From: Hormoscilla sp.
GTDB lineage: Bacteria; Cyanobacteriota; Cyanobacteriia; Cyanobacteriales; Desertifilaceae
Reading direction: 5' to 3'
Assembly: GCA_051439505.1 (NCBI GenBank)
Contig: JBFRWI010000058.1
Coordinates: 1-43,379 of the forward strand
Length of the DNA stretch: 43,379 nt
How positions within the stretch are numbered: position 1 is the first letter of the stretch; each line of letters opens with the position of its first letter. The translations under genes and the position numbers were made by a program. The notes below the pieces were generated by a model. The model was not told where the DNA came from, did not search any database, and saw only the letters and a program-made list of their open reading frames with translations. Shown piece by piece: positions 1 to 43,379 of the stretch.

Positions 1-628
1 CGTGTAAATTCCAACACCTCTTCTGCCATTCCTAACATCCGCGTAATCTGCGCTTGAATCAGATCGCACCATTCCTTAGTTTCATCATCAGGATGCATTT
101 CTGCTAACATTGAACTAGATAAATTGATGCTGTTGAAAGGACTTTTGAAATCATGAATAATCGTATTAACCATCTCGCCCACCAACTCCATTTTCTCTTT
201 GTGAACGACCTGATCACATATTGATCCGTCGTCATTCGCAGATGTTTAATAATGTGACGAAACAGTCCCAGGACGACCTTACCCTTAGTGTTATCCAAAA
301 TTTCCATCAAAGACTCCCGGGGGATTTTGGCCAGGGTTGAACCCTTGTAAGCTACGGCCCTGGCGCTACGTGGTTGTCCATCGAGAACCCCAAATTCTCC
401 GAAGAAATCGTTAGGATTAGCGAATGCTATAGTTTGGTATTTGTTATTGCCAACTTGTTTGCAAAATTCTACCTGGCCCTCTAATACCAGGAATATACTA
501 TCGGGAATCGATCCTTCTTCAAAAATGATTTTTTTCTCAGAAAAATTTTCCAGAATAGCCAACTGGCACAGCTGGGATACTTGTTCTGGTTCAAAATAGG
601 AGATAAATTGATGGGATGCCAAATCCAT
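1..628 (-). pseudogene. cNMP-binding domain histidine kinase, frameshifted near 213 and running off the window edge
   Basis: The ORF has a cNMP-binding domain (FFGEFGVLDGQPRSA). After TTDQYV (gtg at cag) the shifted frame reads QVVHKEKMELVGEMVNTIIHDFKSPFNSINLSSSML...EEVLEFT, a HisKA H-box, open to position 1. Confidence 0.85.
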
Positions 629-941
629 GTGAGAGTACCTGTATCTTTAATTGAGGAAGTTGCTTGCCAGTGGTAATGCTACCCCCGCACGGCTAGGGTT
701 GCCTCGCGCTGACCCTCTGGTCGCATGTCTCTTAAGTCACCGACCTTAGTCACCACAACCCTTCGCTTTCTGGCAGACGGGGGATGGGCGCGATCGCCTA
801 TCACTCTAGTTTACCCCAATCAGATGCCCTATTCTCTGCTAGTGGAGCCCAAACAGTTGCGGCGTCAGGAACGGGGCGATCGCCTCTGGGCCTGCCATCG
901 GATCCCGATTCAACCCCCCATGAACAACAATTGGTAGTAAA

Positions 942-1035
942 GAGCGTTTCTCAGATTAATGAGGTACAGTGAATTCCCTACAGGACAAGGGTTTCAGCTA
1001 AATATTTCTGTACCTGACCTGATTGAGAAATGCTA
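942..1035. mobile_element. Short MITE-like element with imperfect ~28-bp terminal inverted repeats
   Basis: Left arm gagcgtttctcagattaatgaggtacag; reverse complement of right arm tagcatttctcaatcaggtcaggtacag. Confidence 0.55.
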
Positions 1036-1121
1036 TATATTTAATTTGTTTGTATTCTAACATACATTTCGATCTAATTCTCATATTTGATAAATTTTTC
1101 AATGTCTTGATAATGGTTGCG

Positions 1122-1148
1122 AATTGTCAATTGTCAATTGTCAATTGC
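1122..1148. repeat. Heptamer tandem repeat (AATTGTC)x3-4, STRR-like
   Basis: aattgtc aattgtc aattgtc aattgc read directly. Confidence 0.8.
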
Positions 1149-1216
1149 GGCGTTGTGAATTCAGTAATTCCATCAATATAGCCATATATAGATATATCTA
1201 AAACTATGCTCTGCAT

Positions 1217-1244
1217 TGGTCACTGGTCACTGGTCACCGGTCAT
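1217..1244. repeat. Heptamer tandem repeat (TGGTCAC)x3-4, STRR-like
   Basis: tggtcac tggtcac tggtcac cggtcat read directly. Confidence 0.8.
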
Positions 1245-1471
1245 CGATCGTCCCGTGGCGCGGGCGTCCCCGCCCGATAAACATTACCTAAAAATCGGAA
1301 ATACATATTTGAATATATATTGAATTAAGGAAAAAATAACCCTCGCGGGGAGGTCTCAGCTGGACATGGGTTCGCCAGTATTAGGACAGCGGTCATGGGG
1401 AAAATCTATGCGATTAACAGGAGAAGAGATATGCTAAATAAATCTGTTCTGAACAAGCTCCACCGTTACAA

Positions 1472-2308
1472 ATGAAGTCGTATTTAGCCGCCGCCATTCA
1501 AATGACCAGCGTGCCAGACCTGGAAAAAAACCTGGTACAGGCAGAAGAACTGATAGATCTAGCCGTGAATCAGGGAGCCGAACTGGTAACTTTACCAGAA
1601 AACTTTCCCTTTTTGGGCAGCGAGTCAGAAAAACTGGCTCAAGCGGCAACTATTGCCCAAGAGAGCGAAAAATTTCTTCAGATCATGGCGCAGCGGTACC
1701 AAATCACTATCCTCGGCGGGGGCTTCCCCGTACCGGTAGACACAGACAAAGTCTATAACACAGCATTATTAATAGACTCAACTGGCAGTGAAGTAGCCCG
1801 TTACCAGAAAGTCCATCTGTTCGACGTCAACCTCCCCGACGGCAACACCTATTGCGAATCATTAACAGTTCAACCAGGAACCCAGTTGCCGCCAGTCTAC
1901 GCGAGTCCATCATTAGGCGTGATGGGACTCTCCGTATGCTATGATGTCAGGTTTCCCGAACTGTACCGGCATCTGTCAGATGAAGGTGCAGATATCTTGT
2001 TTGTACCAGCAGCTTTCACCGCCTACACGGGCAAAGACCATTGGCAAGTGCTGCTGCAAGCAAGAGCGATCGAAAACACCTGCTACGTCATCGCCCCCGC
2101 CCAAACTGGGAACAATTATGCCCTGCGCCACACTCACGGCCACGCCATGATTGTTGACCCTTGGGGGATGATTCTCGCCGATGCTGCCGAAGCGCCAGGA
2201 GTGGCGATCGCCAAAATTGATCCCTCACGACTGCAACAAGTGCGGCGTCAGATGCCTGCATTAAAGCATCGGGTGTTTGGCCGATCGCGCAGCGTGGCGC
2301 AGCCATAG
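1472..2308 (+). CDS. Carbon-nitrogen hydrolase (Nit1-like, probable deaminated glutathione amidase)
   Basis: Catalytic E-K-C motifs LPENF, YQKVHLFD and VCYDVRFPE; also LLQARAIEN and GHAMIVDPWG. Confidence 0.92.
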   Translation: MKSYLAAAIQMTSVPDLEKNLVQAEELIDLAVNQGAELVTLPENFPFLGSESEKLAQAATIAQESEKFLQIMAQRYQITILGGGFPVPVDTDKVYNTALLIDSTGSEVARYQKVHLFDVNLPDGNTYCESLTVQPGTQLPPVYASPSLGVMGLSVCYDVRFPELYRHLSDEGADILFVPAAFTAYTGKDHWQVLLQARAIENTCYVIAPAQTGNNYALRHTHGHAMIVDPWGMILADAAEAPGVAIAKIDPSRLQQVRRQMPALKHRVFGRSRSVAQP

Positions 2309-2369
2309 ACTTGAGGGTGGTAAATCTGATTGCGCCTAATGTGCAAATAAACCTATACAGTATACCCCG

Positions 2370-3902
2370 ATGATTTATAGGGAACCAATGGTTGATGCAA
2401 TTGCCTGGGTGACGAAGATGGCCCCAACCAACTTCATCCCAGGAACGCCCCCCGGACAAGTCCTGTTGGCAACAGCAACTCCAACAGCAGCGGCCCCTAG
2501 CACTTCCATGGTACTGGCAGCAGTGCTACTGAGTTTAGTTGTCATTTACCTAGCTAGCAAAATAGGCGGCGAGATTTGTGCCAGAATTGACTTGCCCCCC
2601 GTCTTAGGCGAACTGGTCGGCGGCGTAGTTGTGGGTATATCGGCCTTGAACTTACTGATTTTTCCAGAAGGAGGAGCCCAGAGTTCTGATTCCGTGATTA
2701 TGGCCTTCCTGCAAGGGACAGCTAATCTCACCCCAGAAACCTCCAGCAGCCTGTTTGAAGCATCCAGCGAAGTCATTTCCGTTTTATCGGAACTGGGCGT
2801 GATCCTGCTATTGTTTGAAATTGGTCTGGAATCAGACTTGAAGGAATTGCTTAAATCCGGACCCACCGCAACAGTCGTAGCTGTGACAGGGGTGGTTGTA
2901 CCCTTTGCTGCTGGTACCGCTGGACTGATTTACCTATTTCATGTCTCCACAGTCCCAGCAGTTTTCGCCGGTGCTGCTCTGACCGCCACCAGTATCGGCA
3001 TTACGGCTAAGGTGCTAGCAGAACTACAACGTCTGACTTCAACTGAAGGTCAGATTATCATTGGTGCAGCAGTGATAGACGATGTACTTGGCATTATCGT
3101 TCTGGCCGTGGTGGCTTCTCTCGCTGAGACAGGTGAGATCGAAGTCGCCAACGTCATCTATCTAATTATCAGTGCTGGAGTTTTTCTGATTGGCTCTATT
3201 TTATTGGGTCGAAATTTGATGCCCTATTTTGTCGGGCTAGTCAAAAGACTGCAAACGCGCGGTCAGCTGTTGATTGCTGCCCTCATTTTCACCTTTATTC
3301 TGTCCTATATCGGAGACGCGATTCAATTAGAAGCTATACTTGGTTCTTTTACTGCTGGTCTGATTCTGGCAGAAACAGAACTGCGCCGAGAACTGGAAGA
3401 GAAAATTATTCCCGTTGCTGATATGTTCACGCCAATTTTCTTTGTTACAGTTGGTGCTAAAACAGATTTGGGAGTGCTAAATCCAGCAGTTCCCAGCAAT
3501 CGAGAGGGTCTGATTATCGCTAGCTTCCTGATTGTGGTGGCAATTGTAGGAAAGATAGTTACGGGATTGACAGTGTTTGGCGCAGAGGGAAAAATTAACC
3601 GTCTAGCAATTGGCGTCGGCATGATTCCCAGAGGGGAAGTGGGACTTGTGTTTGCAGGCGTCGGTGAGGCTAGTGGTGCCCTATCAGAACCCTTGCAAGC
3701 TGCAATTATTATGATGGTGATTCTGACAACCTTTCTAGCACCGCCCTTATTGCGGGTGGTGTTCGCCCTGCCAGCGGGCGACAGTAACCCGGAAACTCGG
3801 GACAGGACACCAAATAGTCCCAAAGCCGAAGTATCAGCTGCTGTTCGGGAAACATCGGAACAAGATTTAAGAGAGTCGGTCGAAGATTCAGATCGAAGCT
3901 GA
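2370..3902 (+). CDS. nhaS3: CPA2-family Na+/H+ antiporter (NhaS3/NapA-like); true start may be 2388 or 2418
   Basis: Many TM helices; LLFEIGLESD, ATSIGIT, GAAVIDDVLG and GMIPRGEVG motifs. Confidence 0.85.
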   Translation: MIYREPMVDAIAWVTKMAPTNFIPGTPPGQVLLATATPTAAAPSTSMVLAAVLLSLVVIYLASKIGGEICARIDLPPVLGELVGGVVVGISALNLLIFPEGGAQSSDSVIMAFLQGTANLTPETSSSLFEASSEVISVLSELGVILLLFEIGLESDLKELLKSGPTATVVAVTGVVVPFAAGTAGLIYLFHVSTVPAVFAGAALTATSIGITAKVLAELQRLTSTEGQIIIGAAVIDDVLGIIVLAVVASLAETGEIEVANVIYLIISAGVFLIGSILLGRNLMPYFVGLVKRLQTRGQLLIAALIFTFILSYIGDAIQLEAILGSFTAGLILAETELRRELEEKIIPVADMFTPIFFVTVGAKTDLGVLNPAVPSNREGLIIASFLIVVAIVGKIVTGLTVFGAEGKINRLAIGVGMIPRGEVGLVFAGVGEASGALSEPLQAAIIMMVILTTFLAPPLLRVVFALPAGDSNPETRDRTPNSPKAEVSAAVRETSEQDLRESVEDSDRS

Positions 3903-4002
3903 GTAGCTTCGTCATCAGGTTTTGTGGTTTTTCCCTTAGCATTGGTCGGAAGCCCCTGATGACCAATGACCAAGGATTTTTAACAAAAAAGAGGAGCGGG
4001 AA

Positions 4003-5919
4003 GTGAAATTCCATTGGCTATTATCTGGTGCTCTAGGTGTTTGGCTAGCATCGAGTCCCGTACAAGCAGCTAACTTGCAGTTTTGGCGCTTTGATGCTAA
4101 CCGCAACCGCTTAGAGTTTACGACATCGGGCAGCGTTCAACCTAGAGCGCAATTGCTCTTCAACCCCACTCGTCTGGTAATTGATTTACCCGGAGTCAGG
4201 TTAAGGGGAAGCATGCAAGAGCAGCTAGTGAAAACCCCTGGAATTAAATCTATCCGGGTGGGACAATTCACCCCTGGAACTACTAGGATTGTGATTGAAT
4301 TGATTCAGGGTTATACTCTCGACTCACAACAAATTAGATTTCAAGGAGCCACTCCCAGCCAGTGGCGGGTTCAATTACCGACTCCCCAACCCTTAAATCT
4401 ATCTCCCCCCAGCCCACAGGCCCCAGCTGTATATCCTCCGTCTCCGGTGGAGCCCGATCCTTTCGATCCACCAGATCCGGAGATCGATCTACCTAGAGCG
4501 AGAATTCAAGTGGAGAATCTGCGGGTGACCACTGGTGGTTTCTTCATTAACACCCGGGGGCAAACTCCAGAAATAAAAAAAGCAAAGCGCAGCAAAGATG
4601 GCACGGAAATTAATATAGATATACCGGGAGCAAGCATCGATCCTAATCTCAGGCAGCGAGAATTATCGATCGATAGTAAAGGTGTTAAAAAAATCAGACT
4701 CTCTCAAGTTGAAACTTCTCCTCCAGTTGCTCGTATTACCCTTTCTGTCACAGAAGATAGCCCCAATTGGCGGGCCCAGATGAGCGGGAACGCGATTATA
4801 CTCTTACCTGAAGGTGGCAGTCCTGCTTTGCCGTCTTCCGAGCGTGATTGGCCAGCTGGAGAACAGTTAGCGAGGGCAGATTCTAGGTTTGACCAAACTG
4901 CCACAATCGAGTCGGTTCAAATGATTGGATCTAGACTTATAGTCAGGGCCGATCGCCCGGTGAGTGCTATGGGGAGATGGGAAACACCCGCAGCCTACAA
5001 ACTGACAATTTCTCCAGCTCGATTAAGTACCACTACTAGAACACCCCAGTTAAATTCAACTGGCCCATTATCGCAGCTGAGTATAGAGCAGTCAGGTCTT
5101 AACTCGGTAGTGATTTCATTGCTCCCTGCTTCTGGTTTTACAATTGAAAATTTCAATCAGTCTAGTGAATATCTATCCCTGCCCATTGTTATTAGAAATC
5201 CTCCTCCCGTACCGCCAGTGAAGCCTCCCAGTGGCCCGATCGCGATCGACGTGCCGCCTCCTAATATTCCACCCCCGATTAATCCGCCTTCTCCGCCGAG
5301 ACCACGGCCTTCTTCACCGGCTCCCGATCGGACAAATAATGAGCGCATTGTTGTGGTGGTAGATCCCGGTCATGGTGGACGCGATCCCGGTGCTATTGGC
5401 ATTGGTGGCTTGCAAGAAAAACAGATAGTTTTGGATATCTCCCGACAAGTAGCAACGATCTTGCAGCGACAAGGCATCCAAGCACTGCTGACTCGCTATG
5501 ATGACCGGGAAATTGACTTGCAGCCTCGGGTGGATTTTGCCGAACGGGTAAATGCTAGTTTATTTGTGAGCATCCACGCCAACGCTATTAGTCTCAGTCG
5601 TCCCGATGTGAATGGGCTAGAAACCTATTACTATGACACTGGTGGAAGGCTGGCGAGGACTATCCACGAAAATATTCTGCGACGCACTGGCATTCCAGAC
5701 CGGAGATTGCGGCGAGCCAGATTTTACGTGCTCAGGAAAACTTCTATGCCCGCCGTCTTAGTGGAAACTGGGTTTGTCACTGGTGCTGATGATGCTGTTA
5801 GATTGAGGAATCCAGCTTACCGCCGCCGTATGGCTGAGGCGATCGCAGAGGGGATCCTTCAGTATGTGCGGCAAAATCACGGTTTGTCGGGCCTGGGAAG
5901 TTACAGAGGACACAGATAG
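4003..5919 (+). CDS. amiC: N-acetylmuramoyl-L-alanine amidase with AMIN domains
   Basis: Signal peptide, AMIN (PTRLVIDLPG), Pro-rich linkers, Amidase_3 motifs DPGHGG..DPGA, EK, SIHAN and VLVETGF. Lies directly upstream of murI. Confidence 0.93.
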   Translation: MKFHWLLSGALGVWLASSPVQAANLQFWRFDANRNRLEFTTSGSVQPRAQLLFNPTRLVIDLPGVRLRGSMQEQLVKTPGIKSIRVGQFTPGTTRIVIELIQGYTLDSQQIRFQGATPSQWRVQLPTPQPLNLSPPSPQAPAVYPPSPVEPDPFDPPDPEIDLPRARIQVENLRVTTGGFFINTRGQTPEIKKAKRSKDGTEINIDIPGASIDPNLRQRELSIDSKGVKKIRLSQVETSPPVARITLSVTEDSPNWRAQMSGNAIILLPEGGSPALPSSERDWPAGEQLARADSRFDQTATIESVQMIGSRLIVRADRPVSAMGRWETPAAYKLTISPARLSTTTRTPQLNSTGPLSQLSIEQSGLNSVVISLLPASGFTIENFNQSSEYLSLPIVIRNPPPVPPVKPPSGPIAIDVPPPNIPPPINPPSPPRPRPSSPAPDRTNNERIVVVVDPGHGGRDPGAIGIGGLQEKQIVLDISRQVATILQRQGIQALLTRYDDREIDLQPRVDFAERVNASLFVSIHANAISLSRPDVNGLETYYYDTGGRLARTIHENILRRTGIPDRRLRRARFYVLRKTSMPAVLVETGFVTGADDAVRLRNPAYRRRMAEAIAEGILQYVRQNHGLSGLGSYRGHR

Positions 5920-6750
5920 ATGCAAAATGGACGGATTGGGATTTTTGACAGCGGTGTTGGTGGTTTGACTGTTTTGAGAGAGCTATACCGGCAACTACCT
6001 GGGGAGTCGATTCTTTATTTTGCGGATACAGCTCGACTCCCCTATGGCACCCGAGAACCGGTTCAAATCCAACAGTTTGTCCGCGAGATTCTTACCTGGA
6101 TGGTACAGCAGCAGGTCAAAATGGTAGTAATGGCTTGCAACACCAGTGATGCTTTAGCTCTGGAAGTCGTGCGCCCAGAATTCGACCTCCCCGTTATTGG
6201 ACTCATCTTACCGGGAAGTCGCGCTGCTGTCCGTTCTGGAAAGCGGATAGGCGTGATCGCCACAGAGGCTACCGTGAAGAGCAATGCCTATCGTCGGGCT
6301 ATACTAGAGCTTGACCCAACTATCCATGTTTGGCAAGTAGCCTGTCCCGAGTTTGTACCTCTAATCGAGCAAAACTGGATCTCTCACCCCTACACCATGC
6401 AAGTAGCACGATCGTATCTGGCTCCTTTACTGGATCGGCAAATTGATACCCTAGTTTACGGTTGCACTCATTATCCACTCTTGGCACCGGTGCTCCGTCA
6501 GATTTTACCCCCATCAGTGCAGTTAGTTGACCCAGCTGTACATGTAGTTGCAGCTGCCGCTAGAGAACTAGACCTGTTAGGATACAGAAACACTCGCTCT
6601 CTTTTACCAACCCGGTTTGGAGTCAGCGGATCCCAGGAGCTATTTGCCCAATTGTCAGTTCAGTGGCTCGGTTGTCAAATTAAGGTAGAATCGGTAAATC
6701 TCACAAAATTTCGAGCCCAGCTAGCTGAGATCGAATCTCGGTCGCAATAA
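5920..6750 (+). CDS. murI: Glutamate racemase
   Basis: IGIFDSGVGGLTV, MACNT and GCTHYP motifs. Confidence 0.97.
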   Translation: MQNGRIGIFDSGVGGLTVLRELYRQLPGESILYFADTARLPYGTREPVQIQQFVREILTWMVQQQVKMVVMACNTSDALALEVVRPEFDLPVIGLILPGSRAAVRSGKRIGVIATEATVKSNAYRRAILELDPTIHVWQVACPEFVPLIEQNWISHPYTMQVARSYLAPLLDRQIDTLVYGCTHYPLLAPVLRQILPPSVQLVDPAVHVVAAAARELDLLGYRNTRSLLPTRFGVSGSQELFAQLSVQWLGCQIKVESVNLTKFRAQLAEIESRSQ

Positions 6751-6780
6751 AAAATCGGATCTATCTTTTTGTGCCGAGCT

Positions 6781-6936
6781 CTAACGGACAGAACTGCGAG
6801 TTAGCGTAGCTGAACGATTTAGCGTCCTTCGCGACCACTTGACACCTCGCTGTGCCAGAATCAATATCAGATAAACTACACAAATATAAGCCGTGGCCAG
6901 AACGGGAATTATCAGGGGAAGATCTTTGTAAGTCAT
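6781..6936 (-). CDS. Small single-TM hypothetical protein (51 aa, MTYKDLPLIIPVLATAYICVVYLILILAQR...)
   Basis: Hydrophobic helix followed by a basic tail. The position between murI and sds matches a small opposite-strand ORF I recall in Anabaena (unverified). Confidence 0.5.
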   Translation of the reverse strand: MTYKDLPLIIPVLATAYICVVYLILILAQRGVKWSRRTLNRSATLTRSSVR

Positions 6937-7052
6937 AGCACACTTAGACGGATAGCGGAGAGCAAACGGGAACGGGAATTTCAAATCGGAATGTATCGCT
7001 CAACCTCGCCCTTGACTAGCACTGGCGCCGGTTAAAGCTTGCAACTGCCAAC

Positions 7053-7083
7053 AAGAGATCTGTGGATAACCCACAGATCTCTT
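7053..7083. repeat. Perfect 13-bp hairpin in the murI-sds intergenic region
   Basis: aagagatctgtgg-ataac-ccacagatctctt. Confidence 0.85.
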
Positions 7084-7415
7084 AGCCGCAATTTACTTGC
7101 CCGTCAGACTTAAGACCTTTGAGTTCATGACCGGAGCGAGGAATTGACAACCCACCTTGAAAAGGAACTGAGATTGCCTAGCTCCCAGCGCGAATACTCA
7201 AACTGTCATCAGTATTGATAGCCGGTCTGTCTCGATCGGGTTAAATAAATTTGAAATCCTTAATTTTTAACTTAACACAAAATTTCCCGCTTCAGAAGTG
7301 AATTTTGAGGATAAGTTAATAAATCTTAACAATTAGCTGTCAGATGTTCCCTGTTTGGCTTAGAATAGAGGAAATATGTAAAGTTTTGTAGCCTAGCGCC
7401 AGAGTCGGCTGATCC

Positions 7416-8387
7416 ATGACCGATCGCAAAAAAATCTTTTATCCAGTGGAAGCAGACCTGCTGAAGCTGACGGAAAACTTGAAGCAGCTGGTGAGTGCTC
7501 GTCACCCAATCCTATACGCAGCGGCAGAACACCTATTCGGCGCAGAGGGCAAACGGGTAAGACCGGCGATAGTCCTGTTGGCCTCGCGGACAACGATGCC
7601 GAACCAGGATATTACCCAACGCCACAGACGATTGGCGGAAATTACGGAAATGATTCACACGGCTAGTCTGGTACATGATGATGTGGTGGATGAATCACAA
7701 GTACGTCGCGGCATACCGACGGTACATAGCAGTTTTGGCAACCGCATCGCAGTTTTAGCAGGGGATTTCCTGTTCGCCCAATCTTCCTGGTATTTGGCTT
7801 CTTTGGATAACCTGGAGGTGGTCAAACTACTATCAGAAGTGATTATGGATCTGGCGGAAGGGGAAATTCGACAGGGACTAAATCGATTTGATCCGAGTTT
7901 GTCCATTGAGGCTTACCTGGAAAAGAGTTATTATAAAACGGCTTCTTTGATTGCCAATAGCTGTAAGGCGGCTGCGGTACTCAGTGAGGTGTCTCCGGAA
8001 ATAGCCGAAAATTTATATCAATATGGCCGTAATCTGGGACTGGCTTTCCAAGTTGTGGATGATATTCTCGATTTCACCGGTTCAACTGAAACCTTGGGTA
8101 AACCAGCTGGTTCGGACCTCTGTAGCGGCAACTTGACAGCGCCAGTCTTATATGCTATGGAGGAAAAACCCTACCTGGAAGCAATGATTTCCCAAGAATT
8201 TACTCAATCAGATGACTTGGAAAAGGCTGTGGCGGTGATTAAAGAAAGTAATGGCATCAAGCGTTCTCAGGAATTAGCTGCGTCCCATGCTAGTCGTGCG
8301 CAGAATTGTTTAGCTGATTTACCACCCTCTGACTCTCGCCAAGCTCTAAAGGACTTGGCTGATTATGTTTTGACTCGTATAAATTAG
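7416..8387 (+). CDS. sds: Solanesyl diphosphate synthase
   Basis: GKRVRP, HTASLVHDDVVD..RRG, YYKTA and FQVVDDILD prenyltransferase motifs. Confidence 0.93.
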   Translation: MTDRKKIFYPVEADLLKLTENLKQLVSARHPILYAAAEHLFGAEGKRVRPAIVLLASRTTMPNQDITQRHRRLAEITEMIHTASLVHDDVVDESQVRRGIPTVHSSFGNRIAVLAGDFLFAQSSWYLASLDNLEVVKLLSEVIMDLAEGEIRQGLNRFDPSLSIEAYLEKSYYKTASLIANSCKAAAVLSEVSPEIAENLYQYGRNLGLAFQVVDDILDFTGSTETLGKPAGSDLCSGNLTAPVLYAMEEKPYLEAMISQEFTQSDDLEKAVAVIKESNGIKRSQELAASHASRAQNCLADLPPSDSRQALKDLADYVLTRIN

Positions 8388-8411
8388 TAGTGTTGTAGGC
8401 TGGAATTGAGA

Positions 8412-8595
8412 AATTGTGGCGTTGCACATTCTTGGGATGATGGTGATAGATTTTCCCTTTTTGCTAATTGCTAATTGCTAATTGCTAATTGCTAATTGCT
8501 CTCTGGACAAAAAGCGACATCTTTCGACATAGAACACTGGCAAGAATTGCTCATCAACAACCCTTATCATCCCTAACCCGTGCAACCCCGAAATT
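8412..8595. mobile_element. MITE-like element with imperfect 30-bp TIRs enclosing a (TTGCTAA)n tract
   Basis: Left end aattgtggcgttgcacattcttgggatgat; reverse complement of right end aatttcggggttgcacgggttagggatgat. Confidence 0.55.
8461..8500. repeat. Heptamer tandem repeat (TTGCTAA)x5.7, STRR-like
   Basis: Read directly. Confidence 0.9.
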
Positions 8596-8596
8596 G

Positions 8597-9073
8597 TTAA
8601 GCTAGATCGTCGGGGATATTGTGAGAGTTGCCCTGGAAACGCTGCATATATGAGAAAATTAATTTTTGGATATCAGCACGCCCAACTTCAGTCCCGGCGT
8701 CGATATTTCCGGGGGTCTCAAAGAACACTAGACTATCGACTGTTTCCATTGCTACCATCTGAAATAAAATGTGAGTGACAGGATGTGGCAAGGCCATGGC
8801 CCTCGGGTCTTGTCGGGCATAGGCTGTATTGGCAGCATCTTGCTGGGTGGGAAAGGCATAAATGACATTTTTTCGCTGCTGGGGTTGGACCCGATTGCTC
8901 AGAGTTGTTAACACCCAATTGTCATCAGGAGTCTGTATGATATAATATTGCGAGTGCTTTAACCGTGAAGCGATTGACTTGAGTACAGGGGCGATCGCCT
9001 CCATAACCAAGGGGGTGCTGCCATCGGTGGGAGCTTGGTCAATCAACAGTTGAATTTGTTGGTCTATGTTCAT
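8597..9073 (-). CDS. Conserved cyanobacterial hypothetical protein, divergent from hetZ
   Basis: 158-aa ATG ORF with globular composition (WVLTTLSNR, VIYAFPT, PVTHILFQ). Confidence 0.8.
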   Translation of the reverse strand: MNIDQQIQLLIDQAPTDGSTPLVMEAIAPVLKSIASRLKHSQYYIIQTPDDNWVLTTLSNRVQPQQRKNVIYAFPTQQDAANTAYARQDPRAMALPHPVTHILFQMVAMETVDSLVFFETPGNIDAGTEVGRADIQKLIFSYMQRFQGNSHNIPDDLA

Positions 9074-9303
9074 AATTAGACTTCTTGGGTATTTATGCTT
9101 GGGGTAGGGATTGTGAGATGGCCATTATGGTGGCGATCCGAACGAACGGATTTTGAGGAGCAAGCTTTTTGGTCAATGCTATAAATTATAAGCGATCGCG
9201 CCGGATGTATCGCCGGTTATCAAGAGTGGCCAAATAGGGTGAGTTTTGAGTTAGCGAGTGGATGTGTTAGGGTAGTGGATAGCCAAGTAGTCGTAATGGG
9301 AGA

Positions 9304-10440
9304 TTGGTGCTGATCGTGGAGGCAATCTTTTCCGAAGTTTTTCAGCTCCTGTTGAGAGAACTCAAACAGTCTACCCGTGCCTCAGAGGGAAACTGTCAAG
9401 AGGTGGCCAAACGCATAGCTACAGAAGTAATGCGGATCTGCTCCCAAAGCAAGAGAATTCAAGCCTCCGGGGAAATAGCTTCATGGGCCCAGACCCTAGC
9501 CAGTCAGCGCCAGGAGCAATGTCTGCGCTACTATAATTTGGGGTCTCGCCAAGGAAGGGTGGAATTACACAGCTCTTTGAGTGCGATCGTCTATCGCTAC
9601 ATTACTCCATCAGGGCTGCCATCCAGCTATCAAGGGAGGCTGACTCTGATTGAAGATTTTTTACAGGGATTTTACATAGAGGCGCTGAATTCCTTCCGCC
9701 GGGAAGCGGAACTGCCGGTTACCTATCAACCGAAAACTTTGCTGGAGTTGGCAGAGTACATGGCTTTTGTGGAGCGCTATGGGAAGCGCCGTATTAGACT
9801 ATCGCGAGGTCGATCTCAACAACTGATTATTCTCCGGGCCCAAACTTTTTCCGGGCAGCAACCGCCAGAAACTTTTGTCGATCTGGAAAGGGCAGCAGAG
9901 GGAGCCCCTGGTGAGTCAGGGGGAAACTGGGGTGCCGCGCCGGGAAAGCAGCTGCGAGAGGTGATGGTGGCGGCGGCGGATACTAACCCAATAGAAGATC
10001 ACCTGCGCTTCAAGGTGGTGGAAGAATTGATGCAGTATTTACTCGACCATAATCAGCTTGATTGTGCTGACTACTTTGCTCTGCGCTTGCAGGATTTATC
10101 GACATCGGAAATTGAGGAGATCCTGGGTTTGACTCCCCGGGAACGGGACTATTTACAGCAGCGGTTTAAATACCATCTGAGTCGGTTTGCTACGGGACCG
10201 GGATGGGAATTGGTGCATCAGTGGTTGGAAGCGGACCTGGAACGGAACCTGGGCATGACTCCTGGGGAATGGCAGACTTTTATAGACAAGCTGACTCAAC
10301 AACAGCAGAGTTTGCTCAGCCTTAAGCAACAGAAACTACCCCATCAAGAGATCGCCTCCGATCTGGGCATAACTCCTAGTAAAGTCACCAAAGAGTGGTC
10401 TAAGCTACTACAAATAGCCTGGGAAATCCGTAATAGCTGA
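9304..10440 (+). CDS. hetZ: HetZ (heterocyst differentiation regulator homologue)
   Basis: Recognised segments SKRIQASG, GRVELHSSLSAIVYRYI, IEDFLQGFY, LELAEYMAF.ERYGKRRI, QQLIILRAQTF and LGLTPRERDYLQQRFKYH; C-terminal HTH-like region; synteny with sds and patU. Confidence 0.9.
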   Translation: MVLIVEAIFSEVFQLLLRELKQSTRASEGNCQEVAKRIATEVMRICSQSKRIQASGEIASWAQTLASQRQEQCLRYYNLGSRQGRVELHSSLSAIVYRYITPSGLPSSYQGRLTLIEDFLQGFYIEALNSFRREAELPVTYQPKTLLELAEYMAFVERYGKRRIRLSRGRSQQLIILRAQTFSGQQPPETFVDLERAAEGAPGESGGNWGAAPGKQLREVMVAAADTNPIEDHLRFKVVEELMQYLLDHNQLDCADYFALRLQDLSTSEIEEILGLTPRERDYLQQRFKYHLSRFATGPGWELVHQWLEADLERNLGMTPGEWQTFIDKLTQQQQSLLSLKQQKLPHQEIASDLGITPSKVTKEWSKLLQIAWEIRNS

Positions 10441-10458
10441 TATTATTATCCGGAATGA

Positions 10459-11550
10459 ATGCATCTAAACATGAATAGAGAGCCAGAAGCCAACACAGAT
10501 GAATTACTCGCTTGGCTGCTACAAGCTCCAAAAGCGAACGCATCTACACCTTCATCTGGGCACACTGCTAACCCAGAGAATGAGCAAACTTCCACCAGCT
10601 CAACTTCACCAGACGAAGATGTATGGTGGGGTGATTCTCTTGAGCTTGTAGCGGCAGAAATTGATATTTTTACACCAGACTCTAGCGGTTCCGATTCCAT
10701 ACAGCTGGAGTCTAAACCACTTGAAATTGGAGAGATACCTGCCGTGCAAAACCGTTTCCAGGCTGTTTTAAAGCGCCGAATTCAATCGGAAATCTCATCA
10801 AGGCTGCCACTATTTCCTTGGGAAACAGAGGTCTCAGAATACTATGATGATATTTATGACTCCACATTTTCTTCCGGGGTTCCCGGACTACCCTGGACTG
10901 CTCAGCTACTTTACCTGAACCTGCCAGTGCCAGTTAAAATCCCGGAATCTATCTTAACTCAGTTGCTAGAGCAATGTCAGCCGATCGCCCGCTCGGGATT
11001 GCGAGAAGGTGCTAAATTAGTTCAGGCGACAAAGGGTCTGTTTCCTAACTACCTTCAGACTCTGAACGAGTTAGCTGGAATGGTGCTCTTAGAGTATCGG
11101 TTTAATCAATGGGGACAGTTAGAGTCTAGCCATCGCGGTCCAGTAGACCAGCAGAATTTCCCTAGCAGTTATGAAATGGCAACGCCTACCCAACAAATGC
11201 AACTATCTTTACTGGCAGCAAGGCAGATCCTGAATGGTCTGACTCTGTTATTAAATTTGTCGGGACCGGTGGTACACCGAGAATGGCTGACTGGGGCTGG
11301 GAAGTTGATTGTTGAGGCTAATTACTATATTAGAGATGGTGTATCTTGGTTGGAAATTCAGGCCCAGATGCCTTGTGCTGGGAGGTTAAAGTTGACCGGA
11401 GACGCCCAAGAGGCGATCGCGCAACGAGAAAATCCCGGCAGTTTGACTGTAGAATTGTCAGATATTCAAGCCTTACAGACGTACCCCTTGGCGATTGAGT
11501 TTCCCACAGAGTCTACGGAGCCCCTGATTTTTGCTGTTTGTCCTACTTAG
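10459..11550 (+). CDS. patU: PatU (single ORF spanning PatU5- and PatU3-like parts)
   Basis: VQNRFQAVLKRRIQ..PLFPWETE and QQMQLSLLAARQIL motifs; immediately downstream of hetZ. Confidence 0.82.
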   Translation: MHLNMNREPEANTDELLAWLLQAPKANASTPSSGHTANPENEQTSTSSTSPDEDVWWGDSLELVAAEIDIFTPDSSGSDSIQLESKPLEIGEIPAVQNRFQAVLKRRIQSEISSRLPLFPWETEVSEYYDDIYDSTFSSGVPGLPWTAQLLYLNLPVPVKIPESILTQLLEQCQPIARSGLREGAKLVQATKGLFPNYLQTLNELAGMVLLEYRFNQWGQLESSHRGPVDQQNFPSSYEMATPTQQMQLSLLAARQILNGLTLLLNLSGPVVHREWLTGAGKLIVEANYYIRDGVSWLEIQAQMPCAGRLKLTGDAQEAIAQRENPGSLTVELSDIQALQTYPLAIEFPTESTEPLIFAVCPT

Positions 11551-11604
11551 ATGGCTTGGGTGGATATGTTACATTAGGTACAACATCTCAAATTAGGGAT
11601 TAAC

Positions 11605-13956
11605 ATGTCTAACTCAAGAGCAAGCAGGTCAGATATACCAATCTTTGGCGAACTGTGGCGACGCATTCAGGCGTTGCCCAAACCAGTGCCGGAGGATTCA
11701 CTCATCTTTCGGGTGTTCGTACAGGCGCTAGTGATTGTAGGAATTATTGCTACGGATGTGGCGGCAGGAGCGAACGAAAACGTGAGTTTCTGGGCAGTGC
11801 CCCTGAGTGTGGTTGGTGCTACTTGGAGTTGGCATCGGCGCCGAAAAAGCAATGTGGCAGTGAAGTTCCTACTGGCGATGGCCATGCTAGTGGCCCTGTT
11901 TGCTTTCTTTGGTAACCTGTTCACTCAGTTGAATGATACTAGGCTAGTGTTGGCCGAGTTGTTGATTCAACTCCAGGTACTCCACAGTTTTGACCTCCCC
12001 CGCCGTCATGATTTGGGATACTCGATGGTGATCGGGCTGATTTTGATTGGGGTTGCTGGTACCCTGTCTCAAACTTTGGCTTTTGCCCCTCTTTTGCTGA
12101 TATTTTTGGCCTTGGCTTTACCAACTCTGGTTTTAGATTATCGATCGCGCCTGGGTTTAATTCCTAGTAGAACTAAGGTTGGTGAAGTCAGAAAAAATGG
12201 CCGCAAATTATTACCATCGTTACCACCAGAACTATCTCTGGGACGTTTGGCTGTAATATTGCTGTTAATTGTCACATTAGGTTTGGCAATTTTTGCGTCT
12301 TTACCGAGGGTGCCGGGCTATCAATTGCGGACTTTTCCGGTGAGTGCTTCTAATCAAGTGGCAGAGGCGGACCGAGAGGAAGTTAATGGAATTGCTAATC
12401 CTGGTTACGTTAGAGGAGGAAATGATCGCTCTGATGGTGAGGGCACCGGTGGTAGGGGGAGCGAGGGCGCGGAGGAACTAGATGAGACTTTTTATTACGG
12501 CTTTAATACTAAGATTAACCAGAACCTGCGGGGACAGATGCAACCGAAGGTGGTGATGCGGGTGCGATCGCAGGCGGCAGGTTTTTGGCGGGTGTTGGGT
12601 TTTGACCGCTACACTGGTCAGGGTTGGGAGATTTCTCGGGAACAGACGGCAACTGTAGAACGACCTAGCTGGTCCTATCGATTCTATTTGCTGAGCAGGC
12701 ACAGTCAGGCTCAAATGAGAGAGGTGGTGCAAACCTATTCTATAGTTTCTGAGCTGCCCAATATTATTCCCGCTATGACCCAACCGAAGCAACTTTTCTT
12801 TTTTACTACTAAGGTTGAGGTGGATGCGGAAGACTCTTTGCGATCGCCCCTAGGTTTGCTGAATGGGGATACTTATACTGTCATCTCCCGAGTTCCCTTG
12901 CGCGATCGCACTCAATTGGGACAAGCGCGATCGGAGTATATAGGTATTATCGAGGATAAGTACCTGCAAATTCCTGAAGAAATTGCCGACCGAGTGCGCC
13001 AACGGACTGAAGAGATATTGGCCAAATCTGAAAAGCCCGTGACTGTTGCCTATGAGCAAGCTCTCTATCTGGCACAATACTTAAAGCAGCATTATACAAT
13101 TCAACCAAACTTGCCTGTATTAGATGAAGATCTAGATCTGGTAGAGGCTTTTCTGTTCAAGTATAAAGGTGGCTATCCCGACCACTTCTCTACGGTTTTA
13201 ACAATTATGCTGCGTTCCATCGGCGTACCTGCGAGGTTAGCGGTGGGCTTTGGACCGGGAGAGTTCAATCCTTTCACTGGTCTTTATGAGGTTCGCAACA
13301 GTGACGCCTATGCGGTGACGGAGGTGTATTTTCCTGATTACGGTTGGTTTGCTTTTGACCCCATTCCCGGTCACGAACTGATTCCCCCTTCGGTTGAAGA
13401 TTATGAGACTTTTGGTGTCCTGCGACAGTTCTGGCATTGGGTCGCCGGTTGGTTTCCCAGTCCGGTCCGGAATCTATTCGCGACTCTGTTTGGTGGGATG
13501 TTCCGGTGGGTAGCACGGGCGATCGTCTGGCTGTGGCGACTGTTTACCAGTGGCTGGGTGGGATTGTTGACCGGTCTGATGCTGGCGATCGGCCTGGCCT
13601 TTTTGGGATGGTTGGGCGTGAATCTTTTGGGGCGGTGGCTTCACACCCAGAAGCTGGCTAAGTTGCCTCCCATTGAAGGTATCTACCGGCAAATGCTGGA
13701 TCTGTTAAAGGACCAGGGATATCCTAAGCATCCGGCTCAAACTCCGCTGGAGTATGCTACAGCTTTACGGCCACATTATCACCCGGAGGCCCTAGGGGCG
13801 ATCGATGAGATTTCTCAGGCTTATGTCCTCTGGCGTTATGGCGGTAAAGAGACTAGCTACAATCTGCTGCGGTTACGTCTGCAACATTTGATCCGGGATA
13901 CTCAGGGTTTGGGTAAGATTAAGCGGTTACCTAAAGCACCGAGTAGAAGCACTTAA
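11605..13956 (+). CDS. TgpA-like membrane protein (DUF3488 + transglutaminase-like + DUF4129)
   Basis: N-terminal TM bundle, FDRYTGQGW, GGYPDHF..MLRSIGVPARLAVGF.PGE, EVYFPDYGWFAFDPIP and C-terminal QTPLEY. Confidence 0.88.
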   Translation: MSNSRASRSDIPIFGELWRRIQALPKPVPEDSLIFRVFVQALVIVGIIATDVAAGANENVSFWAVPLSVVGATWSWHRRRKSNVAVKFLLAMAMLVALFAFFGNLFTQLNDTRLVLAELLIQLQVLHSFDLPRRHDLGYSMVIGLILIGVAGTLSQTLAFAPLLLIFLALALPTLVLDYRSRLGLIPSRTKVGEVRKNGRKLLPSLPPELSLGRLAVILLLIVTLGLAIFASLPRVPGYQLRTFPVSASNQVAEADREEVNGIANPGYVRGGNDRSDGEGTGGRGSEGAEELDETFYYGFNTKINQNLRGQMQPKVVMRVRSQAAGFWRVLGFDRYTGQGWEISREQTATVERPSWSYRFYLLSRHSQAQMREVVQTYSIVSELPNIIPAMTQPKQLFFFTTKVEVDAEDSLRSPLGLLNGDTYTVISRVPLRDRTQLGQARSEYIGIIEDKYLQIPEEIADRVRQRTEEILAKSEKPVTVAYEQALYLAQYLKQHYTIQPNLPVLDEDLDLVEAFLFKYKGGYPDHFSTVLTIMLRSIGVPARLAVGFGPGEFNPFTGLYEVRNSDAYAVTEVYFPDYGWFAFDPIPGHELIPPSVEDYETFGVLRQFWHWVAGWFPSPVRNLFATLFGGMFRWVARAIVWLWRLFTSGWVGLLTGLMLAIGLAFLGWLGVNLLGRWLHTQKLAKLPPIEGIYRQMLDLLKDQGYPKHPAQTPLEYATALRPHYHPEALGAIDEISQAYVLWRYGGKETSYNLLRLRLQHLIRDTQGLGKIKRLPKAPSRST

Positions 13957-14012
13957 CTGGGTTTGGACCGCCGCTATGCTGCGAAGGGTGTGGTCAAAAG
14001 TAGTTGGACAAG

Positions 14013-14085
14013 GATCCCCCCCAAACCCCCCCTTCCCAAAGGGGGGGGCTTCTTGCCCCCCAATAAAGGGGGGTTTGGGGGGATC
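14013..14085. repeat. C/G-run palindromic short dispersed repeat (GATCCCCCCC...GGGGGGATC)
   Basis: gatcccccccaaacccccccttcccaaaggggggggct...cccccaataaaggggggtttggggggatc; a related copy lies at 27328-27366. Confidence 0.8.
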
Positions 14086-14100
14086 CGGCGAGTGGGAGGG

Positions 14101-14247
14101 CGCAGCTTGCGGGCAATAACCTCGCAGCTTGCGAGCAATAACCTCGCGGACTGCGAGCAATAACCTCGCAGCTTGCGAGCAATAACCTCGCAGAGTGCGA
14201 GCAATAACCTCGCAGACTGCGAGCAATAACCTCGCAGACTGCGAGCA
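14101..14247. repeat. 22-nt tandem repeat, about 6.7 copies, each forming a CTCGCA-NNN-TGCGAG hairpin
   Basis: Unit cgcagcttgcgagcaataacct; variation is mostly in the loop (gct/gac/gag); no spacers. Confidence 0.92.
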
Positions 14248-14327
14248 GAAAGTTAAAACCTACCCAAGAGAGCGTCCCTATCTGCCGGTAGTCAAGCCCT
14301 GAACTGCCGGTGCCCAGAAAGAGAATA

Positions 14328-14364
14328 CCTTTACAAATACGTTTCCCCGATCGGGGAATGAAAC
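14328..14364 (+). repeat. Solitary CRISPR-repeat-like sequence
   Basis: cctttacaaatacgtttccccgatcggggaatgaaac: 37 nt, TTCCCC/GGGGAA stem, 3' TGAAAC end typical of cyanobacterial type I-D/III repeats. One copy only; no cas genes. Confidence 0.4.
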
Positions 14365-14712
14365 CTCTTGCTGAAGATTCCGGGACTGGAAAAGGCCATT
14401 TTGGGAAAACAACCCATGTGTACGGTCTAATATACCGTTCCTGTGGAGTCCTACAAAAATGGCCATTTTTGGAAAAAGCCTTGGTTACTCACGCAAGGTA
14501 GGTACCACCCTTGGGTGTTTTCCTGGCCGAATTATCCCATTTCCCCAAATCAATGATAAATTAACAAGCCAGCGGGCGAGGCTTTCATCCCCATATCTGT
14601 AGCAAGCATTGGTTAATAGCGATGACGGCCCAACTAGGTTGGGGTAACCCATCCTATCTGGAGAAAGCGAACAAAATAGGCCATTTTTGGGAAAACAGGA
14701 GGCCACCATTAA

Positions 14713-15204
14713 CTATTCTGATTGAAACCAACCGGTCAAGGCCACCGCCAGGGCATCAGCTGCATCATCTGGTTTGGGAATATACTCCAAGTCTAGTTCC
14801 CGCATTACCGCTTCTTGCACTTCCTCTTTATCCGCATTGCCGTAACCCGTTAATGCCTGCTTGATTTGCGGGGGGGTAAATTCAACCATGGGAATATTGT
14901 TTTGAGCTAATACTAAGGTTAGCACTCCCCGGGCCTGGGCTACCAAGATTACATTTCCCATCCGATAAAAAAACAGCTTTTCTACTGCTGCTAAGTCCGG
15001 TTGCCACTCTGACACTAGGAATTGCAAATCTTCGTAAATTATTTGCAGCCGATCGCCCATTTTGGCTGATGCTGGAGTTTTAATCGCGCCAAAATCAAGA
15101 GTTTTGACAGCATTGTTATCCCCATTACCATCAGTCTGACAGGAAATTATCCCAAACCCCAGAGTTGCTAATCCGGGGTCCAATCCCAGAATAAGCTTTT
15201 CCAT
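14713..15204 (-). CDS. ruvC: Holliday junction resolvase RuvC
   Basis: [35 protein letters not shown] and [10 protein letters not shown]. Confidence 0.97.
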
Positions 15205-15289
15205 TTTTATATTTTCTTGTTTTTCTATCTCCGCCTGTCAAAAATGAGAGGCGCTAGTTTGGTTTCGGGGTGCATTGAGATGCATGCAC

Positions 15290-15359
15290 GGGCGAAGCAT
15301 TTGGATAGTTTCCTTGTCGATATATGACTTATATTGTCGCCCAAATGCTTCGCCCCTAC
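15290..15359. repeat. REP-like inverted repeat GGGCGAAGCATTTGG...CCAAATGCTTCGCCC(CTAC)
   Basis: 15-bp perfect arms, with a GTAG foot on the minus strand. Confidence 0.75.
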
Positions 15360-15377
15360 AGATGCAGCAAATGGCTA

Positions 15378-15619
15378 TCAACTACTTGTGTCCACATCCC
15401 GTAATCCCGCAATTTGGCGCCATTCTACCTGTGAATAGCGTTCTCGCATTTCTAATGGAATTTGTTTAACCGCTTCTCCAATAATCTGTAAATTTTGCAC
15501 CACCGCATCAAACGTGCGATCGTCTGCCAAAAACTAGGCAAATTCCATCCCGTCCCTGTAGCGCATCACCTTTTCCCCGGCGATGAGAATATCTTCAAAA
15601 TATGTAAATTACGAGACAT
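15378..15619 (-). pseudogene. HEPN/DUF86 (HepT-like) toxin remnant
   Basis: Manual translation: MSRNL / frameshift / YFEDILIAGEKVMRYRDGMEFA*FLADDRTFDAVVQNLQIIGEAVKQIPLEMRERYSQVEWRQIAGLRDV, then truncated before the H of the RxxxxH motif. Confidence 0.85.
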
Positions 15620-15743
15620 CGATCGCCTCCTGAAGCACGGTTTCTCTGATAATAGACTTTAACATCTTAGCACTGACCAAATCCACCGATCGCCCCAAAC
15701 TATCCTCCAATAGAAATTTCAAATCCATATAGCGATCGAACCC
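15609..15743 (-). pseudogene. C-terminal remnant of a minimal nucleotidyltransferase (MntA-like antitoxin)
   Basis: Manual translation GFDRYMDLKFLLEDSLGRSVDLVSAKMLKSIIRETVLQEAIDVS*. The stop overlaps the HEPN start; the N-terminal GS..R/DxD half is absent. Confidence 0.8.
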
Positions 15744-15756
15744 ACTTAAGCTTTTA

Positions 15757-15778
15757 GCCGGGGGTTTTAACCCCCGGC
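15757..15778. repeat. REP-like hairpin / possible chlI terminator
   Basis: gccgggggtt-tt-aacccccggc. Confidence 0.6.
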
Positions 15779-15804
15779 GGGTCAACAGCGAAGTGAGGGA
15801 ATTA

Positions 15805-16929
15805 CTACTTATCGTTTTCGGGCATTTCTAGGTCGAACACCTGGCGAAATACCTTTTGCACCTTGGTTCCCGAATCAATTGATTCCAAAGGATCCTTGCG
15901 CAGTCGGTGACGCAAGCAAAGAGTTACCACGCGCCCGATATCGTCAACTGTAACTTCCGTGCGTCCTTCAAAAGCTGCTAATGCCTTGGCCGCACGATTT
16001 GTGACAAGATCGCCGCGCAAACCATCCACATCCAATTGAGAACAAACTTCGGATATCTGTACCCGCAAGTCATAATCAATCTCAACCTTTGGCAACAGTT
16101 CCCTCGCAGTTACTAATTTCTCTTGCTCTTCTGCTTGCAAGTCGCGGCACTTTTCCAGAAATTCCGGGGGATTTTGGTCAAAAGTAGATCGTTGTTCGAC
16201 AATTTGCACTCGCAAAGCTGCATCTTTAACAGTGCGGATCTCCGCGTGCATGCCAAAGCGATCGAGCAATTGAGGGCGCAGTTCCCCTTCTTCGGGGTTA
16301 CCAGAACCCACCAACACGAAACTGGCCGGGTGACGCACGGAAATTCCCTCCCGTTCCACAGTATTCCAACCACTAGCAGCGGAGTCCAGCAGCACGTCAA
16401 CTAAATGATCGTCTAGCAGGTTGACCTCATCAACGTACAGAATACCCCGATTTGCTTTCGCCAGCAATCCCGGTTCAAAAGCCTTTACACCTTCCGAGAG
16501 AGCCTTTTCAATATCGATCGTACCGCAGACTCGATCTTCTGTCGCCCCGAGAGGCAAGTCTACCATCATCACCTTTTTGCGAACCACGGGAATTTCTTGA
16601 CGTTGTTCTATCCGCTGTTTGACTTCATCAGACATCTGTTCCGGGTCCGCCGGATGGCTGTTAAAGGGGTCATCGGCCACCACTTCTATTTCTGGCAACA
16701 GGTCTGCGAGGGCGCGGATGGTAGTAGACTTACCAGTACCCCGATCGCCCATAATCATCACCCCTCCGATCTTGGGGTCAATCACGTTCAAAAGCAGCGC
16801 CAGTTTCATCTCTTCTTGCCCCACTATAGCAGTGAAGGGAAAAACCGCACGGCGCGTAGCATAATTGACAGTAGGACTAGCTATGGTTCCTACCGTCGCG
16901 GACTTAGAATCAGCAATCAGACTTACCAC
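15805..16929 (-). CDS. chlI: Magnesium chelatase ATPase subunit I
   Basis: [53 protein letters not shown] and VDGLRGD. Confidence 0.98.
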
Positions 16930-16941
16930 TTTCGTTACCTA

Positions 16942-16990
16942 TGTTAGTTGTCAGTTGTTAGTTTTCAGTTGTTAGTTGTCAGTTGTTAGT
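16942..16990. repeat. Heptamer tandem repeat (GTTAGTT/GTCAGTT)x~7
   Basis: tgttagttgtcagttgttagttttcagttgttagttgtcagttgttagt. Confidence 0.8.
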
Positions 16991-17013
16991 ATCACGATCT
17001 GTACTATACCGAT

Positions 17014-17065
17014 AAGCCCGCGCAGGCGGGCTTTGTGCCTGTAGCCCTACCCTTGAGGGTAGGGG
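17014..17065. repeat. Double-hairpin REP-like dispersed repeat
   Basis: aagcccgcgcaggcgggcttt...gtagccctacccttgagggtaggg; same family at 38940-38990. Confidence 0.75.
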
Positions 17066-17106
17066 TGGGGGTGGGGGTGAGGGCCATTAGCCGATCGTCC
17101 ATGATA

Positions 17107-19443
17107 TCAGATGGGGGGATGTCCAGCACGATATCGCCGATGTGTCAGCTTTTTTGCAGCTGACGAGATCTTTTTCAGGTCTTGCAGGACTTCTGTGGCC
17201 GACTGATATCTGTCAGAAAAGTGGTAACAGACCATTTTATCTAGAACTGCTGCTAATTGGGGCCCCACTCCGGTCAGATGACGCCATACCACCGTTCCCG
17301 TATTCGAGTCTTGGCGTAACTGGGTCGGTTTTAAGCCTGTCAGAGCTTGAATGCCGATCGTCCCTAAAGAGTATAGATCGCTGTTGAGCCTGGGTTGACC
17401 TGCCAATTGCTCGGGAGCTGCATAACCATTAGTCCCGATCGCCACCGTATATTGCTCAGTATTTAAATCCCACTGGGGATGCATGAGTTTTACCGCCCCA
17501 AAGTCTATTAAGCACAAGCGACCATCTGCTTGGCGTCTCATAATGTTGCTGGGTTTAATATCCCGATGAATGACATTATGAGAGTGGATAAAGGTGATAA
17601 TTTCCAGTAATTGAGTTAGCCAATCAATTACTTCCTTTTCCGGTATCTGCTTTGACGATGGCATTTCATTGCTCAGATGATTTCCACAGATCAACTCTTC
17701 TACTAAATAGAATTCTTGATTTTCTTCAAAATAGGCTAATAATTGAGGAATCCGATCGTGTCTGCCCAAGACTTCTAAGATTTCGGCTTCCGTATGGAAG
17801 AGGCGTCTGGCTACCTGTAAAAACTTCGGCTCGGCTCTCGCGGGCATCAAGTGCTTAATTACACATTGCGGGTGATTGGGTCGCTGGGTATCTGCTGCTA
17901 GATAGGTGCGCGCAAAGCCACCGCAACCGATAATTTCCAGGATTTGGTAGCGTCCTCTTAACAGCTTGTCGGGGGTGTTAATAGTAGGATATTCTAGTAG
18001 TTCGGTAGCCATTTCCAGAGGCAGTTCCGTAGCTTCATCGCAATTATCGAGCTGAGTCTGTTGTTCTAACAGGGTTTGCAGCATTTCTATGCTTTGATTC
18101 TGTTCTTTAACCCGAAGGGCTATTTGTTGATGTTCTTGCTGAGTGCGGTAGGATTTGTAGGCAAAAATGCCGCTACCGCTAGTTAGCAAGGCCAGGGTGG
18201 GTACCGCCAGGGGAACCCAACCGCCACCGATAAACATTAACCAGGTGACACCCAATAAAGTGCCAGTTGCTGCAACTCCAGTTGCCAACAGTCGCACAGG
18301 ATGTGCTATGAACCAAGCGATCGCGCCCCCGACCAAAGACCAGACCCCAATCCAAAGCCCTTCGGCCCATTCTGGCCAGACCCAAAACAGGGGGCGGCCA
18401 TCGACAACCGCACTCAGGATTTGACTGACGATCTGGGCGTGAACCACTACCCCAGGCATGGTGTGGTTTTCTTGCTTGCTAGCGCTGTAGGGCGTGTAAA
18501 AAGAGTCTTTGGTGCTGGGGGCGATCGCGCCGATCAGGACAATGCGATCGCGCACCAAACTGGGGTCAATTTTATCATTGAGCACTTCCGTCAGCGTGAG
18601 AATAGGGGCCACCTGACGGGGCGATCGGTATGAGAGCAGAATTTGGTAGCCTTCGTCATCAACTCCTAGATAGCCGCCACTATGGCTGTCTAAGGGGGGT
18701 AGTCTAGTGTCACCGAGGATAATATCGCCATTGTCTTCCACATCGGACTCAATTCCCAAGGCATCCAGGTAACGCCAGGCCAGTTGCAGGGCAAAAGAGG
18801 CCCGGGTTTTGCAAATCGAGTCAGGGTCCCCATCCCCCACCAGGAGGCTGCGGCGGATAATGCCATCTTCGTCTACGATCAGATCGCTAAAGCCCAGATT
18901 ATTTGCGGGCATATCTGGCGGAGGTCCAATGCCGAGATCCTCACCACCTTCACCGAATTTGCAGATGGCAATAGTCTTCTCGCTGGTTTGCAGATGCGCT
19001 AGTAAATCGGAACGTCCGGGTTCCTGAGGGATATCTCGATATATATCCAAACCGATCGCCCGGGGTTGATACTGTTCCAATTGCTGCAATACCTGATTTA
19101 TGGTCGCGTCCGACAGTGGCCAGCGCTGCTGTGCCCTGATATCAGCTTCAGTGACCCCAACTATCAACAGGCGATCGTCCTCTGTTTCGTCGGTCCGCAG
19201 CCCGATCAGTTGGTCGTAAGCGGCCAATTCTGGTGCTTCTAGGATCTTGAATGCCCGTCCTGCCAGCAATAAACTGGTGACTGCCACGGTCGCGATAATT
19301 ACTGGTTGACGCCCCACCTGTAATAGCTTCCGACCTCTTTGGGAGGCTAAAGACAAGGCCGAACTAATATAAGATGACAATTTATGATACACAGCCATTT
19401 CTATCACCTCTGTTACGGAAGTCGCCCGATCGCGACGGGACAT
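17107..19443 (-). CDS. CHASE2-domain Ser/Thr protein kinase (start may be 19398)
   Basis: CHASE2 (WPLSD, AIGLDIYRD, GFSD, DGIIRR, PGVVVHAQ), three TM helices, then a Hanks kinase (IGCGGFART, VIKHL, HRDIKPSN, IDFG, APEQ). Confidence 0.94.
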   Translation of the reverse strand: MSRRDRATSVTEVIEMAVYHKLSSYISSALSLASQRGRKLLQVGRQPVIIATVAVTSLLLAGRAFKILEAPELAAYDQLIGLRTDETEDDRLLIVGVTEADIRAQQRWPLSDATINQVLQQLEQYQPRAIGLDIYRDIPQEPGRSDLLAHLQTSEKTIAICKFGEGGEDLGIGPPPDMPANNLGFSDLIVDEDGIIRRSLLVGDGDPDSICKTRASFALQLAWRYLDALGIESDVEDNGDIILGDTRLPPLDSHSGGYLGVDDEGYQILLSYRSPRQVAPILTLTEVLNDKIDPSLVRDRIVLIGAIAPSTKDSFYTPYSASKQENHTMPGVVVHAQIVSQILSAVVDGRPLFWVWPEWAEGLWIGVWSLVGGAIAWFIAHPVRLLATGVAATGTLLGVTWLMFIGGGWVPLAVPTLALLTSGSGIFAYKSYRTQQEHQQIALRVKEQNQSIEMLQTLLEQQTQLDNCDEATELPLEMATELLEYPTINTPDKLLRGRYQILEIIGCGGFARTYLAADTQRPNHPQCVIKHLMPARAEPKFLQVARRLFHTEAEILEVLGRHDRIPQLLAYFEENQEFYLVEELICGNHLSNEMPSSKQIPEKEVIDWLTQLLEIITFIHSHNVIHRDIKPSNIMRRQADGRLCLIDFGAVKLMHPQWDLNTEQYTVAIGTNGYAAPEQLAGQPRLNSDLYSLGTIGIQALTGLKPTQLRQDSNTGTVVWRHLTGVGPQLAAVLDKMVCYHFSDRYQSATEVLQDLKKISSAAKKLTHRRYRAGHPPI

Positions 19444-19495
19444 CCCCGCACCCCTTACGCATTCTAACCTGTCCCAAGTCGGGGATGAAAAATCT

Positions 19496-20338
19496 CTATT
19501 TTATCACGCCCATGGGATGAGACTGGCCAATCAGTCGAGCAAAATCTTGCATTGTTTTGCCATAATCTCGACCAGCAACCGAAATCAGGTCATTATGACC
19601 TGCACCTTTAACTGGCAGAAAGCGTTTGGGTTGATTGGCAGCTGCATAGAGTTTCTGTCCGTGGGCAAGGGGGATAGTGCGGTCAGCCGTGCCGTGAATT
19701 ATCAGAACAGGACAGCGAACATTTTTAATCTTGCCCAGATTGTCAAATTTGTCAAAGGGGACAATGGGGATGTGGGTTCTGACTCTAAATGTGGTGATGA
19801 AGGTGCTTTCCAGCACCAAGCCAGCAACTGGTTTACGTGTCGCTAAGTCAACTGCTGGACCTCCACCTAAAGAACGTCCATAGGCGATAATCTGACTGGG
19901 AGGAATTGCCAAACTTTGGGTCAGATAATTGTAAGCCGCATTAATATCGGAATAGGTGCCGCGTTCCGTTGGTTTTCCCTGGCTAGTACCATAACCCCGG
20001 TAGTCGTAGGCGAAGACAGCAAAACCCAAAGATCGCAGCAGGCGCAAGAATGACCGAGTCTCTCCTAAGTCTTCCGCATTTCCGTGACTGTAGAGAATGG
20101 TGTAGGTCGCTGCTGGGTTGGGTATATGAATGGCTGAGATTTGCACATCAGGGGCTGAGTTAAGTTTGATAATCTCCGAAGTGTCCCGATAGCTGGATGG
20201 GCCGGGTTGAAAAATTATGCGATCGGACCAGAATACGCCATACAAGCAGAGCGTCCCATAGATCAGGACGACTAAACGCAGCAGGCGCATCCAGGAAAAT
20301 TCCCCCACTAGGAGATTATAAAGAGTTTGCTTGTCCAT
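19496..20338 (-). CDS. Alpha/beta hydrolase (ABHD17/YfhR-like)
   Basis: SHGNAEDLG, YDYRGYG, GRSLG nucleophile, HGTAD and GAGHND. Confidence 0.92.
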   Translation of the reverse strand: MDKQTLYNLLVGEFSWMRLLRLVVLIYGTLCLYGVFWSDRIIFQPGPSSYRDTSEIIKLNSAPDVQISAIHIPNPAATYTILYSHGNAEDLGETRSFLRLLRSLGFAVFAYDYRGYGTSQGKPTERGTYSDINAAYNYLTQSLAIPPSQIIAYGRSLGGGPAVDLATRKPVAGLVLESTFITTFRVRTHIPIVPFDKFDNLGKIKNVRCPVLIIHGTADRTIPLAHGQKLYAAANQPKRFLPVKGAGHNDLISVAGRDYGKTMQDFARLIGQSHPMGVIK

Positions 20339-20421
20339 AAGTTTAATCGTGACAGCTATCGAATATGATATGACAGTTACCGTTAACCCAGGATCAATTC
20401 AGGATAAAGGACTTTCAATCG

Positions 20422-21249
20422 ATGACAAGTAATCAACCCATTCCCGTAGTTGTCAATGGTGCTGCTGGCAAGATGGGACGCGAGGTAATTAAAGCAGTGA
20501 CGCAAGCAGAGGATATGACGCTGCTGGGCGCTGTTGACCACAACCCGGAATTTAACGGCCAGGATGTTGGGGAAGTGGCGGGATGCGGTGCTGTGGAAGT
20601 GCCGATCCTCAATCAGTTAGAGTCAGTATTGGCCTTTGCGGCACAGGAAAAACAGCTGGGCGTGATAGTGGACTTTACCCATCCTGACTCAGTTTACGAT
20701 AATGTCCGCTCGGCGATCGCCTATGGCATTCGGCCTGTGGTGGGCACTACGGGTTTGAGTCCCGCACAAATTGCCGAGTTAGCTGAATTTGCCGATAAAG
20801 CGAGTACGGGATGTTTAATTATCCCCAATTTTTCCATTGGCATGGTGTTGTTGCAGCAAGCGGCCCTGCAAGCATCTAAATATTTCGACCACGTGGAAAT
20901 CATCGAACTGCACCACAATCAAAAAGCGGACGCCCCCAGCGGTACCGCAGTTAAGACTGCTCAGATGCTAGCAGAAATGGGCAAAACTTTCAACCCCCCC
21001 TCGGTGACCGAAACGGAAAAGTTAGCTGGGGCCCGGGGGAGTTTAGCTGATGAAGGGATTCGCATTCATAGCGTCCGGTTACCGGGTTTGATTGCCCATC
21101 AGGAAGTTATTTTTGGTGCCCAGGGGCAAATCTATACTTTGCGTCACGATACGAGCGATCGCTCTTGCTATATGCCGGGAGTGTTGCTAGCAATTCGCCA
21201 AGTATTGCAGTTGAAAACTTTGGTTTACGGTTTGGAGAAAATCCTGTAA
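20422..21249 (+). CDS. dapB: 4-hydroxy-tetrahydrodipicolinate reductase
   Basis: GAAGKMG, VDFTHP, VVGTTG, PNFSIG and [15 protein letters not shown]. Confidence 0.98.
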
Positions 21250-21256
21250 TTACTCT

Positions 21257-21298
21257 GGTGGGCGGTCCCTGAGCGAAGTCGAAGGGCGGCGGCCCACC
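21257..21298. repeat. REP-like hairpin carrying a nested CCCTGAGCGAAGTCGAAGGG short repeat
   Basis: ggtgggc...gcccacc arms around ccctgagcgaagtcgaaggg, just after the dapB stop. Confidence 0.55.
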
Positions 21299-21373
21299 AC
21301 CCTTTGCCTGGACAAAATAAATTACATCTGCTATAATCTAATCAGTAAACAACTAGACTGAGCCAATTGAACC

Positions 21374-22009
21374 ATGAAAATTATCCAAGCAAGTAAAATC
21401 ACTCTAAACGAAGTAGAGCGGCTTTTCGGATTTCAAGATCTATATAATGGTGAATTTGCACCCTTGTTATCTCTGGAACCGGTAGCAGAAGCGGAACAAC
21501 AAGAACTTGGAAAAATCCGGAATGATTTTCGTTTTTATCTGAAAGAAGAAGAAGCCTCAGAAGGACAAGTGAGGTTTATTGCCGTTGCCCCGTTATTGCG
21601 GCTAGCCGGTTTTTATCAATTTCCAATCCAGTTAATGGTGGAACAAGGCATTGACAGAATTAACATCGAAGATGAAGATACCAGTATTACAGGTCGCTTC
21701 GATTTGATTGCAGTCAACAAGGAGAAACAGACCACAAATAATGTGAACTTTTGGGTTTTGGTAATTGAAACTAAACCCAGTTTAGCCGATCCCTTAGCGG
21801 GTTTACCTCAATTGCTTACCTATGCCTATAAAAGCCTGGAACGTCAGGAATCAGTCTGGGGGCTGGCCACAAATGGAGTGCGTTATCAATTTGTATATAT
21901 CCAGCCTGGAAATCCTCCGACTTATCAGTATATGCCTTTACTGAATTTGATGGAAGATTCCTCGGCAATTCAGTTGCTACAAGTCCTGAAAGCTATCTGT
22001 CAGCTCTAG
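21374..22009 (+). CDS. Type I restriction enzyme R N-terminal-like (PD-(D/E)xK) protein of a common cyanobacterial family
   Basis: PLLRLAGFY, GRFD, VLVIETK, PQLLTYA and WGLATNG; no helicase or methylase nearby. Confidence 0.8.
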   Translation: MKIIQASKITLNEVERLFGFQDLYNGEFAPLLSLEPVAEAEQQELGKIRNDFRFYLKEEEASEGQVRFIAVAPLLRLAGFYQFPIQLMVEQGIDRINIEDEDTSITGRFDLIAVNKEKQTTNNVNFWVLVIETKPSLADPLAGLPQLLTYAYKSLERQESVWGLATNGVRYQFVYIQPGNPPTYQYMPLLNLMEDSSAIQLLQVLKAICQL

Positions 22010-22086
22010 TCCTGAGGTGAAAGGGCGATCGCATTCTATAAAATAGTCAACAGGATGATATAGAAAGATTTAGCCTGTCAGAATTT

Positions 22087-22130
22087 TGTTATCTAGGCGA
22101 TCGCATCTGGGAGCGATCGCCTAGATAACA
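22087..22130. terminator. 18-bp perfect hairpin between convergent genes, with HIP1 in both arms
   Basis: tgttatctaggcgatcgc-atctggga-gcgatcgcctagataaca. The terminator role is inferred from position only. Confidence 0.5.
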
Positions 22131-22255
22131 TCCAAAAATATCTTAACAAACAACGACTTCGGAGCCGCAGCATCGAGTATCTCCTGTGTTTATTGTTAAA
22201 TGTAAGTTTAATTCTGATTGACCTTGACCCAGTATTTGCGAAAATCGGATTAAAT

Positions 22256-25200
22256 TCAAGCGATACTCTGTTCCCAGCAAACCTTTAATTTTTCTGCCAA
22301 CACTTGTATGTGAGGCTGACTCATCATGGTGTGGTGGTCACCAGGTACAATATGGATATCCACCGGACCATCCGCATATTCACTCCAACCCCAACTGGGT
22401 TCTAGTTTCAGGTCTTGGCGAAAACTCTCCATTTGTGCCACCGATCGACTCGTTAAAGGAATGTCACGGGCTTTAAATAGGCTGATGGGAGTCGCCGGAA
22501 TCTCCCGTGGAACATAATTCGTTTGGCAATTCGCTTTGAAAACTTTTACCAAAGCATCAAGCTGTTTGAGGGAAATGTGCCAACTATTTTGCGTCAAGAT
22601 TTCATGGAGATAGTTGAGTTGTGCTTGGGTTTCCAGTTGTTGTAATTCTGCGTAGGACAATTCCAGTTCGATATTTAACAAACGTCCGACAATATGAGCG
22701 ACCTCAGTTATCCATTGCGCTTCATTCCAATCTATGCCGATCGCGCCTTTAAAAGGCACGGTGCTGTCAAAAATAACCAGTCGTGCAACCTTCTGTCCCT
22801 GAAGTTGTAACTGTTTGGCCATTTCCAGGGCAACTCCAGCACCAAAGGAATGACCGCCAAGCAAGTAGGGGCCTTGAGGCTGTACCGTTTGGATTTCTTG
22901 GATATAGCGAGCGGCCATGTCTTCAACCCGCGTTTCTGGAGCGGTTTCGCCATCAAGTCCGATCGCTTGCAGGCCATAAAAAGGTCGGTCTTCACCCAGA
23001 TGACGGGCTAACTGATGGAAATAGAGTACATTGCCACCAGCACCGGGTAGGCAGAAGAAAGGCTCTTTGGAGCCGTTGGGTTGAATGGCAACGAGGGGCG
23101 ACCATTGGTTAACAGGGTTAATCGTATTTGAGGATGGCTCAATAAGTTTGGCTAATTCGGCGATCGTCCCACCTTGAAACAAGGCCGATAAGGGCAAGTT
23201 TTGACCGAATTGCTGTTCTATCTGCGCTAACAGGCTGACCGCTAATAGGGAATGTCCGCCCAAGTCAAAGAAATTATCATGGATGCCAACTCGCTCAATG
23301 CCCAATACGGAAGTCCAGATATCGGCTAACATTTCCTCATCTGCTGTCCGAGGTGCCACAAAGGTTTCTTCTGATAACTGATAATCATTGGCGGGTCTCT
23401 GAGATAAAGCCCGACGATCTATCTTGCCATTGGGTGTCAGGGGCAAGGCGGAAAGTAGCACGAAAGCGGACGGAATCATGTAGTCAGGAAGAGACTCTTT
23501 GAGGTAGTTACGCAGACGGTTATTCAACTGGCGTTGCAACATTTTCAAGATGCCGGTTGTTTCCAGCAAATGCTGTACGCTTTGGTTGACAATCGCCTGT
23601 TGTTCCCCTGTGAGATTAAAGGCAATCCCCACTTCCGATTCCTGCACCCATCTGACTTCCCCCTTTAACCAACGCATTTCTGAATCAATGGGTAACTGTA
23701 AGCCTAGATTGAGTTCCTGACCTTCAGTCAAGGTGAGGATTTGACCCCCGTCTACACCCAGACCGCCACTGCTAATATCTACCGTGCGGACTGTTAACGG
23801 GTTGCCGTCCATTTGGATAAGACAGTCGGTTTGATAGGGGATGCGATCGGGGATAAGATCGGATACCAGGTAAGCCACGAGGCGCTTTTCTCCGGGTTGC
23901 TCTTCTTGGACGATGACAACAGCTTCTTGGATATCGGGGTGTTGAGCTAACACGGCTTCGATTTCGCCAAGTTCGATCCGAAAACCGCGAATCTTGACTT
24001 GGTTATCGATGCGTCCCAAGTATTCAATATTGCCGTCGGGTAGATAGCGGGCTAAGTCGCCGGTTTTGTAGAGGCGAGAGTTGGGGTCGTCGCTAAACGG
24101 ATTGGAGATGAATTTTTCGGCTGTTAATTCCGGGCGATTCAGGTAGCCACGAGCTAAACCAGTACCGCCGATATGAAGTTCGCCGGGGACACCTACTGGT
24201 ACGGGTTGCAAATGAGAGTCTAAAATGTAGGTTTTTGTGTTGGCGACGGGGCGACCAATAGGAACAATAGACTCCTTGGCAGAACACTGCCAAAACGTGG
24301 CATCTATACAAGCTTCTGTTGGGCCATAAAGATTTATTAATTCAACGTTGAATGTATTAAGAATTATTTCTATCGATGTGAAAGGTAATGGTTCGCCCCC
24401 ACAAAAAATGCGTTTCAGCGATTGAAGGGTTTCAATTTCCTGAATTGACAAAAGAACTTGCAACAGAGATGGCACCATTTGCACTATGGTTACTTGATGT
24501 CGAGCAATAATCTCGATCAGAGAGCGGCTGTCTTTCTGCCAGTCAGGTGGAGCGATCGCCAGTTGTGCCCCAACAACAAGCGGCGCATAAAATTCCCACA
24601 CGGAGGCATCAAAACTTATGGGGGTTTTTTGTAAGACTTTATCTTGCTCGCTCAAGGGAAAAGTATCCTGCATCCATTGGGTATGATTGCAAATTGCTTG
24701 GTGGGAAATCATTACTCCCTTCGGCTTGCCGGTTGAACCTGACGTATAAATGACATAAGCCAAATTCCCAGGCATCACCCCACTGCTGAGATTTTCCGAA
24801 CTCAACCGGGACAGCATTTCTGCCTCAATATCTAAACAAACCACCTGGGCTTTAGTTTCTGGCAGTTTCTCTTTTTGGCTCGATTGAGTCAACAACACTG
24901 GCACTTGGGCATCCTCTAGCATAAACACCAAACGCTCTGCCGGATAAGTCGGGTCGAGGGGCAAGTATGCGCCCCCGGCTTTGAGAATGCCAAAAATCCC
25001 GACTACCATTTCAATTGAACGCTCGACACAAATTCCCACCAATACTTCCGGTTTGACCCCCAAGGTTTGCAGATAGCGAGCCAGTTGATTGGCTTTGGCG
25101 TTTAATTCTCCATAAGTCAGTTGTTGCTCTTCAAACACTACCGCCACTGCATCCGGTGTTTTTTCGACTTGCTCCTCAAATAGCTGGCTGATGGTGTACT

Positions 25201-28200
25201 TATCTTGGGGATAATCCACTTGGGTATCATTCCATTCCACTAATAATTGATGGCGTTCCCGTGACCTTAGCAGGGGCAATTCCGAAAGGCGTTGCTGCGG
25301 ATTGGCCACAATACCTTCTAGCAATGTCTGCAAATGACCGGATAAACGTTCTATAGTCTCCCGTTTAAATAAATCCGTGTTGTATTCCCAGCGACCCGCG
25401 AGCCCGGAAGCGGTTTCTGTCAATTCCAAGGTCAGATCGAATTTGGATATCTCGCTTTCCAATTCTAAAAGAGTTAAACTCAGCCCCGCCAATTCCAAAT
25501 CCGGCAGCGGTGCATTTTGCAGTATGAACATCACTTGAAACAGAGGGGAATGACTCAAATGACGTTTTGGCTGTAATGCTTCTACCAACCGTTCAAACGG
25601 AATATCTTGATGGGCATAAGCCTCTAATGCCACCCGTCGCGCCTGCTGTAAAATTTCCTCAAAAGGTGGGTTTTCTGCCAAGTCTAGGCGCAAGACCAGG
25701 GTATTCACAAAAAAGCCGATGAGAGACTCGATTTCACTACGATTGCGATTGGCAATGGGGGAGCCAACTGCAATATCCTGTTGCCCGCTGTAGCGAGACA
25801 ATAAAACGGCAAAAGCCGACCAGAGAATCATAAACAGCGTCGTGCCAGTTTCTTGACTGAGCTGTTTCAGTCGAGCCGTTAATTCATCGGAGAGGGAAAA
25901 GGATATGCTGGCTCCTGAAAAACTCTGGATTGGAGGGCGCGGATAATCCGTTGGCAATTCCAGCAATGCTGGCAGATCGGCCAATTGCTGTTGCCAATAC
26001 TTGAGTTGTTCCTCCAGCACTTCTCCCGCCAGCCATTGCCGCTGCCAGTTGGCAAAATCCACATATTGAATCGGTAGCGGTGGCAGGGACGCAGGTTGTC
26101 CTTGCAAAGCCGCTTCATAAAGGACGCGCCATTCCCGAACAAAAACACCGAACGACCAACCATCGGCAATGATATGGTGCAGCACGATTAGTACGATGTG
26201 GGAGGTCGCATCTAATTGGAGTAGGGCGGCGCGGAATAACGGCCCGGTTGCTAAGTCAAAGGGACGCATCGGCTCTTCTTTGAGCAACCGCCGCACTTCG
26301 GGTTCTCGTTCTGCCTGGGATAAGGTCTGTAAATCAAAAATCTCGAACTGGAAAGCTCGATGGGAAATCTGCACCACAGGAGCGCCATTGACAGTGGGAA
26401 ATGTAGAGCGCAAAGTTTCGTGACGATCGACCAAGGCTTGAAAACTTTGTTCTAGTGCTTGTTGGTTCAGTTGTCCGTCAAGCCGCACCGCTGCCGCTAG
26501 ATTGTAGGTGGCACTTTTTTCTTCTTTTTCTTCGAGTTTGTCGAAAAACCACAAACGCTGTTGGGCAAAAGACAGTTGCAAAGGTTTGTCCCGCTCTACT
26601 GGCGTTATTGGCGCTAAAGAAGACTCGCCAGAAGACTCGCTCAACTGGGTGCCTAATTGGGCGATCGTCGGCAATTCAAATAATAGGTGCAGGGGCAATC
26701 TGACCGCAAAGGCATCGCGAATCCGCGACATCACTTGAGTCCCGATGAGGGAATGACCGCCCAGTTTAAAGAAATTGTCATAGATGCCGACTCGTTCGAT
26801 ATTTAACACATCCGCCCAAATCCCCGCTAACAATTCTTCCGCTGGGGTGCGCGGGGCGACATAAGTTGCGGTAGATGCTTGGGACTGCCGGTTTTGAGAC
26901 TTAATCCGCTCTAAAATCTGTTCTGCATCAGATAATTCCGTGGCAATTCGCATCAACAGCATTGATTCCCCACTCTTGGCTTTTGCCTCTTCGCTTTTGC
27001 CTAAAAGTGAAGCTCCCCCACTCTTGGCTTTTGCCTCTTCGCTTTTGCCTAAAAGCCGACTATTATAGGTCAATTCCGATGCCAACTCAACGGACAAGCT
27101 GTATTGCCAACCTCCCTCCGTGGGTTGTTTGAATTGACTGCCCATACTCTCCAAGAAATCTAGCACCGCTTGATTTCTTTCAGTGGGCAGATAAGGAATC
27201 TCAATCGAGTTCAGTTGGCGTTCTGCGGCAATTTTCCCTAACCGAGCCAGCATTTGATGTTCGACACCTCGACCGAGGGCGCGGCAACTCAATAAAAAGG
27301 TATCGACGCGGATCGATCCGATGGCAGACCCCCCCTTAGCAAGGGGGGGCTTGGGGGGGTCGATCGCATTAGTCACTAACTCAAATAAAATAACGCCAAC
27401 CAAGCCATAATCCCCAAAACGGTCTCTCACTTCCACTACCAGAGATTCAAAAGCACCGGATTGGCAAAGTTGTTGAATTTCCGCTTCGGTTCTTCTAATA
27501 GTCGTGAAGTTAAACTGGTTAGTTCGTTTCGTCAATTGGGAAACTCGACTTAGCTGGGAGGTTTCCATCGGTGAAATCGCGACCTCCAGTTCCAGTCCTG
27601 CCAGAAAATCAGCTAACGTTGGGGCCTGCTCCTGGAAGCGATCGCGCTCTTGCTTTTGTTGATAATACTGAGTGCGCTGCCGGTCTTCTGCGGTGACATC
27701 TCCTAAATTATCAAAAGCCCAAACATGATTCAGAAACTGCTCCCACTGGTTTAAATCCGCAGGCAATTGGATGGTGGTGACTTCCGGACAGTTCGCTCTA
27801 ACTTCAGCGCATTCAATCGGATTATCGTCAATAAAGATAAAACTCGACAATCCTAAATTAAGTTCTGCCGCTAAAGACTTGAGATTTTCTGATTTTGGTT
27901 GCCAGTTAATGCGCCAAGCCACCAAATGTTCGCGCTTCAGAGACATATCGGAACGCCCCTCGAGTACAGCCAAAACATCCGCTTCATTATTTTTACTGCA
28001 CAAACATAATAATTTCCCCGCCTGCTGCTGCTGCTCACATAAAGTTTGTAGCGCTTGGTGAGGAGAATCTATTTTCAAGTTTTGCACTCCGTCTTCAGCG
28101 CAAACCCCTTGCCACAAGGTATTATCGCAATCCAGTACGATCGCTTTGTACGGATGGCGCTTGATGGCATGAATTTTGCGGGCAATCTGAGTACCCAGCG

Positions 28201-28504
28201 CCGCAAACAAAGCCGGTGTATAGGGAATCTGACCCAGTTCTTCTGCCCCTGGATCGTAAATTCTAGAAACGGGGTAATTTTTGAGTAGTTCCGAGGATGC
28301 GATCGGATGTAGAGACGCGAAATTTCGCGTCTCTACCATACCTGCCAATTGAGAGGCTAACAAATCTTCTGCCCAAGGTAGATTGCTAGGGCAAATACAG
28401 ACAATATATATCCGATCTTTAAGAACGGATGTTAAAGCGCGAAATTTCTGACATTTTCCTCGATTTCCGCCTGCATTATTGCCTTGTCTGTAGATTTTGT
28501 CCAA
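22256..28504 (-). CDS. NRPS, downstream part: FkbH (HAD-IIIC + GNAT-like)-T-C-A(PilZ-interrupted)-T-TE
   Basis: LDCDNTLW, FIDDNP, RTNQFN, DRFGDYG, LLSCRALGR; GGHSL x2; HHIIADGWS; YTSGSTGKPKG, YGPTE, YKTGDL, PNGKIDR; TE motifs GHSFG and GDHHTM. The N-terminus is probably a frameshift continuation of 28432-30486. Confidence 0.93.
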   Translation of the reverse strand: MDKIYRQGNNAGGNRGKCQKFRALTSVLKDRIYIVCICPSNLPWAEDLLASQLAGMVETRNFASLHPIASSELLKNYPVSRIYDPGAEELGQIPYTPALFAALGTQIARKIHAIKRHPYKAIVLDCDNTLWQGVCAEDGVQNLKIDSPHQALQTLCEQQQQAGKLLCLCSKNNEADVLAVLEGRSDMSLKREHLVAWRINWQPKSENLKSLAAELNLGLSSFIFIDDNPIECAEVRANCPEVTTIQLPADLNQWEQFLNHVWAFDNLGDVTAEDRQRTQYYQQKQERDRFQEQAPTLADFLAGLELEVAISPMETSQLSRVSQLTKRTNQFNFTTIRRTEAEIQQLCQSGAFESLVVEVRDRFGDYGLVGVILFELVTNAIDPPKPPLAKGGSAIGSIRVDTFLLSCRALGRGVEHQMLARLGKIAAERQLNSIEIPYLPTERNQAVLDFLESMGSQFKQPTEGGWQYSLSVELASELTYNSRLLGKSEEAKAKSGGASLLGKSEEAKAKSGESMLLMRIATELSDAEQILERIKSQNRQSQASTATYVAPRTPAEELLAGIWADVLNIERVGIYDNFFKLGGHSLIGTQVMSRIRDAFAVRLPLHLLFELPTIAQLGTQLSESSGESSLAPITPVERDKPLQLSFAQQRLWFFDKLEEKEEKSATYNLAAAVRLDGQLNQQALEQSFQALVDRHETLRSTFPTVNGAPVVQISHRAFQFEIFDLQTLSQAEREPEVRRLLKEEPMRPFDLATGPLFRAALLQLDATSHIVLIVLHHIIADGWSFGVFVREWRVLYEAALQGQPASLPPLPIQYVDFANWQRQWLAGEVLEEQLKYWQQQLADLPALLELPTDYPRPPIQSFSGASISFSLSDELTARLKQLSQETGTTLFMILWSAFAVLLSRYSGQQDIAVGSPIANRNRSEIESLIGFFVNTLVLRLDLAENPPFEEILQQARRVALEAYAHQDIPFERLVEALQPKRHLSHSPLFQVMFILQNAPLPDLELAGLSLTLLELESEISKFDLTLELTETASGLAGRWEYNTDLFKRETIERLSGHLQTLLEGIVANPQQRLSELPLLRSRERHQLLVEWNDTQVDYPQDKYTISQLFEEQVEKTPDAVAVVFEEQQLTYGELNAKANQLARYLQTLGVKPEVLVGICVERSIEMVVGIFGILKAGGAYLPLDPTYPAERLVFMLEDAQVPVLLTQSSQKEKLPETKAQVVCLDIEAEMLSRLSSENLSSGVMPGNLAYVIYTSGSTGKPKGVMISHQAICNHTQWMQDTFPLSEQDKVLQKTPISFDASVWEFYAPLVVGAQLAIAPPDWQKDSRSLIEIIARHQVTIVQMVPSLLQVLLSIQEIETLQSLKRIFCGGEPLPFTSIEIILNTFNVELINLYGPTEACIDATFWQCSAKESIVPIGRPVANTKTYILDSHLQPVPVGVPGELHIGGTGLARGYLNRPELTAEKFISNPFSDDPNSRLYKTGDLARYLPDGNIEYLGRIDNQVKIRGFRIELGEIEAVLAQHPDIQEAVVIVQEEQPGEKRLVAYLVSDLIPDRIPYQTDCLIQMDGNPLTVRTVDISSGGLGVDGGQILTLTEGQELNLGLQLPIDSEMRWLKGEVRWVQESEVGIAFNLTGEQQAIVNQSVQHLLETTGILKMLQRQLNNRLRNYLKESLPDYMIPSAFVLLSALPLTPNGKIDRRALSQRPANDYQLSEETFVAPRTADEEMLADIWTSVLGIERVGIHDNFFDLGGHSLLAVSLLAQIEQQFGQNLPLSALFQGGTIAELAKLIEPSSNTINPVNQWSPLVAIQPNGSKEPFFCLPGAGGNVLYFHQLARHLGEDRPFYGLQAIGLDGETAPETRVEDMAARYIQEIQTVQPQGPYLLGGHSFGAGVALEMAKQLQLQGQKVARLVIFDSTVPFKGAIGIDWNEAQWITEVAHIVGRLLNIELELSYAELQQLETQAQLNYLHEILTQNSWHISLKQLDALVKVFKANCQTNYVPREIPATPISLFKARDIPLTSRSVAQMESFRQDLKLEPSWGWSEYADGPVDIHIVPGDHHTMMSQPHIQVLAEKLKVCWEQSIA
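26968..27055. repeat. In-frame 40-nt direct duplication (48-nt period) in the NRPS linker
   Basis: ccccactcttggcttttgcctcttcgcttttgcctaaaag twice, encoding LLGKSEEAKAKSG x2. Confidence 0.9.
28309..28336. repeat. Perfect 28-bp GTAG-ended REP-like palindrome inside the NRPS
   Basis: gtagagacgcgaaatttcgcgtctctac, read in-frame as VETRNFASL. Confidence 0.88.
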
Positions 28505-30486
28505 TCCTGCAAGCGCACCAATATCACATTAATGCCCGTTTCATTTTTGGAAAGCAGACTGGAAGAATCGAGCAATTGCTGAAAAACCTGGTTGTAAGGC
28601 GCAAACTCAACCTCATAAGGCAGGTCGAGTTCTTGCATCCAAAAGTCAAGGGATTCTTGCAAGGGTTCCGCCGTGAAAGTAGCGCTAACAGCAATTCTTT
28701 CAACAAGTCTTTGTTCGTAATGCCTTGTTTTTTTAGGTTCGGACGCGACCCGGGATTTCTTTTCTTCCAGCAGTTCGACCAAACCCAGATGAGTATTGAG
28801 AAACGCGACCAATCGATGGTTAAAAAGCGGGGCAGGTTTGGCTTCGGAAACTACCACGGCTCCTTTGGCAATGAATTTTTCCATCATCAGCCAAAAATCT
28901 GTCACCTCGTAGCAAACATGGTACAAGCTGATGCCTCGATTTAATAAAGACTTTACTTGATTCCCGGCAACCAGTTCTATGTCAATGTTGTTGTTAGTCT
29001 TAATTAAGCAAACCTTGGCATCTTGGTATTTATCAAAAACAATTTCGCCGATATCGGTGACATCATAAATCTCTTTCACATATTCGATGCCAGCTTCAAT
29101 ATTCTCACAAGCGTAACCGTTATGATGGAATTTGAGTTGTTGCTTGAATTGGGCATCGGGGATAATTTGTAATTCCCGAACTGGCACCGAATGCGATCGC
29201 AGTATTTCTCCTAACAAAAATTGCAAGCCAAACTGCAAATGTTCGATGTCATCAGCCTCAAAAAAGCTCTGATTATAATCGAAATAGATATTGACATCAT
29301 CGTGATGATGAAATTCTTCAATGGTAATAAAAAGCCCATGTCCTTGCGGGTAAAAACCGTTAGCTAAATACACGGAGTGACTCGGATTGCCGTTAAAACT
29401 CACATCGTAGTCAAGCTTGGCATAAGATAGGGTGACATCAAACAATGGTTGTTGGTTGCCCTTCCCTCCAACTTCCCGGCTAATTTCGCTTAAAGGAAGA
29501 TGTTGATGTCGATACTCCTTGTGCAGTTCCTTGCTAATCTTTTCTAGCAATTCGGCAACGCTCAAGTCAGTGCCAAAACGAAACCAAGCGGGACTGACAG
29601 ACATGAACATACCAACGGTCTTCTTAAAAGCGACTGTATTTCGATTGAGTAGGGGTAAGCCAATGGTAAAATCCTCCCGATGACCTGTCCGTAAAAAATA
29701 ACAATAGAGTGCGCCTAAGATGACATGGAAAGGGGAAACTTTATGGTTAACAGCAAACTTGGCTATTTGGTTATAAAAAGACCGTTTGACGCGCAGGGTC
29801 GAGCGTTGACTGGGAATGGTTTGACCCTGAAATTGTTCGGCATAGCGGCGTAGTAAAAGCGGCTCGGGTAGTTCGCTGTATTTGTCGTGCCAGTATTGTC
29901 GATCTTTGGCAATTTTTGCCGAGTTGGGGTAGGTGCGATCTTTGTGAATAAAATCTTTGTAACTATAATATTGTGGTTCAGACTTTTGTTCGCTAACCAA
30001 TGCGTTATAGGCACTGGCAATCCGTTGGACAATCATAGAAAACCCCCATCCATCAACGATAAGATGATGGGCTTTGTGAAAATAGTAATAACAATTATCC
30101 GCTGCTTTGCATAATGCGATTTTAAACAATAACTCCTCATATAGTTGGAAAGGCTTGACAAACTCTTGTTCCATCCATTCGATCGCCGCTTCGCGAGCAT
30201 TTTCCTGGGTGGAAAAATCCTGGAATTCCAGAGTTATGCGAACATTTTCGGCAAAAGTTTGTGTGGGCAATCCTTCCCCCGCATGAATAATGATGCGGAG
30301 TGCATCGTTTTCGGCAATAACTCGATTGATGGCTTTTTCAAAAAGGGCAGGAGCGATTTCCCCCTCTATCCGCGCATAACCCCCGATATTGTACAGGGGC
30401 ACATCCGGGTGCAGGATTTGGTCGAACCACAAGTCTAATTGAGGAGAAGATAAGGGGTAATGATTGTTGGTTTGACTTAAATTCAT
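28432..30486 (-). CDS. NRPS, upstream part: condensation domain-VOC (glyoxalase/epimerase-like) domain-start of FkbH N-terminal domain
   Basis: LSSPQ, YNIGG, HHLIVDGW; FHHNGYAC, IELV, LYHVCYEV, LVELLE; IAVSATFTAEPL and FAPYNQVFQQL. Confidence 0.88.
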   Translation of the reverse strand: MNLSQTNNHYPLSSPQLDLWFDQILHPDVPLYNIGGYARIEGEIAPALFEKAINRVIAENDALRIIIHAGEGLPTQTFAENVRITLEFQDFSTQENAREAAIEWMEQEFVKPFQLYEELLFKIALCKAADNCYYYFHKAHHLIVDGWGFSMIVQRIASAYNALVSEQKSEPQYYSYKDFIHKDRTYPNSAKIAKDRQYWHDKYSELPEPLLLRRYAEQFQGQTIPSQRSTLRVKRSFYNQIAKFAVNHKVSPFHVILGALYCYFLRTGHREDFTIGLPLLNRNTVAFKKTVGMFMSVSPAWFRFGTDLSVAELLEKISKELHKEYRHQHLPLSEISREVGGKGNQQPLFDVTLSYAKLDYDVSFNGNPSHSVYLANGFYPQGHGLFITIEEFHHHDDVNIYFDYNQSFFEADDIEHLQFGLQFLLGEILRSHSVPVRELQIIPDAQFKQQLKFHHNGYACENIEAGIEYVKEIYDVTDIGEIVFDKYQDAKVCLIKTNNNIDIELVAGNQVKSLLNRGISLYHVCYEVTDFWLMMEKFIAKGAVVVSEAKPAPLFNHRLVAFLNTHLGLVELLEEKKSRVASEPKKTRHYEQRLVERIAVSATFTAEPLQESLDFWMQELDLPYEVEFAPYNQVFQQLLDSSSLLSKNETGINVILVRLQDWTKSTDKAIMQAEIEENVRNFAL

Positions 30487-30936
30487 TTTTCAATATGCTA
30501 TTTTCACAGTTTCTGATTACCGCTTTACTTTTCTTGAGAATTTGGTGGCGGGGAACCGTTAGGGTGCCTTCGGTGTAGAGACACCTTCTCCCCTGCCGTT
30601 TTCTAGTTCCAATATCGACTATCTTTCTTCATCTTGCCAATATTTCGCTCGATAAAAATCTGTCTTAGGGTATATTTTTGAATGGTTACTGGGTCATGGT
30701 ACCGGTCAGGAGGCATGGTAAGCAAGTGGACAAAAATATTTACACATTCGGCAGCGATTTCGGTGGGCGGTGCCCACCCCGGAACTCCTACCCGATCGAC
30801 CCGATCGCACCTCCGAATTGTACTGTGCCGATGGGCGCTCTCCTAATGCTAAAGTGATAATAGACATTTCTACCCTGACAATCGCCATCAAACTTCGCCC
30901 CTACTGACATTTGAGAAACAATAACTAACAACTAAA

Positions 30937-31638
30937 ATGTTAATCTCAATAACTCGCAAGACATTTGAAGAACTGATTCCGACATCTGCTACTGGCAGCC
31001 AGTACCAATATTATTGGGGAAAATTCCCAGATTTTCTCCGACGGATGTTAATTTCAGTCATTGGCGCCGTGATTGTGTTTTTTATACGGATCTCGCCCTT
31101 TGGTCAAAGCCTCGCAATTCCCATCTTTGCTGTTGGCATTACAGTGGGGACTTACTGGCTGTGGGGTCCCATCTTCTGGGCAAGTCGGAGGAATATAATG
31201 TATCGGAAATATCCCTACAGCGGCTTCTGGCAAGGTCGGGTACTCGATGTTTTTGTCACGGATGACGTGATCGGCACCGAGGAAACGGTGAACGATCGGG
31301 GTGAATTAGTGATCGTGGAAAATCGGGAGCGCAGGCTAAACTTGGAAGTAGGGGATTCCTCTGGTTTTCAGTACCAGCTACAGGTTCCCATACGCCGCGA
31401 ATATCGAGCGATCGACGTAGACATGGTGGCCCAAATGCTAGTAGTATCCAATAAACCAGACCTCAGCCGCATTGCCAAGACCTCAGATATCTATATTCCC
31501 AGTCTGAATCTGTGGGTGAGTGACTATCCGTACCTGCGGCGGGACCTGTTTGTCGAAGTTAGTCGGAAACTGCGATCGCGCCGAGACAAAAGCCGCCGTC
31601 GGAGTAGAACATCTCAAGCACGAACATCGATACAATAG
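30937..31638 (+). CDS. Conserved cyanobacterial membrane protein (2 TM), function unknown
   Basis: 233-aa ORF with ATGSQY.YYWG, YWLWGP, GELVIVENRERRLNLEVGD and WVSDYPYL. Confidence 0.8.
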   Translation: MLISITRKTFEELIPTSATGSQYQYYWGKFPDFLRRMLISVIGAVIVFFIRISPFGQSLAIPIFAVGITVGTYWLWGPIFWASRRNIMYRKYPYSGFWQGRVLDVFVTDDVIGTEETVNDRGELVIVENRERRLNLEVGDSSGFQYQLQVPIRREYRAIDVDMVAQMLVVSNKPDLSRIAKTSDIYIPSLNLWVSDYPYLRRDLFVEVSRKLRSRRDKSRRRSRTSQARTSIQ

Positions 31639-31642
31639 AACC

Positions 31643-32272
31643 TTAACCGATACCTGCTGCCTCTTGACCGTAAGCCTGCCAGGCCAGTTCAACCAATCCA
31701 TTAATGATAGCCGCCGCCACCACAGCACTGCCTTTACGCCCTTCTATGCGAATGTGAGGCACCTGGGAGTCATTTAGCCGGTCCTTAGTGACATCCACTT
31801 CCACAAATCCAGCTGGTGCCCCAATCACCAAAGCCGGTCTAATCACCTCAATCTCGATTAGTTCTACCAAAGCTGATAGGGCCGTTTGAGCCTCACCCAC
31901 GATAAATATCCCCTCTGGATATCGTCGCGCCAAGGTTTCAATACCCCAAGCGGCCTTAGTTTTTTCCCTTTGGGGGCGCGTCAGGGTTTCCATGCTGCAA
32001 TAGACAGGGTTGGCAAAGGTGTTCTGGATCGTATGCACGATCCCTACCTGTACCATGGGCACATCTACCACAATAGTAGTGCGAGCCGCCAAGGCAGCGG
32101 CCCCAGACTGTAAGGCTTGGTCGGAAAATTTGATCAGCGACTTATATTCAAAGTCAGCTGTGGCATAAATTACCCGGCGGACAATCTCGTACTCCGCCGG
32201 CGAGAAGCTATGGGATCCTATTTCCCGGTCAATAATTGTCAGACTTTGAGCATCTGTTACGTGCCATTCCAT
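31643..32272 (-). CDS. cobH: Precorrin-8X methylmutase-like protein (CobH/CbiC family, divergent)
   Basis: RRVIYATADF, VDVPMV, RPALVIGAPAGFV and GRKGSAVVAAAIING. Confidence 0.8.
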   Translation of the reverse strand: MEWHVTDAQSLTIIDREIGSHSFSPAEYEIVRRVIYATADFEYKSLIKFSDQALQSGAAALAARTTIVVDVPMVQVGIVHTIQNTFANPVYCSMETLTRPQREKTKAAWGIETLARRYPEGIFIVGEAQTALSALVELIEIEVIRPALVIGAPAGFVEVDVTKDRLNDSQVPHIRIEGRKGSAVVAAAIINGLVELAWQAYGQEAAGIG

Positions 32273-32333
32273 ATAGCGATCGGCTACCAGCTATCAGCTA
32301 TTAGCTTATCAGAGTCTGGAGCTAGTTAAGCAT

Positions 32334-33140
32334 TCAGGTTTCCGATGCGGAAGATTCGCTAATGGTGGGGGAAAGGTAAGCAACCATTAAACCAAGCAAA
32401 AAACCCATCACATTCCGAAATAGGGGCAGCCAATCCGTTGTCCTGGCTATCACTGGTCCTATGCCGAAGGCGATAAACAGGATGCCCCACAGGGGGGAGA
32501 ACATCAAAGCCCACTGCCAGGCAAACAGCTGTCCTGGTTTGCGGGGAATAGCGGCCACACCACAAACCAGTCCGCCAATTACCGAGGTGATCAGGGTGAG
32601 AATCCATTGTTCTCTGGGTAGTCCTGGCACTACTCGACAACCTCCCTGAGACAAGCAAGTCTTGACTGACTCTAGAGATTGAATGATGGATTGGTCTTCA
32701 CCATGATCGCGCACGAAGAACTGGTTGCCGTAACGGGTTTGCAACTCCACCCAGAAGGTCCGAGGCAGGAGTTTGTAGACCTCCGATCCGAGGTTAAAGT
32801 TGAGGATATTGCCCCCTCGTAAGTCCGCAACTAGCAGCACAGTTTTTTCATTCAGGTCCCAAAAATCCGCGATCGCCCGCCCCGGCGTGCGGTCAAATTG
32901 GGTCAAAACTCGCAGTTTCCAGCCTGTTGACCTTTCAAATTCTTCTAATTCGGTGGCCAGTCTTTCTTCTTGTATATCGGTCAGGGTTTTGCCTAAGTCT
33001 ATTATCGGAGTCTGGCCATCGGGGAGTAATTCCGGATTGCTGTATGCACCGGCTGTTTCCGGGGCCTGAGCCCAGATTGACAAACCCAGCACAGCTGCTA
33101 TCAGCGATACTAAAATTCTCTTAAAAAGCTGCTTTTGCAT
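32334..33140 (-). CDS. TPM domain-containing protein with C-terminal TM helices
   Basis: Signal peptide, GWKLRVLTQFDRTPG, FWVELQTRYGNQFFVR and GGCRVVPGLP. Confidence 0.82.
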   Translation of the reverse strand: MQKQLFKRILVSLIAAVLGLSIWAQAPETAGAYSNPELLPDGQTPIIDLGKTLTDIQEERLATELEEFERSTGWKLRVLTQFDRTPGRAIADFWDLNEKTVLLVADLRGGNILNFNLGSEVYKLLPRTFWVELQTRYGNQFFVRDHGEDQSIIQSLESVKTCLSQGGCRVVPGLPREQWILTLITSVIGGLVCGVAAIPRKPGQLFAWQWALMFSPLWGILFIAFGIGPVIARTTDWLPLFRNVMGFLLGLMVAYLSPTISESSASET

Positions 33141-33262
33141 CAGTTTACTCGATCGTTACTTCAACAACACCCAGTCTGAGTCGCGCCTGAAATTCCCAGA
33201 TTTGTTAACGAAAGTTTACACTTGTTTACTTGATTTTAATATTTTTTGTTGTGAGTAACGAG

Positions 33263-33784
33263 TCAAGTTCTCGATTCATCCCGCCGTTCGACAGCTGTTG
33301 GTTGAGATGAATCTGGCTTCGGCAAATATTTACCGTCAGCTGCATAAATGTCTCGGGCAGTTCCAGCCGACAAAGGCAGAGGATCTGCCTTTGTGGGGCG
33401 ATATCGTTTAGCATATTGCTTGCTTTTTGTCAAGGCATTCCAGCCCGCCTTCAGACCAGTCCAGACGCTTTTGGTGGTCACCTGGACTTTTTGTGCTTGC
33501 TTTTTGGCGGTATCGATGCTGTCATCGACTTGTCGGACTACACCAGAGGCACTTTGAACTCCTTTGTGTACCTCCGTAGTCAGATCGCTGATTTCCAGAC
33601 CGGTCAGACGGATAGACTCTAGGGTAGGGGGCAGTTCGCGGCTGAGGGTGTCAAAGAGTTTTTCGGCACTGCGAGCAGCTCTGGCCAACTCCTGTAAGGC
33701 AGGCAGGGCCGCCACTAGCACGGCGGTGAGGCTGACGGCGACCAGCAAGATAGATAGTCCGAGCCAAAAGATGGGGTCGAGCAC
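33263..33784 (-). CDS. DUF948-like membrane-anchored coiled-coil protein
   Basis: DPIFWLGLSILLVAVSL..ELARAARSAEKLFDTL.RELPPTLE. Confidence 0.8.
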   Translation of the reverse strand: MLDPIFWLGLSILLVAVSLTAVLVAALPALQELARAARSAEKLFDTLSRELPPTLESIRLTGLEISDLTTEVHKGVQSASGVVRQVDDSIDTAKKQAQKVQVTTKSVWTGLKAGWNALTKSKQYAKRYRPTKADPLPLSAGTARDIYAADGKYLPKPDSSQPTAVERRDESRT

Positions 33785-33793
33785 AAAATTGAC

Positions 33794-34198
33794 CTACAGC
33801 GAGCGTTCCTGTTCTTGAGAAAAAAGTAAATCTTCGGGAGTGTCTGAGGGCAGTTGTTCGTCAGGCTCGGTTTCGGGATCTTCGGGATCGCAGTCATACT
33901 GGTTAGAGAGTGCTTCCTGTTCTCTGGCTCCGGCCTCGATGGCCACCGCGATCGCGCCTCGGAGTCGTTCGAGACTATCCTCTAAATTGCGCAGTGTTGC
34001 GTGTGTGAGCCGGTCTGCCTGAATTTGGACATTTGCCGAGATATCCTCTGCCAACTCTGGCAGCGCTTGGGCTGATTTTTTCAATAGCTGCCGCGTCTGT
34101 CGTCCGGATCTAGGTGCCATCAGGATGCCAGTTACACCTCCAATCACAGTACCTAACAACAGACCGCTGATGAATTTTCCAGAACTGTTTTTTGACAT
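33794..34198 (-). CDS. YtxH domain-containing protein
   Basis: FISGLLLGTVIGGVTGILMAPRSGRQTR. Confidence 0.85.
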   Translation of the reverse strand: MSKNSSGKFISGLLLGTVIGGVTGILMAPRSGRQTRQLLKKSAQALPELAEDISANVQIQADRLTHATLRNLEDSLERLRGAIAVAIEAGAREQEALSNQYDCDPEDPETEPDEQLPSDTPEDLLFSQEQERSL

Positions 34199-34327
34199 CT
34201 TAGGGCTTATACCTCGCACTCACTTAGATTGATTGGGGACTGCCGTCGGAGGAGAGCACCCCCTTCTAACTTACTTCTATCTTGTGCGAGCGCAAGTGCG
34301 TCTGTTTACAAATGCTACTGAAATATC

Positions 34328-34678
34328 TTAGCGCCCATGCTGTTTATCTACAGCCGGTAGGCGGGACTTGGCCCGTGAGGCCCGCCTACTGGCCCGACGC
34401 CCAACTCCCAACACCAGACTGACAATGGTTAAAATCTGCTGCACTTGCCTGACTTGATTTATGAGATTGCGATACTGCCGCCGCAGGGCTGAGGTGCCTC
34501 GTTGCCCTTTAATAATCCTATCGGGAGCTTTGTGGAGTATAGCATGGGTTTTTTTTTCAGCTAAGATTAACGCATCTGCCACCCGAGAGAGTCTTTGCCG
34601 CAGTCGCCAAACTCGGAAGGCAACGAACAGGCAGAGTAATGATATCAGTAGATTCAGAGCTATGACTATGTAGAACAT
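34328..34678 (-). CDS. Conserved hypothetical membrane protein
   Basis: N-terminal TM helix and basic helical tail; first gene of the co-oriented YtxH-DUF948-TPM-cobH run. Confidence 0.7.
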   Translation of the reverse strand: MFYIVIALNLLISLLCLFVAFRVWRLRQRLSRVADALILAEKKTHAILHKAPDRIIKGQRGTSALRRQYRNLINQVRQVQQILTIVSLVLGVGRRASRRASRAKSRLPAVDKQHGR

Positions 34679-34815
34679 ATGTAGAACATTTTTCACCCTT
34701 ACTGGCGGCAGCAATGTTTTTATATTTTAATTTCCCCGAAGAGTTAATCAGCCCACTGTAACGGAATATGTCAATATTTTCCAGGGGTGGCAGCCTCTTG
34801 GATGCGGACACAGTC

Positions 34816-36345
34816 ATGGTACAATCAATGTTTTATGTTAATCCCGCTACTGGCAATGACAGAGGTGCCGGTAATCAATATTCTCCCTTTAAGACCCTGA
34901 CCAGGGCACTCCAGCAATTGAGTTCCACTACGATTCAACTGGCAGCTGGGATATACGATCGGGCTAGTGGAGAAAGTTTTCCCCTGATCGTGCCAGCTGG
35001 GGTGACGGTTTTAGGGAATGAATCGGGCAAGGGCAAGGGGATTGTGATTGAAGGCAGCGGCAGTTATTTCTCCCGCAGCTTTGGCCGTCAAAATATTACT
35101 ATAGTGCTCGCCGATGATGCCCAATTGCGGGGAGTCACGGTGACTAACCGGGCGGGACGGGGAACGGCGGTCTGGATTGAATCTACGGCCCCGGTGGTGG
35201 CTAACAATACTTTTGCTAATTCGGCCCGGGAGGGGCTTTTTGCTACTGGTACGGCCCATCCGACGATCGAGGGGAATCTGTTTATCCAAAATAACGCTAA
35301 CGGGATGTCGATCGCTCGCAATGGGAAGGGGGAGATCCGTGGTAATGTTTGTCAAGATACTGGCTACGGGATTTCGATTAGGGATGATGCTGCCCCTGTG
35401 GTGCTTGATAATCGGATTTTTACTAATCGATCGGGCATGGTAGTTTCCGATCGATCGCGTCCGGTTCTGCGGAATAATACAATTGAGAATAACTCGGAAG
35501 ATGGTCTGGTGGTAATTGGTGATGCGATCGCGGATTTGGGCAGTCCTCAAGATAATGGTGGCAATATTCTGCGGGGTAATGGTCAATATGATTTGCATAA
35601 TGCTACTAGGAATAAGTTGATATCTGTGGGAAATCAGATTAATCCTACCCGCGTGAAAGGGTCGATCGATTTTGTGGCTGCCGATCTCCCGATCGCCCCT
35701 ACTCCCAGCCCCACTCCCAGTCCCACTCCCACTCCCATTCCCACTCCGCCACCACGGGAAACGGGATTGACAGATATTGCCGGACATTGGGCGGAAGTCT
35801 TTATTGCTGCTATGGTTAGTAAGGGCTTTATTAGCGGTTTCCCCGATCGCACTTTTCGACCGGATCGAAGCATTACTCGCGCAGAATATGCTGCTTTGAT
35901 TGCGAAGACTTTCCCCTTGCCTTTTCAGCGATCGGAGATTTACTTTTGGGATGTTGACCCGGGTTTTTGGGCCGCAGGGGCGATCGGGCAAGCCTCGCGC
36001 ATGGGATTTATCTCGGGTTTTCCCGATGGTTCTTTTCGCCCGCAGCAGAACTTGACTCGCGTCCAGGCGATCGTCTCTTTGGTGAATGGTTTGGGCTTAA
36101 CTGGGGGTAATAGTAATTTACTCTTTACTTATCGCGATCGGGTCCAGATTCCCAGCTATGCTACTGATGAAGTGGCTACTGCTACCCAAAGGTGGATGGT
36201 GGTGAACTATCCTCAGAAGAATATACTGAACCCGATGCTGGATAGCACTAGAGCTGAAGTTTCGGCCTTCATTTACCAGGCATTAGTGGCCACTAACAAG
36301 GCTCCCAGAATTTCTTCTCCTTATATTGTCGAGCCAGACTTTTAA
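34816..36345 (+). CDS. DUF1565 / right-handed beta-helix protein with C-terminal SLH domains
   Basis: YVNPATGND, PFKTLTRAL, GESFPL, parallel beta-helix repeats, (PT)n linker, DIAGHWA..GFPDRTFRP..TRAE. Confidence 0.9.
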   Translation: MVQSMFYVNPATGNDRGAGNQYSPFKTLTRALQQLSSTTIQLAAGIYDRASGESFPLIVPAGVTVLGNESGKGKGIVIEGSGSYFSRSFGRQNITIVLADDAQLRGVTVTNRAGRGTAVWIESTAPVVANNTFANSAREGLFATGTAHPTIEGNLFIQNNANGMSIARNGKGEIRGNVCQDTGYGISIRDDAAPVVLDNRIFTNRSGMVVSDRSRPVLRNNTIENNSEDGLVVIGDAIADLGSPQDNGGNILRGNGQYDLHNATRNKLISVGNQINPTRVKGSIDFVAADLPIAPTPSPTPSPTPTPIPTPPPRETGLTDIAGHWAEVFIAAMVSKGFISGFPDRTFRPDRSITRAEYAALIAKTFPLPFQRSEIYFWDVDPGFWAAGAIGQASRMGFISGFPDGSFRPQQNLTRVQAIVSLVNGLGLTGGNSNLLFTYRDRVQIPSYATDEVATATQRWMVVNYPQKNILNPMLDSTRAEVSAFIYQALVATNKAPRISSPYIVEPDF

Positions 36346-36640
36346 CTTTTCTCCGACTTTCGGAGCGATAGGCAAACGCCCATCCTCCGATCGCAGATTT
36401 CTCATTTTCTCATAGAATACAGAGAGCCTTATATAAAAATTTCACCCTTTTTGTCGATTTTGAAATGATTCAAAATCAATCCAAACTCCGAACTCCCCTC
36501 ACCCCCTCACCCAAAGGAAATGGGCCGTCAAGCGATCGCCTCCACGAGCGCCCAGCTCAACCTTTAATCTGGTGGATATCTTTGCCCTTGCTCATTATAC
36601 CACGGGCCGTCAATCCTGCTAGCAAATCCTATATTAATTT

Positions 36641-36680
36641 CTTTGTAACGATTTGTCAACTTATGTTGCTATTTGTAACA
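36641..36680 (-). promoter_or_regulatory. Phased 10-bp repeats resembling an HLR1 (RpaB/OmpR-family) site
   Basis: Minus strand gttacaaa-ta-gcaacata-ag-ttgacaaa-tc-gttacaaa versus consensus (G/T)TTACA(T/A)(T/A)-N2. Confidence 0.45.
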
Positions 36681-36827
36681 GATGTTTACAGATAGTGTAG
36701 TCGAAGGGGAAAAGACGCAACAATAGGGGAAGCATGAAGTATGCCTTCTATGGATTAGCTGTTGTTAATTAACTACCGGCACATAGTCGGACAGAAAATT
36801 GTGCATCTGTGGGGATTGGATAAGAAA

Positions 36828-37205
36828 ATGAATACGGGAGTTTCAATTTATAGAAATGCCATGGAGCCGCTGGCAATTGAGGAAATTGATCGGCAAATGC
36901 AGCAGTTGCCCCTTCACGTAGCTAATTCAATTAATAAAGCAGATGCGATCGCCTATGCCTTAAATCGCTTGCCGCCTCTATATGCCACGACAGAAGAAGG
37001 ATGGACATGGCAACAGGAACGGGCGCGAGAAACCTTGCAAAATCTCATTTGTCAAGCGGCCAGCTGGGGTCTGAGGGCCGCTCAACGGCAAAGAAAGGGT
37101 TTTGCTACCTGGCTGCAGCAGCCACCACCTTCTCAACAGCATCAGGATGATGCTTGTGATCCCCAAAAAGGAGTGAAAAAGCTTCTGAAATTACTAGCAG
37201 GCTAA
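36828..37205 (+). CDS. ComFB-family protein
   Basis: YRNAMEPL..EEI..Q and DAIAYALNRLPPLYATTEEGW. Confidence 0.85.
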   Translation: MNTGVSIYRNAMEPLAIEEIDRQMQQLPLHVANSINKADAIAYALNRLPPLYATTEEGWTWQQERARETLQNLICQAASWGLRAAQRQRKGFATWLQQPPPSQQHQDDACDPQKGVKKLLKLLAG

Positions 37206-37240
37206 CCAGCTTATGTTAATATAAATATTGGGAGCAAGCA

Positions 37241-37879
37241 ATGACTACATCTACTCCTGATTTCCAGCTGGTCCATCCGTCCGTTGATTCCCTTCCTAAG
37301 CGCTTGCTGGACATTATCGGCTCTCTGGTGGGACTGCTGATCTTAGCTGCTGTCTTCGGGCCAGTGGCGATCGCCATCAAGCTGGACAGTCCCGGACCCA
37401 TATTCTACAGCCAAAAGCGCTACGGACTCTACGGCAGGCCCTTCACAATCTGGAAATTCCGCTCGATGGTCGCAGATGCTGAGGCCAGGAAAGGCCAGGT
37501 TGCGAATGAAGCGTCCGGACTGATGTTTAAGAATGCCTCCGACCCCCGGGTGACTCGGGTCGGACGCTTTCTCCGCCGCAGTAGCTTAGACGAATTTCCC
37601 CAGTTTTGGAATGTCTTGATGGGAGAAATGAGCTTAGTTGGCACTCGCCCGCCCTCTGCTGATGAAGTGATTCACTACAGTCAATATCATTGGCAGCGGC
37701 TCAATGTGAAGCCCGGTATTACTGGGGAATGGCAGGTGAATGGCCGATCGCAGGTCAAGGATTTTGAAGCGGTAGTCGAGTTGGACTTGCGCTACCAACG
37801 AGTTTGGCAACCCTGGTATGACTTGGCGATCGTCGCTAAAACCATTTATGTCGTTTTTGCTCGCATTGGCGCTTGCTAA
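37241..37879 (+). CDS. Bacterial sugar transferase (priming phosphoglycosyltransferase)
   Basis: KRLLDI, KFRSM, DPRVTRVGRFLRRSSLDEFPQFWNVLMGEMSLVGTRP and KPGITGEWQV. Confidence 0.95.
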   Translation: MTTSTPDFQLVHPSVDSLPKRLLDIIGSLVGLLILAAVFGPVAIAIKLDSPGPIFYSQKRYGLYGRPFTIWKFRSMVADAEARKGQVANEASGLMFKNASDPRVTRVGRFLRRSSLDEFPQFWNVLMGEMSLVGTRPPSADEVIHYSQYHWQRLNVKPGITGEWQVNGRSQVKDFEAVVELDLRYQRVWQPWYDLAIVAKTIYVVFARIGAC

Positions 37880-37934
37880 TTCACAAGCATTGCTTAGTTT
37901 TTGTTAATTATCGTCAAATTCAGGATAAAGTAAA

Positions 37935-38717
37935 ATGAACAAGAAACAGATTACAGTGTTTGGTCTAGCATCAGTAACCTTGACTCTGCAAATGATGCTC
38001 TCAGGTGGCTCTTCCGCCTTAGCTGCGACCTTCGGGAATGATTCACTCCAGAATCTGTTTGACGACATCACGATATCTGGACCGGGAATTGACACGGTAA
38101 ACGATCAGACTGGTTACGATGTGTTTACCAACACTGCCACGGGCAACTCGACATCAAGCTTGATGTTCGAGTTCGCCGAAGGAGACCCAAATAGCAAGTT
38201 CGGGATCTATAACCGGAAGAAGCCCGGGGAAAAGGTGCAGCTTTTTGGTGGCTCTAATTATTCCGGGGCGAGCAGCACGGTACGATTTACGGGCAGCCAG
38301 ATAGGTGTCACGACTTGGCAAATCGATCCGAATAGTGGCGAGTTTGTCTTAGATCCTCTGCCTAGCTTTCAGTCCTACGACTACAGTTGGAACAAGTTCG
38401 GTTTTTACCTTGAAAAAGCCGATGGCACTACTCTCTACACTCAAGACGCCCTCAACGGCGGTTACCAACAGGCTGTGATTTATGAGGGAGATGATGAGAC
38501 TGTCCTTGACTTGCCAGGACGCCGTTCGGGGACTTTTACCGATAATGAGTTCATCATCGCTTTTGAGGATGAATGGTTGGGCGGTGTTAGCGACAGCGAC
38601 TACGATAATTTTGTGGTCATGGTGGAGTCCGTTGAACCCGTTCCCGAACCTGGGACGATCGCAGGTTTGGGCCTTGTTGCTGTTTCCCTGTTGGCAACTC
38701 GCCGTCGCAAGTCGTAG
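37935..38717 (+). CDS. PEP-CTERM sorting-domain exoprotein (DUF4114-like)
   Basis: Signal peptide, IAFED...SDSDYDNFVV and C-terminal VPEPGTIAGLGLVAVSLLATRRRKS. Confidence 0.92.
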   Translation: MNKKQITVFGLASVTLTLQMMLSGGSSALAATFGNDSLQNLFDDITISGPGIDTVNDQTGYDVFTNTATGNSTSSLMFEFAEGDPNSKFGIYNRKKPGEKVQLFGGSNYSGASSTVRFTGSQIGVTTWQIDPNSGEFVLDPLPSFQSYDYSWNKFGFYLEKADGTTLYTQDALNGGYQQAVIYEGDDETVLDLPGRRSGTFTDNEFIIAFEDEWLGGVSDSDYDNFVVMVESVEPVPEPGTIAGLGLVAVSLLATRRRKS

Positions 38718-38901
38718 GGTGGGCATCGTCCACCAATAACGGGCGATCGGGCCTCGGAGCGATCGCCCGGTAAGCGCGCTTTGCACTTACTACGAACCGT
38801 AAGGCTCAAGCACTTACTACGAACGGATATTCTCACACTTTTTTCTCATGAGGAGGCGATCGCCTCTTCATGAGTTCCTAGAAGCTTTGCTGTGCGATGA
38901 T

Positions 38902-39089
38902 GGGTGTGGTCAAAAGAGTTGATAGCTGATATGTAATATAGCCCGCGCAGGCGGGCTTTGTACCTGTAGCCGGGCCCTTTAGGGTTCGGGCGGGGAGGTC
39001 AAGTACCAACTGCGGGCTTTGTACCTGTAGCCGGGCCCTTTAGGGTTCGGGCGGGGAGGTCAAGTACCAACTGACGCATGACCACACCC
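38902..39089. mobile_element. MITE with 11-bp perfect TIRs GGGTGTGGTCA/TGACCACACCC and an internal 61-nt tandem duplication
   Basis: TIRs at 38902-38912 and 39079-39089; duplicated units 38951-39011 and 39012-39072; related left ends at 13986 (+) and about 15399 (-). Confidence 0.75.
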
Positions 39090-39189
39090 GTGATTGAGGA
39101 AAATATGGATTTACAGACAACTAAAATTGAAGATATTATAATAGGAGAGCGCTAATAAGCGTGGAAAAAAACTAAGCAGTAAAGTAAAT

Positions 39190-40299
39190 GTGATGAATAA
39201 GCACAACAGCAAACCCAAAAGGTTTGTCATATTATTGCTCTGTGCAGCGCTGATCGTAACCCTGTCCAGCAGCGCCTATGCTAGTTGGCGGCATTCCCAA
39301 CGCCTGCCAGATGATACTAGCACCACAATAGAAAAGCCAGCTCCAGAAACGATCGGGCAAGGACTGCCTGTAAGTCGAGAGGCCATTGAAAGACAACTGG
39401 AAGAGTTGCGCGGTTTGGCAGAATCTCAAGGAATTGATATCGATCTGGGCTACAATTCCGCCATGGAGCGATCGCTCTCAGATTTAGCGGGAACGGTACT
39501 GCCAGAAAACTTGCCAGAACTAGCTAGCCAGCAAAATACCTTGGCCGATCGAATCATGAGTGGTCTTTCTGCGACTGAAGGACAAAGGCGAGGGGCTTGT
39601 CAAGCAAGTGCCAGGGCATTTGACTGGCGCGATGAAGGCGTCGTGACGCCAGTGCGAGATCAGGGCAGTTGTGGCAGCTGCTGGGCCTTCGCCACGACCG
39701 CCGCTTTCGAGTCCAGCGCTTTATACCACAACCGCATCAGATATAGCGCTCTCATTGGTACCCTAGCTGATGGCTCAGAACAGCATATTCTCAGCTGTAG
39801 CGATGCAGGCAGTTGTGGTGGCGGTTCGCCCGGCCAGGCATTTCAGTTTATGTCTGAAAATGGCATCTGGATAGAACAAGTGTTTCGCTATGAAGGCCGC
39901 GATAAGTCTTGTCCAATAGACCCTACCAGTCCCCTGAATATCGGTCGGCTTCTGAAAGCTACAGCTTGGGGATATGTGAGAAGCGATGGCGGCATTCCCC
40001 CAGTATCTCAGATGAAAGAAGCTTTGTGCGAACATGGTCCCTTATCTATTACGGTAAATGCTACCCGTCTGTTTCAAGCTTACAGGACAGGAGTGTTTAG
40101 CGAGAACGACCCCGGAAGAATTAACCACGCTATCACTCTGGTCGGTTGGGATGACAGCAAACAAGCCTGGTTAATCAAGAATTCCTGGGGCACAGACTGG
40201 GGTGAAAAGGGCTATATGTGGATTCGCTACGGCAGTAATCAAGTGGGTCGGGCTGCTGCTTGGGTCGATGCGAGAGAATATGTTCCCCTGGGGCTATAG
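39190..40299 (+). CDS. Secreted papain-family (C1A) cysteine protease
   Basis: Signal peptide, [26 protein letters not shown] and [14 protein letters not shown]. Confidence 0.95.
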
Positions 40300-40314
40300 T
40301 GATACGCTCCAGAC

Positions 40315-40348
40315 GTAGGTTGGGTAACGTTGCAGAAACCCAACCTAC
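40315..40348. repeat. GTAG-type REP-like hairpin between convergent genes
   Basis: gtaggttgggt-N12-acccaacctac. Confidence 0.75.
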
Positions 40349-40365
40349 AACTCGTCCGTACATCT

Positions 40366-41184
40366 TTACCAATCAATCTCCGCCGGATCGACTCCCAACT
40401 CACGCAAGCGATCGGCCAACTTCTTAGCCTTTCTTTGAGCAGCAGCAGCTTCTTGTTTCGCCTCAGCAGCTTCTTTTTGCGCCCGCAAAGCTTTTGTCTT
40501 GGCGATCGAAACTGCCTCCCTGGGAACCGGAATTAACTTTCCCCCCTCTGTCATCCACCGCAACCAGAGACGATTAACATGTTCGTGCTTACCTCGCCAC
40601 AAACCCAAGCTCAAGCCTAACTCTGGTATCCACCAGCGCCCATCAGTCATTGCCATTTCTTTATAATGACCGCCAACCAGATAAAAAGCTTGTAGATCGC
40701 TATTATAGCGATTGAAGACAAAATAGTAGGGAACCCGCAATATTTGCTCGTAGACAACCCATTTGGTCGGCGGTTTGCCAGACCCGATCGCAGTCCGGCC
40801 CAAATCTTCATCTTCTGTGCCTGGAGACAATAATTCCACAACCACGGAAGGACTGACTTTCTCTTGCCAGATCAGATAACTTAAACGCAAATCGCGACCG
40901 TGATAGAGTCGAGGCACTCCCACAACCCCAAACCAATCGGGACGTTTATACCATTCGGGATGATTTAAGTCATAGTAGAGATTGAGGCTGCAAGCACTGT
41001 AAGCTGATTTACCACTACAAGTAGTTGGGATAAAAGTAAGATAGAGCAGCAGGGTTTGGAGAAAGTGAAAATCATCTGGCTGTTCCTCCTGATTTTTGCT
41101 AGGTAGATCGTACATAGTTGGCAAAGTTTGCCAAGCTGGAAGCGATAGTTTCGCTTGAGTAGGTAGATGAATTGAAACAGTCAT
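40366..41184 (-). CDS. Uma2 family endonuclease
   Basis: LPTMYDLPS, YKRPDWFGVVG, VVELLSPGT, KW.VYEQILRVPYY and coiled-coil tail LRELGVDP. Confidence 0.9.
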   Translation of the reverse strand: MTVSIHLPTQAKLSLPAWQTLPTMYDLPSKNQEEQPDDFHFLQTLLLYLTFIPTTCSGKSAYSACSLNLYYDLNHPEWYKRPDWFGVVGVPRLYHGRDLRLSYLIWQEKVSPSVVVELLSPGTEDEDLGRTAIGSGKPPTKWVVYEQILRVPYYFVFNRYNSDLQAFYLVGGHYKEMAMTDGRWWIPELGLSLGLWRGKHEHVNRLWLRWMTEGGKLIPVPREAVSIAKTKALRAQKEAAEAKQEAAAAQRKAKKLADRLRELGVDPAEIDW

Positions 41185-41360
41185 ATTATTTGCATCTTAC
41201 TTTGGCGGTAGGCGCAGCATTTTGGCATAGCACAGAGAAACTATTTTCCCTCTAGTTACTGCCAGAATGATTCGCTCCTACACGGACATGGAAAAAAAAT
41301 GAGATGCACCCTGTTATGTTCTTTTTCGTCTCAAGAACGCTGTCAAGCCCGATCGGGAGT

Positions 41361-41630
41361 CTAATCCATCTCCGCAGGATTAAATCCAAACTCTTGCAAT
41401 AGCTGCGCCAACTTTATTGGGGATGATTTACATCATAGTAGATATAGATACTGCAAGCACTGTAAGTTAGTTCCAGACTATATTGGCTGAAAAGTGAGAT
41501 AGAGTAGCAGAGTTTGGAGAAAGTGAAATTCATCTGGCCAACCAGGTTCGGAGGGATATTCGCTAGGTAAATCGTACAGGGTTGGCAAAGTTTGCCAAGA
41601 TTCAATAGATAGGTGAGTTGAGACAGCCAT
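41361..41630 (-). pseudogene. Internally deleted, frameshifted Uma2 paralogue
   Basis: MAVSTHLSIESWQTLPTLYDLPSEYPSEPGWPDEFHFLQTLLLYLTFQP / YSACSIYIYYDVNHPQ* / KLAQLLQEFGFNPAEMD*, matching both ends of the adjacent gene. Confidence 0.85.
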
Positions 41631-41779
41631 GGGTAAGATGAGAAATGATATAATACATTGTTCGTAGTGAGGACTTTAGTCCTCCGTTTGTAGTGAGGAC
41701 TTTAGTAGGACAGAGATTAAGGGCTTGACGAAAATTGAACCGTTATCTAGTATCGGTAGCATCGGGTGGGCGGTCCCCA

Positions 41780-41822
41780 CCCGACAATTCGCAATTAGCG
41801 CCCGACAATTCGCAATTAGCGC
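41780..41822. repeat. 21-nt direct tandem duplication
   Basis: cccgacaattcgcaattagcg x2. Confidence 0.85.
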
Positions 41823-41896
41823 TGGGCAAGCAGAAACCATTGTGCCCGCAACAGGTTAAGATGCTAGTCTGACAACCCCTAAACCCGAAAGTATAG

Positions 41897-42880
41897 ATGG
41901 CAGAAACATTATTCTTCAACGCCCTGCGGGCAGCTATAGACGAAGAAATGGCCCGTGACCCCTCAGTGTTCGTGCTTGGAGAAGATGTGGGACATTACGG
42001 CGGCTCCTACAAAGTTACCAAAGACCTGTACGAAAAATATGGCGAACTTAGGGTTCTCGATACCCCGATCGCGGAAAATAGCTTCACCGGTATGGCAGTA
42101 GGTGCGGCCATGACTGGGTTGCGCCCGATCATTGAAGGTATGAATATGGGCTTTTTGCTCCTGGCCTTCAACCAAATCTCTAATAATGCTGGTATGCTGC
42201 GCTACACCTCCGGTGGTAATTTCAAAATTCCCATGGTCATACGCGGCCCCGGTGGCGTCGGGCGTCAACTGGGCGCAGAACATTCCCAGCGACTGGAAGC
42301 TTATTTCCAAGCAGTCCCGGGTCTGAAAATCGTGGCCTGCTCCACCCCCTACAATGCTAAAGGACTGCTAAAATCAGCCATTCGCGACGATAACCCCGTA
42401 CTTTTCTTCGAGCATGTCCTGCTTTACAACTTGAAAGAACACCTGCCACAGCAGGAATATCTGCTACCCCTGGATAAAGCGGAAGTGGTTCGCACCGGTT
42501 CCGACGTGACTATCCTGACTTACTCCCGGATGCGCCACCATGTCCTGCAAGCAGTGAAAACCCTGGAAAAAGAGGGTTTAGACCCCGAGGTGATAGACCT
42601 ATTATCTCTCAAACCCCTAGACTTTGAAACTATTGGCGCTTCTGTGCGCAAAACCCATCGGGTGATTATCGTCGAAGAATGCATGAAAACTGGTGGCATT
42701 GGCGCAGAATTGATCGCCTCCATTAACGAACGGTTGTTTGACGAACTGGATGCGCCAGTGCTGCGGCTTTCTTCCCAGGATATCCCCACCCCTTATAATG
42801 GTACCCTGGAAAACCTGACGATCGTCCAACCCGCGCAAATAGTAGAAGCGGTGCAGAAAATGGCGACTTTACAGATTTGA
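41897..42880 (+). CDS. pdhB: Pyruvate dehydrogenase E1 beta subunit
   Basis: [37 protein letters not shown] and FFEHVLLY. Confidence 0.98.
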
Positions 42881-42901
42881 TCTGGCGATAGTTCGTAGTT
42901 C

Positions 42902-42922
42902 GTAGGGTGGGCACCGCCCACC
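42902..42922. repeat. GTAGGGTGGGCA..GCCCACC REP-like repeat (relatives near 30762, 38714 and 41765)
   Basis: gtagggtgggcaccgcccacc just after the pdhB stop. Confidence 0.7.
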
Positions 42923-43379
42923 AGATGCTACGGCGACTAGATAACTGTTCCATTGGTCGTAAGTTCTTAACCTGGTCCGACTGAAGTCCTCCCTACAAAC
43001 GGGATATCATCATATCTTTTATTGCAGAGTTGCGATCGAGTTGGCCCAAAAACTTACAGATATGGGCATATTTGGGGTAATTCTCCCCTGCGAGCGGGAC
43101 TCCAGCTGCGGGAATCTCTCATCGGATCGCTCGTTCCGTATTATTGCCATAGCCGGCGCTCGTCTTACTTGAGAGCGGCAAATCTGGTATATTACTTGCT
43201 TTTTGTGAGGCAAGTCCACTAAGCTAGAAAAAAGCAGCACCGTAGGCTAGCCCTCTTGCATAAAATCCGGTAATTTCTGACCAATGTTAAAATTATCTCC
43301 CTCGGGAAGATGCAAGCGTGCAGGTCCAGGATCAGACCTACGTTAGGGGGGTCATGACACCTAGGGGTGAGCGCCAGCC

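What the first reader, a model, noticed from the sequence alone, without database searches (positions are those of the whole stretch)
22256..30486. Orphan NRPS with C-VOC-FkbH-T-C-A(PilZ)-T-TE architecture
Seen: joining the two ORFs gives about 2740 aa with a starter C domain (HHLIVDG), a VOC domain where an A domain would normally follow, an FkbH unit with intact DxD and SCR motifs, then T, C, A, T and TE. No tailoring, transport or fatty-acyl ligase genes flank it. Known: FkbH domains load glycerate from 1,3-bisphosphoglycerate, as in OzmB, Planktothrix OciA and the C-FkbH-T start of vioprolide VioA. Inference: a self-contained line making a small glyceryl-amino acid, possibly O-acylated by the first C domain using an acyl donor supplied in trans. 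I do not recognise this domain combination from a characterised cluster.
Basis: partly seen in the sequence, partly recalled or inferred. Interest (0 to 1): 0.85.

Follow-up and report, generated by a model that had tools for sequence, protein, structure and literature searches.

The report
Frameshifted glyceryl-lipid synthetase with epimerase-like domain
This cyanobacterium carries a frameshifted, likely disabled copy of a rare stand-alone assembly-line enzyme otherwise found mainly in marine sulfur bacteria, whose intact form is predicted to make a small fat-linked glycerate-glutamine compound and contains a metal-enzyme domain that likely flips the handedness of the glycerate.

Summary
The domain string is real: starter-type C, VOC, FkbH, T, C, A (with a PilZ-like insert), T, TE. 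The two ORFs are one gene cut by a frameshift. The break is in the DNA of three runs of one study (no differences), so it is not an assembly slip, and it falls inside the FkbH N-terminal domain. The architecture is not unique. Intact 2,594-2,705 aa copies exist; the named ones are in Ca. Thiosymbion and a Pseudomonadota MAG, also without a fatty-acyl ligase, and a partial copy is in Ca. Parabeggiatoa. The VOC domain was found in none of 400 other genomes of the phylum, so transfer from sulfur Gammaproteobacteria is likely. The A code is the Gln code (some relatives differ). The main result: this VOC subfamily keeps a His/Glu/His/Glu metal site, folds like methylmalonyl-CoA epimerase and Clostridium glyoxalase I, and lies beside FkbH in 46 of 47 loci of 5 kb or more, including 30 of 31 where it is a separate gene, often in glycan clusters. 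It likely acts on the glyceryl thioester, most likely as a D-to-L epimerase (untested). The scan noted such an FkbH-ACP-VOC cassette before on other DNA. Verdict: new variant of FkbH-type NRPS, probably inactive here.

The parts
28432..30486 (-). ORF1, 684 aa: starter-type C domain, VOC domain, first part of the FkbH N-terminal domain
29140..30465 (-). C1, starter (lipo-initiation)-type condensation domain; HHLIVDG at 30049-30069
28759..29142 (-). VOC (Glyoxalase_4) domain with conserved His/Glu/His/Glu set; fold of Clostridium glyoxalase I and methylmalonyl-CoA epimerase
28435..28719 (-). FkbH N-terminal alpha/beta domain, first part (in ORF1)
28432..28449 (-). Frameshift site: about 4 nt shorter than intact homologs, followed by the ORF1 stop; it coincides with an in-frame X XXY YYZ heptamer and a weak hairpin
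22256..28504 (-). ORF2, 2082 aa: rest of the FkbH N domain, FkbH core, T, C, A(PilZ-like), T, TE
28151..28432 (-). FkbH N-terminal domain, second part (in ORF2)
28309..28336 (.). Perfect 28-bp palindrome inserted in frame; a relative in run X5 lacks 18 nt here
27128..28147 (-). FkbH core (HAD phosphatase plus C-terminal domain that gives GNAT-fold matches); DxD at 28118-28132, SCR at 27281-27295
27311..27370 (.). In-frame C-rich/G-rich hairpin insert with HIP1-like flanks inside the FkbH domain
26968..27055 (.). Two identical 40-bp copies 48 bp apart (in-frame duplication) in the FkbH-T linker
26639..26863 (-). T1 carrier domain (approximate bounds); serine motif at 26741-26761
25241..26578 (-). 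C2, with an LCL-type start motif; HHIIADG at 26159-26179
23414..25180 (-). A domain, code DAWQFGLIDK (Gln), interrupted in its C-terminal subdomain; A10 lysine motif at 23414-23431
23591..23845 (-). PilZ-like insert; keeps DxSxxG but lacks the first Arg of RxxxR
23141..23329 (-). T2 carrier domain
22307..23062 (-). Thioesterase domain; GHSFG at 22841-22855

Best explanation
This is a frameshifted, likely inactive and likely horizontally acquired copy of a small family of stand-alone NRPS genes whose intact form is predicted to make an O-acyl-glyceryl-glutamine, with the VOC domain likely epimerising the carrier-bound glycerate. Steps for the intact enzyme: (1) FkbH loads glycerate from 1,3-bisphosphoglycerate onto T1 and removes the phosphate (family knowledge; domain and motifs shown; about 0.9). 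(2) The VOC metal site removes and returns the C2 proton of the glyceryl thioester, turning D into L (inferred; acts on the glyceryl unit about 0.8, as an epimerase about 0.5). (3) The starter C esterifies a glycerate hydroxyl with an acyl chain taken in trans from acyl-ACP or acyl-CoA (inferred by analogy to vioprolide; about 0.65). (4) C2 joins the unit to Gln activated by the A domain (code shown; about 0.85). (5) TE releases the free acid. In this genome the frameshift stops translation inside the FkbH N-terminal domain, so little or no full-length protein is likely made (about 0.75).
For: Domains. Break real: three contigs from runs X1, X2 and X4 (depth 183, 146.5, 3.6) bridge it with 0 differences and 0 gaps. 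It lies in helix 212-231 of the N domain in the model of an intact homolog. Intact copies: P0002, P0003, P0004, P0007. L017 (Ca. Thiosymbion) and L013 have no acyl ligase for this gene among the flanking ORFs scanned; L017 has a PPTase upstream. Decay is common: 7 of 12 other family loci show frameshifts or stops, 3 are whole and intact, 2 are cut by contig ends (some are near duplicates). The closest relative, P0001, shifts frame in C2. VOC: top folds are 3hdp/2qh0 (Z 18.9 and 18.5, rmsd 1.5, 124-125 aligned), then methylmalonyl-CoA epimerases (Z 14-15, rmsd 2.5-3.0). H/E/H/E are kept in 83, 82, 85 and 83 of 86 rows. FkbH is in 46 of 47 VOC loci of 5 kb or more, often with an ACP, an acyltransferase and sugar genes. 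Vioprolide carries L-glyceric acid acylated at the 2-OH (PMC7383572 passages), although FkbH takes the D substrate (PMC8949500 and PMC10099666 passages). Transfer: VOC in 0 of 400 other genomes of the phylum. The FkbH domain sits in an 18-row clade (SH-aLRT 99) whose four named members are all Pseudomonadota. HIP1 occurs 3 times in 8.2 kb against 1.0 per kb genome-wide.
Against: No activity or product was measured. The best solved match of the VOC domain is labelled glyoxalase I, not epimerase. LCL-type C domains also follow FkbH-T in 10 VOC-less proteins, so an LCL partner does not require the VOC. The passages read on vioprolide list no VOC domain although its glycerate is L, so inversion may need no VOC. 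One annotated plasmid VOC sits next to an ACP with no FkbH listed in 9.5 kb (that gene table is incomplete). The window protein has not lost more invariant residues than intact homologs (5.2% against 2.6-7.5%), so it may still work or broke only recently. The three runs that bridge the break come from one study and may include the source sample. The tree is a quick one, unrooted, with no clade test.
Confidence: 0.45

Rival explanations
1. The VOC domain does glyoxalase-I-like or elimination chemistry rather than epimerisation. It would turn a methylglyoxal adduct on the carrier thiol into a lactyl thioester, or eliminate phosphate or water from the (phospho)glyceryl unit to give pyruvoyl, so the product would carry another C3 unit, or the domain would repair blocked carriers.
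For: The closest solved relatives by sequence (E 3e-16) and fold are titled glyoxalase I / lactoylglutathione lyase. The two-Glu ligand set matches theirs. That the glyoxalase I product is a 2-hydroxyacyl thioester is textbook knowledge.
Against: The near-constant link to FkbH (46 of 47) points to the glyceryl unit as substrate. No reductase for a pyruvoyl-to-lactyl step lies in the gene or beside it.
Confidence: 0.25
2. The split gene is still active in this organism, either by a -1 ribosomal slip at the break or by ORF2 being translated on its own as FkbH-T-C-A-T-TE, with ORF1 acting in trans or not at all (giving plain glyceryl-Gln).
For: The shift needed is -1, and an in-frame X XXY YYZ heptamer sits at the break with a -7.3 kcal/mol hairpin behind it. 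Catalytic motifs are intact and there is no excess decay. The TIGR01686 core lies wholly in ORF2.
Against: Such a heptamer is expected in the 24-codon overlap about 8% of the time, and the hairpin is weak (z -1.8). Aligned homologs are in frame here, so the signal is not conserved. The five in-frame starts before the HAD motif show no properly spaced Shine-Dalgarno by eye. The break cuts a folded domain.
Confidence: 0.2
3. The first C domain is not an acyl-ester former. It is a vestigial or docking domain, or it accepts a chain from a separate NRPS/PKS elsewhere in the genome, so the product is unacylated or larger.
For: No acyl ligase or ACP is fused or adjacent. Other family members put FAAL-type, A-T or no domains in front of VOC-FkbH, so the front end is modular. 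FAAL-type ligases with carriers exist on other contigs of the genome.
Against: HHxxxDG is kept in C1 of the 9 family homologs that hold it. Its best PDB matches are the 7c1k/7c1h/7c1p set (E 5e-43 to 2e-41; next 8e-27), which I recall as the rhizomide starter C domain. Hand-picked close relatives are N-terminal C domains of C-A-T proteins.
Confidence: 0.25

Closest known systems
Vioprolide VioA and corramycin ComK start (FAAL-ACP-C-FkbH-T)
   Same: A C domain directly before an FkbH-T unit; predicted O-acylation of glycerate; downstream amide-forming C (PMC8949500, PMC10099666, PMC7383572 passages).
   Different: Here there is no FAAL-ACP, C1 is of starter type, a VOC domain lies between C and FkbH, and only one amino acid follows before TE. 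No VOC is listed for VioA or ComK in the passages read.
Aeruginosin/suomilide/dysinosin AerB-SuoB glycerate loading modules (MT-FkbH-T-ST)
   Same: Cyanobacterial FkbH-T loading of glycerate onto an NRPS (PMC8609519, PMC10143770 passages).
   Different: Those methylate and sulfate the glycerate, and dysinosins are listed with D-glyceric acid. No C or VOC is described in front, and they sit in large clusters.
Starter (lipo-initiation) C domains, PDB 7c1h/7c1k/7c1p (recalled as rhizomide RzmA-Cs)
   Same: Best PDB match of C1; N-terminal position; acyl donor supplied in trans.
   Different: They N-acylate an amino acid on a C-A-T module (recalled). Here the only acceptor on T1 would be a glycerate hydroxyl.
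Methylmalonyl-CoA epimerase and Clostridium acetobutylicum glyoxalase I (3hdp, 2qh0)
   Same: Same fold and a four-residue metal-site pattern; both move a proton at the carbon next to a thioester carbonyl (textbook).
   Different: 16-23% identity to the epimerases and about 32% to the glyoxalase. This subfamily is tied to FkbH and carrier proteins; its substrate is untested.
FkbH-ACP-VOC-acyltransferase cassettes in glycan loci
   Same: Same VOC subfamily beside FkbH and an ACP.
   Different: There the parts are separate genes, predicted to acylate sugars; here they are fused into an NRPS module.

Membership tests
FkbH-type glyceryl-loading NRPS module | FkbH domain over the curated cut-off, standing in place of an A domain before a T domain | tested here: met
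   TIGR01686 294 bits against 147; T1 follows
FkbH-type glyceryl-loading NRPS module | HAD motifs (DxD, S/T, K, DD) and the SCR cysteine motif (motif roles recalled) | tested here: met
FkbH-type glyceryl-loading NRPS module | Glyceryl actually loaded on T | not testable with these tools
   needs intact-protein MS
Vioprolide/corramycin-type start (FAAL-ACP-C-FkbH-T) | FAAL and ACP in front of the C domain | tested here: not met
   ORF1 begins with C; no ligase in the window or, for this gene, among the scanned flanking ORFs of L013 and L017
Vioprolide/corramycin-type start (FAAL-ACP-C-FkbH-T) | C domain with intact HHxxxDG before FkbH-T | tested here: met
Starter (lipo-initiation) C domain | N-terminal position and closest likeness to starter C domains | tested here: met
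   the identity of the 7c1x entries as a starter C is recalled; no NaPDoS run
Starter (lipo-initiation) C domain | Acyl transfer from acyl-CoA or acyl-ACP | not testable with these tools
   needs an assay
Methylmalonyl-CoA epimerase-like VOC enzymes | VOC fold and four metal-site residues within one chain | tested here: met
   Z 14-15 with rmsd 2.5-3.0 over 123-129 residues; H/E/H/E conserved; their role as ligands is inferred from the match to the Ni-bound 3hdp
Methylmalonyl-CoA epimerase-like VOC enzymes | Match to a curated epimerase family model | tested here: inconclusive
   No such NCBIfam model was listed for ORF1 at E 0.01; Atlas neighbours carry automatic names of both epimerase and glyoxalase
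Methylmalonyl-CoA epimerase-like VOC enzymes | Epimerase activity on a thioester | not testable with these tools
   needs an H/D exchange and chiral assay
Gln-activating A domain | Specificity code DAWQFGLIDK | tested here: met
   Code read by motif anchoring, with positions recalled from the standard scheme; named as the glutamine code in PMC8313283 (passage)
c-di-GMP-binding PilZ domain | RxxxR plus D/NxSxxG motifs (recalled) | tested here: not met
   DxSxxG is present, but the first Arg is missing in the window and in all 10 related inserts
Programmed -1 ribosomal frameshift gene | Slippery heptamer plus stimulator, conserved among relatives | tested here: not met
   Heptamer and weak hairpin present, but aligned homologs are in frame

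The most novel reading that the evidence does not exclude
The FkbH-linked VOC subfamily is an unrecognised class of carrier-bound glycerate epimerase, an 'E domain for a 2-hydroxy acid'. It would supply L-glyceryl both to surface-glycan acyltransferases in many bacteria and, fused in line, to a minimal NRPS of marine sulfur bacteria and symbionts that makes an undescribed O-acyl-L-glyceryl-Gln/Asn lipid from an acyl donor taken in trans.
Probability: 0.35. Interest if true: 0.75.

Novelty: new variant of a known kind. Interest (0 to 1): 0.5.

Why it matters
FkbH enzymes take a D-configured glycolytic substrate, yet L-glycerate appears in products such as vioprolide. A conserved FkbH-linked metalloenzyme gives a direct and cheap test of one way this inversion could happen, and would add a new domain type to NRPS annotation and engineering. 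The intact two-module genes from uncultured sulfur bacteria and symbionts are compact targets for finding a new lipo-amino acid. The copy in this window is probably a dying import and matters mostly as a pointer to that family.

Tried and rejected
Assembly-error explanation of the break: rejected. Uniqueness of the architecture: rejected. Terminal inverted repeats as a mobile-element signature: the 14-mer at 22221 and 30687 does not extend and has 5 other near copies in the genome; rejected. The test 'an LCL C domain needs L-glyceryl, so VOC goes with LCL' failed: 18 VOC-plus and 10 VOC-minus proteins have the LCL motif and no DCL motif was detected; of the 189 rows, 54 had no T found by the pattern and 107 ended or had another domain. 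Decay test: no excess substitutions. Expression: no RNA holder listed. Literature: 0 papers for FkbH+glyoxalase+NRPS, FkbH+methylmalonyl-CoA epimerase (22), L-glycerate+FkbH (49) and FkbH+glyoxalase (50). Searches gave only listings, which I did not open; no title was on point. The primary vioprolide esterification paper is not held. Source names of the protein clusters could not be looked up, so the hosts of P0001, P0004-P0006 and P0008-P0021 stay unknown. The search of 1.84 billion representatives with ORF1 was swamped by C domains. The plasmid collection gave one weak VOC hit. Earlier scan notes by sequence and by a second word set: none. The careful tree did not finish; only the quick tree is used. 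No complex prediction was run. antiSMASH, MIBiG and NaPDoS were not available.
Full report
Observation. The region holds two minus-strand ORFs, 28432-30486 (684 aa) and 22256-28504 (2082 aa). Pfam finds C and Glyoxalase_4 in ORF1, and C, A, PilZ, two T and TE in ORF2. NCBIfam finds FkbH at ORF2 120-459, twice over its cut-off. All catalytic motifs looked for are present. None of the 29 other window ORFs scanned is an acyl ligase, and the immediate neighbours are dapB, cbiC, a hydrolase, a kinase and hypotheticals. The host is a cyanobacterium: photosynthetic reaction-centre genes, 6476 HIP1 sites. An earlier scan note calls it Hormoscilla-type (not checked).

The break. Against intact homologs the window is about 4 nt short in the helix after the LVRxxDW motif, and ORF1 stops a few codons later. 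Contigs from runs X1, X2 and X4 bridge the site with no difference or gap (depth 183, 146.5 and 3.6), and no indel was listed in the coding region over 10 kb in four runs. These runs are one study and may include the source sample, so this rules out a slip of this assembly but is not independent sampling. In an AlphaFold model of the VOC-FkbH unit of intact L013 (mean pLDDT 90) the matching helix (212-231) is in the middle of the FkbH N-terminal domain, and the model's best fold match is BF1531. A -1 slip would bridge the break, and a heptamer with a weak hairpin is there, but this is expected by chance about 8% of the time and is not conserved. The protein shows no excess loss of invariant residues (29 of 553, 5.2%; eight homologs 2.6-7.5%), so the break is recent or tolerated.

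The family. A search with the VOC region among proteins of 1198-3420 aa gave 316 hits, 120 of them listed. About 20 carry the VOC domain. Four are whole C-VOC-FkbH-T-C-A-T-TE proteins of 2594-2705 aa, and one of these also has the PilZ insert. Named loci are Ca. Thiosymbion (L017), Ca. Parabeggiatoa (L014, partial) and a Pseudomonadota MAG (L013); more distant VOC-FkbH fusions lie in an acidobacterial and another gammaproteobacterial MAG. L017 has a PPTase upstream and no ligase; L013 has a receptor gene and NRPS fragments. Of 12 other family loci, 3 are whole and intact, 2 are open but cut by contig ends, and 7 show frameshifts or stops (L096-L098 look like near duplicates, and metagenome errors cannot be excluded). 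The nearest relative, P0001 (85% over ORF1, host unknown), is in frame at our break but shifts frame in C2.

Origin. The VOC model matched 1 of 401 genomes of the phylum, the window's own. Forty relatives gave only partial, generic NRPS or FkbH matches among those listed; 308 matches were not shown. In a quick 95-row FkbH tree the window sits in an 18-row clade (SH-aLRT 99) whose four named members are two Parabeggiatoa, Thiosymbion and the Pseudomonadota MAG; cyanobacterial FkbH domains fall elsewhere. The A domain is 81% identical to L013 but at most 57% to this genome's other A domains. HIP1 is scarce in the gene (3 in 8.2 kb against 1.0 per kb). The site after dapB holds different cargo in the three genus relatives fetched. 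Import from sulfur Gammaproteobacteria is the likely reading; the direction was not tested with a root.

The VOC domain. Its model (pLDDT 93) matches Clostridium glyoxalase I first (Z 18.9, rmsd 1.5, 125 aligned) and then, after one hypothetical protein, a block of methylmalonyl-CoA epimerases (Z 14.2-15.4). Four residues, His-Glu-His-Glu, are kept in 83, 82, 85 and 83 of 86 aligned rows from 85 loci. The metagenome scan used VOC patterns only (80 of 107 hits kept). Even so, 46 of 47 loci of 5 kb or more carry FkbH. By my reading of that table, 16 are fusions and 31 have a separate VOC gene, 30 of them with FkbH; some loci are duplicates. In 12 stand-alone loci (62 of 95 ORFs scanned) an ACP was found in 7, a MBOAT, hexapeptide, AAC(3)-like or GNAT acyltransferase in 9, and sugar-pathway genes in most. 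So the domain is a dedicated partner of glyceryl-carrier chemistry rather than a resistance or detox passenger. Both known relatives move a proton next to a thioester carbonyl (textbook), which fits D-to-L epimerisation of glyceryl-S-T. Vioprolide shows that L-glycerate, acylated at C2, can come from a line whose FkbH takes the D substrate (passages of PMC7383572, PMC10099666, PMC8949500), while dysinosins are listed with D (PMC10143770 passages). Against this: those passages list no VOC in vioprolide, the best solved match is labelled glyoxalase, VOC-less FkbH modules are also followed by LCL C domains, and one plasmid VOC has an ACP but no listed FkbH.

The rest of the line. C1 matches 7c1k/7c1h/7c1p far better than other C domains (recalled as a lipopeptide starter C). 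Twelve hand-picked close relatives are N-terminal C domains, 11 of them in proteins with A domains. The acyl donor must come in trans; the genome has FAAL-type ligases with carriers and a PPTase on other contigs, with no shown link. The A code is DAWQFGLIDK in the window and in P0003, P0008, P0012 and P0017, and DATKIGEVGK in P0002, P0004 and P0007. The first is given as the glutamine code in PMC8313283 (passage); the second I recall as Asn-like. The PilZ-like insert recurs in 10 of 270 proteins checked, including another NRPS of this genome, and always lacks the first Arg of the c-di-GMP motif; it is a lineage trait of these A domains, not specific to this line.

What is known. FkbH-T modules are described for vioprolide, corramycin, cystomanamide and aeruginosin-type lines (passages). 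Four searches of the open library found no paper joining FkbH with a glyoxalase, epimerase or L-glycerate term. Subscription papers and MIBiG were not searchable and no supplements were opened, so 'not described' is limited to that. I had reached the same link before reading it; it is not independent support.

Verdict. It works like the vioprolide C-FkbH-T start but is not a member of that type, because it has no FAAL-ACP. It is a new variant: a starter C plus an in-line VOC domain in a two-module orphan gene. The family and the VOC hypothesis are worth testing; this copy is probably inactive. Interest 0.5.

Noticed in passing
window 28301-28326 and 28423-28448: The frameshift site is 81% like the arm and flank of the 28-bp palindrome 122 bp away, which hints that the repeat may have templated the break; chance is not excluded.
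   Followed up: partly
window 28309-28336, 27311-27370, 26968-27055: Three in-frame inserts or duplications inside the gene (palindrome, hairpin repeat, 48-bp-spaced duplication). A relative in run X5 lacks 18 nt at the palindrome.
   Followed up: partly
G000:C108 (L177:1538-3862) and P0007, P0012, P0020, P0129, P0132, P0155, P0192, P0217, P0239: PilZ-like inserts in the A subdomain recur across this NRPS lineage, all without the first Arg of RxxxR.
   Followed up: partly
window 22010-30936; L174, L175, L176: The site after dapB is a variable cargo site: TPR, LRR and glycosyltransferase genes, a group II intron, or Uma2 and ABC genes in genus relatives.
   Followed up: partly
P0010, P0013: FAAL-type-T-C-VOC-FkbH-T-reductase proteins: a self-contained line that could release an acyl-glyceraldehyde or acyl-glycerol.
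   Followed up: no
L016/L104:9962-18433 and L100: VOC-FkbH-T used as a loading module of an NRPS-PKS hybrid, near methyltransferase and Vut_1 genes.
   Followed up: no
L103, L110, L113, L114, L128, L131, L132, L133, L145, L172: Stand-alone VOC-FkbH(-ACP) cassettes, mostly with varied acyltransferases and often inside glycan or surface-polymer loci.
   Followed up: partly
window 22087-22130: Perfect 18-bp inverted repeat with two HIP1 sites just downstream of the NRPS, next to a terminator-like hairpin at 22153-22168.
   Followed up: no
window 9304-11550: A 378-aa ORF with only a sigma-70 region 4 hit, followed by a 363-aa ORF with no Pfam hit, ahead of a transglutaminase-like gene.
   Followed up: no

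Follow-up and report, generated by a model that had tools for sequence, protein, structure and literature searches.

The window, a stretch of 43,379 nucleotides from Hormoscilla sp., contains a leftwards-transcribed NRPS locus that is divided between two open reading frames. ORF1 (30486..28432, minus strand, 684 amino acids) encodes a condensation domain and a VOC domain (residues 451–575), and ends ~100 residues inside an FkbH N-terminal region. ORF2 (28504..22256, minus strand) lies in a frame other than that of ORF1 and contains the FkbH HAD core together with the series T-C-A-T-TE. The features of the locus, in the direction of transcription, are:

29140..30465, minus strand: condensation domain C1 of ORF1 (PF00668 at residues 8–449, E 1.2e-72; HHLIVDG site), which we take to be starter-type from its N-terminal motif and its first position
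29188..29190, minus strand: codon 433 (Ser), just upstream of the VOC domain, a stop codon in sequencing runs X2 and X3 via a base change at 29189
28762..29136, minus strand: VOC domain of 125 residues (LKFHHNG...LVELLEE; PF13669, 46 bits)
29124 (H5), 28977 (E54), 28920 (H73) and 28776 (E121), minus strand: metal ligands of the VOC domain predicted by alignment
28441..28731, minus strand: beginning of the FkbH N-terminal region (~100 residues), severed by a frameshift and collinear with the FkbH N-region of the related proteins P0145 and P0002
28432..28447, minus strand: frameshift site, with about 4 nt fewer than relatives, and ORF1 stop codon (TAA, 28434–28432)
28309..28336, no strand: 28-nt perfect palindrome within ORF2 (-23.1 kcal/mol, z -6.0)
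27128..28147, minus strand: FkbH HAD-IIIC core in ORF2 (TIGR01686, 294 bits against a cut-off of 146.65), with the DCDNT motif intact at 28132
26645..26863, minus strand: carrier domain T1, the presumed glyceryl carrier (PF00550, two stretches in ORF2; GGHSL at 26761)
25241..26578, minus strand: condensation domain C2 (PF00668 at residues 643–1088), with a QxRLW-type motif that we take to be LCL-like
23861..25180, minus strand: adenylation domain with code DAWQFGLIDK, which presumably specifies glutamine
23591..23845, minus strand: PilZ domain inserted in the A subdomain (PF07238, E 9.2e-12)
23141..23329, minus strand: carrier domain T2 (PF00550 at residues 1726–1788)
22307..23062, minus strand: thioesterase (PF00975; GHSFG at 22855)

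No redox domain was found by Pfam in this NRPS line. ORF2 contains both the FkbH HAD motif and a downstream carrier domain, as a VioA-like C-FkbH-T loading module requires, although C, FkbH and T are not in a single reading frame here as they are in the related proteins P0002, P0004 and P0007. The VOC domain starts directly behind the C domain, confirming the abrupt join after VRELQIIPDA noted originally; this sequence corresponds to the beginning of a C-A linker, and comparison with the window's own C2-A junction shows that VOC takes over just where, in an ordinary module, the linker would lead into the A domain.

The original prediction of a VOC domain fused in front of FkbH is correct for these relatives, in which the intact fusion forms single chains of 2608–2705 amino acids, but it overlooked a break in the window, where a frameshift near 28440 divides C-VOC from the FkbH core. 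Alignments of P0001, P0002, P0004 and P0007 by tblastn pass from frame -3 to frame -2 at 28441. Contigs of runs X1 (28308–28547, depth 146) and X2 (28307–28490, depth 183) span the site without differences from the window, so that the DNA of those samples carries the break and an assembly error is disfavoured; the two runs come from one study, possibly the window's own source, and their contigs drop rare variants. At 29189 the stop allele accounts for all of the depth in runs X2 and X3 (196.5/196.5 and 5.71/5.71, respectively) and for none in X1 (0/162.6). The palindrome includes an 18-nt in-frame insertion relative to a contig of run X5, located 110 nt beyond the break, and P0001, the closest protein among the matches listed (96% identity in the VOC domain), is itself broken elsewhere, in C2.

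The window copy is thus probably a pseudogene in a decaying locus and, given the frameshift, probably does not work in-line. Low-level expression of a whole chain through -1 ribosomal frameshifting, or expression as two proteins, is improbable. An in-frame heptamer of the X XXY YYZ type (28447–28441), a kind present at five of the 2744 codons of ORF1 and ORF2, lies three codons before the ORF1 stop and leads into the ORF2 frame; AGGA precedes it by 9 nt, and a small hairpin follows at 10 nt. However, the 60-nt stretch with the hairpin folds weakly (z -1.24), the N-F codons behind the heptamer are common to unbroken relatives, runs X2 and X3 have a stop upstream of the VOC domain, and P0001, the closest relative listed, is broken at a different place.

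Gene content and HIP1 density mark the host as a cyanobacterium, and several properties of the locus fit lateral transfer. The VOC domain is single-copy in the host genome and present in three of 401 genomes of the cyanobacterial phylum, host included; it is absent from all four same-genus genomes compared, which keep the flanking genes at 82–94% identity. The dapB gene is directly beside a 233-amino-acid gene in two of five relatives checked and is 9.7 kb from it here. The 8.2-kb NRPS has three HIP1 sites against 1.0 per kb genome-wide, and the nearest full-length relatives listed show 63–82% identity, by domain. The nearest named relative among the matches listed is a Ca. Parabeggiatoa protein in the cluster of P0002, and P0008–P0012 are presumably from Ca. 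Kentron, judging by accession style. A metagenome scan identified one locus, L079, which is also split, in its case at a T7 run.

The identity of the VOC domain was predicted correctly. Glyoxalase_4 (PF13669) matches residues 454–562 of ORF1 with 46 bits against a Pfam gathering cut-off of 27 (E 7.4e-12), and the H/E/H/E ligand pattern is borne out by alignment of H5, E54, H73 and E121 with human methylmalonyl-CoA epimerase (MMCE) and with the Clostridium acetobutylicum structures 3HDP and 2QH0, the best solved relatives by sequence (E about 2e-15; 1.7e-15 for 3HDP). The domain is best explained as a divalent-metal VOC enzyme. A profile of 74 relatives scores 3HDP and 2QH0 at 110–111 bits and MMCEs at no more than 48 bits. 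No NCBIfam family was assigned to the excised domain, which matches neither the MMCE equivalog TIGR03081 (eight relatives score 40–62 bits against a cut-off of 114.95) nor the glyoxalase I model TIGR00068 (best of eight relatives 29.4 bits against a cut-off of 120).

The predicted structure (pLDDT 97.7) has VOC proteins as every top fold match. It superimposes closely on 3HDP (Z 19.2, rmsd 1.4) and well on MMCEs (Z 14–15 overall; 6WF6, Z 15.4, rmsd 2.2 over 122 residues), and as a predicted monomer model it fits poorly to Escherichia coli glyoxalase I 1F9Z (Z 5.0, rmsd 12.1, TM 0.39). The modelled fold is of the non-swapped MMCE type with the active site inside one chain, so that a single fused copy can contain the whole site. 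MMCE identity is rejected on the equivalog result and on context, the domain sitting in an NRPS and its relatives beside fkbH rather than in methylmalonyl-CoA metabolism; identity with an E. coli GloA-type glyoxalase I is rejected on TIGR00068 and on the poor fit of the model to a domain-swapped dimer. By sequence the domain is placed in a separate FkbH-linked VOC group, neither MMCE nor E. coli-type glyoxalase I. Against L079 the dN/dS ratios are 0.115 for the VOC domain, 0.135 for the FkbH core and 0.205 for C1 (T1 and C2 were left out, their values being artefacts of the split in L079), indicating that the VOC domain was under purifying selection before decay.

A VOC-only query against 1.84 billion representatives matched 723 proteins, of which the best 150 were taken; 91 are short and 59 are longer than 200 amino acids. 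FkbH is in the same chain in 52 of these 59 long matches, and the other seven include MBOAT-, GNAT- and methyltransferase-like fusions (by eye) as well as fragments. Among the 52 fusions in the best 150 of 723, 32 start with VOC-FkbH, 15 are C-VOC-FkbH, four are C-VOC-VOC-FkbH and one has the VOC domain inside FkbH; an upstream C domain is thus present in 19. In a second search the VOC domain is found in 27 of 120 proteins among the matches listed, five of them with VOC after FkbH. One protein, P0162 of Cellvibrio sp., contains C-FkbH-T followed by C-VOC-VOC-FkbH-T, and so combines one glyceryl module without VOC and one with it.

Stand-alone VOC genes show the same association. A profile of VOC relatives identifies 25 places in 401 genomes of the Brevibacillus phylum: one NRPS, 18 genes above the MMCE cut-off and six stand-alone genes that fall short of it. 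All eight stand-alone genes (these six and both of those in a cyanobacterial-phylum sample) have fkbH within 2.4 kb, although FkbH is present in just 15 of the 401 Brevibacillus-phylum genomes. No fkbH was found near any of the 18 true MMCE genes in scanned flanks of 4–14.5 kb, several ended by contig ends; five of the 18 are MeaB fusions. All eight stand-alone genes sit in glycan or flagellar loci, in the company of MBOAT (three), FabH-like (three) or GNAT genes, and carrier proteins pass Pfam in three and are recognizable by eye in four more. The co-occurrence of VOC with FkbH proposed as a check on the prediction holds for both the fused and the stand-alone forms.

The reverse link is loose, with VOC at six of 16 FkbH loci and absent from ten, and with PF13669 in four of 120 FkbH megasynthetases among the matches listed. 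The linkage is one-way, and VOC is an optional partner of FkbH. Of 181 non-MMCE domains, 167 retain the complete ligand set; the remaining 14 comprise eight truncated domains, two degenerate second copies and four first copies with substitutions. An unrooted tree of 121 of 199 domains (short proteins and MMCEs were thinned at random, and second copies that had degenerated were set aside together with 11 fragments or near-duplicates) places ten Bacillota MMCEs on one starred side. VOC domains fused downstream and upstream of FkbH fall in different starred clades, indicating that the fusion happened at least twice.

Some VOC settings depart from this pattern. A search of genome contigs with the single domain matched three Brevibacillus loci, and the Brevibacillus NRPS C-VOC-VOC-C (L001, L065, L066) has no fkbH in the stretches scanned; nor was fkbH found in 12.4 kb around an ACP-VOC pair on a plasmid (L007). 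The gene order of the Brevibacillus cluster fits edeP-N-L-K-J of the edeine locus, on order alone and not on sequence identity, and the second residue of edeine is described as isoserine, a three-carbon 2-hydroxy acid (PMC9867215, PMC8867987, PMC13314799). A search of largely open-access literature on FkbH with glyoxalase, VOC or epimerisation returned no description of the pairing, and the FkbH-linked VOC domain type is real and probably undescribed.

FkbH is reported to replace an A domain and to convert D-1,3-bisphosphoglycerate to glyceryl-S-T, which an upstream C domain can esterify (PMC8949500, PMC10099666). FkbH draws only on this D precursor, yet some natural products, vioprolide among them, contain L-glycerate (PMC8949500, PMC7383572, PMC10099666). 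VOC isomerases shift a proton by means of a metal and a pair of Glu residues, one on each face, as described for SepA (PMC9978623). The original prediction of a tailoring domain, perhaps an epimerase, acting on carrier-bound glycerate is supported by the fold, the intact ligands, the dN/dS ratio of 0.115 and the tight one-way FkbH linkage. The proposal that the domain was acquired by replacing an A domain has to be restated: the known A-domain substitute is FkbH itself (PMC8949500), and VOC would have been joined as part of a VOC-FkbH-T unit. The junction and the 32 of 52 fused relatives (best 150 of 723) that start with VOC fit the grafting of a starter C domain onto a ready-made VOC-FkbH-T loading unit.

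With moderate confidence, and by analogy, we propose that the VOC domain epimerises a carrier-bound D-glyceryl thioester to the L form. This 2-hydroxy thioester is the putative substrate, as it would be the only one common to all these VOC settings. In an intact line, C-VOC-FkbH-T-C-A-T-TE, FkbH would load and dephosphorylate D-1,3-bisphosphoglycerate to give D-glyceryl-S-T1, and the VOC metal would chelate the thioester carbonyl and the 2-hydroxyl. One Glu would take the C2 proton and the other would return a proton to the opposite face of the enediolate, yielding L-glyceryl-S-T1; this step is modelled on MMCE, on reverse glyoxalase I chemistry and on SepA. C1 would then acylate a glycerate hydroxyl as in vioprolide, C2 would add glutamine, and the thioesterase would presumably free an acyl-glyceryl-glutamine. 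Where VOC is encoded on its own, next to fkbH and a carrier protein, it would determine whether the glyceroyl groups of surface glycans are D or L.

The optional presence of VOC beside FkbH and the existence of L-glycerate products fit such a D/L switch. Downstream C domains, classed by crude motifs, gave no stereo-gatekeeping signal: those after FkbH-T with VOC (43) comprise 23 LCL-like and 20 unclassified, those without VOC (22) comprise 18 LCL-like and four unclassified, and a DCL-like C domain occurs in none of the 65 modules. Vioprolide contains L-glycerate, yet no VOC is named in its published FAAL-ACP-C-HAD-T architecture (PMC7383572, PMC10099666), and L-glycerate may therefore arise without VOC. 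VioA was not found by name among the 120 FkbH proteins listed. Counting against the epimerase reading, the H/E/H/E pattern is compatible with VOC chemistries besides epimerisation, the database entry for the closest solved structure calls it a glyoxalase I, and the Brevibacillus NRPS and plasmid L007 are two VOC settings without fkbH in the scanned stretch.

Without a redox partner, the enediolate can either be reprotonated on its other face or lose the 3-hydroxyl, and reprotonation is favoured since upstream C domains need a hydroxyl acceptor. Glyoxalase I eliminates leaving groups from enediolates, and by this precedent loss of the 3-hydroxyl (or 3-phosphate) would give a pyruvoyl-S-carrier, from which partner reductases can make lactyl groups. 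Such an elimination draws on the same FkbH linkage data and on the SDR or hydroxyacyl dehydrogenase genes in three of the eight stand-alone loci (L041, L043, L058), and is the most probable of the alternatives; it is nonetheless unlikely, as the 19 of 52 fusions (in the best 150 of 723) that have a C domain ahead of VOC require an acceptor hydroxyl, the FkbM methyltransferase in the module of P0096 and P0287 presumes that the hydroxyl is retained, and the scanned stretches of the other five stand-alone loci contain no reductase. A keto/aldo isomerase of oxidised three-carbon thioesters (of the hydroxypyruvoyl to tartronate-semialdehyde type), acting with a dehydrogenase or aminotransferase and epimerising as a side reaction, would suit the Brevibacillus VOC-VOC NRPS, which adjoins an aminotransferase and whose gene order (order only) fits the edeine locus with its isoserine-containing product. 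The window's line and most fusions have no redox or PLP partner, however, and this is the least probable of the readings considered.

The 2-hydroxyacyl thioester is also the product type of glyoxalase I, and a true glyoxalase I acting on the carrier thiol could convert methylglyoxal- or glyceraldehyde-type phosphopantetheine adducts to such thioesters, in editing or alternative loading beside FkbH. The top sequence and structure match is indeed deposited as a Ni-bound glyoxalase I with both sites within single subunits (PMC5412262). But TIGR00068 is below its cut-off for the window domain and eight relatives, and detoxification or editing leaves both the near-exclusive fkbH adjacency and the absence of VOC from most FkbH lines unexplained, so that this role is improbable, less so than the keto/aldo isomerase and more so than the elimination. 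A shade more doubtful than a glyoxalase I is an accessory or non-catalytic role, in which the domain would aid FkbH loading by binding metal or the carrier or by dimerisation. Second copies in tandem VOC-VOC arrangements lose ligands (two of two scored), so structural roles exist, and four first copies have ligand substitutions; against this, 167 of 181 domains retain the full set of ligands, selective constraint on VOC equals that on the FkbH core (dN/dS 0.115 against 0.135) and most FkbH domains work without it.

Epimerisation of carrier-bound glycerate, our preferred reading, can be extended to the family as a whole, a generalization that we find quite possible though short of probable. The FkbH-linked VOC proteins would then be a widespread, unrecognised family of epimerases for carrier-bound 2-hydroxyacyl thioesters. 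They would serve FkbH-derived glycerate as an optional D/L switch, repeatedly fused into NRPS and PKS lines as a new in-line domain and employed as separate proteins in glycan acylation. The family would take in the C. acetobutylicum 'glyoxalase I', as a misread member, and the VOC pair in the isoserine module of the probable edeine cluster, as an unread one. If true, a 125-residue epimerase domain would provide a genome-readable rule for the hand of glycerate and a small part for assembly-line engineering, and the solved 'glyoxalase I' structure would gain a new reading. As the window copy is probably a pseudogene, this value rests with the VOC family. Some of the genes that provide glycans with glyceroyl groups are described as unassigned, as in Tannerella (PMC6120980), and a search of the literature on glyceroyl groups and O-antigen found no D/L-resolved gene cluster among the papers listed.

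The closest known system is the C. acetobutylicum 'glyoxalase I' (3HDP, 2QH0), the best match in sequence and fold with the same four ligands and, according to a review, with active sites inside single subunits (PMC5412262). The 3HDP protein is stand-alone and described as a glyoxalase I, whereas the window domain is fused in an NRPS. SepA, the septacidin sugar C3 epimerase, is likewise a natural-product VOC enzyme with H/E/H/E and two Glu residues as acid and base on opposite faces, but as described it is a stand-alone enzyme with modelled two-chain sites and a free 4-keto-sugar nucleoside substrate (PMC9978623). MMCEs (TIGR03081; 1JC5, 6WF6, 3RMU, 6QH4) share the non-swapped VOC fold, the H/E/H/E pattern of the human enzyme and chemistry at a thioester alpha-carbon; the window domain's group differs in scoring below the equivalog cut-off, in forming its own starred branch and in lying beside fkbH rather than MeaB. 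The FkbH modules of vioprolide (VioA), corramycin, cystomanamide, dysinosin and suomilide resemble the locus in their C-FkbH-T order, in the A-domain role of FkbH and in esterification of glycerate by the upstream C domain, but the available accounts of them name no VOC, whereas the window has VOC between C and FkbH in a frameshifted gene. NRPS epimerisation (E) and dual E/C domains invert the alpha-carbon hand of a carrier-bound thioester in-line. Unlike these, the VOC domain is predicted to be metal-dependent and to act on a hydroxy acid, with an unrelated fold of 125 residues.

The content of the site downstream of dapB (window 22010-30930) differs within the genus. The genes flanking this site are ~17 and ~27 kb apart in the congeneric genomes G805 and G807 respectively. 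Another genome of the same genus (G804, locus L076) encodes a different NRPS of 2913 aa, in which an insert splits FkbH and there is no VOC domain. Within the window, the adenylation domain of ORF2 (FkbH core-T-C-A-T-TE) and the coding sequence near the frameshift each contain an insertion:

23591-23845, minus strand: PilZ domain, an insert within the ORF2 A subdomain
28309-28336: perfect 28-nt palindrome, in-frame insertion in coding sequence

The PilZ insert is likewise present in the related proteins P0007 and P0020, and a second NRPS of the same genome (contig C108) has a PilZ copy that is 42% identical to that of ORF2; this insert may tie the ORF2 assembly line to c-di-GMP. In run X1, sequencing depth over the palindrome is ~5x that of the flanks; the palindrome is therefore multi-copy in the samples, although the assembly contains only one perfect copy. 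Eleven bases at the frameshift site (28448-28438) are identical to part of the palindrome, perhaps by chance.

FkbH and VOC domains also occur together in other architectures. P0162 (Cellvibrio sp.) has two FkbH modules in succession, with no VOC in the first but a VOC pair in the second, and constitutes a natural test of the proposed D/L switch. A single-gene line, VOC-FkbH-T-C-A(-MT)-T-KS-T-TE, is recurrent (P0123, P0132, P0140 and similar proteins), with no AT among its listed domains. The Clostridium acetobutylicum 'glyoxalase I' (PDB 3HDP / 2QH0) scores 111 bits with the FkbH-linked VOC profile, higher than all eight fkbH-adjacent stand-alone genes (70-100 bits), and fkbH is the predicted neighbour of its gene. 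By visual inspection, fusion partners of the VOC domain include MBOAT-like, GNAT-like and methyltransferase-like proteins as well (P0203, P0195 and P0194), consistent with glycan acylation.

A VOC pair is also present in an NRPS of Brevibacillus porteri:

L001 3522-10040: NRPS, C-A-T-C-VOC-VOC-C

This VOC pair may build isoserine or set its hand. On one side of the NRPS is a KamA-like radical SAM gene and on the other an aminotransferase gene, a gene order that fits the edeine cluster.
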